Translations under genes and position numbers: made by a program
Notes under the pieces: model-generated
The model's input: only the letters and a program-made list of their open reading frames with translations
Told to the model about the DNA's origin: nothing
The model's database searches: none
Source: Chloroflexota bacterium
GTDB taxonomy: Bacteria; Chloroflexota; Dehalococcoidia; DSTF01; RBG-16-68-14
NCBI GenBank assembly: GCA_022562155.1
Contig: JADFPV010000003.1
Location: 412-64,411 of the forward strand
Direction of reading: 5' to 3'
DNA length: 64,000 nt
Shown here: positions 1-64,000 of the stretch, in pieces
How positions within the stretch are numbered: position 1 is the stretch's first letter
Layout: the number at the start of each line of letters is the position of its first letter

Positions 1-524
1 ACCTGCGCGCGCCGACGCCATCGGCGGCGGCGGAGCTGGTCGCGCCCGAGCGGACCGAGGTCTCGGTGCGGCTCAGCATCGCGGCGGGCACGCTGCTCTC
101 GCAGGTGCAGGAGCGGCTCGAAGGCGGCAGAACGTTGGTCCGGCAGGCCGTCTCGACGATCGAACGCGCGACGCCCGACATGAACCGCGAACGGCAGCGC
201 ACTGACGACCTGACCCGGACGATCCAGGCGCATGTCGAAGAGAGCGTGCGCGGGTTCCAGAAAGGCCTGCACGGCTTCAACCTGGCGCTGCGGTCGCTCG
301 ACCCGTACGGAACATTGCAGCGCGGCTATGCGCTGGTCCAGCGCGACGGCCACGTTGTCGACACAGTCGAGGACACCAAGGTCGGCGAGCGGCTGAGCGT
401 ACGCGTGCGTGACGGTGACTTTCCGGTGCGCGTCGATACCGAGAGCCCGATACCCGACCAGAAACGACGCAAGAGGACCAAGGTGGCCCAAGAGCAGGCC
501 GCGCTGTTTCATCTAGATATCTAG
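1..524 (+). CDS. xseA: exodeoxyribonuclease VII large subunit, C-terminal fragment (gene begins upstream of window)
   Basis: Frame-3 open frame runs from the window edge to TAG at 522-524. The C-terminal tail is of the kind seen in XseA. Immediately followed by a clear xseB. Confidence 0.55.
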   Translation, partial: LRAPTPSAAAELVAPERTEVSVRLSIAAGTLLSQVQERLEGGRTLVRQAVSTIERATPDMNRERQRTDDLTRTIQAHVEESVRGFQKGLHGFNLALRSLDPYGTLQRGYALVQRDGHVVDTVEDTKVGERLSVRVRDGDFPVRVDTESPIPDQKRRKRTKVAQEQAALFHLDI

Positions 525-539
525 CGAGCAGGGGGCGTC

Positions 540-788
540 ATGACGGCGAAGAAGAGCGAACCTCCGTTCGAGGAGCTGTACAAAAAGCTCGAAGAGGCGG
601 TCGAGAAGCTCGAGAAGGGCGGCCTCTCGCTGGAGCAATCGATCGCGCTCTACGAAGAGGGGATGGAGCTGGCGAAGCAGTGCCAGGGCATCCTGGACAG
701 CGCCGAGCAGCGCATTACCAAGCTGCGGGAATCGTTTACAGAACCTGCCGAACAACCGGAAGAAGCTCCGTTACTAGAGGACGACTAA
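540..788 (+). CDS. xseB: exodeoxyribonuclease VII small subunit
   Basis: 82 aa. FEELYKKLEEAVEKLEKGGLSLEQSIALYEEGMELAKQCQ matches the XseB signature. Confidence 0.8.
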   Translation: MTAKKSEPPFEELYKKLEEAVEKLEKGGLSLEQSIALYEEGMELAKQCQGILDSAEQRITKLRESFTEPAEQPEEAPLLEDD

Positions 789-813
789 CGATCTCGAACC
801 TCCCGGCTGATCA

Positions 814-1479
814 ATGAAGGCCGACCTCCACGCCCACACGCACTTCTCTCGCGACGCCGTCACTTCGATCGAGACGTTCGCTAGACGCTACGAAGCGGCG
901 GGCATCGACTGCGTCGCCGTCAGCGACCACAACAACGTCGATGGCGCGCTCGCGGTGAACGGCATCGCTCCGTTCCGCGTGATCATCGCGGAGGAGATTA
1001 AATCGACCGAGGGCGAGATCATCGGGCTGTTCCTCAAGGAGACAGTCCGCAAGGGACTCACGCCGGAGGACACCGTGATGGCGATCCGCGAGCAGGGTGG
1101 CCTCGTACTGATCCCGCATCCCTATGACCGGCTACGTGGATCGCCACTGCGCGAAGAGGCCCTGCTGCGCATCATGCCCGACGTCGACGTGATCGAAGTG
1201 TTCAACGCGCGCACAACGTTCCAGGCCGATGACGACAAGGGCCGCAGGCTGGCCGAGGAGCACGGGAAGCCGATGAGCGCCGCCAGCGATGCCCACACGC
1301 CAGGGGAGATCGGCCTCGCCTATACTGAACTGCCCGATTTCGACGGCCCGGATAGCTTCCTGGCCTCGATTGGCAAGAGCAAGATCGTCGGGAAGCGCGC
1401 GTTCTTCGGCGTGCATTTCATCAGCACCTGGGCCAAGATCAAGTGGAGGCTCCACTTAGGGCGACGGGTCGCGCAGTAG
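814..1479 (+). CDS. PHP-domain metal-dependent phosphoesterase
   Basis: N-terminal HAHTHFSRD plus later His/Asp clusters (DHNN, PHP, SDAHT) typical of PHP family. Confidence 0.65.
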   Translation: MKADLHAHTHFSRDAVTSIETFARRYEAAGIDCVAVSDHNNVDGALAVNGIAPFRVIIAEEIKSTEGEIIGLFLKETVRKGLTPEDTVMAIREQGGLVLIPHPYDRLRGSPLREEALLRIMPDVDVIEVFNARTTFQADDDKGRRLAEEHGKPMSAASDAHTPGEIGLAYTELPDFDGPDSFLASIGKSKIVGKRAFFGVHFISTWAKIKWRLHLGRRVAQ

Positions 1480-1489
1480 GAGCAAGGCT

Positions 1490-2002
1490 ATGGGTGACGT
1501 AGCAATCCAACAATTGCTCTACCTCATGGACGAAGCGTTCAAAGCACATGGCGAGCACGGCGAGCACACGCTGCTTAACAACCTGCGCTCCGTCCAAGAC
1601 AACGACTGGCACTGGCTGCCTCCCAACGGCGGCCGCTCGATCTTCGACATCGTCCAGCACGTCGGCGAGTGCAAGTATGTATACGACAGCCACGCCTTCG
1701 GCGACGGTTCGATGCGTTGGGACAGACCAGGCACGATCCCATCGATCGACAGCGCCGCAAAAGCTCCCGACATCATCGTGTGGCTCAGGGAAGGCCAGCG
1801 CGCCCTGATAGAGAACGTCCAAGCGCTTGGTGATGACGAAGAGTTGCTTAAGCTCCGCAAGGCAAACTGGGGCGAGGAGTATGAGACGCGCTGGCTGATC
1901 AATACCATGATCCAGCACGACCTCTACCACGCCGGTGAGATCAACCACCTCCGTTCGCTCAAGCAAGAGACCGACAAGTGGGCCTGGCAGTTGGAGCAGT
2001 GA
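1490..2002 (+). CDS. DinB/YfiT-family (DinB_2-like) metal-dependent protein
   Basis: Three-His pattern (HGEH near N-term, HVGECKY, HDLYHAGEI near C-term) typical of DinB superfamily. Stop codon lies 1 nt before the next start. Confidence 0.55.
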   Translation: MGDVAIQQLLYLMDEAFKAHGEHGEHTLLNNLRSVQDNDWHWLPPNGGRSIFDIVQHVGECKYVYDSHAFGDGSMRWDRPGTIPSIDSAAKAPDIIVWLREGQRALIENVQALGDDEELLKLRKANWGEEYETRWLINTMIQHDLYHAGEINHLRSLKQETDKWAWQLEQ

Positions 2003-2003
2003 T

Positions 2004-2849
2004 ATGACGCTGCGCGTGGGCTGGTTCTCAACCGGCCGCGGCGATGGCTCGCGCCGGCTGCTGAAAGCGGCCACGGACGCTATCGGCGCGGGCGATCTCG
2101 ACGCGGAGATCGCGTTCCTGTTCTGCAATCGCGAACGCGGCGAGTACGAGGCAACAGACGGATTCCTGGACCTCGCCGAATCGCACGCCATCCCAACCAT
2201 CAGGCTGTCGTCACGCCAGTTCCGCCGCGATCGCGGTGGCGCTCTATCGAAGCCTGGCGAGCCGCTGCCGGCGTGGCGAGCCGAGTACGACGGCGAGGTC
2301 GCAAAGCTCCTTGAGGAACACCCATTCGACGTCGGCGTACTCGCCGGCTACATGCTGATCTTCACGCCGGAGATGGCCGACCGGTATCCGTTCCTCAACC
2401 TGCATCCGGCGGAACCCGGCGGGCCGATAGGCACCTGGCAACAGGTCATCTGGGACCTGATCGATGCGCGCGCCACACAGAGCGGTGTGATGATCCACAT
2501 GGCGACCGACGAACTCGACCGCGGTCCCATCGTCTCCTACTGTACATACCCGCTAGGCGGGGAGGCGTTCGACGCGCTCTGGGACGACGTCGGCGCGAAG
2601 ACGGCCGCCGGCTTACGGGCAGCGGCCGGTGAAGAGCATCCGCTGTTCTTGGAGATCCGCCGGCACGGCGCCGCGCGCGAGCTGCCACTCGTGATCGAGA
2701 CGTTGCGCGCGTTGTCGCAGGCCCGCGTGCAGGTCAACAATCGGCGCGTCGTTAACGGCCAAGGCGACCCGCTCGCAAACGGCCTCAACCTCACGGCGGA
2801 GGTGGAGACAACTATCGCGCCCGCGATGCGTAAGCGCAAACAGACCTGA
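2004..2849 (+). CDS. PurN-like formyltransferase (phosphoribosylglycinamide formyltransferase family)
   Basis: WFSTGRG...NLHP....GVMIHMATDELDRGPIV aligns with the PurN SGRGSN...NIHPSLLP...HFVTEELDGGPII motifs. ATG at 2004 follows the DinB stop. The upstream extension in the ORF track was rejected. Confidence 0.6.
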   Translation: MTLRVGWFSTGRGDGSRRLLKAATDAIGAGDLDAEIAFLFCNRERGEYEATDGFLDLAESHAIPTIRLSSRQFRRDRGGALSKPGEPLPAWRAEYDGEVAKLLEEHPFDVGVLAGYMLIFTPEMADRYPFLNLHPAEPGGPIGTWQQVIWDLIDARATQSGVMIHMATDELDRGPIVSYCTYPLGGEAFDALWDDVGAKTAAGLRAAAGEEHPLFLEIRRHGAARELPLVIETLRALSQARVQVNNRRVVNGQGDPLANGLNLTAEVETTIAPAMRKRKQT

Positions 2850-3095
2850 GGGGTACTACTCACTGGCGTCACGCCCGACGCATGCGCGTGCCCTCTGGGC
2901 ACGGGCGCCGTCCTTGGCGATTATCTCAAGATGAGGCCCGTGCCAGTGACTGGTGGCGAGGATCTGACACGGGCCGCAGGTTCAGTACTCGGTAGGAGGT
3001 CCTTTCCTATTAAGTTCTGCGTCCTGCACTACGTATAGTAAGGGAATGGGGCATGTAGGAGCAAGCGCCCACACTTATGATCAGTTGAATGGCCT

Positions 3096-3509
3096 ATGTC
3101 AACCAGCTATAATTGCCGAACCGTGAACGAACCCCGTTCCCCGCTGGATCCCGTCGCCTGCGGCCGATGTGAGGCCGTCTGTGAGATCGACGACAACTTC
3201 TGCCGCAAGTGCGGGTTGTCGCTTCGGGTCAGCGAGAACCTCCCTTCAGTACGGTCCAGTTCGCTCCCGGTCATCAGGCAACCGTCTGTGCCCGCCGTCG
3301 TCGTGCGCGGCGCCGCGTTCGTCGCCGCTGGAAAGATCGCGGAGATCATCGCCAGGCGCATGGTGCGCAGCGTGTTCCAGCGCAGCAACGGCTCCAAGAA
3401 CCTACCGGCCACGGCGAAACAGGGCGAGGTCGTCCCACGGGATGACATGGCGGAGACCACGGTGATCAGCGAAACGCTCCTGACGCGTCGAATTCATTTC
3501 CGCCGCTAG
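3096..3509 (+). CDS. hypothetical zinc-ribbon protein
   Basis: CGRCEAVC...CRKCG double CxxC zinc-ribbon at the N-terminus. No other recognisable domain. Confidence 0.3.
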   Translation: MSTSYNCRTVNEPRSPLDPVACGRCEAVCEIDDNFCRKCGLSLRVSENLPSVRSSSLPVIRQPSVPAVVVRGAAFVAAGKIAEIIARRMVRSVFQRSNGSKNLPATAKQGEVVPRDDMAETTVISETLLTRRIHFRR

Positions 3510-3622
3510 GCGCGGCGCGGGCGGCCCGGCGGAACGGGCCCATATCTCTCCATCAGGGCAGGATGCCCTTCACGTAACTCGCGAGGAAGGCGTGGCGGAC
3601 GTTCCGATGCGTCCGCGCAACG

Positions 3623-6060
3623 ATGGGGAAGGCGAGCATGACGGTGCGCGCATGGTTGCGCTGGCCGGCGTTGGTGGCGCTCGGCGCGGTGCTGGTTCTC
3701 ATCGCCCTCCAAGGCAGCCTCGGCGCGGACGAAACACGAACCACCTGGGACTTCGAGGGCGCAGACGCCCTGGACGGCTGGGTGCGGTTGAACGCGACCA
3801 TGACCCTTGCGCCGGGCGAAGGTGCAGAGGGTTCCCAGGCTGCCGGCATCACGCTAAGGAGCCCAAGTAATATTCCCATCAGACGCGTCCTAGCTGAGAT
3901 TTGGTACCCCTTGGATGTCCAGCCGGGCGCCACGTACGAGTTTGGCGGCGTGTACGTATCCGCAGACGGCAAGATCGATTGGGTCCGGCTCGGCATGCGA
4001 CTCTACGACAAGCACGGCAACCCATTAGCTGCGGACGTCGGCCCCCATTCCTCTATTCCTGGCAAACTGCACCTAGAGGCCGCGCCGAACCTCTGCTCCG
4101 TAGTGGAAATACATTTCCGAGTGCTTACGTACGGCGCAATAGACGCAACGGTCTACCTGGACAACCTCTCCCTCAAAGAGAGCGCGCCCGCGACTCCGTG
4201 TCCCACGCCCATCCCGTCGCAGACTCCGACAGCGACGCCAGTCCCGTCGCAGACTCCGACATCGACGCCAAGCCCGTCGCAAACTCCTACATCGACACCC
4301 GTCCCGTCGCAGACTCCGACATCGACGCCAAGCGCATCACATACGCCAACCTCGACACATACGCCAAGCCCGTCGCAAACTCCTACATCGACACCCGTCC
4401 CGTCGCAGACTCCGACATCGACGCCAACGCCTTCCCACACTCCCGCTGCGACCGCGACGGCATCGCAGACGGCCAGCGATCAGCCCGCTACCGCGACCAA
4501 CACAGCGCCTGGCGCGACGGCAACCGAGCCGCCACCCGCTCCAGCGTCGTTGGAGTTCTCCAATGGCGGTTTCGAGGAGGGGGGGACGGCGAACCCCATG
4601 CCTGGAAACACTTCGGCGGGGTGCTGATGCAGACAGGCACGCCGGCGCGCACCGGCTCGTGGGCAGGTGCGCTCTTCAGTTCGACCGACAGCACCAAATG
4701 GGCGTTCCAAACGGTGAACGTTGAGCCCGCCGGCTGGTACGAGTTCCATGCCTTCGTCTACCACGACGACCCGTGGGTGGAGTCGGCGCTACTGCGCATA
4801 TCGTGGTATGCCAGCGCCAACGGGAGTGGCAGCGCCGTCGCCGCCGTCGACTCAACAGACCTGCTCGCGTCGCCCGCGCCGGAGTTCCGCCGCCTCAGCA
4901 CAGGCCCGGAAATGGCGCCGCCGGGCGTTCACTCGGCGAAGGTGCGCGTGCTCATGCGGCCCCGCGACGGGACTAGCGCCGTGATCTACATCGATGACGC
5001 TTCGTTTGACAACGTCGCAGCCCCGATTCCGCCGACGAGCACCCCCACGCTCGCGCCACCGACCACCACGCCCACGCCGGCCTCGACCTCGACGAACACG
5101 CCCACCGCTCAGCCCACAACCGTACCAGCCAGCCCGGCGCCGGCCGACACACCACAGCCGGCGGATACGCCACCGCCAGCGGACACGGCCACACCAGTTC
5201 CGGCGGCTACAGCCACCAACGCTTCGACGTCGACACCCGAGCCAGCGAGCATCCCGTCCGCACTCACCAACGCGGGCTTCGAATCCGCAGTGGAAGGGGT
5301 CCCGGTCGGGTGGCGGACGTTCGGTGGGCTGCTCATGCAGGTCGATTCGCCGGTGCGATCGGGCGCGGCGGCCGGCGGTTTCTTCAGCTCCAGCGGCAGC
5401 ACGAAGTGGATCTACCAGACGGTCGCCGTCGAGCCGGCAGCCTGGTACCAGTTCGACGCCTTCGTCTACCACAACCACGCGTTCGTCGATGAAGCGCTGC
5501 TGCGCATCTCCTGGTACGCGAGCGCCGATGGCAGCGGTAGCGCCCTCGCCAGCGTCGATTCGACCGGCCTGCTCGCTTCTCCCGAGGCTCGCTACCGGCC
5601 GCTCACCACTGGCCCTGTGCAGGCGCCGCCGGGCGCGCGCTCCGCCAAGCTCCGCATCCTCATGCGGCCCCGCGACGAGAGGAGCGCGCTGATCAACGTC
5701 GACGACGTTTCGTTCGGGCGCGTCGCCGCGCCGGCCGTCGCGCCATCGACACCGGCACCGGTCAGCGCAGCAGCATCTTCCCGAGTGCTATCTTCCTTCG
5801 AACCCGCCGCGCCATCGGTCAGCAACCAGCGACCAGCGACCACCAACCAGCGACCAGCGACCACCAACGAGCGACCCTCTCACGCCCCCATGCCCGCGCC
5901 CGTGCTCCGACGCCACGCCCTACAGACACCGGAGCCACAGCCCGATCGCGAGGGCGACCCGCTCTGGCCGTGGGCCCTCCTCGGCGCGACGGCAGGAGCG
6001 GGCGTTGTAGGTTGGGCGGCATACTGGGCGCTGCGGCGGCGACGCGATGCAGTAAACTAG
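3623..6060 (+). CDS. secreted multi-CBM4/9-like repeat protein with Pro/Thr linkers and C-terminal TM anchor; reading frame interrupted at a G7 tract (possible pseudogene or sequencing error)
   Basis: Signal peptide MGKASMTVRAWLRWPALVALGAVLVLIALQG. Three about 150-aa modules beginning NGGFE/NAGFE..GW (CBM_4_9-like), separated by PSQTPTSTP linkers. The frame switches from frame 2 to frame 1 at 4579-4585 (ggggggg). Ends with hydrophobic helix plus RRRRD. Confidence 0.6.
4205..4445 (+). repeat. tandem 30-nt coding repeat (cccgtcgcagactccgacatcgacgccaag, about 7 copies) encoding PSQTPTSTP linker
   Basis: Direct visual tandem repetition in sequence. Confidence 0.8.
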
Positions 6061-6109
6061 CAGGCGACTTTCGTTTTCGACAGCAGCAGCGAAGATCAAG
6101 CTCTCGAGC

Positions 6110-7008
6110 TTGAGCGAGGAGGATGCTATGGAAATCGGCACGTGGGAAGTCACCAGCGAACTCAACGAGATCTACCAGCAGGCGAGAGACTTGGGACTGG
6201 AGCCCAACATCGCGGAGCTGGACGCGTACGGATTTACCGTGATCGAGAACGCCCTCTCCGATGAGGTAACCGATCAACTGGCGGAAGCTGTGCTACGCGT
6301 CGCGGAGAAACGCACCGGGACGAAGCCAGACACGACGACCGGAGAGACGCATCAAGGTCTCCAGCTTCAGATGGGTCTGCTATTCAAGACCGCATCTTCG
6401 AGGAGGTTCTGATGGAAGAGCCGGCCCTCACACTGATCACCTATTTGCTCGGCAAGAGCTGCGTGCTCTCCAGCGTCGCCTCGCACTTCAAGGGGCCCGG
6501 CGGCGGGAATCGCGGGCAGCTCGCCCTGCACAGCGACATTCAGGGTAATGGCGTGCCGGTGCCCCTGCCCGGGTACGCGCAGGTCGCCAACTGCAACTAC
6601 GCGCTCACCGATTACACCGAAGCCGATGACGGTGTGCTCGCCATGGTGCCGGGCAGCCACAAGCTGTGCCGCTACCCGGACGAATGGGACCTGCGCAAGA
6701 GTAAGCAGGCCATCCCTGTCCTTGCTCCCAAAGGCTCCGCCATCATCTTTCACGGCAACACGTTCCACGGCTCCTATGAACGAATGAAGCCCGGCTTTCG
6801 GATCAATCTCTCCTACTACTTCTGCCGCCATTACATGGACCCGACAGAAGGCTTTCGAGACACCGTTTCGGAGGAGATGCTCGAGCGAAACAACGAGCGA
6901 TTCGCCACGCTCATGGGAACGACCCGACCTCGCGGCTGGAGCGAAGCGAATCAAGACTTGTCGGGAGTCGCGATTCGCAGCCGGCTTGCAAAGAACCAAT
7001 ACCTATAG
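6110..7008 (+). CDS. phytanoyl-CoA dioxygenase (PhyH) family protein, split into two frames (6110-6412 frame 2; 6412-7008 frame 1)
   Basis: First ORF has the PhyH N-terminal motif YGFTVIENALSDEVTDQL. Second has ...LLG...LHSD (HxD) and GSAIIFHGNTFHGS (distal His). Frame 1 stays open upstream of 6412 and encodes a DRIFEEVL..LLG-like motif, so a frameshift lies about 6290-6380. Confidence 0.55.
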
Positions 7009-7020
7009 GGGGAGCTCCTG

Positions 7021-7938
7021 ATGCGCGTAGAGTTCGGTTCGCAACTGCACAATCAAGCCACGACCTGGGACGACATCAAGGCCACGCTCGCGGCGATGGA
7101 ATCGGGGCGTTGGTCGAGCGCCTGGTTCTACGACCACTTCATTCCTCCCTTCAGCTACACCGCTGAAGTCATGGAGCACGATGGGATCGCGACGTTCGAG
7201 GGCTGGTCGTTGCTCAGCGGCGCCGCCGCCGTCACCAACCGGCTGCGGCTCGGCCTACTCGTCGCGGGCAACACCTACCGCAACCCGGCGCTGATGGCCA
7301 AGATGGCGGCGACCGTCGACCAGATGTCGAACGGCAGGCTCGAGATCGGGATCGGTGCCGCTTGGAACGTCCGAGAGCACCAGGCCTACGGCTGGGAGTT
7401 CCCGTCGCCCAAGGAACGATCGGACCGCCTGGAGGAAGCCTGCGAGCTGTTCAAGCTCCTCTTCACGGCAGAAGGGCTCGTCGATTTCCATGGCAAGTAC
7501 TACACACTGAAGCAGGCGCCTTTTGCACCCAAGGGCGTGCAGCGCCCCCACCCGCCGATCCTGGTCGGTGGCAAGGGAGAAAAGCGAACGCTTCGTACTC
7601 TGGCGATGTACGGCGACATCATGAACGTAATCGCGGGACCTGAGGAGTTCAAGCGTCTGGTCGGCGTGCTCGAACGTCATTGCGAAGACGTCGGCCGCGA
7701 TCTGGCGACGATCCGCAAGACCGTCCACGTCCCGATCCGCATCATGGCGGACGAGGCCAGGGCGGCGGAACTCAGGCGCGGCGACGACTGGAACATGATC
7801 GGCCCGGTGCCGTTCGTGATCGATCGCGTAAACGACTTCATCGAGGCCGGCGTCGACGAGTTCATGTTCTCAGCCATCCCCAACAAGCCTGCGGTCTACG
7901 AAGAACTCGACAAGGAGATCCTGAGCGCCATCGAGTGA
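7021..7938 (+). CDS. LLM-class F420-dependent oxidoreductase (luciferase-like monooxygenase family)
   Basis: Strong similarity to the paralog at 20709-21659. Shared LRLG.LV.G.TYR.P...AKMAATVD..SNGRLE.G.GAAW motifs typical of F420-dependent LLM enzymes. Confidence 0.75.
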   Translation: MRVEFGSQLHNQATTWDDIKATLAAMESGRWSSAWFYDHFIPPFSYTAEVMEHDGIATFEGWSLLSGAAAVTNRLRLGLLVAGNTYRNPALMAKMAATVDQMSNGRLEIGIGAAWNVREHQAYGWEFPSPKERSDRLEEACELFKLLFTAEGLVDFHGKYYTLKQAPFAPKGVQRPHPPILVGGKGEKRTLRTLAMYGDIMNVIAGPEEFKRLVGVLERHCEDVGRDLATIRKTVHVPIRIMADEARAAELRRGDDWNMIGPVPFVIDRVNDFIEAGVDEFMFSAIPNKPAVYEELDKEILSAIE

Positions 7939-8232
7939 ATCGCTGAAGCCATCCGGCTCGCGGCACGAGGCATCGCCAGCCGCGTCGATGCGCAGGACCC
8001 GCTGAAGGCGCTGGCTCAGGCTTGAGCGCAGGATCCTAACCCACGGGACTCTTCGACGCCAGGGCAGGGGTCACCGCCGTCTGCTAAGCTGCTTATCCGA
8101 CGCTACGAGGACGGCGTTTGGACCGACCAGGCGCGGGAAATGCTAGGCGTGGCGCCCCTAGAGGCTACGTTGGTCCGACGAAGTGCGGCCTCCGAGCCCC
8201 CGCGACGGAATCGGCACAACTGGCGGTTTGAG

Positions 8233-10275
8233 TTAGCTCGCCTTTCGATCAGCGGGCCGAATGCGGGCCTTCTTGGCCTGGCTGAGAAGTCGCTCAAAGG
8301 CGGCTGCTGGCAGCGGCTCTGAGAAGAGGAACCCTTGAAATTGATCACAGTGATGCTCTCTGAGGAAACTGAGCTGCTCTTCGGTTTCTATGCCCTCCGC
8401 AATCACCGTAAGGTGGAGACCATGTGCCAAAGCGATTGTATTGGCGACGATAACGGCGTCGCGCGAGTCGGTCGCCACGTTTTCTAGAAACGAACGGTCG
8501 ATCTTGAGCGTGTCCATCGGAAGGTCCTTGAGGTAGGCGAGAGATGAGTAGCCGGTGCCAAAGTCATCTACAGCAGTTTGCAGCCCTAGGTCACGCAAGC
8601 TCGCCAAAGTTGCTACCGAAAGCTCGATGTCCTGCATGGCGATCGTCTCCGTGATCTCTAGCTGGAGGCAAGACGGGTCCAGCCGCGTGTCCTTCAATAC
8701 TTGACGAATTGAGGCGACCAAGTCCGCATGCCTAAACTGGCGACCCGAAAGGTTCACTGCTAAGCCCAGGTGCGCCAGACCGGCCTCGCGCCAGGCCTTG
8801 GTCTGCAGACAGGCGCTCCTGAGAACCCATTCGCCGAGGGGCACGATTAAGCCGGTCTCTTCCGCGACCGCGATGAATTCGCCCGGCCCGATCAGCCCCT
8901 GCTCGGGATCTTGCCAGCGTACAAGAGCTTCCGCGGATACGATCTCGCCAGTAGCTACGTCGACCACGGGCTGGTAGTGGACGACAAACTCGCCCTCCTG
9001 AAGTGCGCGACGCAGGGCTCGCTCCATTTCGAAACGCATCATGAATTTGGCATTCATCGCCGCGTTGTAGAACCTGTGGGTATTTCGGCCGGCCTCCTTC
9101 GCCGCGTACATGGCAGAATCAGCGTTCTTCAGCAGGTTCTCGGCATTCTTCCCGTCTTGCGGATAGATTGCGATGCCAGCGCTGGCCGTAATCTGGAAAT
9201 CTCTGTGACCGAGCTGCCAGCGCTCCTGCAGCTTGCTAAGCAGCGTTTCGGCGACCTGATCGAGATCATCCGGCCCTCTGATTCCCGGCAGCACCAACAC
9301 GAACTCGTCGCCACCTAGCCGAGCGACTGTGTCGCCATCTCGGATGGCGTCCTTCAGCCGGTTAGCTACCCCTTGCAGGAGTTCGTCCCCGGAGGTGTGA
9401 CCCCAGCTGTCATTGAGTAGCTTGAAGTGATCCATGTCGATCAGTACGACGCCGAGCCCGTCGCCCTGGCGCTGTGCTAGAGCTATGGCGACGGTGAGGC
9501 GGTCGGAAAATAGCCTCCGATTCGGTAAGCCGGTGAGCGGGTCATGATAGGCAGCGTGCAAGAGTTGAGTCTGCTGCTTGTGCATACGGTCTGAGTCGCG
9601 TTTGACGAGGAGCAGCAGCGCCATGAAGAGGCCACCTATCGAGACGCCAATACCCAAGTAGACTCGCCTCTTGGTGGCGGCGATCTGAGCGTCCACAGTG
9701 TCATAGTCGCTCTTGATTTCGACTGCCCCGACAACTTGCTGAGACTCTCCAAGGCGAAGCGGTGCGTAGGCCTCAAGGATCTTGCTGCGATCGAGAAAGA
9801 CGACCACCTCGCCGCCAAGCGCGGCACCTAAACGCTCACCCAATTCATCTTCCTTCTCAACAAGTTGCGATTCGGTGGAATAGGCTAGCGAACCGTCCGA
9901 AGTCCAGACGTTCAAGCGCAGGACGGACTCGTCGATGAGATCTGCGTCAACGTAGCGCTCAAGCGCGCCAGCATCGACGTTATCGAGTGAACCGTCGACG
10001 AGACGGGATTCCAGGAACACTTCAAGCTGTTTAGCGGTGGCTACAGCGTTATTCCCGACGAATCGGCTCGCGTCCGTTGACAGGCTGGCCGTCAGGTAGG
10101 CGCCAAGGAGGAGGCCGACGACCAATGTGACAATGATGCCCATCGTCAGGAACGCGAGCGTAAAGCTGATAGGTACAGTCTTTAGGCGCTGCCACACCCT
10201 GCGGAACAGGGTAGGCGGCTGACCGCTCACGAACACGGGCGCACCCGCCTCGCGCTTCCAGTAGGAGGGGCTCAT
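8233..10275 (-). CDS. membrane-anchored sensor diguanylate cyclase/phosphodiesterase (GGDEF-EAL)
   Basis: Two TM segments flank an extracytoplasmic sensor domain. RLGGDEFVLVL GGDEF motif and EALVRWQDP EAL motif. Confidence 0.85.
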   Translation of the reverse strand: MSPSYWKREAGAPVFVSGQPPTLFRRVWQRLKTVPISFTLAFLTMGIIVTLVVGLLLGAYLTASLSTDASRFVGNNAVATAKQLEVFLESRLVDGSLDNVDAGALERYVDADLIDESVLRLNVWTSDGSLAYSTESQLVEKEDELGERLGAALGGEVVVFLDRSKILEAYAPLRLGESQQVVGAVEIKSDYDTVDAQIAATKRRVYLGIGVSIGGLFMALLLLVKRDSDRMHKQQTQLLHAAYHDPLTGLPNRRLFSDRLTVAIALAQRQGDGLGVVLIDMDHFKLLNDSWGHTSGDELLQGVANRLKDAIRDGDTVARLGGDEFVLVLPGIRGPDDLDQVAETLLSKLQERWQLGHRDFQITASAGIAIYPQDGKNAENLLKNADSAMYAAKEAGRNTHRFYNAAMNAKFMMRFEMERALRRALQEGEFVVHYQPVVDVATGEIVSAEALVRWQDPEQGLIGPGEFIAVAEETGLIVPLGEWVLRSACLQTKAWREAGLAHLGLAVNLSGRQFRHADLVASIRQVLKDTRLDPSCLQLEITETIAMQDIELSVATLASLRDLGLQTAVDDFGTGYSSLAYLKDLPMDTLKIDRSFLENVATDSRDAVIVANTIALAHGLHLTVIAEGIETEEQLSFLREHHCDQFQGFLFSEPLPAAAFERLLSQAKKARIRPADRKAS

Positions 10276-10787
10276 CGGGTAAAACGCGCGTCTGTATCTT
10301 GCTCAGATGTCATCTGGCGATATGGCCTCCTGAATCTATTGTCGGCAGAGTTTCCTGCTGAGAATAGTCCTATCCAGGGCAGGCCTTGTTATGTACTACC
10401 TGGTATGAGTAGCCAAAGTAGCGCGGCAGGAGGCTGGCTCCACGCTCTGTGGGGAAACTGGCCCCCTGCAGCCGGCCTTGTACGCCTCTTAGGCCCTTGC
10501 ACATACTCTCCCTGGACACCAATCAGAAGGAGCAAGACGAGACGAAGGCCGAGACAGAGAACGAGGCCGAACGCGACGCCCAAGCCGCCGATTCATCCGG
10601 ATTCAATCAAAGAATCGAGGCAATTTTGGCCCTTCCCAGATTCACGAGCGCGCCCAAAACCGCGATTCCAATCAAGCAATCAACATAGCCTGCGAAGCAG
10701 ACTCCGCCTTGTATACTCTCCCTAGACACCAAGCAAAAGGAGCAAGACGAGACGAACGCCGAAAGCAAGAGCGAGGCCACGCGAGCG

Positions 10788-11453
10788 ATGCCAGCCAGCA
10801 TTGCGATTGACGGCCCCGTTGCTTCCGGCAAGAGCGCCGTGGGAAGCAGGCTGGCGCGCCACCTCGGCTACCGGCTCGTCGACACCGGCATGATGTATCG
10901 AGCAATCACCTGCCTGGCGCTGGACAAGGGCCTCGACCTCCACGACGAGGCCGCGCTGGCCGCATTGGGCGCGTCGGTGAATATGGAGGTCACGCCGGGC
11001 CCCGCGGACGACCCGGACGCTTCGCGCGTGCTCGTGAACGGCACGGACGTGACGAACAGGCTGCGTTCGCCGGACGTGGGCGATGCGGTATCGTTGGTCT
11101 CACGTGTCCCGGCCGTGCGCAAAGCGATGGTCGCGATCCAGCGTGACATCGCCAGCGACGGGAGCGTCGTCATGGTCGGCCGGGACATCGGCACCGTCGT
11201 CCTGCCCGATGCGCCGCTCAAGGCGTACTTGGACGCATCGGTGGAGGAGCGGAGCCGCCGCCGCCACGCCGAGCTGCAAGCGGCGGGGAGAACAGAATCG
11301 ATCGAAGACGTCCGCGAGCAGCTCGCACTCCGCGACGAGATCGATAGCCAGCGCGACACGTCGCCGCTGCGTCCCGCCGACGATGCGCTCGTCATCCAGA
11401 CCGACAACATGACCATCCAGAACGTCGTCGACCGCATCCTGGAGGAAGTGTGA
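10788..11453 (+). CDS. cmk: cytidylate kinase
   Basis: IAIDGPVASGKSAVGSRLARHLGYRLVDTGMMYRA matches the Cmk P-loop N-terminus. Confidence 0.85.
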   Translation: MPASIAIDGPVASGKSAVGSRLARHLGYRLVDTGMMYRAITCLALDKGLDLHDEAALAALGASVNMEVTPGPADDPDASRVLVNGTDVTNRLRSPDVGDAVSLVSRVPAVRKAMVAIQRDIASDGSVVMVGRDIGTVVLPDAPLKAYLDASVEERSRRRHAELQAAGRTESIEDVREQLALRDEIDSQRDTSPLRPADDALVIQTDNMTIQNVVDRILEEV

Positions 11454-12136
11454 TGCTGCTACGGGCTTACCGCCGCGCTATCATCCTGCTGGACAGGTTC
11501 CTCTTCACCCTCTACGCGCGTAAGTTCGAAGTAGTCGGGGGCGAGAACGCGCCGGTCGAAGGTCCGCTCATCGTGGCCAGCAACCATCTCAACAACGCCG
11601 ATCCGCCGGCGGTGGCGCTCGCGCTCCCGCGCCTCCCGGTGTTCATGGCCAAGCGCGAGATGCTCACGTGGCCCATTCTTGGCCTCGGGTTCCGCATGTT
11701 TGGCGCGTTCCCCGTCCGCAGAGGAGGCGCGGACCTCTCCGCCATCCGCGCCGCGACGGACATCGTGAACGAAGGGAACATGCTTGTCATGTTCCCGGAG
11801 GGCACCCGCAGCCGTACCGGCGGCCTCACGAAGGGTCACCCCGGCACAGCGCTGGTCGCGCTACGGACGGGCGCCCCTATCCTTCCCGTCGCCGTCACCG
11901 GCACAGAGAAGATCGTGTGGCCCTGGCTCTTCATCAAGCCGCTTTCGATCCGGCACGTAACCGTCACACTTGGCAAGCCGTTCACGCTGCCGCCTGTCGA
12001 AAAGATCGACGGCGAGGCAGCGGCCGAGGCGACGAAGGTCATCATGGGCAAGATCGCCGAGCTGCTGCCGCCGGAGTATCGCGGCGTCTACGGCGATACC
12101 CGAGAGGAGCCTGCAGCGACGCCTATCGAGGCATGA
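11450..12136 (+). CDS. plsC: 1-acyl-sn-glycerol-3-phosphate acyltransferase
   Basis: NHLNNADPP (HX4D) and FPEGTRSRTG motifs. ATGA overlap with cmk. Confidence 0.75.
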   Translation: MMLLRAYRRAIILLDRFLFTLYARKFEVVGGENAPVEGPLIVASNHLNNADPPAVALALPRLPVFMAKREMLTWPILGLGFRMFGAFPVRRGGADLSAIRAATDIVNEGNMLVMFPEGTRSRTGGLTKGHPGTALVALRTGAPILPVAVTGTEKIVWPWLFIKPLSIRHVTVTLGKPFTLPPVEKIDGEAAAEATKVIMGKIAELLPPEYRGVYGDTREEPAATPIEA

Positions 12137-12176
12137 CCTACGACCGCCCTACGTAGACGTATATACTGAACTTACT

Positions 12177-13046
12177 ATGGAAATTCTCCTAGCGAGCGAG
12201 ATGGGCTTCTGCTTCGGCGTGCGGCGCGCCGTCGACCTCATGGAGGAGGCCACGGACGAGACCGGCCAGATCGTCAGCCTCGGCTCGGTCGTCCACAACC
12301 CACAGGTGATGTCGCAACTCAAGGAGCGCGGCCTGGACATCATCGCCTCGCTGGAAGACGTGAGCGACCGGCCCGTCGCCATCACGGCCCATGGCGTGAG
12401 CCAGGCGGTTGTGCAGGAACTGGAGAGCAAGGGCGTTCCCGTCCTTGATACGACGTGCCCGATCGTCACCCGATCACAGCAGTGGGCGAAGCGCCTCACT
12501 GAAGAGGGCTTCGCCGTTGTCGTATTCGGCGATCCGAACCACAAAGAGACGCGCGGCGTGCTCGGTTGGGCGGAAGGTAACGCCTACGCCATACCTACTA
12601 TCGAAGACATCGCGTCGCTCCCCGACGAACTGCCTTCCCGCATCGGCGTACTGTCGCAGACGACCGAGACAGAGGCTCACTTTGCCGAGTTCGTGCGCGC
12701 GCTGCTGGAGCAGCGCATGGACCGCATCAGCGAGTTGCGCGTGATCAATACGCTCTGCAACGCGACGACGAGCCAGCAGGCAGCGGCACGGGAGCTGGCG
12801 CACCAGGTCGGCGTGATGATCGTCATCGGGGGCAGCGAGAGTGCGAACACGCGCCACCTCGCCGAAGTCGCCCGCGAAGAGGGCACGACCGCCTACCAGG
12901 TAGAAACGGCCGACGACATCCAGCCCGAGTGGCTGGAGGGCCAGGAGAAGGCCGGCGTCACGGCCGGCGCCTCGACGCCAGACTCAGCGATAGACGCCGT
13001 AGTAGCGCGTTTGCGCGAATTGAGCGAGAATGGGACGTCGGGCTGA
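12177..13046 (+). CDS. ispH: 4-hydroxy-3-methylbut-2-enyl diphosphate reductase
   Basis: MEILLASEMGFCFGVRRA IspH N-terminus. Start moved to ATG 12177, not the long upstream extension in the ORF track. Confidence 0.85.
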   Translation: MEILLASEMGFCFGVRRAVDLMEEATDETGQIVSLGSVVHNPQVMSQLKERGLDIIASLEDVSDRPVAITAHGVSQAVVQELESKGVPVLDTTCPIVTRSQQWAKRLTEEGFAVVVFGDPNHKETRGVLGWAEGNAYAIPTIEDIASLPDELPSRIGVLSQTTETEAHFAEFVRALLEQRMDRISELRVINTLCNATTSQQAAARELAHQVGVMIVIGGSESANTRHLAEVAREEGTTAYQVETADDIQPEWLEGQEKAGVTAGASTPDSAIDAVVARLRELSENGTSG

Positions 13047-13095
13047 AGCCCGGCCCGCGAGATTTCCGGAGGCCAGGCTTCAGCCTGGCGATCAA
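13040..13095 (+). terminator. GC-rich hairpin after ispH (gctgaagcc...ggcttcagc), weak U-tract
   Basis: Inverted repeat visible in sequence. Confidence 0.3.
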
Positions 13096-13139
13096 GGATA
13101 GGAGGTGATACGCAGAGCGCGCGGAGCGACGCGAGTCAC

Positions 13140-13340
13140 GGTAGAGTAAGCGCCAGATCCCGGCCACGCTGGTGAAACCAGGCAGTCGGGATGACGAGGA
13201 GGAGGTCTATCGAATCATTCGGCGGATGGCCTCCCGGCAAGTACAGTCGTCATGGCCGGTACAAACCAGGGGTGCAAATCCCTGCCAAAAAGCCGTCCAA
13301 CGTACCGGGGGAAACTGCAACCCCTGCCCCACGCAGGCCG
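13140..13340 (+). ncRNA. glmS ribozyme: glmS ribozyme (GlcN6P-responsive self-cleaving riboswitch)
   Basis: aAGCGCCAGAtCC cleavage-site core at 13149, and GACGAGGAgGAGGUcUAUCGAAUcaUUCGGCGGAUGgCCUCCCGGC matching the conserved glmS ribozyme core. Sits directly 5' of glmS. Confidence 0.7.
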
Positions 13341-13436
13341 CGCACACTAGACACAGCATAACTCCAAGGTAGACATAGATACCGTTCGCGCCGCGATAGG
13401 TTCGCGACGCGCTGGTGGCGACGAAAGGAGTGCTGC

Positions 13437-15281
13437 ATGTGCGGCATCATTGGGTACGCGGGCACGCGCCAGGCCAGTCCACTGCTGGTGGAAGGCCTGC
13501 AACGGCTCGAGTACCGCGGATACGACAGCGCCGGCATCGCTGTTCTCGACAGCGACGGCCAGCTACACGTCAAGAAACAGCAGGGCAAACTCGCGAAGCT
13601 GACAGCCAGCCTGGAGGGCGTGCATCCGCCGGGCACGATTGGGCTGGCGCACACGCGTTGGGCGACCCACGGCAAGCCTTCGGACGAGAACGCGCATCCT
13701 CAGCAGGACTGCAGTCAGGAGGTGGCGGTCGTCCACAACGGCATCGTCGAGAATTACCTCGACCTCGGCCAGGAGTTGATGGCGCAGGGCCATGGGCTAA
13801 CATCGGAGACCGATACTGAGGTCATCGCCCATCTGATTGAAGCGAACCTCCAGAACGGCGACGAGCTACACGAGGCCCTACGGCACGCCATTCAGCGCAT
13901 CGAAGGCTCTCATGCGATCGTGGCACTCACGAAGAACGATCCGGACCGCCTCGTGGCGGCGCGTGTGGGCAATGCGGGCGGCGTGGTCATCGGCTACGGC
14001 GAAAACGAACACTTCATCGCGAGCGACCTGCCGGCGCTCTTACCCGAAACACACAGGGTAGTCTTCCTCGACGACGGCGAGCTAGTGGAGCTGACACGCG
14101 AGAGTGTGCGCTACTGGGACGCCGCCGGCGAACCGATCGACAAGGAACCGCAGACCGTACCGCTCGACCCCGTCGCGGCGGCCAAAGGCACCTACAAGCA
14201 CTTCATGCTCAAGGAGATCGTCGAGCAGCCCGAGTGCGTGCTGGACACGTTCCGGGGCCGCGTCCTGTTCGACCCGCCGAGCGTGCAGTTAGAGGACCTC
14301 GATATGTCGGCCGACACCCTGCGTAACATCGAGCGCGTCGTGCTCATCGCGATGGGCACGAGCCTGCACGCGGCGATGGTCGGCCGGCGCTACTTCGAGG
14401 AGCTGGCTGGGCTGCCGGCTGAGGTCGACTACGCATCGGAGTTCCGCTACCGCAGTGCCATCGTCGGACCGGAGACGCTCGTCGTAAGCGTTGCGCAGTC
14501 CGGCGAAACCGTCGATACGCTGGAAGCGATGCAGGAAGCGCAGCGGGCCGGCTCGCCGCAGATCACGATCTGCAATACGCCGGGCGCGCAGTCGACCCGA
14601 GTCGCGGACGCGACGGTCTATACCCGCTGCGGGCCGGAGATCAGCGTGGCGAGCAGCAAGACGCTGACGGCGTCGATGATCGCGCTCTACCTGCTCGCGT
14701 GCCACATCGGCCGCGTGCGCGGGCGCCTGGACGAAACCCAACTGGCGGAACTGACCGGACCGCTCGCCCACCTGCCCGACCTGATGGGACGAGTCCTCCA
14801 TGGCGCACCCGCAATCGAAGAACTGGCGCACCAGTTCCAGAGCTACCACCACTTCCTCTTCCTCGCGCGCGGCCTCCAGTACCCGGTCGCGATGGAGGGA
14901 GCACTCAAGCTGAAAGAGCTGAGCTACATCCACGCCGAGGGCTACCCGGCGGGCGAGATGAAGCACGGGCCGATAGCGCTGATCGACGAGCAGATGCCGA
15001 CGATCGCGATCGCAGTCCGAGACGGCATGCGTGAGAAGATGCGGTCGAACATTGAGCAGGTGCGAGCACGCGACGGCACGGTGATCGCGCTCATCAACGA
15101 AGGCGATACCGAGATGGCGCAGAAGGCCGACCACGTCATCGAAGTGCCGGAGACGACGCCACTGTTGCTGCCGTTGCTGACGGTGCTGCCGCTACAACTG
15201 TTGGCCTACTACATTGCGGTCTTGCGCGGCTGTGACGTGGACCAGCCTCGTAACCTCGCAAAGACGGTGACCGTGGAATAG
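13437..15281 (+). CDS. glmS: glutamine--fructose-6-phosphate aminotransferase
   Basis: MCGIIGY N-terminal nucleophile, two SIS domains, full length 614 aa. Confidence 0.95.
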   Translation: MCGIIGYAGTRQASPLLVEGLQRLEYRGYDSAGIAVLDSDGQLHVKKQQGKLAKLTASLEGVHPPGTIGLAHTRWATHGKPSDENAHPQQDCSQEVAVVHNGIVENYLDLGQELMAQGHGLTSETDTEVIAHLIEANLQNGDELHEALRHAIQRIEGSHAIVALTKNDPDRLVAARVGNAGGVVIGYGENEHFIASDLPALLPETHRVVFLDDGELVELTRESVRYWDAAGEPIDKEPQTVPLDPVAAAKGTYKHFMLKEIVEQPECVLDTFRGRVLFDPPSVQLEDLDMSADTLRNIERVVLIAMGTSLHAAMVGRRYFEELAGLPAEVDYASEFRYRSAIVGPETLVVSVAQSGETVDTLEAMQEAQRAGSPQITICNTPGAQSTRVADATVYTRCGPEISVASSKTLTASMIALYLLACHIGRVRGRLDETQLAELTGPLAHLPDLMGRVLHGAPAIEELAHQFQSYHHFLFLARGLQYPVAMEGALKLKELSYIHAEGYPAGEMKHGPIALIDEQMPTIAIAVRDGMREKMRSNIEQVRARDGTVIALINEGDTEMAQKADHVIEVPETTPLLLPLLTVLPLQLLAYYIAVLRGCDVDQPRNLAKTVTVE

Positions 15282-15777
15282 ACCGACTCTGAGCCCCGGA
15301 CCTACAACTGCGCCCGCGCCGTTCGCACCGATCGAATGCATCTGAGAGCCTTTCGGTCATGGCATCGGCGTCCTGACAACGGACCAATGGCGTAACAGCC
15401 TCGACTACGGTGCGATACCCTACCCCGGCGGGCGGTTCGAAGTCCGCCTCGCGCCGCGGCTTGAGATTGTCAGGCATGATCTTCTTTAGAACAAAGTCCG
15501 TTGCCTCCCATGGATGCCTAGACTCCAAATCGGATTCGGCCACCTGCCAGAATCGAAAAGATACGAACACATTGTTGGTGCCAGGACCAGGAACGGATGT
15601 TAACGAACGAAGTGGCTTGAAGACCAAGTCCTCAAGCTCATCCATGTGCTCCTCGGTGTAAAAGGCCAACGTACTGCCGTCAGCGACTGGCAGGGCATCA
15701 GGAAGTTCGACAAAGAATACAACCAACCGGAGCTCCTCGTTCGCTTCCCCTGTGGCCGCCGGCGCATCCAACGTCAA
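15136..15777 (-). CDS. hypothetical protein (lower-GC; 3' end overlaps glmS, true stop uncertain)
   Basis: ORF with protein-like N-terminal 130 aa. The C-terminal tail is Arg/Ser-rich and overlaps the glmS 3' end by 146 nt. Local GC about 50%. Confidence 0.3.
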   Translation of the reverse strand: MTLDAPAATGEANEELRLVVFFVELPDALPVADGSTLAFYTEEHMDELEDLVFKPLRSLTSVPGPGTNNVFVSFRFWQVAESDLESRHPWEATDFVLKKIMPDNLKPRREADFEPPAGVGYRTVVEAVTPLVRCQDADAMTERLSDAFDRCERRGRSCRSGAQSRSIPRSPSLRGYEAGPRHSRARPQCSRPTVVAAAPSATAATVASSPALR

Positions 15778-15817
15778 TCCACTCCTCCTCTACGTTGCCA
15801 ACTAGGTGACGCGGCCT

Positions 15818-16627
15818 TTACTTGCCCGTGAACTTAGGCTTGCGGCCCTCCATGAAGGCAAGAGGCCCTTCGCGGGCGTCTTCGCTCGACATGACCTGCG
15901 CGACGGCCTCGCTCTCGATCTTGTAGGCGTCCTGGATGGGCAGACCAAGGCCCTTGATGACGGCCTCCTTCAGCTTGCGCACCGCGAGCGGGCCGTTTTC
16001 GGCGATCTTAACCGCGAATTCGTCCGCCTTCGCCATCAGCTCCGACTGCGGGACGACGTAGTTGACGAAGCCGATCAGGCGTGCCTCCTCGGCCGGTATC
16101 GCATCGCCGACGAGCAGGATCTCCATGGCTTTAGCGAACGCGATCTGGCGCGGCATCCGAGCGATGCCGCCGCCGGCGGGCACGATGCCACGTTTGACCT
16201 CGGTCAAGCCGATAGTCGCGTTGTCGGAAGCGATACGGATGTCCGTACCTTGCACGAGTTCGGTGCCCGCAGCGAGGCAATAGCCATTGATGGCCGCGAT
16301 TACGGGCTTGTAGAGCGGGAAGTTACGTAGCAGCGCTGCCCGCGTGACCTCCGGCTCGTTGCGAAGCCGGTTGTCCCACTCGTCCTCAGGCTGGCGAGCG
16401 CCCGTCATGAGCGGAATAAGACGCGCCAGGTCTGCGCCTGCGCAGAACGACGTATCGCCTGCGCCGGTAACGATGGCGACGCGCATGTCGTCATCCTTCT
16501 CGAAGTCGATCCAGGCTTCGCCCAGCCGCACCATCATCTCCGGGTCGATAGCGTTGCGCTTCTCTGGGCGGTTAAGCGTGATCCGGGCGATGTGGTTGTG
16601 CTTTTCATACAGCAATGCGTCTGCCAT
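15818..16627 (-). CDS. enoyl-CoA hydratase/isomerase (crotonase family)
   Basis: ARITLNRPEKRNA..., GAGDTSFCAGADL oxyanion-hole motifs. Confidence 0.8.
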   Translation of the reverse strand: MADALLYEKHNHIARITLNRPEKRNAIDPEMMVRLGEAWIDFEKDDDMRVAIVTGAGDTSFCAGADLARLIPLMTGARQPEDEWDNRLRNEPEVTRAALLRNFPLYKPVIAAINGYCLAAGTELVQGTDIRIASDNATIGLTEVKRGIVPAGGGIARMPRQIAFAKAMEILLVGDAIPAEEARLIGFVNYVVPQSELMAKADEFAVKIAENGPLAVRKLKEAVIKGLGLPIQDAYKIESEAVAQVMSSEDAREGPLAFMEGRKPKFTGK

Positions 16628-16637
16628 CGTGTTCCTC

Positions 16638-17453
16638 CTAGCTGTGCTCCCGAAGCCGCTCCTTTAGCAGCTTGAGCAGTTTAGGCCGCTCCTCTTCGAT
16701 GTACTCCGTCAGTCGATGCGCCATCACGGGCACTTCCCAGCGTCGAACGAGGTCCTCGTCCACAGCACGCTGCTGCCTATAGCCCCGCCGAATGGCGACG
16801 CCCAACGCGCCTCGGCCCACGACTGCCAGAGTCCGGACGAGGAACGGCGCCCCGGGCGGAGGTTCGCCCATCCGGATCAGGAGCCTTGAGCGCGCAAGGT
16901 CTGCCGCGGGATCGCCGACAACCACGTTGCTCCAGTCGATCACAACGTCTCTGTCCTTCGCCTGAATGATGTTCCCCGGATGGAAGTCGCCGTGGCAGAG
17001 CCGGTCGCCGTCCGGCAGGTCCGCCAGCATCTCCAACGCGAGCTTCGCCTCTGCCGCAGGAACGCGGTCCGATGACTCGATGCCCTGTTGGAGGCTGGCC
17101 TTTAGATTCGGAAGGCCTTCCGGCGCAACAACCTCGTGCAGACTTGCCTGAAGACGGCCCGTCGTCTTGCCAGCCGACCAGATATGCCAGGGCTTGTTAC
17201 CTAGTAGCGTGAGCAGGTCCGGCCCATCAATGCGCTCCATCACCAAGCCATGCCGCCCCTCAACGATCGTCGTGTCACCTGGTATGGGAACGGTGACGCC
17301 CGCATCGTGCGCAGCCCGCAGCGCACGAGCCTGTAGCTCAACTGACTCCAGGCCGCAGTTAGAACGCATCAGACGAAGGACAGTACCGCCCTCCCACTCG
17401 AAGATCTCCGCCTCGCGCCCCTCGGCAATCTTGTGGAGTTCGGATACGTTCAT
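16638..17453 (-). CDS. aminoglycoside/choline-kinase-type phosphotransferase (APH family)
   Basis: LCHGDFHPGNII catalytic loop and VIDWSNVVVGDP motif. Confidence 0.7.
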   Translation of the reverse strand: MNVSELHKIAEGREAEIFEWEGGTVLRLMRSNCGLESVELQARALRAAHDAGVTVPIPGDTTIVEGRHGLVMERIDGPDLLTLLGNKPWHIWSAGKTTGRLQASLHEVVAPEGLPNLKASLQQGIESSDRVPAAEAKLALEMLADLPDGDRLCHGDFHPGNIIQAKDRDVVIDWSNVVVGDPAADLARSRLLIRMGEPPPGAPFLVRTLAVVGRGALGVAIRRGYRQQRAVDEDLVRRWEVPVMAHRLTEYIEEERPKLLKLLKERLREHS

Positions 17454-17467
17454 CGTCTGTGGCGAGG

Positions 17468-20400
17468 CTAGGCGTCGCTCGCCAACGTGGCGTGGGCGGC
17501 GGCGAGGCGCGCGATCGGAACGCGGTACGGTGAGCAGCTCACGTAATCCAGGCCGGCTTCATGGAAGAACTCGACGGAGCGCGGGTCGCCGCCGTGCTCG
17601 CCACAGATACCGATCTTCAGACCGGGCCGGGCCGCGCGCCCGTCCGCAACGCCCTGTTTGACGAGCGCACCAACGCCCTCTCGATCGATCGTCTCAAACG
17701 GGTTGTCAGCGAGAATGCCCTTGTCGATGTAGTGCGTGAGGAAGCTGGCTTCCGCGTCGTCGCGGCTCAGGCCAAGCGTCGTCTGCGTGAGATCGTTGGT
17801 ACCGAAGGAGAAAAACTCGGCATCGGCAGCTATCTCTCCAGCGGTGAGCGCGGCGCGAGGCAGCTCGATCATCGTGCCGAAGAGGTACGGCACGTCGATG
17901 CCCGCCTCTTGCAACGTCTCCTTAGCGACGCGCTCGAGCAGCTGCCGCAGCTGCTTAAGCTCGGTGGCAAAGCCGACGAGCGGGATCATGATCTCCGGAT
18001 GAACGTCCACACCGTCCTGGGCCACGATGGCAGCCGCCCTGAAGATCGCGCGCACCTGCATCTCATTGATTTCGGGGTAGAGGATGCCGAGCCGGGAACC
18101 ACGCAGCCCTAGCATCGGGTTGACCTCGCGCAGCTGCTGTACACGATGCAGCATCGCCTCTTTTTCGTGTAGCTCCGCGGAGTCCGAATCGGAGACACGC
18201 AGGCGGACAACGGATTCGAGGAGTTCGTCGTGATCGGGAAGGAACTCGTGCATGGGTGGATCGATGAGACGGATCGTCACGGGGCGCTCGCCCATCACAC
18301 GGAAGATCGCCTCGAAGTCACCCTGCTGCATCGGCAGAAGCCGTTCCAACGACCCGCGATACTTGCCCATCGGACCTTCTAGCTTGGCACGGAGCTCCGA
18401 AAGCTCAGCTTCCAGCATGTTGCGCAACTCGCCTGTCGCGTTGCTGAACGCTTCCTCGAGAGCGAACACGGCCGCCTCCAGCGACTTCGCTTCAGCCGCG
18501 GAGAGGATCATTTCTCGCATCACCGGCAGCCGGTCTTGCTCGAAGAACATGTGCTCCGTGCGACAGAGACCGATGCCTTCGGCCCCGAACTCGATGGCTT
18601 TAGCGGCATCTTCCGGCGTATCAGCATTCGTCCGAACGCCCATGCGGCGAATGTCGTCAGCCCACGAGAGGAACTCCGTAAGCTTGGGAAACAGCTCGGG
18701 CGCAACGGTCGGAACTTGGCCTAGGAGGACCGTGCCTGTTGAACCATCGATCGTTATCATCTGGCCTTCCCCGATGGTGAGGTCCCCAACGCCCATCGAA
18801 CCTCCGCTTTCGTCCACGCTGATCGCCTCGCAGCCGGAGACGCATGGTATCCCGAACCCGCGTGCCACCAACGCCGCGTGGCTGGACATCCCGCCGCGCT
18901 GGGTCAGAACCGCGCGCGCGGCCTGCATGCCATGAATATCGTCCGGCGAGGTCTCCTGGCGGACGAGTATCACATCGTCGCCATCATGGCCGCGCTCAGC
19001 GGCCACGTCAGGATGGAAGACGGCGGCACCGGCAGCGGCGCCAGGCGACGCTGCCAGCCCTTTCGCGATCTCAAGAAAACGCGCCTCTTCCAGCAGCCCT
19101 GCCTGCTGCTCGTCGCTTAGGGCTTCCCACTCTGAGACGTGTAGCGAACCGACGGCGCGCTCGCCAACAAAGCTGAGGAGCACAGTCGCGGGGAGCACCT
19201 TGGCTTCCCTCAGGCGCTCGACGCCGTCGTGGGTCATGGCAAACATCATTTCGGCCTTGCTTTCAATCGCCTGCTCCGCCTGGGCGCCAATCTCAGTCAT
19301 CGGCACCGTCTTGATGCGAGGGTCGACCTGCGGATGCAGCAGGTCGTCGAGGCGGCCGGGTTCGACGCGCTGTATCGCCTCCTCCTTGCTGATCACGCCT
19401 TCGTGCATCATGTCCACGGCTATGGTGACCGCGGAGCGGGTGGTACGCTTGCCGACGCGGCACTGGAGCATGTAGAGCCGTCCCTGCTCCACCGTGAACT
19501 CGATGTCCATTGCGTCCCGGTAGTGCTTGTCGAGCTTCAGCGAGATCTCCGCGAACTCATCGTAAATTGCCTTGTTCGCGTCTCGCAGGGCGGAGATCGG
19601 TGTTGGCGTGCGCGTGCCCGCTACGACGTCCTCGCCCTGAGCGTTAACCAGATACTCGCCCCAGATCTCCGGCTCGCCCGTCACGGGGTCCCGCGTGAAC
19701 GCGACGCCGGAGCCGGAATCGTCGCCCATGTTGCCGAACACCATCATCTGCACGGTGACGGCGGTACCGAGGTCGTCGGGGATGTTCTCGATCCGCCGAT
19801 AGTGGATGGCCCTCGCGTTGTTCCAAGAGTCGAAGACGGCGCGAACGGCCAGCTCGAGCTGCTGCATGGGGTCGTCAGGGAACTCGCGGCCCGTCTCGGA
19901 CTTCACCAGCGCCCGCGAACGCTCGGCGACTTCCTTCAGCGCGTCCGCCGGCATGGCCGCATCGGAGTCGACGCCCGCCTGCTCCTTCGCCTCGTTGAAG
20001 ATCGTGTCGAACTTGGCACGGTCGATCTCGAGCACAACGTCGCCGAACATCATGATGAAGCGACGCAAGGAGTCATACCCGAAGCGCGGGTCGCCCGTCT
20101 TGGCGATGAGGCCTTCGAGCGTCTCGTCGTTCAGCCCCAGGTCGAGGATCGTATCCATCATGCCCGGCATCGAGAACTTGGCGCCGGAGCGGACGGAGAC
20201 GAGCAGCGGGTTCTTCGGATCGCCGAACTTCTTGCCGGTCTCGTCTTCGACCTGCTTGAGCGCAGTCCGGACCTGCTCTAGGAGGCCGTCCGGCAGCGAG
20301 TTCCCGGCGGCGATAAAGGCGTTGCAAGCTTCCGTGGTGATGGTGAAGCCGGGCGGCACAGGCAGGCCAAGGTTCGTCATCTCGGCCAGGTTGGCGCCCT

Positions 20401-20470
20401 TGCCTCCCAGCAGGTCCTTCTGGTCTTTGTCTCCCTCTGGGAAGAGATACACGTACTTGGGATCCGGCAA
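17468..20470 (-). CDS. ppdK: pyruvate, phosphate dikinase
   Basis: N-terminus YVYLFPEG...LLGGKGANLAEMTNLGLPVPPGFTITTEAC, central phosphohistidine domain and PEP-utilising C-terminus. 1000 aa. Confidence 0.9.
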   Translation of the reverse strand: MPDPKYVYLFPEGDKDQKDLLGGKGANLAEMTNLGLPVPPGFTITTEACNAFIAAGNSLPDGLLEQVRTALKQVEDETGKKFGDPKNPLLVSVRSGAKFSMPGMMDTILDLGLNDETLEGLIAKTGDPRFGYDSLRRFIMMFGDVVLEIDRAKFDTIFNEAKEQAGVDSDAAMPADALKEVAERSRALVKSETGREFPDDPMQQLELAVRAVFDSWNNARAIHYRRIENIPDDLGTAVTVQMMVFGNMGDDSGSGVAFTRDPVTGEPEIWGEYLVNAQGEDVVAGTRTPTPISALRDANKAIYDEFAEISLKLDKHYRDAMDIEFTVEQGRLYMLQCRVGKRTTRSAVTIAVDMMHEGVISKEEAIQRVEPGRLDDLLHPQVDPRIKTVPMTEIGAQAEQAIESKAEMMFAMTHDGVERLREAKVLPATVLLSFVGERAVGSLHVSEWEALSDEQQAGLLEEARFLEIAKGLAASPGAAAGAAVFHPDVAAERGHDGDDVILVRQETSPDDIHGMQAARAVLTQRGGMSSHAALVARGFGIPCVSGCEAISVDESGGSMGVGDLTIGEGQMITIDGSTGTVLLGQVPTVAPELFPKLTEFLSWADDIRRMGVRTNADTPEDAAKAIEFGAEGIGLCRTEHMFFEQDRLPVMREMILSAAEAKSLEAAVFALEEAFSNATGELRNMLEAELSELRAKLEGPMGKYRGSLERLLPMQQGDFEAIFRVMGERPVTIRLIDPPMHEFLPDHDELLESVVRLRVSDSDSAELHEKEAMLHRVQQLREVNPMLGLRGSRLGILYPEINEMQVRAIFRAAAIVAQDGVDVHPEIMIPLVGFATELKQLRQLLERVAKETLQEAGIDVPYLFGTMIELPRAALTAGEIAADAEFFSFGTNDLTQTTLGLSRDDAEASFLTHYIDKGILADNPFETIDREGVGALVKQGVADGRAARPGLKIGICGEHGGDPRSVEFFHEAGLDYVSCSPYRVPIARLAAAHATLASDA

Positions 20471-20708
20471 GCTGTCCTCCTAGCGTATCCCGTTGCTGTG
20501 ATGACTACGCGCGTACGCCTTCGCATACGCGTATGTGGCGGCGACACCGGGATGCGCCATTATAGTCAAGTTGGGCTTAAGCTTCTAGACTTCTTTTCCG
20601 CAATACGAGCACCACTCGCGGTCGCGCCATTTCTTAAAGCTGTGGATACCACGCTGTCCGATGTGGAGGTTCATCAAGTCGCGGAAGAACTTGCCAATCG
20701 CGCCCATG

Positions 20709-21659
20709 TCAGCTCAGGGGCACGGCGATCTCGTCTGAGATGCGTTTGTAGAGTTCCTGCTTGTAGGGCGGGCGGCTCATCATGATGAAGTAGCTGACGC
20801 CGATCTCAGAGAAGCGTCCCATCACCTCGAGAATGTGTTCCGCATTGCCGATCGCCAGGCCTCGCTCAGCGCTCTCCTCGTCTCCGCCTGCCATGCCGCC
20901 AGCCATTGCGCCTCGCATCTGTTGAGCGCGCTCTTCGTCGTCGGTAAGGAACAGCGGCCCGAAGACCGACTTCGTAATCTCGTTCGGGTCGCGGCCGGCG
21001 TCCTCACAGTGGCGCTCGAGGACTTCGATTTTGTGCTTCGCGACGTCGACAGAGCCTATGATGTTAATTCCGTCTGCGTACTTGGCAGCGGTCCGGAGCG
21101 TGCGCTTCTCGCCTCCGCCCCCGATGAAGATCGGCGGGTGCGGCTCCTGCACGCAACGTGGCGAGAACGGCGCCTGGTTGAGCTGGTAGTACTTGCCATC
21201 GAAATCGACCGGCCCGTTCGCTGTGAACAACAATTTCGTGAGCTGAACGGCCTCCTCTAGGCGGTCCTGGCGCTCCTTCACCGTGTGGAACGGAATGCCG
21301 TAGACGCGATGCTCCATCTCATGCCAGGCCGCGCCCAAGCCGAACTCAAGCCTGCCGTTAGAAATGTGATCGACCGTCGCCGCCATCTTGGCCAGCACGG
21401 ACGGATGCCGGTAGGTCACACCGGTTACCAGGCAGCCAAGGCGCAACCGTTCCGTCGCCTGGGCACCGGCGGCTAGGGCAGTCCAACCCTCCAGACAAGG
21501 CCCGTTGGGGTCCTGTCCGGGGGTCGGCGGCACAAAGTGGTCGATCGTCCAAACGCTGTCGAACGCGGTCTCCGTATCGAGGAAGCGCCAGAACTCCAGC
21601 AGGCTGGACCACTCCTGGCCCTCCTGGCCGGTTTGGATACCGATCCGAAATTTGGCCAA
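20709..21659 (-). CDS. LLM-class F420-dependent oxidoreductase (paralog of 7021-7938)
   Basis: Closely similar over the full length to the 7021-7938 product. Confidence 0.75.
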   Translation of the reverse strand: MAKFRIGIQTGQEGQEWSSLLEFWRFLDTETAFDSVWTIDHFVPPTPGQDPNGPCLEGWTALAAGAQATERLRLGCLVTGVTYRHPSVLAKMAATVDHISNGRLEFGLGAAWHEMEHRVYGIPFHTVKERQDRLEEAVQLTKLLFTANGPVDFDGKYYQLNQAPFSPRCVQEPHPPIFIGGGGEKRTLRTAAKYADGINIIGSVDVAKHKIEVLERHCEDAGRDPNEITKSVFGPLFLTDDEERAQQMRGAMAGGMAGGDEESAERGLAIGNAEHILEVMGRFSEIGVSYFIMMSRPPYKQELYKRISDEIAVPLS

Positions 21660-21762
21660 TGTATTGCTCCTTCTAAGAACGAGTAATGCCGCTGTGCAGG
21701 CGGCATTGTAGCGTGAACGGCTCTCGTTAGGGCTGAGGCTGAAGCCTCAACCTACTGAGAGC

Positions 21763-22134
21763 TTACGACATCTGTTTCGTCCACTCGGCGAGGTCGAAGT
21801 AATCTCGCCAGGCGGCGATCTTGCCGTCCTTGATCTCGAAGACGCCCATCACCTGCAGGCTCATCGACTTCGTGCCTGTAAAGTGGTCTACGCGTTCGGT
21901 GAGGACGACGTCTCCAGTCGCGGAGATGTTTAGGATCTCCCACTCGGCGCCATCGAACGCTGCCATGAACTGCTCGATCATGCCCTTAATGGCGTCTTTG
22001 CCCTGTACCGCCTGGATCGGCATGTTGTGGTAGACGGCGTCGTCGGTGAAGAACTCAAGGATCTTGCCGATGTCGTAGTTCGACCACGCGTCGCAGAAAC
22101 GCGTGACGAGGTCGATGTTCTCTTGTTCGCTCAC
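21763..22134 (-). CDS. SnoaL/NTF2-like fold protein (limonene-epoxide-hydrolase-like)
   Basis: 123 aa. LVTRFCDAWSNYDIGKILEFFTDDAVYHNMP pattern typical of the SnoaL-like fold. Confidence 0.5.
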   Translation of the reverse strand: MSEQENIDLVTRFCDAWSNYDIGKILEFFTDDAVYHNMPIQAVQGKDAIKGMIEQFMAAFDGAEWEILNISATGDVVLTERVDHFTGTKSMSLQVMGVFEIKDGKIAAWRDYFDLAEWTKQMS

Positions 22135-22138
22135 AGGA

Positions 22139-23023
22139 CTACCCGATCGTCGCGGAGGCGTTGGAAATGACGGGCTCGCCGCGTTCGGCCGTCGTCGCCT
22201 GGACCAGTACTTTACCGTCCGATTCGTTCCAGATCCGCGTCACGATCGTCTCACCTGGGAAGGCGACGCCGGAGAACCGCACCTCGAATGCCTTCAACTT
22301 AGCCGGATCGCCGTCGCAAACCGCGTGCAGTACGGCTCGCCCGACGTAGCCGAAGGTGCAGAGGCCATGAATGATCGGCTTGTCGAAGCCGCCCATCTTC
22401 GCGAATTCGGGGTCGATGTGGAGCGGGTTGCGGTCGCCCGACAGGCGGTAGATCGCCGCCTGGTCCGGCGAGGTCTTGTACTCGACGGTGTGGTCCGGCT
22501 CCCGCTCAGGCGGGACGTTCTTCTTGGAGGCGCTCGGCCCGCGATCGCCGCCGAAGCCACCCTCTCCGCGGAGAAAGATGCCAGACGTGTTCGTAAAGAG
22601 GACGTTCCCGCTCTCGTCTTTCGTGTCTACGGAGATGCTGACGAGCGCGCCGGAGCCCTTGTCGTAGATGCCCGTGATCTTGCCACCGGTCGTCAGCTTG
22701 CCGCTGGTCGGGATGGGGCCGTTCAGCGTGATGCTCTGCTCGCCGTGCAGGAGCATCATCGGGTTGAACTTTATGTACTTGCCGATACCACCGAGCGCCG
22801 GGAACGCCGGGATCACGCCGAAGGTCGGCAGCGTCTGGAGGTTCTTCTCGTAGACGAAGTTCAGCTCGTCCGCCGTCGCGCCGACGCCGAGGGCGTAGAG
22901 CATGACATCGCGGTCGGTGTACTCGAAGGTGGTTTCCGGCAGCTCCTTGCCGACAGCAGAGGCATCGATGGCCATGAGTTGTTCCTCCTCAGATTCAAAC
23001 TCGGTGCCCACGGATTCTAGCAA
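22139..23023 (-). CDS. MaoC-like (double hot-dog) dehydratase
   Basis: 294 aa, two hot-dog halves, MaoC-type motifs (H..LCTFG...). Confidence 0.65.
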   Translation of the reverse strand: MLESVGTEFESEEEQLMAIDASAVGKELPETTFEYTDRDVMLYALGVGATADELNFVYEKNLQTLPTFGVIPAFPALGGIGKYIKFNPMMLLHGEQSITLNGPIPTSGKLTTGGKITGIYDKGSGALVSISVDTKDESGNVLFTNTSGIFLRGEGGFGGDRGPSASKKNVPPEREPDHTVEYKTSPDQAAIYRLSGDRNPLHIDPEFAKMGGFDKPIIHGLCTFGYVGRAVLHAVCDGDPAKLKAFEVRFSGVAFPGETIVTRIWNESDGKVLVQATTAERGEPVISNASATIG

Positions 23024-23110
23024 GGGTGACAGGACAATGGGAAGAGTCTATATTGTAGACGATTGACAGCCCTCAGCAGTGAGACAACGCGGGAGGCGGA
23101 AGGTTCGAAC

Positions 23111-24232
23111 ATGCCAGGCAACAACGGAACGGTAGAGGCCAGACTTGAACCACAAGCAGAGCTTCAATTTGACGAGAGAAACCCGCGCCTTCTGGAGCAG
23201 CTTCGAAAGAACGGTACAGGCATCTCGCAGGAAGACATCATCCGGATACTTTGGCGCGAGTTCGCCGTTGACGAAGTTGCCATGTCCATCGCCGCGAACG
23301 GCTATTTCCAGCATGAACCGCTTTTCGTCACACGCGACGACGATCATCTGGTCGTAGTAGAGGGTAACCGGAGACTCGCCGCCGTGCGGCTGCTCCTAAA
23401 CAGCAACCTGCGACGCCAGCTTGGAGCAACAGATCTCCCTCGGATCACCGAACGAGTACGACGCGGTCTGCAGGAGATTCCCGTTATCGAGTGCCAACGC
23501 AATGCTGTTTGGGAGTACATTGGGTTCAAGCACGTAAACGGACCGCAGGCTTGGCAACCGGTCGCAAAGGCCGGGTACATCGCTTGGGTGCGGAACACGC
23601 TCAAAGTCCCTCTCGACCGGATTGCAAAACAGATCGGCGATCAGCATTCTACGGTTCGCCGACTTTATCGCGGCCTCATGGCCCTCGAGCAGGCCGAAGT
23701 AGCCGGTGTGTATGACCGCGAAGAACGCTGGAGAGCGCGCTTCGCCCTGTCACACCTCTACACAGGACTCGACTACCCTAGCATTCAGAAGTTTACGGGA
23801 ATTTCGGGTGAGGCCAGTTACTCGAAGCGGCGACCCATTCCGAAGAGGAAGATCAAGGAGTTCGGCGAGCTGTGCATCTGGCTCTACGGCAGCAAGACCA
23901 AGGAACAACCACCGATTGTGCAGCGTCAGAATCCTGACCTTAGGAATCTCGCCGAGGTGCTGGGAAGCAGAGATGGCCTAGCTGCGCTACGTAAGGGATT
24001 GCCTCTCCAAATCTCGTTGGACATTAGCAAAGGCGACGAACAGTTATTCAGAGAAGCGCTTGTTGCCGCGAAGCAGTCGCTCCAGGACGCGCGCGGAAGA
24101 CTCATAACGGGCTATGAGGGCGAACCCGACCTCTTGGACACCGCGGAGGACATTCGGGAACTCGCTGTCGACACCCACAAGGCGATGATAAAGGTTCACG
24201 ACTCGCGCCGGAAGAAGAGGCGCACAGGGTAA
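23111..24232 (+). CDS. ParB/Srx-like N-terminal domain protein (alternative start 23063)
   Basis: HLVVVEGNRRLAAVRLL arginine-containing ParB-box-like motif. RBS gggaggcggaagg lies before ATG 23111. Region GC is clearly lower than its flanks. Confidence 0.55.
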   Translation: MPGNNGTVEARLEPQAELQFDERNPRLLEQLRKNGTGISQEDIIRILWREFAVDEVAMSIAANGYFQHEPLFVTRDDDHLVVVEGNRRLAAVRLLLNSNLRRQLGATDLPRITERVRRGLQEIPVIECQRNAVWEYIGFKHVNGPQAWQPVAKAGYIAWVRNTLKVPLDRIAKQIGDQHSTVRRLYRGLMALEQAEVAGVYDREERWRARFALSHLYTGLDYPSIQKFTGISGEASYSKRRPIPKRKIKEFGELCIWLYGSKTKEQPPIVQRQNPDLRNLAEVLGSRDGLAALRKGLPLQISLDISKGDEQLFREALVAAKQSLQDARGRLITGYEGEPDLLDTAEDIRELAVDTHKAMIKVHDSRRKKRRTG

Positions 24233-24247
24233 CCTCCTGGAACAAGA

Positions 24248-25195
24248 ATGACACAGATACCCGCTGCGCCTGCAGCTTCGGCACCTCCAGAGAAACATGC
24301 GGACTGGCTAGAACTGCTAGCCCTCAGTTCGCCCGACAAGAACAGTTCGTTTCAGGACCTAATCAAGGAATTCAGGCACTCTGGATCGGTTGATGCCCTT
24401 GGGGAGGACGATTCGGTAGAGAAGTTTACCGATAAGGGCTCCGAACGCAGTCAGCTTCTAGCTGAAGAGGCTTTTAACGAGATCAGCGACCGCCACGACG
24501 CCTGCGGGATCGTTGCGAGCAGCTATGCGTTCGACATAAGCGCTCAATACATTCAGGCACGCCAGCAATACGACCAGTCTATCTACGCGTTTCTTCTCTT
24601 GCTAAGTAAGTTCGGAAAGGATGCAGGACCAGATACTATCGACCTGCTCGATCTGTTCGACAAAATCAGTGGGTCCGCTGCTAGCGAGTACATGGGTGGT
24701 CCGACGGCTGGGGTACAATTCTACTTGTTTGGCTTCCCACGAAGGGTAGCACCACCAGGCTTTCGAGATGCCCTGGATGATCTGTGTAACAGGCTTGGAG
24801 AGGGCGGCGGCTCTAAAGACGGCCCAACCAGGAAGAACCAGAAGGACGCCAAGTTAGACATAGCCGTGTGGCGAGCGTTCAATGATGGCCGTGTTGGCAA
24901 GTTCATCGGGTTCGGTCAGTGTGCAACGGGGGAAGATTGGCCTAAGAAACTAACGGAACTCCAGCCCACCAATTTCATTAAGAAATGGATGCATAAACCG
25001 CTCGCCGTGGATCCGATTAGGTTGTTCTTCACTCCTCACCGAGTACCGTATAGCGGGTGGGAGGATGATTCGATTGACGGCGGAGTACTGTTCGACCGCT
25101 GCCGAATTTCTGCGCTCACGAGAGATCTGGACGATACATTAGTCCGCGAGTGCAGAAAGTGGACTAGGTTCGTCATCAGGAAGCACCTCAAGTGA
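24248..25195 (+). CDS. hypothetical protein (possible nuclease partner)
   Basis: 315 aa, no confident motif. Stop overlaps the next gene's GTG start (coupled). Confidence 0.45.
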   Translation: MTQIPAAPAASAPPEKHADWLELLALSSPDKNSSFQDLIKEFRHSGSVDALGEDDSVEKFTDKGSERSQLLAEEAFNEISDRHDACGIVASSYAFDISAQYIQARQQYDQSIYAFLLLLSKFGKDAGPDTIDLLDLFDKISGSAASEYMGGPTAGVQFYLFGFPRRVAPPGFRDALDDLCNRLGEGGGSKDGPTRKNQKDAKLDIAVWRAFNDGRVGKFIGFGQCATGEDWPKKLTELQPTNFIKKWMHKPLAVDPIRLFFTPHRVPYSGWEDDSIDGGVLFDRCRISALTRDLDDTLVRECRKWTRFVIRKHLK

Positions 25196-26283
25196 GACAT
25201 CGCTTTCACGCATTGTGCCCATACTTCTCGATGTTCCCAGAGAGTTTTGCGGAGAAGTGGATCGAGACGCTTACAGAACCAGGCGACCTAGTGCTCGATC
25301 CCTTCTGCGGCCGGGGAACAGCACCGTTCCAAGCGCTACTCATGCGGCGACAGGCCATTGGGAGTGACGTCAATCCAGTCGCATACTGCGTCAGCCGCGC
25401 AAAGACGAACGCCCCGGCGGCATCTCAGCTGCGGCGGCGTCTCACGCTGCTGGAGAAGCACTTTGAACCAGCCGAGTGGGAGAAACAGCGGAAGGCTCTT
25501 CCCAGCTTTTTCAGGCTGGCGTTCGCCCCAAGGACCTTAAGGCAATTGCTCTTCTTGCGCGCGGAACTACGCTGGTCGTCCTCTAATGTGGACGCGATGA
25601 TCGCAGCGCTGACTCTGGGTTCTCTACACGGAGAAATGTCCTCGCCATCATATCTGAGCAATCAGATGCCTCGAACAATCAGTACGAAACCAGGGTATTC
25701 GGTGAAGTACTGGAAGGCCCATGAACTGATGCCGCCCACACGCGACACGTTTGGCCTGCTCCGGACGCAGCTAGCATACCGCTACGCGTCCGATCCCCCC
25801 GAAGACTCTGCGACGATTTTCCACAGAGACTTCAGGATGTTACCGACCATCGTCGGAAGTCTACCGAAGCCTCCTCGTCTCGCTATTACGTCGCCTCCCT
25901 ACCTGGACGTCACAAGCGCAGAGGAAGATCAATGGCTCAGGCTATGGTTCCTCGGGGGCGCACCGGAGCCGACCTACGGCGTCGTGTCGCGAGACGATCG
26001 CATAAGTGACCGAAATCAGTACTGGGCCTTGATCGCAGACATGTGGAGAGTTCTAGGAAGTGTCCTCGATGAGAATGCTGATGTGGTGATACGCATCGGT
26101 ATCAAGTCGATGAAACCTGGTGAGCTGGTAGACGCCGTCGAAGCAAGCTCAGCATTCAGCGGCCGCCCAACGACGCTGGTTCATCACGAGTCCAGTGCCA
26201 TCGCACGACGCCAAACGAATGCGTTTCATCCGGGGACTAAGGGTGTGATGGTCGAAGTCGACTGCCACATCCACATGGCATAA
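25192..26283 (+). CDS. DNA amino-methyltransferase (N4-cytosine or N6-adenine), alpha-like motif order
   Basis: DPFCGRGT (motif I, FxGxG) near the N-terminus and ITSPPYLD (motif IV, SPPY) about 200 aa later. Confidence 0.65.
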   Translation: MRHRFHALCPYFSMFPESFAEKWIETLTEPGDLVLDPFCGRGTAPFQALLMRRQAIGSDVNPVAYCVSRAKTNAPAASQLRRRLTLLEKHFEPAEWEKQRKALPSFFRLAFAPRTLRQLLFLRAELRWSSSNVDAMIAALTLGSLHGEMSSPSYLSNQMPRTISTKPGYSVKYWKAHELMPPTRDTFGLLRTQLAYRYASDPPEDSATIFHRDFRMLPTIVGSLPKPPRLAITSPPYLDVTSAEEDQWLRLWFLGGAPEPTYGVVSRDDRISDRNQYWALIADMWRVLGSVLDENADVVIRIGIKSMKPGELVDAVEASSAFSGRPTTLVHHESSAIARRQTNAFHPGTKGVMVEVDCHIHMA

Positions 26284-26304
26284 AGGCGGTGGTCGCTAGC
26301 CGGA

Positions 26305-27015
26305 TTAGTTCGTGGTGAGTGCCAACGTAGGCATCGGGTCGAGCCGGATCGCCGGGCCCATGCTCGTGGTCAAGAAGATGCTCTTGACGAACTGGCCCTT
26401 CGTCTGTTCAGGCCTGGCCTTGGCGATCTCTTGCATCAGCGTCGCAAGGTTTTCCATCAGCTTATCCTCGTCGAAGCTGGCCTTCCCGATGGGTGCGTGC
26501 ATGATCGATGTGCGGTCCAGGCGGAACTCCACCTTGCCTTGCATCGCGTCTTGGACGGCCTTCTGCACACCGTCCGCGTCAACCACCGTACCGGCGCGAG
26601 GGTTCGGCATGAGCCCACGCGGGCCGAGTACGCGGCCAAGCTTGCCTACTTTGCCCATCAGCTCTCGCTGGGCGAGCGCGACGTCGAAGTCGGTCCAGCC
26701 GCCTTCGACCTTCGAAATCAGATCGTCGCCACCGACGTGCTCAGCGCCTGCCTCTTCCGCGATCCGGGCGGCGTCTCCTTCAGCGAACATGAGCACGCGC
26801 ACCGTTTTGCCGAGACCATGGGGCAGCAGGGCGGTGCCTCGCAACTGCTGCTCGGCATGGCGCGGATCGAGGCCCGTGCGGATGTGCAGTTCGATCGTCT
26901 CGTCGAACTTTGCGAAGGCGATCTCCTTCGCCAGCTTGACGGCCTCTTCGGGGGCGTAGGTCTTGGTCTTGTCGACCAGCGCTGCCCTCTCCTTGTAGTT
27001 CTTCCCGCGCTTCAT
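26305..27015 (-). CDS. rplA: 50S ribosomal protein L1
   Basis: Full-length L1 similarity (KNYKERAALVDKTKTYAPEEA...). Confidence 0.9.
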   Translation of the reverse strand: MKRGKNYKERAALVDKTKTYAPEEAVKLAKEIAFAKFDETIELHIRTGLDPRHAEQQLRGTALLPHGLGKTVRVLMFAEGDAARIAEEAGAEHVGGDDLISKVEGGWTDFDVALAQRELMGKVGKLGRVLGPRGLMPNPRAGTVVDADGVQKAVQDAMQGKVEFRLDRTSIMHAPIGKASFDEDKLMENLATLMQEIAKARPEQTKGQFVKSIFLTTSMGPAIRLDPMPTLALTTN

Positions 27016-27017
27016 GC

Positions 27018-27440
27018 CTAGACCACCTCAATGCCCATGCTGCGCGCCGTGCCCTCGATCTGGAGCATTGCGCCTTCGATGTCGACCGCGTTCAGGTCGC
27101 GCATCTTCACTTCCGCGATCGTGCGGATCTGGGCCTTCGTTACCTCGCCGGCCTTCTCACGCAGTTGAACGCCGCTCCCCTTCTCGACGCCAGCCGCCTT
27201 CTTCAGTAGGTCGGAGGCCGGTGGCGTCTTCAGCGTGAACGAGAACGAGCGGTCTTCATAGACCATGATCTCCACCGGGACGATTGAACCAGCCTGCGAC
27301 GAAGTCTTTTCGTTGTAATCCTTGCAGAAGCCCATGATGTTGACGCCGTGCTGACCGAGCGCCGGGCCTACTGGCGGGGCCGGGTTGGCCTTGCCAGCTT
27401 CGATCTGCAGCTTGATGACGGCGCGTACCTTCTTAGCCAT
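27018..27440 (-). CDS. rplK: 50S ribosomal protein L11
   Basis: [40 protein letters not shown]. Confidence 0.9.
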
Positions 27441-27646
27441 TGCTTACCTTTTGCCACCACGGACACGGGCCACGGCCGAAGTGCTCATGCCAAGTCCGCC
27501 CGCAATCCTTACACTGAGCAGCAGCATCAGTAGCCTTGTTGAGTTTTGCGAGCGCGCGCTCTCCTCTTATCAAGCGCATGACGGTAAGAGTCCAGAGATT
27601 CGCAGGGCTAGGCAGTCGCAGGTTGACCGGCATCGCTCCACCACGC

Positions 27647-28384
27647 CTAGACTTTCTCCACCTGGAGGAAGTCGAGCTCGACCGGCGTCTCGCGACCGAA
27701 GAAGGAGACGAGCACTTTGACCTTCCCCTTCTCAAGGTTGAGGTCGTCCACCTGGCCAACGAAGTCCTGGAAGGGACCATCGACGATGCGGACGCTCTCG
27801 CCCATCTGGAAGCCGACCTTGATCTTGGGCTCCTCGACGCGCATCTGACTGAGGATGCGGCGCACCTCATGTTCAGCCAAGGGGACTGGACGCGTGCCCG
27901 AACCAACGAAGCCGGTGACGCCAGGCGTGTTCCTGACGACGAACCAGGCCTGGGTCGAAAGAGGGTCGTCTTCTTTCAGCTCCACCATCTGCACGAGGAT
28001 GTAGCCAGGGAAGATCTTCTTGGAGACCGTTCGGCGCTGGCCGTCACGAATCTCGATCTCGTCCTCTGTCGGTACTACGACGCGAAAGATGAGATCCTGT
28101 GCATCCATCGAGGGAATGCGGTGCTCAAGGTTGGTCTTCACCTTGTTTTCGTGGCCGGAGTAGGTGTGAATAATGTACCAGACACGCCCTTCGACGAAGG
28201 CTTCTTCCTCCGTCGGGACGTCGCGTCGGGAAGATGTCCCTTCGGCGCCCGCTTCCGCCGACGCATCGCCCTTCGACGCGGCCTTTACGGGCGTCTTGGC
28301 CGCGGCTTGCGGCTGATCCGCAGGCGCGCTCGAAGCCGATGCCTCAGGCGCAGCAGTCTCAGTATCTTCGGGTTGCGTCACCAT
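27647..28384 (-). CDS. nusG: transcription termination/antitermination factor NusG (with acidic/Ala-rich N-terminal extension)
   Basis: [18 protein letters not shown] domain and C-terminal KOW ([19 protein letters not shown]). Confidence 0.85.
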
Positions 28385-28396
28385 GATCTGGGCGGA

Positions 28397-28714
28397 TTAG
28401 CGAAGAAGCGTGTTTTCGATGAACCAGTTGAAGAAGATGTCAACGCCACCCAGGAAGATGGCGAAGGCACCGGAGACAAGTAGGACGACTATCGTCAAAT
28501 ATCGAGTGTCGGCGGCGCTGGGCCACGTCACCTTCCGCAACTCACTGATGATGTCCAGCGCCCACGTTGGCCGGAGCGAGGACACACCCCCGCCCGATGA
28601 GCTGTCGCTCTGGCGAGGCGGCCGGGTGCTGGGGCGAATCGCCTGCGGTTTCGGCTCTCGCCCGCGCCGGCCGCGTTTCGAACCCTGGGGGTGACGTCGT
28701 AGCGCTCTGCTCAT
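28397..28714 (-). CDS. secE: preprotein translocase subunit SecE (basic N-terminal extension)
   Basis: C-terminal single TM segment with conserved SecE tail, located between rpmG and nusG. Confidence 0.7.
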   Translation of the reverse strand: MSRALRRHPQGSKRGRRGREPKPQAIRPSTRPPRQSDSSSGGGVSSLRPTWALDIISELRKVTWPSAADTRYLTIVVLLVSGAFAIFLGGVDIFFNWFIENTLLR

Positions 28715-28721
28715 GGGTTGC

Positions 28722-28886
28722 CTACCTCACCTCTCGATGGAGATAGTGTTTTCGGCAGCGGGGGCAGAACTTGTTCAACTCCAGCCGGTCCGGGTCGTTA
28801 CGCCTGTTCTTCGTGGTCGTGTACGACCGCGACCTGCACTCAGAGCAGGCGAGGTTTATTACGATGCGGTCGTCTTTCCTGGCCAA
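28722..28886 (-). CDS. rpmG: 50S ribosomal protein L33 (TTG start)
   Basis: Manual translation gives (M)[53 protein letters not shown] with the CxxC...CxxC L33 zinc ribbon. Below the 60-aa ORF-track cutoff. GGAG lies upstream of TTG. Confidence 0.7.
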
Positions 28887-28889
28887 CTC

Positions 28890-30089
28890 TTACTCCAGAA
28901 TCTTCGTGAAGACGCCGGCGCCCACGGTGCGGCTGCCCTCGCGGATGGCGAAATGCAAACCCTCTTCCATGGCGACGGGCTGAATCAGCTTGATCTTCAT
29001 CTTCGTGTTGTCGCCCGGCATCACCATTTCGACGCCCTCTTCCAGCTCGATCTCACCAGTAACATCGGTCGTACGGATGTAGAACTGCGGGCGGTAGCCT
29101 TTGAAGAATGGTGTGTGGCGTCCGCCCTCTTCCTTGGAGAGAACATAGATCTCGGCCTCGCAGGTGGTGTGCGGGGTGATACTGCCGGGCGCGGAAAGCA
29201 CCTGGCCGCGCTGGATCTCTTCTCGCTCAACGCCACGGAGCAGGCAACCAACGTTGTCTCCGGCTTCGCCCTGGTCCAGCAGCTTCTTGAACATCTCGAC
29301 ACCAGTGACGACGGTCTTGCTGGTCTCCTTGAGGCCGACGATCTCAATCTCCTCGCCGACGTTGATCACCCCACGTTCGATCCGGCCGGTGACGACGGTG
29401 CCTCGGCCCTTGATGCCGAAGACATCCTCGACAGGCATCAGGAACGGCTGGTCCTTGGCGCGCTCCGGCAGGGGGATGTGTTCGTCAAGCGCCTTCACCA
29501 GCTCCCAGATGCTCTCGTATTCCGGGGCATCCGGGTCTTCGCTTTCGCTCTCCAACGCCTTGAGGGCGCTGCCGCGGATAATCGGGATGTTGTCGCCGTC
29601 GAAGTCGTACTTGGTAAGTAGTTCGCGCAGCTCCAACTCAACGAGGTCCAGCAGCTCCGGGTCGTCCATCATGTCCACCTTGTTGAGGTAGACGACCATA
29701 CTCGGAACTTCGACCTGCTTGGCGAGCAGTACGTGCTCGCGCGTCTGTGGCATCGGGCCATCAGGGGCGGCAACTACGAGGATGGCGCCGTCCATCTGAG
29801 CGGCGCCGGTGATCATGTTCTTGATGTAGTCGGCGTGACCCGGGCAGTCTACGTGTGCGTAATGGCGGTTCTCCGACTCGTACTCAACATGAGCGATAGC
29901 GATCGTGATTCCGCGTTCGCGCTCTTCCGGCGCCCTGTCGATGCTAGCGAAATCACGATACGACGCCCAACCCTTCAAGCCGAGTACCTTGGTCATAGCT
30001 GCGGTGAGCGTAGTTTTTCCGTGGTCAACGTGGCCAATGGTGCCTACGTTAACGTGCGGCTTGGTTCGCTCATACTTCTCTTTTGCCAT
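28890..30089 (-). CDS. tuf: elongation factor Tu
   Basis: [28 protein letters not shown]. Start set at the MAKEK ATG (30087-30089) preceded by GGAGG. The 41-aa upstream extension in the ORF track was rejected. Confidence 0.95.
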
Positions 30090-30167
30090 TACGTTGCTTC
30101 CTCCTTGTTCCTTCCTCCGAGCCTTCAGGCGGTTCCGGGCTGTTCTTGCCCGCTTACCTTTTTCACT

Positions 30168-30242
30168 TGGAGCCCACAATCGGGATTGAACCGATGACCT
30201 CGCCCTTACCAAGGGCGTGCTCTACCACTGAGCTATGTGGGC
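30168..30242 (-). tRNA. tRNA-Thr (anticodon GGU)
   Basis: Manual fold: acceptor GCCCACA/UGUGGGC, anticodon loop cUUGGUAa, T-loop GGUUCAAUCC, CCA encoded. Confidence 0.8.
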
Positions 30243-30313
30243 GCAGTATGCGCCAGAGCCGAACGCCCTTCTCTCTAGATTTTGGCCCTTCCAGCTTCCG
30301 GCGTCAATCTCAC

Positions 30314-30401
30314 TGGTGGAGGGGGCAGGATTCGAACCTGCGTAGCCCGTCAGGGCAACGATTTTACAGACCGCCGGTTTTAGCCACTCACCCACCCCTC
30401 C
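30314..30401 (-). tRNA. tRNA-Tyr (anticodon GUA), long variable arm
   Basis: Acceptor GGAGGGG/CCCCUCC, anticodon loop CUGUAAA, T-loop GGUUCGAAUCC, 88 nt. Confidence 0.8.
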
Positions 30402-30417
30402 GTAATTAGTTAGGTGG

Positions 30418-30493
30418 TGGAGCCCGCGAGGGGATTCGAACCCACTAACCTGTCGATTACAAATCGACTGCGCTACCATTGCGCCACGCGGGC
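30418..30493 (-). tRNA. tRNA-Thr (anticodon UGU)
   Basis: Acceptor GCCCGCG/CGCGGGC, anticodon stem GUCGA/UCGAC with loop UUUGUAA, T-loop GGUUCGAAUCC. Confidence 0.8.
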
Positions 30494-30516
30494 CCGCTTT
30501 CCCGTGTCTTAAGCCT

Positions 30517-30549
30517 AACAAAATTACGCCCCCGACACGTCGGGGCGTA
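30517..30549 (-). terminator. rho-independent terminator downstream of the amidohydrolase gene
   Basis: On the minus strand, the hairpin acgccccgac-gu-gucgggggcgu is followed by AAUUUUGUU. Confidence 0.55.
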
Positions 30550-30598
30550 CTATGAGTATATTGGGCGATTTCGCCTTAAGTCAAGACGCAAACTAGCT

Positions 30599-32125
30599 TC
30601 AGGGCACATCTGGCGCCACCTGCACGCCGCGTCGCCACACCCTTTTCGGCGAGGACGTTCGTAGCTCCTCTGACGACAGCATGAGCGCGTCGTCAGAGAG
30701 AAGCACCAGATCCGCGATAGCGCCAACGCTCAGAACGCCCCGCTCCTCTAGGAATGCCGCCCTGGCGGCGCCCCCCGTCCACCAGCGCAACGCGGTGAGA
30801 GTATCGACCGCCTCGTGAGCGCCCATCGCTGCGCCCGAAGCTGTCGCGCGGACCGTGGCGGCGGCTACGGCGGCAAGCGGTTCGGGCCTCGTCACCGGCG
30901 CATCGGAGCCGGCGGCAAGCTGCACTCCCGCCTCTGACAGCGTCCGGAACGCGTACAGCCGCCCAAGCTGAGATTCTGGCAGCAGCCGTCGATAGCGATC
31001 GCCTCGCTCACGCACGAACGAGGGCTGGCTCACAACAATGATACCCAGTTCGGCGATGCGCACCGCCATGCCCTCGGGCAGGACGCTACAGTGCTCGATG
31101 CGATGGCGGTGATCGGCTCGCGGCTGCTCTTGCAGAGCAGCTTCCAGCGCGTCGACAACGGCACGGACAGCGCCTTCGCCGACGGCGTGTATCGCGAGCT
31201 GTCGTCCCGCGACGTGGGCGATTTCGACGGCCTTGTTCATGGCCTCCACCTCATCGGCATCGGGTTCTATGTGTTCTAGCTCGTGCAGCATGACCTTCAC
31301 CGCGCCCCTGCGCAGCCGGCCGTCCACGGCGCTCTCCGGAAGCTCGCCCAGGTGTTCGGAGCCCTCCATCATGACGACGTCCAGCGGCAGCGAGCCGTCC
31401 TCCATGAGGCGCTCGAACAGCGCCCATTCGGAGGGCCCATTCGTGTGTGTCGCGTCTTGAATGGCCGTGATGCCCGCGTTCAGGAAGCAGCGAGAGGCCT
31501 CGCGCACCGCATCTGACAGCTCTTCGTAAGAGAGGTTGGGAACAGCCTGATCGACGAGGCGCTCCATTCCGATCAGAACGCCGCTTGGCTCGCCGGTATT
31601 GAGGTCGCGCTCGATAACGCCGCCAGGAGGTTCCTCGGTGCTGCTATCTATCCCCGCCAGACGGAGCGCGTGGGTGTTGAGCACGCGCGCGTGACCGCTG
31701 CCGTGGACAAGGCGCACAGGGTGCTCCGTCGTGGCAGCGTCTAGGTCCTTCGCGGTCGGATGCCGCGTCTCAGCAAGCCGTGTCTCTTCGTAGCCGAAGG
31801 CGCGGATCCAGCTTCCGGGTGGTGTCTCTGTAGCACGCCGCCTGATTGCGTCTTGGATCTCCTTAATCGATCGCGCCCCTGTACAATCGACCGAGCGCAG
31901 GCTCGCCGCGAACGACAGCAGGTGGCAATGGGCGTCGATGAAGGCGGGCAGGAGCACGCCGCCCGCGCAATCGATCCGGTCGGCGTCGGACCCAGCGCTG
32001 TTCGCGGCCACCTCGGCGGAACCGACGGCCACAATACGCCCACCGCGAACGGCGACGGCCTCGGCTTCCGAGCCGCGCTCGTCCATCGTCAGCACTCGGG
32101 CGTTGTGGAAAAGCTGTGAGGTCAT
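30599..32125 (-). CDS. amidohydrolase-family (Amidohydro_3-like) metal-dependent hydrolase
   Basis: FIDAHCHLLS metal-binding HxH motif and later His/Asp ligands. 508 aa. Confidence 0.7.
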   Translation of the reverse strand: MTSQLFHNARVLTMDERGSEAEAVAVRGGRIVAVGSAEVAANSAGSDADRIDCAGGVLLPAFIDAHCHLLSFAASLRSVDCTGARSIKEIQDAIRRRATETPPGSWIRAFGYEETRLAETRHPTAKDLDAATTEHPVRLVHGSGHARVLNTHALRLAGIDSSTEEPPGGVIERDLNTGEPSGVLIGMERLVDQAVPNLSYEELSDAVREASRCFLNAGITAIQDATHTNGPSEWALFERLMEDGSLPLDVVMMEGSEHLGELPESAVDGRLRRGAVKVMLHELEHIEPDADEVEAMNKAVEIAHVAGRQLAIHAVGEGAVRAVVDALEAALQEQPRADHRHRIEHCSVLPEGMAVRIAELGIIVVSQPSFVRERGDRYRRLLPESQLGRLYAFRTLSEAGVQLAAGSDAPVTRPEPLAAVAAATVRATASGAAMGAHEAVDTLTALRWWTGGAARAAFLEERGVLSVGAIADLVLLSDDALMLSSEELRTSSPKRVWRRGVQVAPDVP

Positions 32126-32236
32126 CGAAAACTAGAAGCGACCGTCCCCATTAAAGGACGGTCGCCGATTTCATCTTGAGCGCACACGCGAACGCGAAGC
32201 GTTCGCGAATAGCCTCCCGCCTCCGGCGGGAGGCAC

Positions 32237-32380
32237 TCAGTCCGCGGAAGGCAGGACCTTCGGCTGCATAAGCTGCATCGACACGCCGCAGCACTGCACT
32301 TCGCCGTCGCCCGGCTTGATGCAAAGTACTTCCGACGCGCACGTCTCACACTGAAATCGCTTGCCTAGCTGATTGGCCAT
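32237..32380 (-). CDS. desulforedoxin-like small metal-binding protein (47 aa)
   Basis: Manual translation: MANQLGKRFQCETCASEVLCIKPGDGEVQCCGVSMQLMQPKVLPSAD. CxxC...CC spacing typical of desulforedoxin/Dx-like domains. RBS gagagggg upstream. Below the ORF-track size cutoff. Confidence 0.5.
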   Translation of the reverse strand: MANQLGKRFQCETCASEVLCIKPGDGEVQCCGVSMQLMQPKVLPSAD

Positions 32381-32398
32381 TGAACCTACCCCTCTCAG

Positions 32399-32518
32399 CT
32401 ACTTCTTCTGTTCCATCGGCTGGTCGCAGCACGAGAGGTCGCCGTCGCCACCCTTGGTGACGATCATCTCCGTGTTGCACTTGCTGCACTGGTACCGCTT
32501 GCCTGCTTGGTTCGCCAC
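32399..32518 (-). CDS. desulforedoxin-like small metal-binding protein (39 aa, GTG start), tandem paralog
   Basis: Manual translation: (M)ANQAGKRYQCSKCNTEMIVTKGGDGDLSCCDQPMEQKK. Same CxxC...CC pattern. GGGAG lies 7 nt upstream of the GTG. Confidence 0.5.
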   Translation of the reverse strand: MANQAGKRYQCSKCNTEMIVTKGGDGDLSCCDQPMEQKK

Positions 32519-32629
32519 GATCTCACTCCCTAGCGATTAGAATTCGTATCTACATGCCATAAGGCTGGCAGGTGCTTGAGTCTAGCCAAGAGGATTGCGA
32601 CGGGTCAAGTAGAATCCGTGCCGATGGAC

Positions 32630-34723
32630 CTACGGGCCAGTCACCTCGAAGGCCGTGTACATGCCTAGTCCGTAGTGAGTTGGCACGTTGCAGAACAGCA
32701 CGTACGTACCGGGAGCTAGGTCGGAACTGACAACCCTTTCATCACCGGAGGCCAGTGCGTCCGCAAAGCCGCCGACTTCGTCGAACTGGCTCTCATCAAC
32801 GGTCTGGCCGTCGACTGGGAGCGCATCCGGCGCCAGACCCGTAGCGACGTAGCGGAAGTTGTGGACGGTCGTGCCGTCGTTGTTCACCGTGAAGTCGATC
32901 GGCTCGCCGGTTGCGACAATGGGGTCTGCGATAACTTCGAACTCAACGAGCGACACGCCGACCTGCTCGGCGTCATCCCGCGGCGTGGCAACTGGCCCGT
33001 CAACGGGACCTGACACTAGCGGCGGGTTCTGGCCGCAAGTGGCGCCCGTTACTGTCGGAGCGTTCGGCGGCGCGGGGTGGTCGAGCACGAGCGTGCCGTT
33101 CTCGTGTCCTTCCGGGTCAGTGCCCAAGACGCCTCGTTCCACAATGACGACCTGGCCCAGGAAGAGCTCCGAGTTCTTGGCATGGTCCTCCACCGTCGTG
33201 GCACCTACTTCACGCTCGACTTCGAGGACATCGAAGAAGAGGCTAGTGCCGGTCTCGTGGGAGGCCGCGGACGTTCCCAGTACGCCACGCTCCACCTCGA
33301 GGAGGTTGCCCTCGAAGATCGACACGCGTCGCGAGTGTTCGCCGCGGTCCGTGCCGCCGACGCCGCGCTCGACCCGCAGGACCGCGGGCTGCGTCTCTGT
33401 CACGCGCACCAGCTCGTTCCCTATCTGGTACGTCTGGCCGGCCGAGATGCCGACGATGCCGCTCACGACGATCGTTGTCGCGTTCGCGCTGAGCGCTTCG
33501 ATCAACGTTTGGCCGGTGTCAGGATCTTCAAGCTCGACGCCTTCGTCCAGCTCTTCGTCTGATAGTGGTTCAAGAAGTTCTAGTATCTGAGTGTTGGACG
33601 TGTGCGTGGCCGCCGTGGTGGAACTGCCTTCCAAGTCGGGCGAGCCGCGTTCGATTGTGATCGTAGCGGGCTCCATGCTGAGCACTTCCAGCAGCTCTTC
33701 GCCCATGCGAATCTGCATGCCTACCTCGATGCCCGCGGTGCCCGTTACCGAGATCGTCGTTTGGGCTCGCCCGATCACGATCGCTAGTAATTGGCCGGTC
33801 TTGACGGGGCCAACGATCTCGATCTGTTCGTTGCCGGCGCGGACAACGATGCCAGCGCTGAAGAACGCCGGGTCGTCCAAAGAGATTACGGCAGCGCCCG
33901 ATCCTGTTGAAGCATCCAGTGCGATGTCAAAGTCGCCGTCCTCACGGATGCCGCTCACTTCGAGTAGCTCTGCGCCAAGACGAATGATGTCACCGATCTC
34001 GATGCCGTCGCTGCTGGTGACGAACAGTTCGTCCGGCGTCCGGCCGATTTCTTCGATGAGTCGCTGGCCGGTCGTGGGGATGTCGACGATCCGCATTCGC
34101 TCACCGTCGATGCGGATGAACTGATCGACTGCAAGCGGCGCGGCGTTGCTGACCGTGATGTCTGTCTCAGATGAGCTGAGCGAGCCGCCCGGCATCTGGA
34201 GCGTCGAGTGCTCCGTCGTTTCGGCATCGATCTCGTCAGCGTGATCCTGCGCCTCTTCCCAGAAGCCACCCTCCTGGTACGGATCAGCTCCTAAATCACC
34301 ACCGGTAATCAAGACGGCCAGCTGACGGACCTGTTCTTCGCTAAGCGTGCCGCCGTGAACGCGGCCCCAGGTCGGCATGAACGTGCCGGCTCGGCCACAC
34401 GTGATGACGTTCGTGACCATATTGAACTGTTCATTGAAGGCGGCGACGTTGAACACGCCCTTATCGATACCCTGCAGTTCCGGCCGGTCGAGGACCGGCG
34501 CAGCCGGGAGACGCCCGCCCATAACGCCGCCCTCGCCGCGGTCGCCGTGGCAGAGGCGGCAGTTCAGCGCGAACGTCGTGCCCGCGCGGTAGGCCGACAT
34601 CGCTAGCTGGTCATCTTCCGCCGTGTCCGCGCGGAAGGGATCGAACAGCGCGTAGGCCCCGACCGAGATCACGGTCAAGAGAAGGACGACGACCATGGCG
34701 TTAATTTGCTTGCCGGTGTCCAT
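32630..34723 (-). CDS. membrane-anchored monoheme cytochrome c fused to a C-terminal cupredoxin (type-1 copper) domain, with a long internally repetitive middle region
   Basis: N-terminal TM segment. Single CRLCHG heme-binding motif. C-terminal HNF....FCNVPTHYGLGM His/Cys/His/Met cupredoxin ligand pattern. Degenerate repeats of the type GIE(I/V)G..IR(L/M)G.ELLEV and VERGVLGT..H. Confidence 0.6.
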   Translation of the reverse strand: MDTGKQINAMVVVLLLTVISVGAYALFDPFRADTAEDDQLAMSAYRAGTTFALNCRLCHGDRGEGGVMGGRLPAAPVLDRPELQGIDKGVFNVAAFNEQFNMVTNVITCGRAGTFMPTWGRVHGGTLSEEQVRQLAVLITGGDLGADPYQEGGFWEEAQDHADEIDAETTEHSTLQMPGGSLSSSETDITVSNAAPLAVDQFIRIDGERMRIVDIPTTGQRLIEEIGRTPDELFVTSSDGIEIGDIIRLGAELLEVSGIREDGDFDIALDASTGSGAAVISLDDPAFFSAGIVVRAGNEQIEIVGPVKTGQLLAIVIGRAQTTISVTGTAGIEVGMQIRMGEELLEVLSMEPATITIERGSPDLEGSSTTAATHTSNTQILELLEPLSDEELDEGVELEDPDTGQTLIEALSANATTIVVSGIVGISAGQTYQIGNELVRVTETQPAVLRVERGVGGTDRGEHSRRVSIFEGNLLEVERGVLGTSAASHETGTSLFFDVLEVEREVGATTVEDHAKNSELFLGQVVIVERGVLGTDPEGHENGTLVLDHPAPPNAPTVTGATCGQNPPLVSGPVDGPVATPRDDAEQVGVSLVEFEVIADPIVATGEPIDFTVNNDGTTVHNFRYVATGLAPDALPVDGQTVDESQFDEVGGFADALASGDERVVSSDLAPGTYVLFCNVPTHYGLGMYTAFEVTGP

Positions 34724-34756
34724 CCGTCTCCTTACAGGACTCTCATGCAGCGACGC

Positions 34757-35497
34757 CTAGAGGCGTACTGCTCTATCCGGGTTATCCGGCGCGCCGTCTG
34801 TGGTGCTGCCAGTGTTGACCGAGACGCGGCCGTCGGAGCCGATCGTTAGGTCCATTGTGTCCAATGAACGCGGCGCCGGACCGAAGACGCGGATGCCGGC
34901 GTCGGTATACGTCGAGCCGTGGCAAGGACAGCGGAACCAGCCTTTCTTGTCTGCGCCCGTCGTCGGGTCCGGCCAGATGAAGTTCGGCTTCCAGGGGACG
35001 GTGCAGCCCAGGTGAGGACACTTCCACCAGAGCGCGAGCAGGCCCGGGCCGCCCTGCTCTTCGGTCAAGTTGACGAGCCAGAAGCGGCCTGCGGGAATCT
35101 GCACCTTCTGCCCAGGAGCCGGGACGGCGGCGGCGCCAACGGAGACCGTGCCGCCGAAGCCGGCAACGCCCCGCGGGTAGACAAAGTCGACAAAGCCGGC
35201 GCCCGCAGCGGCAAGTATGGCGCCCATGCCGCTCCAGAAGCCTAGCTGCAGAACGCGCCGCCGCGACACAATAGCCGTGCCCGGCACCCTTTTGGGTTGG
35301 ACGACCGCGGTTGATGGGCCACCAGGCTTGGCAGGTTCCTTCTCTTTCTTGGCTGGCTTTGCGGCCTTGGCTTGAGGAGCGTCGGCAGGGGCGGCGGGTT
35401 GCTCCTTCGCTTCGCCTTCAGGCGCCGCGCCTGTTGCCTCACCGCCTTGCGGCGCCGTCTCCTCAGGAGTTTCTTCGGTCTTTTCTTGTTCCGTCAT
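34757..35497 (-). CDS. Rieske [2Fe-2S] iron-sulfur subunit of a cytochrome bc-type complex (Ala/Pro/Glu-rich N-terminus)
   Basis: CPHLGC ... CPCHGS Rieske boxes. TM anchor. Confidence 0.8.
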   Translation of the reverse strand: MTEQEKTEETPEETAPQGGEATGAAPEGEAKEQPAAPADAPQAKAAKPAKKEKEPAKPGGPSTAVVQPKRVPGTAIVSRRRVLQLGFWSGMGAILAAAGAGFVDFVYPRGVAGFGGTVSVGAAAVPAPGQKVQIPAGRFWLVNLTEEQGGPGLLALWWKCPHLGCTVPWKPNFIWPDPTTGADKKGWFRCPCHGSTYTDAGIRVFGPAPRSLDTMDLTIGSDGRVSVNTGSTTDGAPDNPDRAVRL

Positions 35498-35500
35498 GTC

Positions 35501-36487
35501 TTAGTCGATATGGGGTACGTCCCAGGGCATGACCAAGTCCTGCCCCGCTCCGCGGAACCCCGCTCCGATGATGGTCAGAATGAAGTAGACGGCCATCATC
35601 CCTGTAAAGATACCGATCGATCCGTCGCGCATGGTGTGTATCCACCCCAACTTGCGCATCATCAGGATCATGATCACAGGCAATATCACCATAATGGCGA
35701 CCGGGATGAACAGCTCAACGACAAACGCGGGCGTGTTCATATTCAGGTCATACCAGTACATCGCCTGCATCCAGGCGGGTAAGAAGGTTGGCGGACCCCA
35801 ACGCATCCAGTCCGGCCCGCTGGTGCCGTTGAACGGCATGGGGACATGCGTAAAGTCGTCGGGCCAGTTCAGCTCGCCGTCATGCTCGCCCGGGCCCAAC
35901 TGCGCTGACACAGGCACGGGGATGCTCCATTCCCATCCGGTCTGGATCGAGCGCACGTTCTGGAACGGTGCGAGCTTGCCCGGCCACTGCCAGTCCTTAT
36001 CGCTCCGCTGCACGACGTTCGTGATGACGTTCACGTGGCGGCCCTGGTCGTACAGGATCAAGGCAACCGTGAAGATCGATGCGAACGCCCCGGAGAACAG
36101 AATGATCTTGACAGCGTTCGGCGTGCCGAACCAAGTGCCTTGGCCATCGTTCGACCTATCGATGTACGGGAAGGCTCCGATAATGGCTAGCCCGATGGTT
36201 GGAGCGATGACGCCACCAAGGGCCGGGTGCATGTGGAGCAGCAGCTCCTGAAGCGCCACCAGGTACCAGGCGGCCTTCGACGGGTTTGGCGTGATATCCA
36301 GGTTGGCCTGGTTGAGCAGCGGCGCGTCGAGCATGGTCGAGAGCAGGACGAACATGAACGTGAAGACCATGGCCGCGATGAATTCGACGAAGACGAGGTC
36401 TGGCCAAACGAGTAGCTCTTGCTCTCGCTCACGCCGAGGTCGTGTCGCGGACGCTTCGCTAGATACCGCCTGCGCGTTTACGGCCAT
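35501..36487 (-). CDS. cytochrome bc complex subunit IV-like (cytochrome b C-terminal half homolog) membrane protein
   Basis: Multi-TM protein directly downstream of the b6-like gene. PEWY-region-like segment (WPGKLAPFQNVRS...). Confidence 0.65.
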   Translation of the reverse strand: MAVNAQAVSSEASATRPRREREQELLVWPDLVFVEFIAAMVFTFMFVLLSTMLDAPLLNQANLDITPNPSKAAWYLVALQELLLHMHPALGGVIAPTIGLAIIGAFPYIDRSNDGQGTWFGTPNAVKIILFSGAFASIFTVALILYDQGRHVNVITNVVQRSDKDWQWPGKLAPFQNVRSIQTGWEWSIPVPVSAQLGPGEHDGELNWPDDFTHVPMPFNGTSGPDWMRWGPPTFLPAWMQAMYWYDLNMNTPAFVVELFIPVAIMVILPVIMILMMRKLGWIHTMRDGSIGIFTGMMAVYFILTIIGAGFRGAGQDLVMPWDVPHID

Positions 36488-36490
36488 CGA

Positions 36491-37246
36491 TCACAGAGGC
36501 CGTGCGAGGCCGCCGTCGCGCCTAATGCGCCAGAAGTGGACGGCCATGAAAATGGCTGCAATCAGTGGTAGTCCAATGACGTGAAGCGTGTAGAACCTGA
36601 TCAGCGCAGCGTCGCCTACCTCGAAGCCGCCGAGGAGCAATAACTGCTGCTGCTGGCCCATGACGGGCACGGTGCCGGCCATGTTCATCCCCACGGTGAC
36701 CGCCCAGATAGAGAGCTGATCCCACGGTAACAAATAGCCGGTAAAGCTGAGCGCAAGCGTCAGCGTGAGCAGGATGACGCCTACGAGCCAGTTGAACTCG
36801 CGCGGGGGCTTGTATGAGCCTGTGTAAAAGACGCGCATCATATGCAGGAAGACCGAGATCACCATGCCGTGCGCCATCCAGCGATGGAGGTTCCGCATCA
36901 GCATGCCGAAGCGGATGTTCGTCTCCAGCGCGGCCACGTCCTGAAACGCTCGGTCAGCCGCCGGCACGTAGTAGAACATGAGCATCACGCCCGTGACCGT
37001 CAGGCTTAGGAAGAAGAAGAACGTGATGCCGCCCAGGCAGTACGTGTGTGTGATGCGGACGTGCGTTTTGTGGAGTCGTGTCGGGTGGAGATGGAGAAAG
37101 ACGTTCGTCGCGACGACAAGCATCTGGTTGCGCGGCGTGCTCGGGTAGCCCGAACGGAAGATTGAACGCCAGATGTAGTTATGAAATAGTTTTTCGGACA
37201 GCCAGTTCGTTAGTCCTGGGCCAGGTGGTTGTTCAGAGACTGCCAT
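36491..37246 (-). CDS. cytochrome b6-like (split N-terminal cytochrome b) subunit
   Basis: YCLGGITFFFFLSLTVTGVMLMFYY matches the b6 heme-ligand helix region. His ligands in helices B and D. Confidence 0.8.
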   Translation of the reverse strand: MAVSEQPPGPGLTNWLSEKLFHNYIWRSIFRSGYPSTPRNQMLVVATNVFLHLHPTRLHKTHVRITHTYCLGGITFFFFLSLTVTGVMLMFYYVPAADRAFQDVAALETNIRFGMLMRNLHRWMAHGMVISVFLHMMRVFYTGSYKPPREFNWLVGVILLTLTLALSFTGYLLPWDQLSIWAVTVGMNMAGTVPVMGQQQQLLLLGGFEVGDAALIRFYTLHVIGLPLIAAIFMAVHFWRIRRDGGLARPL

Positions 37247-37267
37247 GGCTACCCCTGTGGATACGGG

Positions 37268-37393
37268 CTAGCGAGCCCACCACTGTCCCAGTACAAGCAG
37301 GATGGCGAACGCGATCATCATCGTTATGAACGCCCCCAGGAACTCGACGAAGTCAGGAGCCAGGAAGCCAACATCCCCAACGTCCCAGGGCAT
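37268..37393 (-). CDS. 41-aa single-TM protein at the head of the bc operon (manual)
   Basis: MPWDVGDVGFLAPDFVEFLGAFITMMIAFAILLVLGQWWAR. Position analogous to small PetG/PetN-like subunits. Not in the ORF track. Confidence 0.3.
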   Translation of the reverse strand: MPWDVGDVGFLAPDFVEFLGAFITMMIAFAILLVLGQWWAR

Positions 37394-37527
37394 ACAGTCA
37401 CCTCGCTACGCTACTGCTACTCAGATTCGAGCAGAACTCGCGTCACATCGGATTGTGAAGCTATTTACAAGCGTTAGCCTAGCATCGAGTTCGCCTATTG
37501 TCAAGAATATTTAGATAGGGATCAGAC

Positions 37528-38931
37528 GTGGTGGTGTGCTACGCTACGCACACTATGGCGGCCCAACGTGACTCCGATGGCAGACGGTTAGCAGGGCCGC
37601 GAAACGAGTGGGCGTCAGGCTGGAAAAATCCACGGATGATGAGGTGTTCAACACGCGGCCTGCTCGTTCTTCTCGCGTTGCTGGTTACGGCTACGGCGTG
37701 TGCTGGCAGTCGTGGGGATGATGGCGATGGCAGCTCGATGCTCTCAGGGGCCGTGTATATAGATACGTCTGGGAGCCTAGTCCGGGTTGACCTTGCCCGG
37801 CAGACGGCCTCCGAGGTCTACCGCTTCGAAGCGAGGCTCCTTCGCCAGAATGTTGTTTCCATTGAAGATCGCCTGATCTATGTGGACGTCGTTTCCTCTG
37901 GTGACGTGTTGGTACCCGTACTGCACGTCCTTGAGCGTGACACCGGTATCGAGCAGGCTCCCATTACGCTCGACCCGGTGCAAGGCGTATCTACGACAGG
38001 TAGCGCTGGCGAACTTCTGTTTCTCTCGCCCGGTAACCGCATCCACGTCTGGCACCTGCCACAACCCGGGTTGGTTGCAGTGGGCATCGCCGTGACGCAC
38101 GATGGATCGACATCATACAGGCTGGATCTCATCGACGCGCGGGACCTCTCAATCATCCGGTCGGTTGACCTGGGTGAGATGCCAGAGCGGCTAGGCGACA
38201 TCAGCATGGCGATCGATTCGAGCGGCAACGCGGCGGTTCTCCTCGGCACTAGCCGAATGAACAAGATGCTCGTCAGTTCTGGTAGCCTGTCGGAATTTCT
38301 ACCGGGCGGCGATCTAGCCGGCTGCGTGCGCGGTGCGTCCAGCACACCCAAGGCTCTACGGCGTTATTTTCTGTGTCGAAAGTCAGAGCCTGTCCTGAGC
38401 ACATCGATCGTAGTCGTCACCGCCGAGAATGAAGCAGAGTGGCGTCAGCTGCCTGGGGAGTTCGAGGACCCTTTATTCGGCGTCGTGGATGCCGGCAGCT
38501 CGGTGTTCGTTGGAAACGTGTTGAAAGCGACCGTTGTCGAATTTGATCTGGTCTCTCAACAGGTTGTGGCTGAACGGCAAGTATCTCGAAAGGGAGGCCC
38601 GCCGTTGCTGGGGCATCTGAGGGACATCTTTCTGGGGGGCAAGGCCGTGGCGCTCGGGGTGGTACGGCGGCCTATTGCCGTTTCCCCGGACGGAGAGCGC
38701 GTCTACTTCACAGACGCCACAAGAGTGTACTGTCTCCAGGCCCAGAACCTGGAAACTATCGGCGATGCGGAGTTCGAGTCCGTACGTTCGCTCGCGAGCT
38801 GGAACGATGATAAGTTCTTAGCTGCTGGCGAAACAACGCTCCACGTGCTGGACGCAACATGCAAGCTTGAAGCTTCGATCGAAATTCCCTTCGATACCCG
38901 TGGACCACCTCAGGAGGTGTTCGCTCCGTGA
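37528..38931 (+). CDS. hypothetical secreted lipoprotein (probable start at 37636)
   Basis: MMRCSTRGLLVLLALLVTATACAG signal peptide with lipobox Cys. Beta-rich repetitive body. Confidence 0.5.
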   Translation: MVVCYATHTMAAQRDSDGRRLAGPRNEWASGWKNPRMMRCSTRGLLVLLALLVTATACAGSRGDDGDGSSMLSGAVYIDTSGSLVRVDLARQTASEVYRFEARLLRQNVVSIEDRLIYVDVVSSGDVLVPVLHVLERDTGIEQAPITLDPVQGVSTTGSAGELLFLSPGNRIHVWHLPQPGLVAVGIAVTHDGSTSYRLDLIDARDLSIIRSVDLGEMPERLGDISMAIDSSGNAAVLLGTSRMNKMLVSSGSLSEFLPGGDLAGCVRGASSTPKALRRYFLCRKSEPVLSTSIVVVTAENEAEWRQLPGEFEDPLFGVVDAGSSVFVGNVLKATVVEFDLVSQQVVAERQVSRKGGPPLLGHLRDIFLGGKAVALGVVRRPIAVSPDGERVYFTDATRVYCLQAQNLETIGDAEFESVRSLASWNDDKFLAAGETTLHVLDATCKLEASIEIPFDTRGPPQEVFAP

Positions 38932-38977
38932 CGGCCGGAACGCCGAACCTTGGCAGAGTAGGGACGGCTGCCGGAGG

Positions 38978-39700
38978 CTAGCCTTCGCGTTGAGGGATGC
39001 GCTTGAGACGCATTCGGAGCAGGCCGGCGAGGTCTTCCAGGATGGTCTTGAGGACGTTGACACGCGTGTCAGTGTCCTCTATCCAACGGATCGGGATGTC
39101 TTTCACGCGATAGCCGCCCTTATCGGCGAGGAGGAGTAGCTCGGTGTCGAAAAACCACTCCTCGTTCTCGATACGCGGGATCAGGTCCCGGGCCGCCTGG
39201 CGTGAGATCGCCTTGAAGCCGCACTGCGTGTCGGAGAGCCCCGTCAGAAAGAGCAGCTTGATGAGGAAGATGAAGCCGCGGGACGTGATCTCACGCCCGA
39301 TCGAGCGCTCAATCTGCGAGCCCTTCGTCATACGCGAGCCGGTCGAAACGTCGTAGCCCTCTTCGAGCACCGCTCTGGCGAGCGGCAGCAGACCATCGAG
39401 ATGCGTCGACAAGTCGATGTCCATGAAGCAGGCGGCGTCGGCATCGCTCTCCAGCCAGGCTTTGCGCAGGGCCCGGCCGCGGCCCTTCCGCGGCAGGTGG
39501 ATGACGCTTACGTCTTCGAATTGGCCTGACAACGCTTCTCCCGCAGCGAGCGTGCCGTCGGTCGAGGCGTTGTCGGCGATGACGATGCGCCACGTATACC
39601 GGAACTCGTTCTCCTCCAGGTAGGCGCGTAGCTTCGCAACGCTGTCCGCCAGGACGTGCTCTTCGTTGTACACGGGGAGGATGATGTCGAGCTGCGGCAT
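38978..39700 (-). CDS. family-2 glycosyltransferase (polyprenol-phosphate mannosyl/glucosyl-transferase-like)
   Basis: ILPVYNEE ... IADNASTDGT ... DIDLS ... QCGFKAI GT2 motifs. Confidence 0.8.
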   Translation of the reverse strand: MPQLDIILPVYNEEHVLADSVAKLRAYLEENEFRYTWRIVIADNASTDGTLAAGEALSGQFEDVSVIHLPRKGRGRALRKAWLESDADAACFMDIDLSTHLDGLLPLARAVLEEGYDVSTGSRMTKGSQIERSIGREITSRGFIFLIKLLFLTGLSDTQCGFKAISRQAARDLIPRIENEEWFFDTELLLLADKGGYRVKDIPIRWIEDTDTRVNVLKTILEDLAGLLRMRLKRIPQREG

Positions 39701-39712
39701 CGGCAGCGAAAC

Positions 39713-40843
39713 CTAGGCCGGCAGCGCGTCACGCAGTTCGCGGGCGAGCTTAAGTGGGTCGCTCGCGACGACCTTTGCGGCGTACAGCTCCATCCCGCCG
39801 AAGTCGTTGGTGCGCGTCGTTGGGTCGCCACGGTCGACGATGCGCACCATGACCGGGAAGCCGTCCCAGCTCTCTTCGGTCGGTGCGAGCGGTGCACGAT
39901 AGAGCACGAGGTTAAACGAGTTCACGCCCAGCCGATCGCGGAAGCAGGCCAGCGCCTCGTAGACGCGGTCTTTCAGCTCGTCGGACATTTCGCTCGCCAT
40001 CAGGATTACCTCGTGCTCCTTGACCGGAGCGAGGTTGGCGATGACCCGGACGCCGTCACGCTCGAAACCCGCGCCCACTACCTCGTGGGCCTTGTAGAAC
40101 GCATCGAAATAGTTCTGGCGGTGGTTGGCCTCGAACAGCAGTGCAGCGCGCCGCAGGGCCTCGATAGCCGCGTAGTGCATGTCCCGGCCGAGGAGGACCT
40201 GAGCGTGGCCGTGCAGGAGCGACGCTCCCGCGCGCCACAGGCAGTTCCAGAGGAAGAAGTAGTACTTGGCTGCCGGGTCTGAACGATGCGCGAGACCGGC
40301 CCAGCGTTCACCTGTGTTCAGGTAGTCGTGAATCTGCTCTCGCGTGAAGCGGAGCGGATGCTTCTCCTTGAAGATCACGACGCCGTGGTAGCCATCGAAC
40401 TTGGCGATGTTGCTCGCCGTCACGCAGTGCTCGCTCTCGACGCGCCCGAACGTGTCTTCCGGCGTGAGCGCGTAGAGATCGTCGAACGGCTCCCCATCAC
40501 TTTGTTCGAGTTCGGCGTCGAGATCGAGGTCCTCGCGCCAGATGGGCCGGGACGACCGGAGCCAGTTGAATAGGACTCCCTCCAGCGTCACGATGTTCGT
40601 GACCTTGACGATCTTCTGCTGGCGGATACGCTCCACCTCACCGAAATGCTCGCGGATCCAGGGGTACATGGATTCCGGCGGGACGAGGTCGCCACGCGAG
40701 ACGCCGACGTGGAACACGAGCTCGAAGGCGCGGCGATCGTCAGCCTCAAGCTCGTCGACGATCTCATCGAGCTGCATCACCGTAAGGTCAAAAGCCACCG
40801 TCATCGTTCGTCCTTTCCGTAGCGCCGGTGAAGGGTAGCGCAC
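39713..40843 (-). CDS. GalT/HIT-like nucleotidyltransferase-family protein (hypothetical)
   Basis: LLHGHAQVL (HxHxQ) branch-type HIT motif. Otherwise unassigned. Confidence 0.4.
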   Translation of the reverse strand: MRYPSPALRKGRTMTVAFDLTVMQLDEIVDELEADDRRAFELVFHVGVSRGDLVPPESMYPWIREHFGEVERIRQQKIVKVTNIVTLEGVLFNWLRSSRPIWREDLDLDAELEQSDGEPFDDLYALTPEDTFGRVESEHCVTASNIAKFDGYHGVVIFKEKHPLRFTREQIHDYLNTGERWAGLAHRSDPAAKYYFFLWNCLWRAGASLLHGHAQVLLGRDMHYAAIEALRRAALLFEANHRQNYFDAFYKAHEVVGAGFERDGVRVIANLAPVKEHEVILMASEMSDELKDRVYEALACFRDRLGVNSFNLVLYRAPLAPTEESWDGFPVMVRIVDRGDPTTRTNDFGGMELYAAKVVASDPLKLARELRDALPA

Positions 40844-42396
40844 TAGTGCCTAAAGTGCCGATAGCCCGTGAACGCCATGGCAACGTCCAGTTCATCGCAA
40901 GCGTCGATGACCTCCTGGTCGCGCATCGAACCGCCCGGCTGGACGACGGCACGCACGCCGCCTTCCGCGGCCATCTCGATGCTGTCCGGGAACGGGAAGT
41001 ATGCGTCGGACGCCAGGGCGCTTCCGGGCGCCCGTTCGCCGGCGGCGCGCAGGGCAAGGTGAACGCTGTTGACGCGGTTCGGCTGGCCGGCGCCGGCTCC
41101 TACCATAGAGCCGCCCTTCGCGAGCACAATCGCGTTCGATTTGACGTGCTTCACGGCCTTCCAGGCGAACCGGAGGTTGACCATCTCATCATCCGTTGGC
41201 TTGCGCTTCGTCACAACCTTCAGCTCCACGTCAGTATCGGGCACGGCGTCCCGTGACTGCATCAGCATCCCCCCGACGACCTGTCGGAATTCGTATCTGC
41301 GTTCCGACTGATCGATCAGAGGAGCGCGCAGGATGCGCAGGTCTTTGCTCTTCCGCAGCAACTCTAGGGCGTCATCGTCGTATTCGGGCGCGATGATGAT
41401 GTGGAGGAGCAGCCGTTGGCCGCTCGTCGGGTGTTTCGTCGCCCGGACCGTCTTCGCGATCTCGCGCGTGACCGGCCGGTTGATACCGACGATGCCGCCG
41501 AACGCGGACATCGGATCGCCGAGGTACGCGCCCTCCCAGGCCTGGATGATGTTGTCACTGACAGCGAGCCCGCAGGGCGTTGCGTGCTTGATGATCGCCA
41601 CAGTCGGCTGATCGAAGTCGCATGCGGCGCTCCAGGCGGCATCGGCGTCGAGGATGTTGACGTAGGAGAGCGCGATGCCGTGGAGTTGCTCGGCCGCGGC
41701 GATGCCGGCAGGCGCACCGACGCCCGCGTTGGCGTAGAACGCGGCTTCTTGGTGGGGGTTTTCGCCGTAGCGCAGCTCCTGCAGCTTATGCAGCGCGATC
41801 GTCACGTTCTCCGGCAGATCCTCATCGCGCAGGTAGCTCGCGATCGCCGTGTCGTAGGTGGCGACATGCTGGAATGCTTTCGCGGCGAGCTTACGCCGCA
41901 CGTCGAGCGGCACTTCGCCTGCGCGAAGTGCTTCTAGCACGCTCTCGTAGTCTTCAGGGTCGACAAGCGTGAGGACGTGCGGAAAGTTCTTGGCGCCCGC
42001 CCGCAGCATCGTCGGCCCGCCTATATCGATCTGTTCCAACGCGTCTTCGAGCTTGACGTCGGGCTGCGAAATAGTCTCGACGAATGGGTAGAGGTTAACA
42101 GCGACCAAGTCGATGGTGCCGAGGCCATGCTCCTCCAGCTCGGCCATGTGCTCCGGCAGGTCGCGCCGCGCGAGCAGGCCGCCGTGGATGGCCGGGTGCA
42201 GCGTCTTGACGCGACCGTCCAGTATCTCCGGGAAGCCGCTCAGTTCGGAGATGCTGTGCGGCTCCAGGCCGGCCTCGCTCAGGTGCTGATGCGTCCCGCC
42301 GGTCGCGTAGACCTCGTACCCCAGCTCGATCAGGCCGCGCGCGAGATCGGCGGCGCCGGTCTTGTCGTACGGGGCGATGATGGCGCGCATGGTCAC
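40843..42396 (-). CDS. purH: bifunctional AICAR transformylase/IMP cyclohydrolase
   Basis: MGS-like N-terminus (IIAPYDKTG...ATGGT) and AICARFT domain. 517 aa. Confidence 0.9.
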
Positions 42397-43490
42397 GAGA
42401 TCACCACGCGCTCTTCGCCCTCCACCTCCGCCACCTCACCTACCACGATGGCCTCGGGTAGCTTCGCGCGGACAGTATCGACGTCCGAAGGCTCCACTGC
42501 GACGACGAGGCCGATGCCCATGTTGAACGTGCGGAACATCTCTTCTTCAGCGATGTTTCCTTCGCGTTGGATGAGCGAGAACAGCGGCGGGCGCTCCCAG
42601 GCTGTCGAGTCGATCCGTGCGCCGAGGCCAGGGCCCCGCCTTGAGCCTGTCGCAGGTGCCTGCCCTGAGCTTGTCGAAGGGAGCATACGCGGCACGTTCT
42701 CCACCAGACCACCGCCGGTGATGTGCGTGATGCCTTTGAGATGCTCGCGGACGGCCTGCACTTCGGCAACGTACGAGCGGTGCGGGATGAGCAGCGCCTC
42801 ACCGAGCGTGGAGCCAAGTTCCGGCTCTTCGCGTTCGAGCCGTGCGCGTTCGGTCGCAGGGTCTTCGTCGATTCCGACGGAGAACACACGCCGGACGAGC
42901 GAATAGCCGTTCGTGTGGAGCCCGCTAGATGGCAGCGCGAGCAGGGCGTCACCGTCCTTGATGGCCGAGCCATCTATGATGGCGCTCTGCTCGACGGCTC
43001 CGACGACGAAGCCGACGAAGTCGAGGTCGCCGGGCGCGTACACGTCCGGCATGTCCGCCGTCTCGCCGCCGATCAGCGCGCAGCCGGCGGCTTTACACGC
43101 GTCCGCAACGCCCTGCACAAGCGACTCTTTCTCATCGAGGCTGAGCGACGACGAGGCGATGTAGTCGAGGAAAAAGAGCGGTTCAGCGCCCGTCGTGATG
43201 ATGTCGTCCACGCTCTGGTTGACGAGGTCGATGCCGATCGTGTCGAAGCGGCCGAGCAGCGATGCGATCTTCACCTTCGTCCCGACGCTGTCGGTGCTTG
43301 AGACGAGCACCGGCTCCTTGTAGTCGCCGAGCTTGAACATGCCGCCGAAGGGCCCAACGCCGGAAAGCACCTGCGGGCCGTGCGTCGCCTTCGCGATTGG
43401 GCCAAGGCGCTCGACGAACTTCGCTCTTGCCTCCAGGTTGACGCCGGCGTCTGCGTAAGTGAGGGACGGTTGGCCGTTCTTGCCCGTCAC
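42393..43490 (-). CDS. purM: phosphoribosylformylglycinamidine cyclo-ligase (AIR synthetase)
   Basis: YADAGVNLEARAKFVERL ... GVGPFGGMFKL N-terminus. Overlaps purH by 4 nt. Confidence 0.9.
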   Translation of the reverse strand: MTGKNGQPSLTYADAGVNLEARAKFVERLGPIAKATHGPQVLSGVGPFGGMFKLGDYKEPVLVSSTDSVGTKVKIASLLGRFDTIGIDLVNQSVDDIITTGAEPLFFLDYIASSSLSLDEKESLVQGVADACKAAGCALIGGETADMPDVYAPGDLDFVGFVVGAVEQSAIIDGSAIKDGDALLALPSSGLHTNGYSLVRRVFSVGIDEDPATERARLEREEPELGSTLGEALLIPHRSYVAEVQAVREHLKGITHITGGGLVENVPRMLPSTSSGQAPATGSRRGPGLGARIDSTAWERPPLFSLIQREGNIAEEEMFRTFNMGIGLVVAVEPSDVDTVRAKLPEAIVVGEVAEVEGEERVVIS

Positions 43491-43508
43491 AGCGCGGTCA
43501 CGACGCGG

Positions 43509-44969
43509 TCACGAGCGTCGCGAGACGGATGGCACGGTTTCCAGCCACTCGACCTCGTCGCGGTCGCGGCCTCCCGCAGGCTCCAGAGCCAGCTTGTCCA
43601 TTTGCAGTGGTACCGGGATCGGGTAGTCCCCAGTGAAGCAAGCGAGGCAGGACTTGTCCTTCGGCGAGCCGATGGCCTCGATCAGACCGTCCACGCTCAG
43701 GTAGCCCAGTGTGTCCGCGCCGATATGCTCTCGGATCTCCTCGACGTCGTTCAGTCGTCCAGCGATCAGCTCCCAGCGGGTCCCAAAATCGATGCCGAAG
43801 AAGCACGGCGAGATGATCGGTGGGAACGTGATGCGCATGTGCACTTCCTTCGCGCCCGCCTTGCGAAGCATCGCCACGACGCGCGGCGTGGTCGTGGCGC
43901 GCACGATGCTGTCGTCCACGAGGATCACGCGCCGTCCTTCGAGCAGCTCCGGCAGCGGGTTGTACTTGAGCTGAACGCCCATTTCGCGGATACGCTGGTC
44001 GGGCTGAATGAATGTGCGGCCGACGTAGCGGTTTTTCACCAGCCCCTCAACGAAGGGGATGCCCGATTCCTGCGCATAGCCCACAGCAGCAGCGGTCGCG
44101 GAGTCTGGCACGCCGATGACGATGTCCGCATCGAGCGGATGCTCGCGCGCCAACTGCGCGCCAAGCTCCATTCGCACCGGATAGATGAGCTTGCCGTTGA
44201 TCACGCTGTCCGGCCGCGCGAAATAGACGTACTCGAAGATGCAAAACGCGCTCTTCGGTTCGGCGGCCTGGAAGCTCTCGACGCCGTCCTCCGTGATACG
44301 TACGACTTCTCCCGGCTCAAGTTCGCGCACGAACGTGGCGCCCATATGGTCGAATGCGCAACTCTCCGACGCGACGACCCAGCCACCATCGATCGTCCCG
44401 AGGCAGAGCGGCCGGTTGCCCATCGGGTCGCGCGCCGCCATCAGCTCCTTCGTGGTCAGCACGACGAGCGAATAGGAGCCGCTCAAGCGTCGCATGAGGT
44501 GCGTCCAGCGCTCCTCCCATGTTGTCCCCGGTGCGTTTATCAGCGCCTGCGAGATCACTTCTGAGTCTGTGCCGGTTCTGAACTCGATACCCTGCTCCTC
44601 TAGGTCGGTGCGCAGGACAGCCGCGTTCACCAGATTGCCGTTGTGGCCCAGCGCGAGCGTTTCATCCGCGACCTCGATCTGGCAAGGCTGGGCGTTTTCT
44701 ACGCCGCTGGAGCCGGTGGTGGAGTAGCGCGTGTGGCCGATGGCCATCTTGCCGGGAAGGGAACGAAGGTCGTCTTCATCGAAGACCTGCGAAACCAGGC
44801 CCATGCCCGTCTTGACGTAGAGGCGTCTGTCGTTAGCTGAGGCGATCCCCGCGCTCTCTTGCCCTCGATGCTGCAGCGCGTAGAGACCGTAGAAGGTGAT
44901 TCTTGCGACGTCTTCGCCAGGTGCGAACACCCCAAACACGCCGCAGGACTCTCGAAGAGTCTCGCTCAA
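43509..44969 (-). CDS. purF: amidophosphoribosyltransferase
   Basis: MSETLRESCGVFGVFAP N-terminal Cys nucleophile. PRT domain. Confidence 0.9.
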   Translation of the reverse strand: MSETLRESCGVFGVFAPGEDVARITFYGLYALQHRGQESAGIASANDRRLYVKTGMGLVSQVFDEDDLRSLPGKMAIGHTRYSTTGSSGVENAQPCQIEVADETLALGHNGNLVNAAVLRTDLEEQGIEFRTGTDSEVISQALINAPGTTWEERWTHLMRRLSGSYSLVVLTTKELMAARDPMGNRPLCLGTIDGGWVVASESCAFDHMGATFVRELEPGEVVRITEDGVESFQAAEPKSAFCIFEYVYFARPDSVINGKLIYPVRMELGAQLAREHPLDADIVIGVPDSATAAAVGYAQESGIPFVEGLVKNRYVGRTFIQPDQRIREMGVQLKYNPLPELLEGRRVILVDDSIVRATTTPRVVAMLRKAGAKEVHMRITFPPIISPCFFGIDFGTRWELIAGRLNDVEEIREHIGADTLGYLSVDGLIEAIGSPKDKSCLACFTGDYPIPVPLQMDKLALEPAGGRDRDEVEWLETVPSVSRRS

Positions 44970-45183
44970 ACGTACCTCCGGGCGAGGGCCCGTGCGGTCC
45001 GCCGGCTTGTTTCCAACGAGGTAGATGCCGGCAGATCAAGTCTATCAGCCGCCCAGATTTGTCGCAAACCTCTACGCGTAACAGCCTGCTGCCGAAGCTT
45101 AGCTTCAGCCAAGCTAGCCCGCACCTCATCAGCCAGCCTGCAGAAGCTTCGCTTCTGCCAAGCTGAATCTCAGATTCAGCCGT

Positions 45184-47670
45184 CTACTGACAGCTATGCT
45201 GGTACTGCTGGATCACGCCCATGATGTCGTTCGACAAGTCGATGACCCCGTCCGGCGCCGTCATGTTCCAGACGTTCGGGCCGGTCGATGGGCCGCGGTC
45301 GAAGTTGACGTCGTAGGTCGGCTCTGTACCCGTCGGCGCGTAGTGGATGATCACGCCGAAGATGTCGTTCGTAAGGTCAATGATCTGGTCCGGTGGCCCG
45401 CCGCCCCCTCCTAGCACATCGTAGTAGTCGTTCGGGTTTTGCCAGTCACGCATGCCGCCTAGCATCTCATCCGGCCCGTTCTCGCGCTGGTCAGAGCAGC
45501 CATCGCCGTCCGTGTCCGTTAGGTCGGGGGTTGGTGTCGGAGGCAGAGGCGTGGGCGATGGTGTGGCCGTTGGTGGGGGGCAGTCGGACACTGAGCACCA
45601 CTCAAACGCTCCAATGTCACAGGTGGCTACGTTGTCCCCATTTCCGTCGACCGGTCGAGTCTTACCGCGCTGATCAGTGCCCGGTGGCGGGCAGTCGCCG
45701 CTGCCGGCGTCGATCGCTGGACTACCGATGAGTAGGGCGTGAGTCTGAGTCGGGCCGCCGTTGTTCGCTAGCGGACCGAGCAGCGGGTTAGCGTTGCTGA
45801 TGTCGCCAGCCGCCGAAAGGCCGCACGTGCCGTCGCTATCCAGGTTATAGCCTGCAGAAGTGATGGTTCCGGAGCAGTCGCTCGCACCGTTATTGGCAAC
45901 AATTGTGTTCTTCAAGGTGACGGTGGCGGACTGGAAGGTATCGATGCCGCCGGCCCTGGCACCAGCGCCGGTCGCAGAGTTCCCACTGACGGTACTGTTG
46001 TTGAGGATCAAGATGGCGGACTGGAAGGTCCGGATGCCGCCGGCCTTGGTGGAAGAGTTCCCGCTGACAGTACTGTTGTTGAGGGTCAACGTGGCGAGTT
46101 GGAAGCTCTGGATGCCGCCGGTGCCGTGGTCGCCGGCGGAAGAGTTCCCGCTGACACTGCTATCGTTGAGTGTCAGGATGGCGGACTGGAAGCTCTCGAT
46201 GCCGCCGGTGCCGTAGTCGCCGTCGGCGACGTTCCCGCTGACGGTGCTGTTGTTGAGGGTCAGGATGGCGGACTGGAAGCTCTCGATGCCGCCAGCGCCA
46301 TAGCCAATGGTCGCGGTGTTGTTGCTGACGGTGCTGTCGTTAAGGGTCGTGTTGGCGCCCTGGAAGCTCTGGATGCCGCCGGTGCCGGCGTAGCCGGTCG
46401 CAGAATTGCCGGTCACAGTGCTGTTGTTGAGGGTCAGTGTGCCTCTTCTGTTCTCGATGCCGCCGGTGCCGTAGTCGCCGGCGGCATGACTGTCGCTGAC
46501 AGTGCTTCTGTTGAGGGTCAGCGTGCCTGAGCTTAAGATAGCGCCGATGCCGTAGTCACCGTTGTCCGAGCCATTTCGGATGGTCAGGTCGGAAATCTCC
46601 GCTGTAGCACTGATCATGATCTCAAAGACTCGGGAGAGCCCAGCGCCGTCGATGGCAGTAGTGGCAGCGCCAGCGCCGATGACCGTGATCTCGGTCGAAA
46701 TCGTCAGCTGCCCCTTAGACAGGAAGTACACGCCCGCAGGCACGCCGATCACCTGAGCGCCGGGAAGAGCGTTCGCCTCCTGAATCGCGGCTCGCAGCGT
46801 GCAGGCGCCTCCGGCCGTGGCGCATACGCCGTTGCCCTGACTGACGTCGTTGGCGTCGATCGTGCTATTGACGTTGAAGTCGGCCTCTGGTGGCGGTGTC
46901 GGCGTCGGTGTGTTGGTCGGCGTTGGGCACCCCTCAGGCGGGCACGGCGTCGGCGTCGGGGTGATGGTCGGCGTCGGTGTGATGGTTGGCGTCGGGGTGT
47001 CCGTCGGCGTGGGTGTGGCCGTTGGCGTCGGTGTGTCCGTCGGCGTCGGCGTCGGCGCGACGCAGTTGATCGTCAGCGAGCTGACCTTCGGTACGATGCG
47101 GGCGCCGGTGCCGGCCTCGATGAAGGCCGCGCCGTTCGTGCCGGCGTCCGGGTGTCCGTCCGGAAGCAGGTCGAGCGTGGCCGGTGAATCGACGGAAGTC
47201 AGCGGACACGCCATCGAGATCTCAACGACGTTCCCAACGTAGGTGCTGGTCGGCAGCGGCGGGATCAGGCCGGTCAGCGCACCGTGGATCAGCACGGAGC
47301 CGAGCTGCGCGCGCGTCACGATGACGGCGTCCGGCCAGACGATCTCGTCGAGCCCGGATGCCGTAGCTGCGTAGATGAGCTTGCCACCGAGTTCGATGGC
47401 CGTCTGCATCAGCGTGTAGCCGCCGGCGGGAATGCCGAGCGCATCGACAGAAAGCGTGAAGGAAGCGCCGGTGGGGACGCTGCACTTCGTAGGTCGAACT
47501 GGGTTGTCGCAATCGCCGCCCTTGATCGTGAGCACCATCTCCGGCCCGCCCGTCGCCGCGGAGGCCGTTTCGGAGCCACTATCTGTAACTGCCAGGGTGA
47601 AGATGACCGCCGCTGCGACGAGCAGCAGCGCCACGCCCCCCGTGACGGTCCTGAAAAGCGATCGAGTCAT
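45184..47670 (-). CDS. large secreted modular surface protein 1 (Ig-like Cys domain, PT linker, CSLREA-type motif plus parallel beta-helix repeats, Cys-rich module, dockerin-like C-terminal domain)
   Basis: Signal anchor [39 protein letters not shown]. About 10 PbH1-like repeats ([27 protein letters not shown]). [19 protein letters not shown]...CDIGAFE module. C-terminal [18 protein letters not shown]...[11 protein letters not shown]...[19 protein letters not shown]. Confidence 0.7.
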
Positions 47671-47734
47671 GGCGGCAATCCCTTAGACCAACAATGGCCG
47701 AGGATAGTGTGGCGGCGGTCGCCCTAGGCGGCTG

Positions 47735-47785
47735 CTAGCTACCGCCTAGTATGATACTCTCACCTTAGGCTGTCAACACAGAAGC
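47735..47785 (-). promoter_or_regulatory. sigma-70-like promoter TTGACA-N17-CATACT upstream of surface protein 1
   Basis: The same -35/-10/spacing arrangement is conserved upstream of all three paralogs. Confidence 0.45.
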
Positions 47786-47789
47786 CTTA

Positions 47790-47965
47790 CCCACAGCCCA
47801 GCAGAAGCGTTCCCGACCGAATGTCAGGCCTTCTGCCAAGCTGAATCTGCGATTCAGCCGTCTACTGACAGCTATGCTGGTACTGCTGGATCACGGCTGA
47901 CCCTCGGTCAGCTTGGCAGTTGCTTCGCAACTGCAGCCCGGCTTGATTCTCCGGCAATCAACGCA
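47790..47965 (-). repeat. conserved 3'-flank element downstream of surface protein 2 (copy of 51470-51644) containing three hairpins and a relic copy of the gene 3' end
   Basis: 47858-47895 is identical to the true 3' end of gene 1 (45180-45217). Hairpins gctgaatc-N3-gattcagc, gctgacc-ctc-ggtcagc and gcagttgc-ttc-gcaactgc. Confidence 0.6.
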
Positions 47966-50900
47966 TCACTGACAGCTATGCAAGTACTGCTGGATCACGC
48001 CCATGATGTCGTTCGACAAGTCGATGACCCCGTCCGGCGCCGTCATGTTCCACGCATCCGGCCCGGTCGAAGGTCCGCGGTCGAAGTTCACGTCGTACTC
48101 CGGCTCGGTACCCGTCGGTGCGTAGTGGATAATCACGCCGAAGATGTCGTTCGTCAGGTCGATGACCTGATCGCCGTTCACATCGTAGTAGTCGCTGGGG
48201 TTCTGCCAATCGCGCATGCCTCCCAGCATCTCGTCCGGCCCGTTCTCGCGTTGGTCAGTACAGCCGTCTCCATCGGTGTCGACCAAAGCGACCTCGGTGC
48301 AGTTGATCGTGAGCGGGCCAACATTCGGCAGGATGATCCGGGGATCCACGGCGAGAAACGCTGTGCCGCTCGTACCGGCGACCGGGTCGCCTTCTGGAAT
48401 CAGCACGATGGCATTCGAGCTGGGGCCAGGCGTGCAATTCATGTGCAGTTCAATTACGGTGCCCTCGAAATCGCTCACTGGAAGTGGCGGGAGGAGGCCG
48501 GTGAGGGCGCCGTGGAATACCAGGCCCGGGCCAGGCTGGCCTCGGACCGATATCGCTGATAGATCCGGCCAGACGATCTCGTCTGCGATGGACCCCTTCT
48601 TGTAGGTCAGGTTCAGTCCGTAGTCGATGAACGTCTGGACGCCCACGTAGCCTTCGGCCGGGGCTGTCAGCACATCCACGGATAGGATGAACTGACTCCC
48701 CAGCGGAACATTGCACTTCACCGGCCTAACCGGGTCATTACAATTCGCGCCCTTGACGGTGAGCGCCATCTCCGGCTTGTCGCCTGGCGGTAGCACTGGA
48801 GTATTCGTTGGCGTGGGCGTGTCCGTTGGCGTGGGGCACGGCCCGCCGCACGGTGTCGGTGATGGCGTAACAGTTGGCGTCGGTGGGGTGGTCGGTGTCG
48901 GGCCTACCACTCCGGACTCGAACGCTCCGATGTCGCAGGCACCTGCCGGGCGAGCGGCGCCACGCTGATCGGTGGCAGGTGGCGGACAGTCGCTGCTGCC
49001 GGCGTCGATGGCTGGGCTGCCGGGGAGCAGGGCGTGGGTGAACGTTGGCCCGCCGTTGTCGGCCAGCGAGCCGAGGAGCGGGTTGGCGTTGCTGATGTCG
49101 CCTGTTCCCGTGAGACCGCAACTGCTGTCGCTGGAGAGATTGTGGCCTAGAGAGACGACGGGGCCACCGCAATCGGTTGGCGAGTTGTCCGCAACGATGG
49201 TGTTCTTTATTGTCGCGTTCTGAATGCCACCATTTACGTTGCCGGCCGTATTGCCAGTGATCGTGCTGTTGTTGATGGTTGCCACACCCTTGTTGCGGAG
49301 AGCTCCGCCCGTATTGTCCGCTACATTGTTGCTAATCGTGCTGTTGTTGATGGTCAACGTGCCAGCGCCGCTCCCGCCGTCACCAATTCCGCCACCGGTG
49401 TTGCCGGCATGGTTGCCGCTGATCGTGCTGTCGTTGATGGTCAGCGTGCCTTGGTAGTAAATGCCACCGCTGACGTTGCCGGCCGAGTTGCCCGTGATAG
49501 CGCTTCTGTTGAGCGTAAGCGTGCCGACGACAGAGATGCCCCCGCCCGCGTTGATGGCTGAGCCGTTTCGTACGGTTAGATCGGAGATCTCCGCGGTAGC
49601 GCCGCTCGAGATATAAAACACGCCGCCAAGCCCACCGCCGTCGACAGCGGTAGTGCCAGCGCCCGCGCCGTTGAGGGTGAGATCCGACGAAATGGTTAGC
49701 TGTCCGGCAGATAGGTTGTAGGTGCCTGCTGGCACCGTGATTACGTCAGAACCCGGAAGAGCGTTCGCCTCCTGGATCGCGGCTCGCAGCGTGCAGGCGC
49801 CTCCGGCTGTGGCACAGATACCGTTGCCCGTACTGGCATCGCCGACGTCGGCGGTACTGTTGACGGTGAAACTGGCTGCTGGCGTCGGGGTTGCCGTCGG
49901 CGTAGGGCACCCCTCCGGCAGGCACGGTGTCGGCGTGGGCGTGGGCAGCGGCGTGTCCGTTGCTGTCGGTGGGATGGGTGTTGGCGTTGCTGTCGGAGGA
50001 ATAGGCGTTGGCGGGATAGTTGGCAGAGGACACGCTACACACGTCTCGTATGCGCCAATGTCGCAGGTAGCTGTGGCGTCCCCGTCGCCATCGAACGGCC
50101 GAGCAGCACCGCGCTGATCGGTGGCTGGCGGCGGACAGTCACTGCTGCCCGCGTCGATAGCCGGGCTGCCGGAGAGCAGAGCGTGGGTCAGTGTGGGCCC
50201 GCCGTTGCCGGCCAACGGGCCCAGGAGCGGGCTGGCGCTGCTGATGTCACCGGGTCCCGTGAGGCCGCAACTACCATCGCTGTCCAGGTTGTGCCCAAGA
50301 GAAGTGATGGTACCAGAGCAATCGCTCGCACCGTTATTGGCCATGATAGTGTTCTTCAAGGTGGCACTGGCGAATTGGAAGTTCGCGAGGCCGCCGGTGC
50401 TGGTGCCAGCATTGCCGCTGACGGTGCTGTTGTCGAGGGTCAAGGTGGCGGACTGGTAGATCTGGATGCCGCCAACAGCATTGCCGCCGCTGGCAGAGTT
50501 GTCGCTGAGGGTGCTGTTGTTGAGCGTCAAGACGGCGGATTGATAGGTCTGGATACCTCCGGTGGCCTGGATTCCAGAGGCCGAGTTGCCGCTGACGGTG
50601 CTGTTATTGAGAGTCACTGTAGCCGACTGGAAGCTCTGGATGCCGCCGGTGCCGTAGTTGTTGGGGGCCGAGTTGCCGCTGACGGTGCTGTTATTGAGGG
50701 TCAACTTGGCGGACTGAAAGGTCTCGATGCCGCCGGTGCTGTACTCGCCGGTCGCGGTATTGCCGCTAACCGTGCTGTTGTTGAGGGTTAGGGTGCGGCC
50801 GCTGGGGTTCCTGATGCCGCCGGCGCTGTAGTCGCCCGAGGCAGAATTGCCGCTGACGGTGACGCTGTTGAGAGTCAGCGTGCCCCCGTTGTGGATGCCT

Positions 50901-51346
50901 GCAGCGTAGTAGTCGTCGGAGGCGAAGCCGTTTCGGATGGTCAGACCTGACATCTCCACCGTGCCGCTAATAGCGAATACTGCGCTGAGCCCGGCGCCAT
51001 CGACGGCTGTAACGGCCGCGCCTGCGCCATTGAGGGTGAGATCGGACGAAATCGTTAGCTGTCCGGCGGACAGGTTGTAGGTGCCCGCTGGCACGCTGAT
51101 TAAGTCAGCGCCAGGAAGAGCGTTCGCTTCCTGAATGGCGGCCCGCAGCGTGCAGGCGCCGCCGGCCGTTGCGCACACGCCGTTGCCGGGACTGGCGTCG
51201 CTTGCGTCGGTTGTGCTGTCAACGGTGAAGCCGGCTGCTCCAGTAGTGCTTGGGCCGAAACTCGCCGGGCCTAGGAAGACGACTCCCAACGCGATGATTA
51301 GCAGCGCCGCGCCAACCGTTACGATTCTGAAGTGAGATCGAGTCAT
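47966..51346 (-). CDS. large secreted modular surface protein 2 (two CSLREA/beta-helix modules, PT linkers, Ig-like Cys domain, dockerin-like C-terminus)
   Basis: Start chosen at [22 protein letters not shown] (ATG 51344-51346, GGAGGA RBS). Two [15 protein letters not shown] occurrences. Same C-terminal 105-aa module as proteins 1 and 3. Confidence 0.7.
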
Positions 51347-51414
51347 GCTGGCAATCCTCCAAACCCCAATAACGGCCGAGGATCGTATCGAGGCCGTCGT
51401 CCTTCGCGGCCGGT

Positions 51415-51460
51415 AGCTGCCGCCTAGTATGGGCGTCTTGCTGTAGGTTGTCAACACAGA
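51415..51460 (-). promoter_or_regulatory. TTGACA-N17-CATACT promoter upstream of surface protein 2
   Basis: Conserved with 47735-47785 and 55665-55710. Confidence 0.45.
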
Positions 51461-51469
51461 AGCCTCACC

Positions 51470-51644
51470 CACAGCCCAGCAGAAGCGTTCCCTGACCGAA
51501 GGTCAAGCCTCCTGCCAGGCTGAATCTCAGATTCAGCCGTCTACTGACAGCTATGCTGGTACTGCTGGATCACGGCTGACCCTCGGTCAGCTTGGCAGTT
51601 GCTTCGCAACTGCAGCCCGGCTTGATTCTCCGGCAATCAACGCA
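51470..51644 (-). repeat. second copy of the conserved 3'-flank element (downstream of surface protein 3)
   Basis: Near-identical to 47790-47965, including the relic ccgtctactgacagctatgctggtactgctggatcacg. Confidence 0.6.
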
Positions 51645-54600
51645 TCACTGACAGCTATGCTGGTACTGCTGGATCACGCCCATGATGTCGTTCGACAAGT
51701 CGATGACCCCGTCCGGCGCCGTCATGTTCCACGGATCCGGCCCGGTCGAAGGTCCGCGGTCGAAGTTCACGTCATACTCAGGCTCGGTACCCGTCGGCGC
51801 GTAGTGGATGATCACGCCGAAGATGTCGTTCGTCAGGTCGATGATCTGGTCCGGCGGCCCACCTCCACCACCGAGTACGTCGTAGTAGTCGTTCGGGTTC
51901 TGCCAGTCGCGCATGCCGCCTAACATCTCATCCGGCCCGTTCTCGCGCTGGTCGGTGCAGCCGTCTTCGTCCGTGTCTGTTGGGTCAAACGTTGGTGTCG
52001 GTGTTGGCGTCAGGGTAGATGTAGGCGTCGGCGTAGCCGTCGCCGGTGTCGAGTTGAAGAACACATCGTCGATACCGACATGCAAGATAAATCGGTATAC
52101 GGCGATTCCGAAGCGCAGGCAGACTTCCTGTCCGATGAATGCGCCTGCGTTAGCTGTCACGAGGTCGTAGCCTGACGTGAGCGGATCTCCCGGCTGAGTC
52201 TGATAGAGATTCATGAGAACGTCTGCCGGATCTGTCGTAAATGGGTCGCTCAACATGCCTGCCTTAGTCACCAAGTCGGCCCGGAACTGCTGACTAGACC
52301 AGAAGTCTAGTGTGGGTGTGGTCACGTAGGCACCGGATATGTTCTTGAGATACAGCTGGAACTCTATCTGGCTGCTGGCCAGCACCTGACATCGGTACAG
52401 GACGAGCGTGGCGGGAGCGCCTTGGTTGGTCATGACGGCTTGGAGCCCTTGGGGTGGAGGTGCGACGAGAGGTGCGACAACGCTCGGTGCGCTCGCGCAG
52501 TCGCCCTGAGGCACCTCTGTGCCGGATTGGTTGCACCAACCGCCGGTAGGAGATAGTCCGGCGTCGGGAATGTAAAACCCTTCGCCATCCGCTTCCCAGC
52601 AGGGAACGTCTAAGGAGTCCACAACGCCTTGTTCAAAGTCGTCGTTTCCTCTCGGGCATTCTCCTGGCACTGGGGTGGGTATGGACGTTGGACAGCCCTC
52701 CGGCCCGCACGGTGTTGGTGTCGGCGTGCCGCTCGGTGTTGGCGTGTCGCTCGGCGTTGGCGTGTCGCTCGGCGTTGGTGTATCCGTTGGTGTATCCAGC
52801 GGGGTCGGGGGAATGGGTGTTGGCGGAGTCGTTGGCAGGGGGCAGTCGGGCGCCGGGCACCACTCGAACGCTCCGATGTCACACGTAGCCACGGTGTCCC
52901 CATCGCCATCGGACGCTCTAGGAGCGCCACGCTGATCGGCTGTTGGCGGCGGACAGTCGCTGCTGCCGGCGTCGATGGCCGGGCTACCGGCGAGCAGCGC
53001 GTGGGTCAGCGTTGGGCCGCCGTTGCCGGCCAACGGGCCTAGAAGCGGGTTGGCGTTGCTGATGTCGCCGGTTGCCGCAAGACCGCACGTGCCATCGCTA
53101 TCTAAGTTATGGCCGGCGGAGGTAAAGGGGCCAAAACAGTCCTGCGAAGTGTTGTTAGCGACAATGGTGTTCTTCAGGGTCACTGTGCCGTCACCACTAT
53201 GGATGCCTCCGCCTTCAACGGTTGCTGAGTTGCCGCTAACGTTGCTGTTGTTGATGGTAAGCGCGCCACCTTCAGAGTTGTAGATACCGCCACCGAAGAA
53301 GCCGGCTGAATTGCTGCTCACAGTGCTGTTGCTGACGGTCATCGTGCCGGAGTTGCCGACACCGCCGATGGCAAGGCCCCCTGAATTGCCGCTGACGGTG
53401 CTGTTGGTGATTGAAAGCACACCACCTACAGCGTTGCCTACGCCGCCAAGGATATTAGCCGAGTTGCCACTGACAGTGCTGTTGTTGACGGTCATCGCGC
53501 CGGAGTTGCCGATTCCGCCAACTGCACCATCTGCTGAGTTGGCGCTGATATCACTGTTGTTGATGGTCACCACGCCACCTGTGCTGTTACTTATGCCAGC
53601 CGTCCCGCCAGCAGAGTTGCCGCTGATAGTGCTGCCATTAATGGCGACCTCGCCAACTCCGCCGTTGCCGATTCCGCCACCCGCATTGTCAGCACGATTA
53701 CCGCTGACCGTGCTGTCGTTGAGGGTCAGCGTGCCGGAATTGCCGATACCTCCGTTCGCGTTTCCAACGGAGTTCGCGATGACGGCGCTGTCGTTAAGTG
53801 TCAGAGTGCCACGGTTGCTGATGCCGCCATCCGCGTTGAATTCCCAGCCGTTCCGTATGGTCAGACCAGAGATCTCCACGGTTGCGCCGCTTGCGATGTC
53901 GAAGATGCGGCTGAGCCCGGCGCCGTCGACGGCGGTAGTGGCAGCACCAGCACCATTGAGGTGTAGATCGGTTGTAATAGATAGCTGTCCCTGAGAAAGA
54001 ATGTAGGTATTCGCCGGCACGTCGATCACGTCAGAGCCGGCAAGGGCGTTCGCTTCCTCAATGGCGGCCCGCAGTGTGCAGTCTCCGCTGGCCGTGGCGC
54101 ACACCCCGTTGCCGGGGCTTGCGTCGCCTGCGTCGTCGGTGCTGTTGACTGTGAAGTTGCCTGTTGGTGTCGGCGTGAATGTTGGCGTGGGGCACGGGCC
54201 GCCGCAGGGCGTAGGCGGTAAGTCGGTTGGCGTCCCTTTGGGCCCTAGTAGGTCGAAGGCGTAGGCGGCACCGGCGAGTGAGCCCCCGGTGTCTTCGTAG
54301 TGTGCCCCGACGATGACGGTGTTGCCGCTCACCGCCACGCTACGGCCGAACTCGTCTCCGTCTTTAGCGTCTGAGGCCGTCAGCTTGCTTACCTCACCCC
54401 AGTTGTTCAGGCCGCCCTCGTCGCGACCGAACACGTAGGCGGCGCCGGAGGTCGCTGCTTGGAACTGATTCTCGCGGTTGGCTCCCACTACGGCGCTGTC
54501 GCCGTTCAAGGCGACGCTCACTCCGAAGTGACCGGATGCGTTCGGAGAAGAAGCCACCAGCTTCTTGACCTCGCCCCAGTTGTCGGCACCACCTTCATCA

Positions 54601-55595
54601 CGGACGAATACATAGGCCGCTCCGGACTGCGTAATTACGCCGGTATCGAGTCTCGCCCCCACGATGGCCGTGTTACTGTCGATCGCAACGCTCTCGCCGA
54701 AATTGGCACTAAAGCTGGCATCGGAGGCGACCAGCCGCTTCACCTCGCCCCAATTGTCTGTTCCGCCCTCATCGCGACCGAACACGTAGGCTGCTCCCGC
54801 ATTGCCGGCTTCGGTATCCTCGATCGCCGCCCCGACGACGGCGTTGTCGCCACTGACGGCGACACCAGAGCCGAACCTGGCATCAGCGTGGGCGATGGAT
54901 GGGGTGAGCTTCTGGACCTGGCCCCAGTTGCCTGCACCGCCCTGGTCGCGGTCGAAGACATAGGCTGCGCCGGCATCGCTGCCCCCGGCATCCTCTCTCC
55001 GCGCCCCGACAACGATCGTTTCGCCGCCGATCGCAACGCTCCAACCGAACTCGTCGCCGGCCTGAGCGTCGGAGGCGGTGAGCTTCTTGTTCTCGCCCCA
55101 GTTGTCCGCGCCGCCCTCGTTGCGTTCGTAAACGTAGACCGCCCCGGAATCGCTGCCCCCTGTATCGTGATCACGTGCCCCAACGACGACGGTATCGCCG
55201 CTGATCGACACGCTGTAACCGAACTGGTCGCCAGCCTGTGCATCGGAAGCGGTGAGCTTCTCTACCTCGCCCCAGTTATTTATCCCACCAACATCCCGCT
55301 GGAAAACGTAGGCGGCACCGGCGTTAGCGCCTCCCGCATCATCACCGAATGCCGCCACGACAGCGGTGTCCCCGCTGACAGCCACGCTGCCGCCGAAGCG
55401 TTGGAGTGTATGCCCATCGGAGGCGAGGAGCTTTCTCACCTCGCTCAGCTGCGCCGCCTCGGCGCTCTGCGGCACAGGCCTAAGGCCGGCCGCGCCAAAC
55501 AGCACTCCGGCCGCGATCATGAACATGAACGCGGCGATCGCGGCACGCACCAGGAATGGCACGTTCGTGACGGTCCTGAGTAGCGATCGAGCCAT
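51645..55595 (-). CDS. large secreted modular surface protein 3 (FG-GAP beta-propeller repeats, CSLREA/beta-helix module, PT linker, jelly-roll-like domain, dockerin-like C-terminus)
   Basis: Start at MARSLLRTVTNVPFLVRAAIAAFMFMIAAGV (ATG 55593-55595). About 7 FG-GAP-like repeats (FG.SVA..GD..VVGA.....G..SGAAYVF). CTLRAAIEEANALAG. Shared C-terminal module. Confidence 0.7.
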   Translation of the reverse strand: MARSLLRTVTNVPFLVRAAIAAFMFMIAAGVLFGAAGLRPVPQSAEAAQLSEVRKLLASDGHTLQRFGGSVAVSGDTAVVAAFGDDAGGANAGAAYVFQRDVGGINNWGEVEKLTASDAQAGDQFGYSVSISGDTVVVGARDHDTGGSDSGAVYVYERNEGGADNWGENKKLTASDAQAGDEFGWSVAIGGETIVVGARREDAGGSDAGAAYVFDRDQGGAGNWGQVQKLTPSIAHADARFGSGVAVSGDNAVVGAAIEDTEAGNAGAAYVFGRDEGGTDNWGEVKRLVASDASFSANFGESVAIDSNTAIVGARLDTGVITQSGAAYVFVRDEGGADNWGEVKKLVASSPNASGHFGVSVALNGDSAVVGANRENQFQAATSGAAYVFGRDEGGLNNWGEVSKLTASDAKDGDEFGRSVAVSGNTVIVGAHYEDTGGSLAGAAYAFDLLGPKGTPTDLPPTPCGGPCPTPTFTPTPTGNFTVNSTDDAGDASPGNGVCATASGDCTLRAAIEEANALAGSDVIDVPANTYILSQGQLSITTDLHLNGAGAATTAVDGAGLSRIFDIASGATVEISGLTIRNGWEFNADGGISNRGTLTLNDSAVIANSVGNANGGIGNSGTLTLNDSTVSGNRADNAGGGIGNGGVGEVAINGSTISGNSAGGTAGISNSTGGVVTINNSDISANSADGAVGGIGNSGAMTVNNSTVSGNSANILGGVGNAVGGVLSITNSTVSGNSGGLAIGGVGNSGTMTVSNSTVSSNSAGFFGGGIYNSEGGALTINNSNVSGNSATVEGGGIHSGDGTVTLKNTIVANNTSQDCFGPFTSAGHNLDSDGTCGLAATGDISNANPLLGPLAGNGGPTLTHALLAGSPAIDAGSSDCPPPTADQRGAPRASDGDGDTVATCDIGAFEWCPAPDCPLPTTPPTPIPPTPLDTPTDTPTPSDTPTPSDTPTPSGTPTPTPCGPEGCPTSIPTPVPGECPRGNDDFEQGVVDSLDVPCWEADGEGFYIPDAGLSPTGGWCNQSGTEVPQGDCASAPSVVAPLVAPPPQGLQAVMTNQGAPATLVLYRCQVLASSQIEFQLYLKNISGAYVTTPTLDFWSSQQFRADLVTKAGMLSDPFTTDPADVLMNLYQTQPGDPLTSGYDLVTANAGAFIGQEVCLRFGIAVYRFILHVGIDDVFFNSTPATATPTPTSTLTPTPTPTFDPTDTDEDGCTDQRENGPDEMLGGMRDWQNPNDYYDVLGGGGGPPDQIIDLTNDIFGVIIHYAPTGTEPEYDVNFDRGPSTGPDPWNMTAPDGVIDLSNDIMGVIQQYQHSCQ

Positions 55596-55664
55596 GCTGG
55601 CAACCCCCTTAGACCAACAACGGCTGAGGACTGTGTGGCGGCCGTCGTCCTTGGCGGCCGCTTG

Positions 55665-55710
55665 TAGATGGGGTCTAGTATGATGCTCTTGCCTTAGGTT
55701 GTCAACAGAA
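55665..55710 (-). promoter_or_regulatory. TTGACA-N17-CATACT promoter upstream of surface protein 3
   Basis: Conserved element, see above. Confidence 0.45.
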
Positions 55711-56061
55711 ATCGCTCTAACGTCACTGTCAGACGCCGGACTGTGCCACATCGCCCTCCTAGCTATCCTTCGCGCCGCATATGATCACTGGATCACCATG
55801 CACAACGCAGAATGCAGCGGCCTAAACTTCGATTCGCTTATCATCTCCCCTCTCCCTCTGGGAGAGGGGTTGGGGGTGAGGGCAGAGTCAATCAACCAAT
55901 ACCCCCGATTTCGCCACCCGCCACCTGTTGCCAAGCAACAGCCAAGCTCGCCGAAGGCGAGCCAATCAAGCGATCAAAGCTCACAAGCCAAGGCAGAAAC
56001 CGCCCGCAGGGCTAGCACGTACTCGTACTAACCTCTGCGCGTATCCGATAATGAATGCAGC

Positions 56062-57858
56062 ATGCTCCGCCGAGTCCTGACCACGCTGCCGATCGCGGCC
56101 CTGCTGCTGGTGACCTACCTCACGGCGGCTCCTCACCAGACGGCTGCGAACGAACTGCTCCACGTCGCCAGCGATGTCACCTACGAAGTATCGCCGGATG
56201 AAGGCCCAATCCACGTCACATGGCAGGTCGCTCTCCAGAACAACGACCCGGACACAATGCGAAGTGGATCCGGCGCGTTGCTCTACTACAACAGCCTGAC
56301 TGTTCCCATCCTCCGCGGCGCCACGAACGTGCTCGGTATCGGACCCACGGGTGACCGGCTTGAGGTCAACGTTGATGTAAGTGGCGAAGGTCCGATCGAT
56401 CTAGCTGAAGTCGCCTTTGACCAGCAACTGTTCTACGGCGATTCGTACGGCTTCCAGCTTTCGTACGACATCGTGGAGGCGCGCTCCACGGCGCTACTGG
56501 CCACCGACAGCTATGTGTTTCTCCCGGCGATCGCGAGTGGTGACAGCGCCGATGTCCGCATCGTGACGCCGAACGACAGCAACTGGGAGGTCACGATAGA
56601 GGCGCTCGACTGTCCGCCGGCTGCTGCCGACCTCTTTTTGTGCGGGCCGTCCGAATTCGTCCAGGTCGCGGCATTCGTCGAGGTCGCCCGCGTCGGCGTG
56701 CTGACCAGCTCCAGCTTCTCGGTCCCATTGCAAGCCGCCGAGCTGTCGATTACGCTCCGCCACTTCCCCGGAGAGGAAGCGTGGGCGGATCATATCCAGG
56801 AGCTTACTAAGGCGGCGCTGCCTCTATTGGAGGAGCTGTTCGGCTTCGCCTACCAGGGGGCAACGGTACTGGAGATCACGGAGCGTGGGCGCCAGGACAT
56901 CTCAGGCTATGAAGGAACATTCGGCTGCATCTTCGACTCCTGCGTGATTGGCGTCTCACCGCTCGCCGACGATAGGGTCGCGATCCACGAACTGGCGCAC
57001 CTCTGGACGCAGCCGTTCGAGAGCCGCTGGATCGCCGAAGGGCTCGCCGAATTCATGTCGGAACGCGCCGCCGACGAACTGGGCGTTCTTGTGGAGTCGA
57101 ACCAACCGGGCTCTCCCGCGAGCATTGTAGAGTTGCAGCTCGATGACTGGGGCCGCAGCCGCTACCTCATCGGCGCCACGGAAGCAGACGTGGTGATCGA
57201 AACGACCGGCTACTACAGGTCGCGGACGCTCTTCGAGACGCTCCAGGAGACCGTTGGCCTGAGTGCGCTGCAGACTGCTAACGCCGCAGCCGCGGAGATT
57301 GGCGGCGGCATCGACAGCGAGAGGTATTTCGACCTGCTCGAAGAAGCCAGCGGGTTGCGGCTCGACATGCTGTTCCTCAAGGAGGTCTTCCCCGCATCGC
57401 ACGGCCCGCGACTGGACCAGCGTCGCGACCTGCGAGAGCGCCTGGAGACACTCCGGCCCGAAGCCCGCGCAGCCGGCTTCGCGCTGCCGGCCCGTATCGG
57501 ACAACTGCTGGATGAGTGGGAGTTCGACGAAGCGAACGTCCTGCTCGTCGCCGCTGAGCGCGCCCTAGCCGCCTACCAAGACGCACTCGTTCGCGTCCGC
57601 GAGCCCCGCGACATCTGGAAGAGGATTGGGCTGGCCGGCAAGGACCCTGACGCCACGCTGGGCGAATCCGCAGACGCCTTCGCGGCCACAGAGTTCTCTC
57701 GATCCGAGCGACTCTCTCGAGATGCCATCTCAGAGCTCGATGGCGCAGGCGATGCCGCGCTTGTCCGCGTTGTAATCGGCGCTGTTGTCATCGTCGTCGC
57801 GCTACTCGTACTGGCCGGCGTCCTTTGGATCGCCCGTTCCCGCGCTATCTATCGATAG
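56062..57858 (+). CDS. secreted, C-terminally membrane-anchored putative zinc metallopeptidase (HExxH)
   Basis: Signal peptide MLRRVLTTLPIAALLLVTYLTAAP. AIHELAHLW HExxH motif. C-terminal TM helix plus RSRAIYR. Confidence 0.5.
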   Translation: MLRRVLTTLPIAALLLVTYLTAAPHQTAANELLHVASDVTYEVSPDEGPIHVTWQVALQNNDPDTMRSGSGALLYYNSLTVPILRGATNVLGIGPTGDRLEVNVDVSGEGPIDLAEVAFDQQLFYGDSYGFQLSYDIVEARSTALLATDSYVFLPAIASGDSADVRIVTPNDSNWEVTIEALDCPPAAADLFLCGPSEFVQVAAFVEVARVGVLTSSSFSVPLQAAELSITLRHFPGEEAWADHIQELTKAALPLLEELFGFAYQGATVLEITERGRQDISGYEGTFGCIFDSCVIGVSPLADDRVAIHELAHLWTQPFESRWIAEGLAEFMSERAADELGVLVESNQPGSPASIVELQLDDWGRSRYLIGATEADVVIETTGYYRSRTLFETLQETVGLSALQTANAAAAEIGGGIDSERYFDLLEEASGLRLDMLFLKEVFPASHGPRLDQRRDLRERLETLRPEARAAGFALPARIGQLLDEWEFDEANVLLVAAERALAAYQDALVRVREPRDIWKRIGLAGKDPDATLGESADAFAATEFSRSERLSRDAISELDGAGDAALVRVVIGAVVIVVALLVLAGVLWIARSRAIYR

Positions 57859-58804
57859 GAACGGCCGCCTCAGCGGCACGGTGCTCATGGCCGATCACGC
57901 TAGTGCATCGCGGTAGCGAGTGATCCGTCCCTGCGCCATGCAGGAGCTTGACCTCCGGCTGGATCGTCACGTGATGGATGTCGAACCGTTGGTGGAGCAT
58001 GTCACACAGCTCGGCGAGCACCTGATCCGAATCTCGGTCGCCTGTCAGTTCGCAGTGGCAGCTCAACGCGACCAGTCCTGATGTCACCGTCCAGATGTGG
58101 AGGTCGTGCAGCCCGACCACGCCCGGCGTCGTCGTGACTGCTTGCTCGACCTCGGCTGTGTCGATGTAGGACGGAACGCTCTCCAAGAGGATGGTGAGAG
58201 ATTCAAACAACAATCTGATCGCGCCGAAGACGATCAGCAGACCGATCGCGACGCTGATGAGAGGGTCGGCGAGGAACCAACCCGTTGTCAGCATGACCAC
58301 GCCGGCGACGACAACGCCGATCGAACCCGCGAGATCGCCGAGCACGTGATAGAACGCGCCTCGGACGTTCAGGCTCTCCGCCTGACGCCCGTGCAGGATG
58401 AACGCGCTGACGACGTTTGCAATCAGCCCAACGGCACCGATGCCCAGCATGGGCCCGCTATTGACGTCGGGAGGATCGGAGAAACGCTGGGCGGCCTGCC
58501 AGAATACGAAGGCCGCGACCAGCAAAAGGATCGTTCCGTTGGCGGCGGCAGCCAGCACTTCGGCGCGCTGGTAACCGAACGTCTGCTGCGCGCTGGCCGG
58601 CCGGGTCGCCATCCAGATCGCGACCAGGGCGATCGACACGGCGAGCACGTCCGACACCATGTGGCCGGCATCGGCGAGGAGGGCGAGGCTGTTGGTGAGA
58701 ATGCCACCAGCAACTTCGACGCCGACGACCGCCACCGCCAGAACCAGCGCGAACGCAAGCGCCCGCCGGTTGGATTTGCGAGACAGCGTCAGTTCGTCGG
58801 TCAT
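57845..58804 (-). CDS. cation diffusion facilitator (CDF) family metal efflux transporter
   Basis: Six TM segments. HMVSDVLAVSIAL and HVLGDLAGSIGVVVAG CDF signatures. His-rich cytoplasmic tail. Confidence 0.8.
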   Translation of the reverse strand: MTDELTLSRKSNRRALAFALVLAVAVVGVEVAGGILTNSLALLADAGHMVSDVLAVSIALVAIWMATRPASAQQTFGYQRAEVLAAAANGTILLLVAAFVFWQAAQRFSDPPDVNSGPMLGIGAVGLIANVVSAFILHGRQAESLNVRGAFYHVLGDLAGSIGVVVAGVVMLTTGWFLADPLISVAIGLLIVFGAIRLLFESLTILLESVPSYIDTAEVEQAVTTTPGVVGLHDLHIWTVTSGLVALSCHCELTGDRDSDQVLAELCDMLHQRFDIHHVTIQPEVKLLHGAGTDHSLPRCTSVIGHEHRAAEAAVPIDR

Positions 58805-58822
58805 GCGGAGGTGACCGTCAGG

Positions 58823-59203
58823 TCACCCATCCTCCTGCACATGGCGCAGCGTGTCCTGGAAGATGTGCTGAATATGGGTGTCGGTGAGACGGTAGTAGAC
58901 CTGGCGGCCGCGCCGGTCCGCGGTGACAAGCTTCATCAGGCGAAGTTCGCGCATCTGGTGCGAGACAGCGGACTCAGAGATACCGAGCACCGTCGCGAGA
59001 TCTCCGTTGCAGAGCTCCCTAAGCGAGAGGGCGTGAATAATCGAAACGCGCGTCGGGTCCGAGAGCACGCGGAAGAGGTCAGCTACGTCGGCGGCCGTCC
59101 CGCGTTCGATGACGGACGAGCGGACGGCATCGACGCGTCTGGCATCGCCCGAGACGGCACTCTCCGCTCCCATAAAGAGAATTTTACTTGCATACTTGCT
59201 CAA
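58823..59203 (-). CDS. ArsR/SmtB-family metalloregulator
   Basis: LSDPTRVSIIHALSLRELCNGDLATVLGISESAVSHQMRELR winged-HTH with Cys in the alpha3 region. Confidence 0.8.
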   Translation of the reverse strand: MSKYASKILFMGAESAVSGDARRVDAVRSSVIERGTAADVADLFRVLSDPTRVSIIHALSLRELCNGDLATVLGISESAVSHQMRELRLMKLVTADRRGRQVYYRLTDTHIQHIFQDTLRHVQEDG

Positions 59204-59213
59204 CTGTCAATGT

Positions 59214-59964
59214 TTAGGAGCTCCGGTCGGCAGGCGTAAGACCCCTGTGCAGCCAGCGAATACGTACCAAGTCTCGCACCTCACGCAGCGCCGACCCGAC
59301 GCCCAGCCTGAAGCTGGAACCTTCGACATGCTGCCATTCGACCGGCACTTGGGCAATCCGGAAACCGAGGCGCTGGGCCATGTAGAGGATCTCCGCATCG
59401 AACGCCCACCCCTCGAGGTGTTGTCGCGGGAAGAGAGCGCGCGCGGCCTCGTGGCGGAACGCCTTGAACCCGCACTGCGTATCTTCAATATCCGACAGCA
59501 GCAAGCGGCGGCGCACTACGGCGAACATCCGGCCGCCGAGCCGACGCCAGGCCGGCTGCGATGCCCGCATGTCACCGCCCCCAGGCTTCACACGGCTGCC
59601 GATCGCGATGTCGGCTCCGGACACGAGCGCGTCGAGCAGCTTCTGCATCTCCTCGGGCGGCATCGCGAGGTCGGCGTCGAGTGAGAGGATGACATCGCCC
59701 GTCGCGGCCTGTGCCCCCGTGCGCACTGCCGCGCCTTTCCCGCGATTTGGCTGGTAGGAGATGAGGCGGGCGGTCACGCCGTCGGGCAGCTCCGCGATCG
59801 ATTCGTTCGCGATCTCAGCGGTGCGGTCCGTGCTGCCGTCATCGACGATGATGATGTCGACGCTGTACGGCTGGGCCGCCGCGTACGCGATCAGCTTCTG
59901 GAGCGACTCGGCGAGGCGCTCTTCCTCGTTGTAGGCGGGGACGACGTAGCTAAGACTCGTGATG
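59214..59964 (-). CDS. family-2 glycosyltransferase (DPM1-like); 5' end uncertain, no canonical start codon in frame
   Basis: In-frame upstream translation gives SLSYVVPAYNEEERL...IIIVDDGSTDRT (GT2 N-terminus) continuing into ...DADL...QCGFKAF. The nearest in-frame upstream stop is at about 59988, with no ATG/GTG/TTG between. Confidence 0.6.
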
Positions 59965-59992
59965 GGCGAGGGCTTGCTTCTTCGGCCATGTG

Positions 59993-60643
59993 CTATGCGA
60001 CGGGCGAGTTATCGGGCTGCTCTTGGCGCCGCTCGTGCTTTCGATACCGCTTGCGCGGCTCGATACCGATCTCTTCCAGCGGCCTGTCCACCAGACGCGA
60101 GACCGCTTCACCGACGTGGCGCGCGCGGCGGAGGCCGTCGTCCAGCATATCGCCACTCACGTTCACCTGGCCGAGCTGGAGCCTCTTGCCGCTCTTCTTC
60201 AGCACTCGCACTTCGTACTGCGCGAAATCGTGCACGCCCTCCGAGTCCACGGAGCCGCCGATCTCTTCGATCTCGATTTGTTCGATCTTCTCGAACGGCA
60301 CCAGCTCCTCGGTGCCAACGCCCATGCCCAACAGGCCCTGCTGCCAGACCGCCGTACGCTTCTCCTTGTTGATGACCACGTGGGCGCCATAGATGGAGTA
60401 GACGAAGCCCATGCCCGAAAAAGGCACGAGGAGGATCGCGGCGCCCATCAGCAGCAACGTGAGCGTGAAGGGCAAGCTTTCTATCCAGAAGACGACCGCT
60501 ATGAACGCCAAGACGCCGAGAACGAAGCCAATCGCGGGAGCGACAGCCGCGCTGCGAGCCGGCCGGATATCGACGACGTGCGGCGTCATCACGCACACGC
60601 GGCGGTGCAGGTCGATCTCGTGTCGTTCATTAGCTTTGGACAT
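59993..60643 (-). CDS. hypothetical membrane protein
   Basis: Start taken at MSKANERHEIDL (ATG 60641-60643). Two TM helices, acidic C-terminal part. The upstream 100-aa extension in the ORF track looks non-coding. Confidence 0.4.
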   Translation of the reverse strand: MSKANERHEIDLHRRVCVMTPHVVDIRPARSAAVAPAIGFVLGVLAFIAVVFWIESLPFTLTLLLMGAAILLVPFSGMGFVYSIYGAHVVINKEKRTAVWQQGLLGMGVGTEELVPFEKIEQIEIEEIGGSVDSEGVHDFAQYEVRVLKKSGKRLQLGQVNVSGDMLDDGLRRARHVGEAVSRLVDRPLEEIGIEPRKRYRKHERRQEQPDNSPVA

Positions 60644-60932
60644 CGGCTGTAGCGCCTCATTATACGGAATACGGACGAGCGTTAGAGAGCGTCTATGCGG
60701 CTGCGCACCACGCGATTCGTTTGCGAAAAATAAAGCCCTGCCAGATTCCCGGAGCGGTTGCTCCGGGTATTCGTTCGTCATTTGGAAACGCACGGCATGA
60801 TTGCTGGGCAGCGTATCGTCGCCGCAATGTTGGCTGACCATGGCACGTTGATCGTAGCGCAGTGCGGAGGTAGCGCGAAGGAGGTAGCGTCGCGCCAGCG
60901 GATGACCGCCTTGAGGTATAATCGTCTGTGTT

Positions 60933-61442
60933 ATGGGCGGACTCAAATCAAGTCACTACGTCAGGACTGTCTTCAGAGAGAATCGCGCCATCTACTGCGT
61001 GGCCGTCTTGGTTGCCGTCGTTCTCTCTGCTGGATGTGGCGGTGGTAGCGGTTCCTCCGGCCAGATCGAGCCAACGCCGACGGCGAGCGTAAACCCGACA
61101 GCTGTGCAAGCGACCCCATCACCCTCTGTAGAACCTGCCACTTCCACCCCAACGAGCACGCCCACCGCGGCGCCTACACTGCCGCCCGCGCCCACGCAGC
61201 CGCCAGCACCCACGGCGGACACACGTGTGCCGCTTCGTGACCTGCCGACGGCCGATCAGGTCCAGTTGGGCAAGGACGGCAAGTACTTCGTTGCTGACCG
61301 GGGCGACGGGTGCACCTGGGTGGAGTACCTCAGAGACACTAGTCCTGAAATTGGCCTACAGGTGTTCTTCAGAACGGATTGCCCGGCAGACTTCGGCATC
61401 GCCTTCCGGCCTGAGAGCGGCGTAGTGCTCCGGGTCTCCTAA
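60933..61442 (+). CDS. hypothetical lipoprotein with Pro/Thr linker
   Basis: VVLSAGCGGGSGSS lipobox. PT-rich spacer. Small C-terminal Cys-containing domain. Confidence 0.4.
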   Translation: MGGLKSSHYVRTVFRENRAIYCVAVLVAVVLSAGCGGGSGSSGQIEPTPTASVNPTAVQATPSPSVEPATSTPTSTPTAAPTLPPAPTQPPAPTADTRVPLRDLPTADQVQLGKDGKYFVADRGDGCTWVEYLRDTSPEIGLQVFFRTDCPADFGIAFRPESGVVLRVS

Positions 61443-61609
61443 CGCTACATGACCACTGGGAGCGTCAGGAACAAGTAGGCCACAACTGCCCGTAGCAGCC
61501 GAAGCCAGCTACAACTCTGCATCACATTGACTAGCGAGCTGCGCGATCCTACAATGCGTTGGCAGCTTCGCGGCCGTCCCAACGACCGCGCTACGTCTAG
61601 GAGGACGCC

Positions 61610-61813
61610 ATGCGCAAGGACTTGATGGACATCCTGGCTTGCCCGATGTGCAAGAGCGAGCTTGAGTTGAAGATCGACGAGGAGGAGGGCGACGAGGTGA
61701 TCAAGGGCTCGCTGACCTGCGCGAAGTGCAGCGAGGTCTACCCCATCGACGACGGCATCCCGAACCTCCTGCCGCCCGACCTGCGTAAGGCCGCCGAGGC
61801 GAAAAGCTCCTAG
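61610..61813 (+). CDS. Trm112/YcaR-family small zinc-ribbon protein
   Basis: ILACPMCKSEL...LTCAKCSEVYPIDDGIPNLL matches the Trm112p-like family. Confidence 0.6.
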   Translation: MRKDLMDILACPMCKSELELKIDEEEGDEVIKGSLTCAKCSEVYPIDDGIPNLLPPDLRKAAEAKSS

Positions 61814-61819
61814 CGAACG

Positions 61820-62056
61820 ATGGAACGCTCACAATCGATCGGCATGATCTTGATGGCCGTCTCCGGTCTGCAGCTTCTGGTGTTTACCTTGGGCATGCTG
61901 CGCAAGAGCTACCTGGCGGTCGCGCTCCCGGTGTTTGCGGCGACAGCAGGTATCTCAGCCCTGCTCTTCTGGATCGGCTACACCATGGCGAACATGGAGC
62001 CGGACCTCTCCGAGCTCGACCTGGAAGAGGAAGACTCCGAGCCGCCTACGACCTAG
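61820..62056 (+). CDS. hypothetical small membrane protein
   Basis: Two predicted TM helices. Acidic tail. Confidence 0.3.
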   Translation: MERSQSIGMILMAVSGLQLLVFTLGMLRKSYLAVALPVFAATAGISALLFWIGYTMANMEPDLSELDLEEEDSEPPTT

Positions 62057-62561
62057 GCTTCTCCCAGCCCTGGTCTTCAATCAAGCGAACTCCCCCAGCA
62101 TCAACGTCCGCAGCTAGCTCAGCAACCGTTCGTCCGCCGTCCGGGTGGTGTACGTCAGCTGCCAACTCCGCCAGTGGCACGAGGACGAACGCGCGATCGT
62201 TCATCTCAGGATGCGGTATGTGCAGCTCCGGCGATTCGACAACTTGGTCGCCATACAGCAGGATGTCGATATCGATCTCGCGCGGGCCCCAGCGCTCGCG
62301 CTCCAGCCTGCCTATGTCTCGCTCGATCTGCTTGACGTGCTCCAACAGCTCGTTTGGTGTAAGCCGCGTACTCGCGCGGCAGACGGCGTTGTAGAAGTCT
62401 TGCTGGTCTTGCGGGCCAACCGGGTCGGTCTCATAGAGAGACGAGATGGCTTCGATCTGCAGCTGGGGAGCCAGCCGCTCCAGCGCTCCCGTGAGGTGCC
62501 GTTTGCGATCGCCTACGTTGGAGCCTAGCCCGAGGTAGACGGTTGTGACCTCCGTAGTCAC
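62046..62561 (-). CDS. folK: 2-amino-4-hydroxy-6-hydroxymethyldihydropteridine pyrophosphokinase
   Basis: VYLGLGSNVGDR ... ETDPVG ... PREIDIDILLYGD ... PHPEMNDRAFVLVPL HPPK motifs. Confidence 0.85.
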   Translation of the reverse strand: MTTEVTTVYLGLGSNVGDRKRHLTGALERLAPQLQIEAISSLYETDPVGPQDQQDFYNAVCRASTRLTPNELLEHVKQIERDIGRLERERWGPREIDIDILLYGDQVVESPELHIPHPEMNDRAFVLVPLAELAADVHHPDGGRTVAELAADVDAGGVRLIEDQGWEKPRS

Positions 62562-63346
62562 GGATCGCGGGACCAGCCGCGCACGACGGCATCCGCTACG
62601 CGAGCAACATCGCGCATCTGAGCCATGTCATGGACGCGGATCATGTCGACGCCATTCGCGATGGCAAGCGCCATCGTGGCTGACGTGCCGTGGAGACGCT
62701 CCTCAGGCGGAGCATCGTCCAGCACGAAGCCTATGGTCGACTTCCTAGAAGTCGCGATGAGCATCGGTAGGCCGAGGGCCTGCAGCTCAGGAAGGCGTCG
62801 CAGCATCTCGATGTTCTGCTCTGGGGTCCAGCCGAAGCCAAAGCCGGGATCGATGATCAATCGCTCCCGGGCGAGCCCGGCCTCCTGCGCGATGGCAACG
62901 CTCGCCTCGAATCCGGCTCGGATGTCGCCGATGACATCGTGGAACTCTCGATCGCGCTGGTTATGCATGATCACGACGGGCACTCCGTACTCGACAGCCA
63001 AGGCGGCCATTTCCGGTGCATTGCTGTTAGAAGGCGGGCGAAAGCCCCAGATGTCGTTAAGCAGGTGCGCGCCGGCATCCAGCGCCGCTTTCGCGACCGA
63101 CGCCTTGTAGGTGTCAACGCTGACCGGCACGTCCAGTTCTGACACCAGCCGCTCGATGATGGGCGCTACGCGCTCCGCCTCTTCCTGCGGAGGCACCTCG
63201 TCGAAGCCCGGCCGTGTCGACTGGCCACCGATATCGAGAATGTCGGCCCCCTCTTCGACAAGCTTCCTCCCGCGCTCGAGGGCTGCTTCTTCATCGCCGT
63301 AACGGCCGTTCCAGAACGACTCCGGCGAGACGTTGATGACGCCCAT
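62558..63346 (-). CDS. folP: dihydropteroate synthase
   Basis: MGVINVSPESFWNGRY...DIGGQSTRPG pterin-binding motifs. Start set at the ATG of MGVINV. The upstream 73-aa extension was rejected because it overlaps the JAB gene and has no FolP similarity. Confidence 0.85.
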   Translation of the reverse strand: MGVINVSPESFWNGRYGDEEAALERGRKLVEEGADILDIGGQSTRPGFDEVPPQEEAERVAPIIERLVSELDVPVSVDTYKASVAKAALDAGAHLLNDIWGFRPPSNSNAPEMAALAVEYGVPVVIMHNQRDREFHDVIGDIRAGFEASVAIAQEAGLARERLIIDPGFGFGWTPEQNIEMLRRLPELQALGLPMLIATSRKSTIGFVLDDAPPEERLHGTSATMALAIANGVDMIRVHDMAQMRDVARVADAVVRGWSRDP

Positions 63347-63488
63347 CAGGTAGGTGCGCTCGCCCCAGACGAACTCGCGCGAGCCGATTGTGAGGGAGAC
63401 AGGCTTGGTGGTGTTGCTCAACGCTTGAAGCCGATGACGTACTCGCCCGAAACGTGATGAGCATTGTGGAAAACGTCCTGGGCGGCCA

Positions 63489-63887
63489 TCAGGCGATCTC
63501 CAACTCTTCTTCCGTGATTTCGCCAGCCTCGATGCGGAAGGCGCGGACGACCGGGTTTGTGTCATCTTCCAGCGATACCACCACGTAATAAGCGTCCTCC
63601 CACGCGGCCAATCGAACGTCGGTCGGCGAGGGATAGGCCTCTGTGTGGGTGTGCGAGTGGTAGATCACCCACACGTCCCAACCGCTTGAGTCGAGGTCGC
63701 GATAGATACGGAGCAGGTCCTTCGGGTCGACGCTATAGCGATAGGGACTCGCTTCCGCGTTGATAGCACGATAGAGCTTCTCGGCCTGGCCGTCCTTGCC
63801 CGCGATGATGCCGCAGCACTCGTTCGGCACGTCTTCTTTCGCGTGCGCGATCATCTCATCGACGTAGTCTTGGGGGAGCTTCAGCAC
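63489..63887 (-). CDS. JAB/MPN (Mov34) JAMM-family metalloprotease (Mec+/CysO-peptidase-like)
   Basis: E...HSHTHTEAYPSPTD JAMM motif (HxHx7Sx2D). 132 aa. Confidence 0.7.
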   Translation of the reverse strand: MLKLPQDYVDEMIAHAKEDVPNECCGIIAGKDGQAEKLYRAINAEASPYRYSVDPKDLLRIYRDLDSSGWDVWVIYHSHTHTEAYPSPTDVRLAAWEDAYYVVVSLEDDTNPVVRAFRIEAGEITEEELEIA

Positions 63888-64000
63888 AGCGTCATTCCTA
63901 ATCGCCCCAGAATACCAACTATCGGCGGCCCTTGGAGGAACGGCTAGGTAGTTAAGCTACGCGAACTGCCAGCGCGTGGCGGTGGATTGGAACTTGTCGG

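What the first reader, a model, noticed from the sequence alone, without database searches (positions are those of the whole stretch)
45184..55751. Tandem trio of modular giant secreted proteins sharing CSLREA-type/beta-helix modules and a dockerin-like C-terminal domain, with evidence of domain shuffling
Three consecutive minus-strand genes (828, about 1126 and about 1316 aa) are built from shared cassettes:
- signal anchor
- about 170-aa four-Cys Ig-like domain
- Pro/Thr linkers
- N-terminal C(T)[13 protein letters not shown] motif (CSLREA-like) leading into [13 protein letters not shown]...GGI.SFQSA parallel beta-helix repeats
- a Cys-rich module ending CDIGA(F/Y)E
- in protein 3, FG-GAP beta-propeller repeats
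- an identical about 105-aa C-terminal module: [17 protein letters not shown]...[17 protein letters not shown]...[22 protein letters not shown]

The duplicated DxxIDL(T/S)NDI.GVI segments resemble the two Ca-binding repeats of dockerins. The cassettes occur in different orders and copy numbers among the paralogs, implying recombination between them.

A dockerin-like module on beta-helix proteins implies a cohesin-like partner or another Ca-dependent anchoring mechanism not encoded in this window.
Basis: partly seen in the sequence, partly recalled or inferred. Interest (0 to 1): 0.7.

Follow-up and report, generated by a model that had tools for sequence, protein, structure and literature searches.

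The report
Cohesin–dockerin-like surface proteins of Chloroflexota
Three neighbouring genes encode secreted modular proteins whose shared tail is the catalogued Chloroflexota "flexitail" domain, apparently a calcium-binding relative of dockerin, and whose "Ig-like" domain is predicted to have a cohesin fold, so the likely docking partner lies inside these proteins themselves.

Summary
Three tandem minus-strand genes (828, 1125 and 1316 aa) share shuffled cassettes, and each has its own copy of the same promoter-like site.

Most cassettes belong to catalogued families:
- CSLREA_Nterm.
- Choice-of-anchor Q (the "CDIGAFE" module).
- Seven FG-GAP repeats in protein 3.
- The C-terminal 108 aa, which is NCBIfam NF041520 "flexitail" (139–144 bits against a cut-off of 40).

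Flexitail fails the Pfam Dockerin_1 threshold, and its confident AlphaFold model (pLDDT 92) matches no solved structure. It does have one fully conserved canonical EF-hand loop, two dockerin-type loop–helix repeats and an invariant Cys pair. Hybrid modules in related genomes that pass Dockerin_1 link it to true dockerins.

- in one to three copies;
- on proteins that end in a flexitail, a canonical dockerin or a C-terminal membrane anchor.

Flexitail genes number about 15–20 or more loci in the best-sampled genomes, often in arrays.

Best reading: a non-cellulosomal cohesin–dockerin-type surface-display network. Binding itself is inferred, not shown.

The parts
45184..47670 (-). Gene P1 (828 aa): signal peptide, X (cohesin fold), Pro/Thr linker, CSLREA + parallel beta-helix + choice-of-anchor Q, linker, flexitail
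   Evidence: ORF. NCBIfam hits: flexitail 144 bits, choice_anch_Q 85 bits, CSLREA 25.2 bits. Domain map from BLAST.
47035..47544 (-). P1 X domain (aa 43-212), the four-Cys 'Ig-like' domain, predicted cohesin fold
   Evidence: 50% identical to the P2 X domain (E 9e-40; tblastn). The P2 copy was modelled and matched cohesins.
45571..46899 (-). P1 cargo: CSLREA cap, 29-aa-period parallel beta-helix repeats, choice-of-anchor Q (CDIGAFE)
   Evidence: (87-nt periodicity).
45187..45516 (-). P1 flexitail domain (aa 719-828)
   Evidence: NF041520, E 2.5e-42, aa 719-827.
47966..51343 (-). Gene P2 (1125 aa from the ATG at 51343): signal peptide, two CSLREA/beta-helix/choice-of-anchor-Q modules, X, flexitail
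   Evidence: Beta_helix 42.8 bits; 2 CSLREA, 2 choice_anch_Q, flexitail. Start supported by the promoter-like site.
48290..48775 (-). P2 X domain (aa ~857-1018), directly abutting the flexitail; predicted cohesin fold
47969..48292 (-). P2 flexitail domain (last 108 aa)
   Evidence: NF041520, E 1e-40. AlphaFold2 model pLDDT 92.1. Column conservation.
51645..55595 (-). Gene P3 (1316 aa from the ATG at 55595): signal peptide, 7 FG-GAP_2 repeats, CSLREA/beta-helix/choice-of-anchor Q, unassigned ~200-aa domain, flexitail
   Evidence: (FG-GAP_2, E 1.7e-116, 7 stretches).
51996..52640 (-). P3 domain 'Y' (~215 aa) between a Pro/Thr linker and the flexitail; no family match
   Evidence: No Pfam hit at E<=10, no PDB sequence match, single copy in the window.
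51648..51977 (-). P3 flexitail domain (aa 1207-1316)
   Evidence: NF041520, E 1.1e-41. 90% nt and 95.5% aa identity to the P1 copy.
47748..47776 (-). Promoter-like TTGACA-17-CATACT upstream of P1. Identical copies lie at 51426-51454 (P2) and 55677-55705 (P3).
   Evidence: Upstream regions are 82% identical (family D14).
47862..47894 (-). Exact 33-nt relic of a flexitail 3' end (…[10 protein letters not shown]), followed by the hairpin, downstream of the P2 stop. A second copy lies at 51541-51573 downstream of the P3 stop.
   Evidence: D12; 4 matches, 0 expected.

Best explanation
The three genes encode Sec-exported modular surface proteins of a Chloroflexota (Dehalococcoidia-type) bacterium. 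They belong to a lineage-specific, non-cellulosomal cohesin-dockerin-type assembly system.

**The C-terminal flexitail: the docking module**
- It is a 108-aa Ca2+-dependent domain that appears to be derived from dockerin.
- It has one canonical EF-hand loop (DxDxDGCxDxxE) and two dockerin-type loop-helix repeats (DGxIDLxNDIxGVI).
- A Cys11-Cys107 pair probably forms a disulfide clasp between its two ends.

**The ~165-aa X domain: the proposed receptor**
- It is a cohesin-fold module.
- Elsewhere in such genomes, X modules sit on proteins with a C-terminal membrane anchor, which would tether complexes to the cell.
- X modules also sit on flexitail- or dockerin-bearing proteins, which could act as adaptors or chain extenders. 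P1 and P2 are of this kind. P3 would be a terminal cargo.

**Cargo displayed**
- Adhesin-like CSLREA/parallel beta-helix/choice-of-anchor-Q modules and a 7-bladed FG-GAP propeller.

**Origin of the trio**
- Tandem duplication of whole promoter-to-terminator units, followed by domain shuffling and local gene conversion.

**Shown and inferred**
- Shown: family memberships, the predicted folds, the architectures and the genomic distribution.
- Inferred: Ca2+ binding, the disulfide, and above all that flexitail binds X, and which X it binds.
For: **X is a cohesin fold**
- The only PDB sequence hit of the X profile is a cohesin (5lxv_A, E 0.15).

**Flexitail as a Ca-binding, dockerin-related module**
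- NF041520 scores 139-144 bits.
- Loop 1 residues D5, D7, D9, G10, D13 and E16 are 93-100% conserved, and C11 and C107 are 100% conserved. The two repeats D-G-x-I-D-L-x-N-D-I-L-G-V-I are conserved.
- The flexitail profile matches calmodulin EF loops (E 0.017).
- In the model, long helices follow both repeats.

**Link to dockerin**
- N-terminal modules in related flexitail proteins pass the Pfam Dockerin_1 cut-off of 22.9 bits (29.3, 26.2 and 30.2 bits). Their second repeat is flexitail-type, DLNKDGVVDLPNDILGVI…C.
- An HMM built from these modules hits flexitail repeats at 1e-4 to 1e-7.
- A short flexitail-like variant scores 21.9 bits on Dockerin_1.

**System context**
- The genome scan found 99 flexitail matches, kept as 71 loci. 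All were in about 9 MAG species, eight labelled Chloroflexota or Dehalococcoidia, with up to ~20 loci per genome.
- Flexitail genes lie in tandem arrays, for example 8 in 20 kb in L006.
- Flexitail is always C-terminal, apart from a few proteins that carry a second internal copy, and it sits on very diverse cargo.
- Of 236 distinct X domains, 97 are in flexitail proteins, 45 in proteins with a C-terminal TM anchor, and 38 in proteins with canonical dockerins.
- Scaffoldin-like proteins with 3 X modules exist.
- TM-anchored X genes lie beside flexitail genes in L001 and L012.
- The same beta-helix/choice-of-anchor-Q cargo elsewhere ends in TM tails or dockerins. Flexitail therefore occupies an anchor position.

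**Duplication and conversion**.
Against: - No binding was tested, and no multimer prediction was available.
- Flexitail fails the Dockerin_1 threshold.
- hhalign of flexitail against the canonical dockerins of the same genomes is weak (P 0.01, probability 4%).
- Loop 2 carries a variable 0-10-aa insertion in 58% of members, and position 12 of both repeats is Asn rather than Asp or Glu. Those two loops are therefore not canonical Ca sites.
- X does not match the Pfam Cohesin model.
- The same genomes hold many canonical dockerins, which could be the true partners of X.
- The main X subfamily occurs with all three tail types, so no pairing rule is visible.
- No membrane-anchored X protein is encoded in this window.
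Confidence: 0.55

Rival explanations
1. Flexitail anchors proteins to a non-protein envelope component (an S-layer glycan, wall polymer or lipid head group) in a Ca2+-dependent way. The X cohesins bind only the canonical dockerins of these genomes. On this reading, X in P1 and P2 is a receptor for dockerin proteins, not for flexitails.
For: - Canonical Dockerin_1 modules are abundant in the same loci (about 24 strong hits).
- X occurs with dockerins about as often as with TM anchors.
- Flexitail is not detectably similar in fold to solved dockerins.
- In cellulosomes, an adaptor's cohesin usually binds a dockerin type different from the adaptor's own (general knowledge).
Against: - The flexitail repeats are linked to dockerin F-hands through hybrid modules.
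- Flexitail proteins far outnumber canonical dockerins around X genes.
- Many small proteins consist only of signal peptide, X and flexitail, as expected of adaptor or polymer units.
Confidence: 0.22
2. Where X directly abuts flexitail, as in P2 and in many small homologues, the two form a rigid intramolecular pair in which X only stabilises the tail. This would resemble the X-module-dockerin dyad of type II/III dockerins. The pair as a whole would then bind some unknown partner.
For: - The two-domain model has pTM 0.81 for 274 residues, which suggests a defined mutual orientation.
- The gap between the X and flexitail envelopes is 0-5 residues in most X-flexitail proteins.
Against: - In P1, X lies about 500 residues from the flexitail.
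- Most flexitail proteins have no X.
- X also occurs in 2-3 tandem copies and on TM-anchored proteins without any flexitail.
- No PAE or coordinates were available to confirm the contact.
Confidence: 0.13
3. Flexitail is a sorting or secretion signal read by dedicated export or processing machinery, as with T9SS C-terminal domains or sortase-type signals, and is removed or covalently attached rather than acting as a docking module.
For: - It is strictly C-terminal on very diverse cargo and restricted to one lineage.
- NCBI named it in the 'choice-of-anchor' logic, and the same cargo elsewhere carries TM-type sorting tails.
Against: - It is a confidently folded 108-aa acidic domain with an EF-hand loop and no hydrophobic segment.
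- A few proteins carry an internal flexitail as well as a C-terminal one.
- No conserved candidate processing gene was seen next to the arrays, although this was not searched systematically.
Confidence: 0.08

Closest known systems
NCBIfam NF041520 'flexitail domain-containing putative surface protein', with NF041518 choice-of-anchor Q and TIGR04214 CSLREA_Nterm
   Same: All three window proteins score far above the flexitail cut-off (139-144 against 40 bits). The domain is C-terminal, and relatives are Chloroflexota. The choice-of-anchor Q and CSLREA models also hit.
   Different: The family entry only names a putative surface protein. The libraries searched gave no fold, partner or mechanism, and no paper on the bacterial domain was found.
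Cohesin-dockerin system of cellulosomes, and non-cellulosomal cohesin/dockerin modules (e.g. Clostridium perfringens, Archaeoglobus fulgidus)
   Same: - X has a cohesin fold by prediction. The hits include the non-cellulosomal cohesins 2vo8 and 2xdh.
- The tail is C-terminal, sits on diverse cargo, and has duplicated Ca-loop/helix repeats and a terminal clasp. Intramolecular clasps are a described dockerin feature (PMC3821032).
- The related genomes contain multi-cohesin scaffoldin-like proteins, adaptor-like proteins with cohesin plus tail, and membrane-anchored cohesin proteins.
   Different: - Neither module reaches the Pfam Cohesin or Dockerin_1 thresholds.
- Flexitail is about 108 aa, against about 60-70 aa for a dockerin. 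It has an extra N-terminal EF-hand loop, a ~35-aa conserved inter-repeat segment (YDVxFDRGP…WNMTAP) and an invariant Cys pair.
- The cargo is beta-helix, FG-GAP, esterase and phosphoesterase domains rather than plant-cell-wall enzymes.
- Anchoring is by a C-terminal TM tail, not SLH or sortase.
Chlamydial Pmp-type / autotransporter-like parallel beta-helix adhesins (from general knowledge, not tested)
   Same: The cargo has repetitive GGI…(F)xxN-like ~25-29-aa beta-helix turns.
   Different: There is no autotransporter beta-barrel. The cargo is capped by a CSLREA motif and closed by choice-of-anchor Q. The resemblance is recalled from memory only.

Membership tests
flexitail (NCBIfam NF041520) | HMM score above the curated cut-off (40 bits) over the full 107-position model | tested here: met
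   144, 138.9 and 142 bits, profile positions 1-107 of 107, in P1, P2 and P3.
flexitail (NCBIfam NF041520) | C-terminal position in secreted proteins of Chloroflexota | tested here: met
   C-terminal in all three window proteins and in 115 homologues. The genome hits come from about 9 MAG species, eight labelled Chloroflexota/Dehalococcoidia and one 3-kb contig in a Planctomycetota bin.
Dockerin (Pfam PF00404 Dockerin_1) | Sequence match at or above the gathering score (22.9 bits) | tested here: not met
   No hit for the window tails at E<=10. Four of 115 full-length members hit Dockerin_1 at E<=1, and the best hit is P0038's separate N-terminal module. A typical flexitail scores 15.3 bits.
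Dockerin (Pfam PF00404 Dockerin_1) | Two tandem Ca-binding loop + helix (F-hand) repeats | tested here: inconclusive
   Two conserved DGxIDLxNDIxGVI repeats are each followed by a helix. Their loops are non-canonical: Asn at position 12, and a variable insertion in loop 2. The only canonical EF loop is the extra N-terminal one.
Dockerin (Pfam PF00404 Dockerin_1) | Fold similar to solved dockerins | tested here: not met
Dockerin (Pfam PF00404 Dockerin_1) | Ca2+-dependent binding to a cohesin | not testable with these tools
   Needs multimer modelling or biochemistry.
Cohesin (fold; Pfam PF00963) | Nine-stranded beta-sandwich of the cohesin type | tested here: met
Cohesin (fold; Pfam PF00963) | Sequence match to the Pfam Cohesin model | tested here: not met
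   No Pfam hit at E<=10 for either X copy. The X profile against PDB sequences gives only a cohesin, at E 0.15.
Cohesin (fold; Pfam PF00963) | Binds a dockerin-type module | not testable with these tools
   Inferred only, from architectures and co-occurrence.
CSLREA_Nterm (TIGR04214) | HMM score above the 25-bit cut-off | tested here: met
   P1 25.2 bits (borderline), P2 56.1 bits (two copies), P3 33.5 bits.
choice-of-anchor Q (NF041518) | HMM score above the 25-bit cut-off | tested here: met
   85.2, 169.1 (two copies) and 77.7 bits.
FG-GAP_2 beta-propeller (PF14312) | Seven repeats above the gathering score | tested here: met
   P3: E 1.7e-116, 7 stretches. 174-nt DNA periodicity (families D9/D10).
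Right-handed parallel beta-helix (PF13229) | HMM match | tested here: inconclusive
   Only P2 passes (42.8 against 25.9 bits). The P1 and P3 modules are 62-69% identical to it and show the same periodic repeats, but do not score on their own.

The most novel reading that the evidence does not exclude
Flexitail is a new, enlarged class of dockerin with three Ca sites and a disulfide clasp, and X is its cognate cohesin. Together with canonical dockerins and membrane-anchored X proteins, they would form a large, previously undescribed cohesin-dockerin interactome. This network would build the displayed surface layer of uncultured Dehalococcoidia-type Chloroflexota. Proteins that carry both X and flexitail, such as P1, P2 and the many small X-flexitail proteins, would polymerise head-to-tail into chains or lattices.
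Probability: 0.35. Interest if true: 0.75.

Novelty: new variant of a known kind. Interest (0 to 1): 0.58.

Why it matters
- Cohesin-dockerin pairing is the standard example of programmable extracellular protein assembly. It has been studied mostly in cellulolytic Firmicutes.
- A lineage-specific network in uncultured Chloroflexota would widen the known sequence and structure range of the system. It would consist of a divergent cohesin, a 108-aa dockerin derivative, about 15-20 or more loci in the best-sampled genomes, and non-cellulolytic cargo.
- It would give a testable model of how these poorly understood bacteria organise their cell surface.
- It would offer new orthogonal docking pairs for protein engineering.
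- It would assign a concrete, testable function to an annotated but uncharacterised NCBIfam domain.

Tried and rejected
- **Foldseek against the PDB** gave nothing below E 6.9.
- **hhalign of flexitail against 24 canonical dockerins** from the same genomes was weak (P 0.01, probability 4%). I therefore do not claim direct profile-level homology, only a chain through hybrid modules.
- **Pfam scans of the isolated domains at E<=10** showed no dockerin and no cohesin.
- **PDB sequence searches** of the beta-helix cargo and of the P3 Y domain found nothing.
- **Exact-sequence look-up of P1** found no record. The source organism is therefore known only by inference from homologues.
- **The metagenome scan with P1** returned only cargo (beta-helix/choice-of-anchor Q) relatives at <=60% identity and no syntenic trio.
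- **Clustering of X subfamilies against tail type** gave no clean pairing rule.
- **NCBIfam** did not recognise the C-terminal TM tail of X-anchor proteins as a known sorting signal.
- **Literature searches** found nothing on the bacterial flexitail or on cohesin/dockerin in Dehalococcoidia.
- **Rejected: an artefact of low-complexity Pro/Thr sequence.** The shared modules are folded domains with strong HMM scores.
- **Rejected: a mobile element or phage origin.** The neighbours are purF, purM, purH and a CDF transporter.

Full report
**1. The observation**

The three minus-strand ORFs are real: 45184-47670, 47966-51472 and 51645-55751.

Each gene is preceded by an identical promoter-like element, TTGACA-17-CATACT, at 47776-47748, 51454-51426 and 55705-55677. 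These lie about 80 nt upstream of the MTRS…/MARS… start codons and, for genes 2 and 3, inside the longest ORF.

Pairwise BLAST and HMM scans give the domain maps:

| Protein | Order of modules |
|---|---|
| P1 | signal peptide – X (aa 43-212) – Pro/Thr linker – CSLREA/beta-helix/choice-of-anchor Q (258-700) – linker – tail (719-828) |
| P2 | signal peptide – two beta-helix modules (31-455, ~500-815) – X (857-1018) – tail (1022-1125) |
| P3 | signal peptide – seven FG-GAP_2 repeats (E 1.7e-116) – beta-helix module (472-915) – an unlisted ~200-aa domain – tail (1207-1316) |

- The beta-helix turns show as 87-nt and 75-81-nt DNA periodicity, and the propeller blades as 174-nt periodicity.
- The tails are 92-95% identical in protein sequence, not identical.

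**2. Duplication and shuffling**

- The upstream regions and signal-peptide codons are homologous between the genes (families D13 and D14).
- P2 and P3 share a 96%-identical tract covering the last codons and about 155 nt downstream (D8). Fourfold-degenerate sites in their last 45 codons are 93% identical, against 48-58% in the beta-helix modules.
- Downstream of both stop codons lies an exact 33-nt copy of the P1 3' end (GTGATCCAGCAGTACCAGCATAGCTGTCAGTAG), followed by the same hairpin (none expected by chance).
- The family therefore grew by tandem duplication of whole transcription units, with later cassette exchange and local conversion.

**3. What the cassettes are**

NCBIfam recognises three of them:
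- the N-terminal C(T)[13 protein letters not shown] motif is CSLREA_Nterm (25.2, 56.1 and 33.5 bits; cut-off 25);
- the Cys-rich CDIGA(F/Y)E module is choice-of-anchor Q (78-169 bits);
- the C-terminal module is NF041520 'flexitail domain-containing putative surface protein' (139-144 bits; cut-off 40).

The tail is therefore a catalogued but functionally uncharacterised family. A full-text search found no paper on it.

**4. Is the tail dockerin-like?**

*By direct criteria it is not a member.*
- There is no Dockerin_1 hit at E<=10 for the window copies.
- Only 4 of 115 full-length homologues hit Dockerin_1 at E<=1, and the best is a separate N-terminal module.
- A typical flexitail scores 15.3 bits against the 22.9 cut-off.
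- hhalign against 24 canonical dockerins from the same genomes is weak (P 0.01).

*The resemblance is nevertheless real.*
- Across 115 sequences, loop 1 is a perfect EF-hand loop: D5-x-D7-x-D9-G10-C11-x-D13-x-x-E16, each 93-100% conserved. It aligns to calmodulin loops.
- Two repeats, D-G-x-I-D-L-x-N-D-I-L-G-V-I-x-(H/Q)-(Y/F), are each followed by a helix.
- C11 and C107 are invariant. They probably form a disulfide joining the two ends, analogous to the intramolecular clasp described for dockerins (PMC3821032).

*Intermediates exist in related genomes.*
- N-terminal modules of some flexitail proteins (P0038, L006, L001) pass the Dockerin_1 cut-off (29.3, 26.2 and 30.2 bits). Their second repeat is flexitail-type, …DLNKDGVVDLPNDILGVI…C.
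- An HMM built from these modules hits flexitail repeats at 1e-4 to 1e-7.
- A shorter flexitail-like tail (L024) scores 21.9 bits on Dockerin_1.

I conclude that flexitail is best seen as an enlarged derivative of the dockerin/F-hand module. It works like a dockerin in design but is not a member by current models.

**5. The 'Ig-like' domain is a cohesin fold**

- I modelled the natural X + flexitail unit of P2 (274 aa, 64-sequence alignment). The model has pLDDT 93.9 and pTM 0.81.
- The X profile searched against all PDB sequences gave one hit only, a Ruminococcus flavefaciens cohesin (E 0.15), aligned at the conserved N-terminal strand pair.
- Pfam's Cohesin model does not detect X.
Two of the three proteins carry one.

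**6. Context in related genomes**

- *Homologues of X + flexitail.* All are from metagenomes or MAGs, and every one that carries an organism label is named Chloroflexi or Dehalococcoidia.
- *Flexitail copy number.* In one genome per species (185,579 species), flexitail was found 99 times, kept as 71 loci. These come from only about nine MAG species, with up to ~20 loci per genome (OFTM331, SZUA-185, B45T1L10). The genes often lie in arrays, for example eight in 20 kb in L006.
- *Flexitail position and cargo.* Flexitail is always C-terminal, apart from a few proteins that also carry an internal copy. It sits on very varied cargo: FG-GAP, esterases and lipases, peptidase S9, BNR, metallophosphoesterase, RCC1 and CARDB.
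- *Size of the X family.* It has 937 representatives at 50% clustering.
- *X architectures*:
  - scaffoldin-like proteins with three X modules plus a flexitail (P0121-P0123);
  - three X modules plus a canonical dockerin (P0144, P0146);
  - X followed by a canonical dockerin (L020, L024, P0089, P0105);
  - X proteins ending in a hydrophobic helix and an Arg-rich tail (L001 10534-11895, L012 11000-12505, P0133 and many others);
  - one X protein fused to a polytopic membrane domain (L023).
- *Census of X contexts.* Of 236 distinct X domains, 97 lie in flexitail proteins, 45 in C-terminally membrane-anchored proteins and 38 in dockerin proteins. The subfamily containing the window's X copies occurs in all three contexts.
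- *Gene neighbourhood.* Two membrane-anchored X genes lie directly beside flexitail genes.
- *The cargo elsewhere.* The beta-helix/choice-of-anchor-Q cargo occurs widely in metagenomes. There it is followed by TM/Arg tails, canonical dockerins, flexitail-like tails or other domains. Flexitail therefore occupies the position of a surface anchor.

**7. Most likely mechanism**

- The proteins are exported by Sec. Each has an N-terminal basic and hydrophobic segment with an AxA-type site, read directly from the sequence.
- The flexitail folds around Ca2+ and is clasped by a disulfide.
- It then docks onto cohesin-fold X modules. Membrane-anchored X proteins, encoded elsewhere since none is in this window, would tether the complexes.
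- Proteins with both X and a tail, here P1 and P2, would act as adaptors or chain extenders. P3 would be terminal cargo.
- The displayed modules are an adhesin-like beta-helix and an FG-GAP propeller. Their ligands are unknown.

What is shown: the families, the predicted folds, the architectures and the distribution. What is inferred: Ca2+ binding, the disulfide and the X-flexitail pairing.

The chief rival is that X binds the canonical dockerins of these genomes while flexitail binds something else. The pTM of 0.81 for the two-domain model, together with the 0-5-residue junction seen in most X-flexitail proteins, also allows a rigid cis pair like the X-module-dockerin dyad.

**8. Comparison and novelty**

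- As family members, the three proteins are ordinary: flexitail-domain putative surface proteins with CSLREA and choice-of-anchor-Q cargo.
- Two findings appear in none of the libraries or papers searched. The accompanying domain is a cohesin fold. The tail is linked to dockerins within an elaborate network of scaffoldin-like, adaptor-like and membrane-anchored proteins.

**9. Surroundings**

- The neighbours are housekeeping genes: purF, purM, purH, a CDF transporter and a pterin-binding enzyme.
- GC content is uniform across the window. The trio therefore appears chromosomal, not on a mobile element.

Noticed in passing
window 47895-47968 and 51574-51647 (between the P2/P3 stop codons and the 33-nt relics): About 70-100 nt lie between each real stop codon and the relic of an older flexitail 3' end. 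They contain three short hairpins (TTGATT…AATCAA, GCAGTTGC-GAA-GCAACTGC, GCTGACC-GAG-GGTCAGC) and are 96% identical in the two copies. This looks like a small insertion or duplication that displaced the original terminator. No Rfam family matched at gathering score.
   Followed up: partly
window 47748-47776, 51426-51454, 55677-55705 (minus strand): Three identical promoter-like sites (TTGACA-17-CATACT), one before each gene. Each paralogue therefore appears to be its own transcription unit, and the long GTG/ATG-extended ORFs of genes 2 and 3 are probably not translated.
   Followed up: partly
It has no Pfam, NCBIfam or PDB sequence match and a single copy in the window.
   Followed up: partly
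window 13138-13309 (+): A full-length glmS ribozyme/riboswitch (83.6 bits, E 1e-17) directly upstream of the 614-aa ORF at 13437-15281.
   Followed up: no
window 30171-30493 (-): A cluster of three tRNA genes.
   Followed up: no
window 56062-57858 (+): The divergently oriented neighbour encodes a 598-aa protein with an N-terminal signal-like segment, an HELAH…E zinc-protease-like motif and a C-terminal hydrophobic helix with a basic tail. It has no Pfam hit. It is possibly another surface protein. No link to the trio was tested.
   Followed up: no
Related proteins P0127, P0175, P0193, P0236, P0133; L001 10534-11895; L012 11000-12505: X (cohesin-fold) proteins without a flexitail end in a conserved tail: …(E/D)LRxLPLE… or …VGGV…, then about 10-25 residues, a hydrophobic helix and RRR. 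NCBIfam finds only sub-threshold hits to GPS-CTERM and LPXTG_anchor. This may be an unclassified C-terminal sorting or anchoring signal.
   Followed up: partly
Homologues P0020, P0037, P0007, P0011, P0022 and others: A subset of X domains carries a ~40-aa Cys- and Asp-rich insertion (…ASEDGAGPNTCSDGIDNG..DG.DRFD.DC.T…) between two strands of the cohesin fold. Its function is unknown.
   Followed up: no
P0038; L006 229-3207; L001 12501-16550; L043 8071-9390; L013 9080-10336: Some proteins carry an N-terminal dockerin-type module (first repeat canonical, second repeat flexitail-like, Cys at both ends) as well as a C-terminal flexitail. They would have two docking modules per protein.
   Followed up: partly
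P0031, L019 2-2293, P0132: Rare proteins have two flexitail copies, one internal and one C-terminal. This argues against a purely terminal sorting signal.
   Followed up: no
L053 (JADFOF010000330.1, 3.1 kb): One flexitail locus lies in a bin labelled Planctomycetota, while every other hit is Chloroflexota or Dehalococcoidia. The contig is short and was most likely mis-binned.
   Followed up: no
Hits P0013, P0015, P0016, P0067, P0072: The precomputed annotation lists Pfam PF27154.1 for these flexitail proteins. The local Pfam copy returned no hit for P0013 or P0067. I could not identify that family.
   Followed up: no

Follow-up and report, generated by a model that had tools for sequence, protein, structure and literature searches.

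The window, as we call the whole 64-kb stretch of DNA analysed here, contains three tandem minus-strand genes for surface proteins, g1, g2 and g3, whose C-termini share a domain of ~110 aa, the flexitail domain (NCBIfam NF041520). g1 (45184-47670; an ORF with an NCBIfam match) encodes 828 aa, ends in TAG and has an uninterrupted 3' end. g2 (47966-51346) and g3 (51645-55595) both end in TGA; their ORFs extend to 51472 and 55751, with likely ATG starts at 51346 and 55595, and g3 carries FG-GAP repeats. The flexitail scores of g1, g2 and g3 (144, 138.8 and 141.9 bits against a curated cut-off of 40 bits) and the coverage of profile positions 1-107 of 107 place all three proteins in the family. 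For g1, the match (E = 2.5e-42) is accompanied by choice_anch_Q and CSLREA, and across the three proteins the flexitail is joined to choice-of-anchor Q, CSLREA, beta-helix or FG-GAP parts. Inside g1 (45976-46528) and g2 (50411-50795), sequence repeated in tandem every 87 nt (every 174 nt in places) corresponds to the coils of the passenger beta-helix.

Predicted sigma70-like promoters of the same design (TTGACA, 17 nt, CATACT) lie on the minus strand at 47748-47776 for g1 and at 51426-51454 for g2. A 26-nt palindrome of operator-like appearance follows the g1 promoter (47724-47749, minus strand; CTAGGCGG..CCGCCTAG; CTAGGCGGCTGCT/AGCTACCGCCTAG) and begins inside its -10 box. g2 has an equivalent near 51400-51425; this copy differs at the palindrome and keeps its flanks, as does L051, a contig of 3.4 kb from a different sample that is ~90% identical overall. 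Downstream of the array, the flanking ORFs scanned include purF, purM and purH. Elsewhere in the window, a glmS ribozyme/riboswitch (Rfam RF00234, 83.6 bits) lies on the plus strand at 13138-13309, just upstream of a 614-aa ORF (13437-15281) that is presumably glmS, and a cluster of three tRNAs occupies 30171-30493 on the minus strand.

Repeated gene ends after g2 and g3

Read in gene sense, g2 and g3 close with ...GGC GTGATCCAGCAGTAC(CAG/TTG)CATAGCTGTCAG TGA, and the TGA is followed by a 71-nt block of three hairpins, a 33-nt copy of the gene end, two more stem-loops and the sigma70-like promoter of the next gene. The two orphan copies, referred to here as relics, occupy 47862-47894 and 51541-51573 on the minus strand; the first (GTGATCCAGCAGTACCAGCATAGCTGTCAGTAG, 10 codons plus TAG) is the same as the end of g1. 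Downstream of g1 itself, the gene end, its TAG, a hairpin that we term A and a short hairpin B are directly joined, which represents the uninterrupted state. In the g2 and g3 flanks, ACG lies between the relic and hairpin A.

A 31-mer from the gene end (GTGATCCAGCAGTACCAGCATAGCTGTCAGT) is present five times in the window, where shuffled sequence would give 0: three at the genuine ends (45186-45216, 47968-47998 with 2 mismatches, and 51647-51677) and two at the relics (47864-47894 and 51543-51573). The g2 copy differs from the others solely by a change of CA to TT. A 73-nt pattern comprising the insert and the GA of the TGA stop has exactly two copies, 100% identical (47895-47967 and 51574-51646), again with 0 expected, and these counts together exclude chance.

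The earlier note on this DNA had recognised a TAG-ended relic of a gene end downstream of genes 2 and 3, flanks of ~32 nt duplicated around a hairpin-rich insert, and a regenerated stop. All of this holds: relic, TAG and the GCTGAATC hairpin reproduce the uninterrupted g1 state, the flanks are a direct duplication of the gene end, and the translated copy acquires its new TGA where the repeat meets the insert. The note had further placed 38-nt stretches identical to the g1 end at 47858-47895 and 51524-51561. The identity is real, but the second stretch lies at ~51537-51574, and 38 nt is an underestimate, the identity running to 45 nt for the g2-g1 copy and 57 nt for the g3-g2 copy. The note had named a shorter identity or mere low-complexity similarity as grounds for giving up its claim; the alignment gave an identity longer than it had stated.

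The repeat unit of end, stem-loops and end has a period of 104 nt; Tandem Repeats Finder did not report this unit, which is present in 1.3 copies only. When both intergenic regions and L051 are aligned, ~400 nt, beginning with the final ~200 nt of the coding region and extending to the -35 box, are 98-100% identical. The two copies in the window are therefore not independent but parts of one homogenised tandem-gene block, and the perfectly conserved insert is not thereby singled out, since the whole block, coding sequence included, is equally conserved. We accordingly dropped the idea of a special constraint on the insert, which the match of insert and relic to L051 at 106/106 positions might have indicated.

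Several known classes of repeat do not fit this arrangement. A diversity-generating retroelement (DGR) was rejected on the basis that no RT occurs among the flanking ORFs scanned, the repeat measures 32 nt as opposed to ~100 nt, and the only differences are CA to TT, which is not the adenine pattern. Integrase att sites, integron attC sites and CRISPR-like repeat-spacer units were set aside with no integrase or cas gene near and a repeat that is too short. Translational bypass was likewise rejected: with a unit of 104 nt (3x34+2) the relic is out of frame, and the protein would not be altered by a bypass.

Stem-loop modules around the gene ends

The insert, block H, lies between the stop codon and the relic on the minus strand (copy 1, 47895-47965; copy 2, 51574-51644) and consists of a TTGATT/AATCAA stem, hairpin B', CAA, hairpin A' and a final C. 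B' (GCAGTTGC-GAA-GCAACTGC) is found at 47916-47934 and 51595-51613, A' (GCTGACC-GAG-GGTCAGC) at 47896-47912 and 51575-51591, and the weaker stem (TTGATT-N7-AATCAA) at 47943-47961. This is the segment of ~70 nt in which the earlier note had seen two perfect hairpins; its length is 71 nt, and the weaker stem adds a third. Copy 1 folds with -28.1 kcal/mol (z = -2.1), and relic 1 by itself is unstructured (z = -0.1).

A third hairpin directly downstream had also been described, and this holds: hairpin A (GCTGAATC-N3-GATTCAGC) is present in all three copies (45162-45180, 47840-47858 and 51519-51537), each time paired with a B hairpin on the minus strand. After g1, the pair (45140-45180; -21.2 kcal/mol, z = -4.0) comprises A (GCTGAATC-TGA-GATTCAGC), TTG and B-short (GCAGAAGC-GAA-GCTTCTGC). 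In the g2-g1 interval (47801-47858; -27 kcal/mol, z = -4.2), A is followed by TTG and B-long (47801-47836), and in the g3-g2 interval (51479-51537) by CTG and B-long (51479-51515), where B-long is B-short carrying a nested CCTGAC..GGTCGG hairpin. A further minus-strand pair of the same design (A-TTGG-B), with no gene-end relic before it, lies upstream of the g3 promoter (55925-55962; GCTCGCC-TTC-GGCGAGC TTGG CTGTTGC-TTG-GCAACAG; -20.4 kcal/mol, z = -3.5). The z values of the stem-loop blocks thus lie between -2.1 and -4.2. The same region upstream of g3 (55847-55962, minus strand) also holds a CCCCTCTCCC-AGA-GGGAGAGGGG hairpin, like hairpins that flank the homologous loci L012, L025 and L050, and again no gene end precedes it.

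The imperfect stems of B-long (47801-47836 and 51479-51515) form G-U pairs on the gene-sense strand and A-C mismatches on the opposite strand, which hints that the structure of B-long matters in the mRNA. In a homologous module flanking a lysA gene in locus L023, the strand bias is opposite to that of B-long in the window.

Perfect hairpins are ~12-fold enriched near the gene ends (7.3/kb within 300 nt 3' of flexitail stops vs 0.63/kb elsewhere). Within the 64-kb window, the modules are confined to the surroundings of the three flexitail genes. In MAG SZUA-185 (QIFC01), modules of the same design also lie 3' of genes outside the family, namely a lysA-like decarboxylase and a fucosidase; in one of these modules, the B stem encloses a CCTGACC..GGTCA hairpin that matches the one in the window at 20/23 positions. 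The core 40-nt module, GCAGTTGC-GAA-GCAACTGC CAA GCTGACC-N3-GGTCAGC C, is near-identical in the window organism, SZUA-185, B85T3L11 and a B67T1L10 contig.

REP, BIME and REPIN elements are short GC-rich palindromes with covarying stems that cluster just 3' of genes in either order or orientation, and they are thought to serve termination and mRNA stabilisation; they are not known to occur with flanking 30-60-nt copies of gene ends. The window modules resemble them in having perfect 7-8-bp stems, 3-nt loops and covariation in the double hairpin, where compensatory changes affect 9 of 15 pairs, 94% of cells are paired and none of 500 shuffles was as good, a test biased by the copies having been chosen as hairpins. 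They differ in being flanked by gene-end copies and in their ends: the module starts with GCAG... and finishes with ...CAGCC, with no tag at the stems, whereas REPs are defined by a conserved GTAG or CGTC tetranucleotide beside the stem (PMC3733652). GTAG REPs sometimes abut or supply a stop codon (PMC3733652); here, GTAG is seen solely within CAGTAG at the stop of the relic, 3 nt away from hairpin A. We identified no RAYT gene among the 10 neighbouring ORFs scanned, which were housekeeping genes or had no Pfam match.

The stems are not followed by a U-tract, a terminator scan of the minus strand at 44800-52000 returned no site, and a canonical intrinsic terminator was rejected, there being no T-run after the stems. 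High-GC bacteria possess factor-independent terminators without U-tracts as well as tandem-hairpin terminators, and the modules share with these stable GC-rich stem-loops placed after a stop codon and ahead of the promoter that follows; they differ in that several hairpins stand in series and are conserved in both sequence and structure. Rfam 15 gave no gathering-score match at these sites in the window and none at E<=1 in 47600-48050. We read the hairpins as a REP-like or terminator-like family of this lineage; a role as terminators or stabilisers is plausible, and they probably act in RNA at the 3' ends of transcripts, closing each one before the next promoter.

Recurrence of one junction in related loci

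Beyond the window, we compared loci of ~6 kb. A protein-profile scan of species-representative genomes yielded 50 flexitail-end loci, nearly all from the Chloroflexota MAGs SZUA-185, B85T3L11 and OFTM331, and a protein-based scan of JGI metagenomes yielded 39 flexitail loci, mostly from more distant lineages. Stem-loops followed by a same-strand orphan end straight after the resident end, that is, the gene's own translated end, occur in L003, L005, L010, L023 and L038 and after the upstream family gene of L012 and L026. The layout is found in L051 and in three other MAG assemblies.

The junction is always the same, GGTCAGCC joined directly to GTGAT. The junction string GGTCAGCCGTGAT stands at 12 places (twice in the window, in L051, L005 and L010, twice in L012, in L023, twice in L026, and in L038), with a variant in L003, and the junction recurs in at least five independent assemblies. 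All 12 relics lie on the same strand as the gene, directly 3' of the resident end, and start inside the conserved GVI motifs. About 9 of ~58 sampled resident ends have at least one relic, and some loci carry two or three in succession. L012 contains three 63-nt ends (TAA, TAA and TAG) separated by two 44-nt double hairpins, a 107-nt unit in 2.6 copies whose third end has a different flank; L026 has three successive relics of differing end types (NHRCQ*, a 14-nt RCV* stump and NPGGCPALS*). Across homologous loci, relic lengths are 14, 33, 49, 63 and about 210 nt, and in L025 and L018 the double hairpin is present without any duplication.

More distant flexitail genes, including most loci of the JGI scan, have neither the double hairpin nor the 33-nt relic. 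Scanning the JGI metagenomes with the pattern GCAACTGCCAAGCTGACCN{3,4}GGTCAGC gave no match, so the contexts of the element were sampled through flexitail genes, with the bias that this brings. Exact-protein look-ups of g1 and of P0040, a small protein called from a tail fragment, gave no match either, and a search of the literature on flexitail in bacteria and on SZUA-185 found nothing relevant.

L051 contains an orthologue of g1 that ends in HDCS-TAG and is followed by other hairpins; its last four codons and ~65-80 nt of flank are replaced (3060-3135, compared with window 45140-45217). With the DNA on both sides of this differing tail conserved, the case is one of a recent swap and shows that 3' modules are exchanged within the lineage.

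Truncated or stand-alone tail fragments were also encountered (L044 2930-3087, L054 3001-3255, L071 1935-2147, L084 ~690-800 and L052 4001-4288), some of them called as small proteins (P0017, P0040, P0044 and P0050). The L044 fragment joins a signal-like start to the last 28 codons; L054 has an in-frame stop (QQY*HDCG); and the L071 fragment starts at GTGATCGAT of the first repeat.

Proposed exchange of 3' ends between paralogues

The relics and the resident ends that they follow differ mainly at silent positions. In ten comparisons at six loci, we counted 28 synonymous and 14 non-synonymous codon differences, the latter mostly at positions that vary across the family. L003 has 5 synonymous and 0 non-synonymous differences, including an AGC/TCG serine pair, relic 2 of L012 likewise has 5 and 0, and relic 1 of L026 shows an AGG/CGC arginine pair. 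Neutral decay of a local copy would be mostly non-synonymous; the bias therefore suggests that relic and resident ends diverged while both were coding, and that the relics are displaced ends of once-functional paralogues rather than decayed target-site duplications. The bias could alternatively reflect selection on the relics themselves. In the window, relic and resident end are identical or one codon apart, so this argument rests on homologous loci in other genomes. L005, where the relic is 34/34 identical to the resident end, and L038, where the two share an unusual GCTCCG, look like local duplications.

We hold with moderate confidence that ectopic recombination brought in the tail of a paralogue together with its stem-loops, that the old end was thereby pushed downstream, and that the arrangement then spread by gene conversion. 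In such an event, ectopic recombination or gene conversion would copy the 3' module of a paralogue, comprising the flexitail coding end, the stop codon and its own stem-loops. The left junction would be homologous and lie inside the conserved coding region; the right junction would join the base of the A' hairpin to the Val-Ile codons GTGAT(C/T), and the resident end with its native flank would be displaced downstream. GTGAT(C/T) at the right-hand break encodes the Val-Ile of the repeated GVI motifs (LGVIQQ or DGVIDL), and in L071 the break falls at the first dockerin-like repeat. The resulting unit of end, stem-loops and end may then have spread among paralogues, homogenised by gene conversion or unequal crossing-over, with the repeated end serving as the right-hand homology arm; unequal exchange would explain why arrays exist and why the two copies in one locus are identical. 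In the window, relic, TAG and hairpin A together equal the state seen at g1, which fits the relic as the former resident end and the TGA copy with its block as the newcomer. It is from these patterns that we infer which of the copies is the newcomer, that gene conversion spread the arrangement and that the stem-loops act in RNA.

The 33-nt class of relic could derive from the 63-nt class through slippage between two GTGAT repeats, in which case a single ancestral junction spread by gene conversion becomes possible. Recurrent hairpin-stalled template switches that use CGTG microhomology are possible as well.

Two known systems parallel the proposed displacement of gene ends. In Rhs/CdiA polymorphic-toxin loci, a new 3' module recombines into the conserved part of the gene and the old tip is displaced downstream, leaving arrays of orphans. 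All 12 relics similarly lie downstream in the same orientation and keep a conserved piece, and some form serial arrays; the orphans here, however, have only 5-21 codons and encode essentially the same peptide, no variable toxin domain, immunity gene or ORF between relics is present, and the orphans are separated by stem-loops instead of genes. Integrases that insert at att sites in tRNA or protein genes leave direct repeats of the last tens of nt of the gene on either side of the insert, with the gene intact. Repeats of the terminal tens of nt around inserted DNA and a gene that stays whole are common to both, but the insert here measures 19-81 nt and is not an element, no integrase lies near, and the repeat length is variable.

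The earlier note had instead suggested the footprint of a small insertion, perhaps MITE-like, or of replicative recombination. In a fuller version of the insertion reading, which we consider unlikely, the block of stem-loops is itself mobile, as a small REP-like or MITE-like element that is moved by a hairpin-recognising enzyme (e.g. a RAYT-type HUH transposase) and duplicates 30-60 nt of target at flexitail ends. The near-identity of the 40-nt module across divergent genomes in which the adjacent codons differ, the hairpin foot ...CAGCC that always forms the left side of the junction, the nesting of A'-type hairpins in the loops of other hairpins (B-long in the window, L007, L050 and L023) and the perfect repeats in L005 and window g3 would all suit an element of this kind. 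The duplicated lengths, however, vary (14, 33, 49 and 63 nt), copies of the module free of any duplication exist (L025 and L018), and terminal inverted repeats are missing, the ends of the block not being mutually complementary. Moreover, every duplication found is of a flexitail end, the module has no GTAG or CGTC tag beside its stems, no transposase was found in the 10 neighbouring ORFs scanned, and the synonymous differences in L003, L012 and L026 are unexpected for a fresh target duplication. MITEs proper, with terminal inverted repeats and short target duplications of fixed length, were rejected on the same grounds (14-63 nt here, and absent at L025 and L018), and a MITE-like insertion that left a footprint is not supported.

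Deletion offers an equally doubtful route, whereby the relics would be the remnants of whole tandem paralogues, each deleted from the upstream hairpin foot into the last codons of the next gene. The genes do lie in tandem arrays, the relics resemble bona fide paralogue ends with their own native flanks, and other truncated flexitail fragments are known (L044, L054, L071 and L084). Many independent deletions with two identical end points would nevertheless be required; the two near-identical 107-nt units of L012 arise more simply from unequal exchange, and the L005 relic is 34/34 identical to its resident end.

The constancy of the junction between GGTCAGCC and GTGAT would also fit a site-specific mechanism. 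A more far-reaching version, to which we give little credence, takes the hairpin foot ...GGTCAGCC as the working end of an undescribed recombination system: a REP-like double hairpin and its tail would propagate by displacing resident tails and leave ordered arrays of orphans, which, each having a GTG start and an arm resembling a Shine-Dalgarno sequence, might serve again as donors or be expressed.

In the window (47896-47912/47894) and at the same junction in L005, L010, L023, L026 and L038, the 3' arm and loop of A' place GGAGG, GAGGG or GAAGG ahead of the relic GTG, on paper a ribosome-binding site and start. That the relic units are functional, either as mini-ORFs of 10-21 codons read from the junction GTG with the Shine-Dalgarno-like GGAGG/GAGGG in A', or as silent donor cassettes for tail conversion, strikes us as very improbable. 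All open with a GTG 6-7 nt past the AGG-rich hairpin arm, nearly all still have an open frame and a stop, synonymous changes prevail among the codons that differ from the resident ends, and the end of window g1 equals relic plus flank, consistent with a relic acting as donor. Set against this, the bases resembling a Shine-Dalgarno sequence are tied up in a stable stem, the stop has been lost in L038, relic 2 of L026 is just 14 nt long, and the peptides barely differ from the resident tails, so that switching would gain nothing. The relic is most likely inert.

It is also very improbable that the duplication arose locally through replication slippage, or that repeated ends misled the assembly: the window repeats are perfect with a short period, metagenome assemblies collapse conserved tails and many matches lie on very short contigs, but the flanks of the first and second repeat differ, an arrangement other than S-S, and an artefact is unlikely given that the junction is shared by at least five independent assemblies and occurs twice in the window.

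What we describe is a recombination scar that recurs where the genes of a large surface-protein family end, beside REP-like stem-loops. In the MAGs sampled, flexitail proteins number about 10-20 copies per genome, and the scars reveal how this large surface-protein family of uncultured Chloroflexota is remodelled, with tails and stem-loop modules swapped between paralogues and the orphan ends left as a record of past exchange events. Short ORFs and "hypothetical proteins" at relics and tail fragments are accordingly likely to be scars and not genes, and the repeated tails explain why metagenome assemblies break at such loci. If the constant junction proves to be site-specific, it would represent a new route for small palindromic elements to spread.
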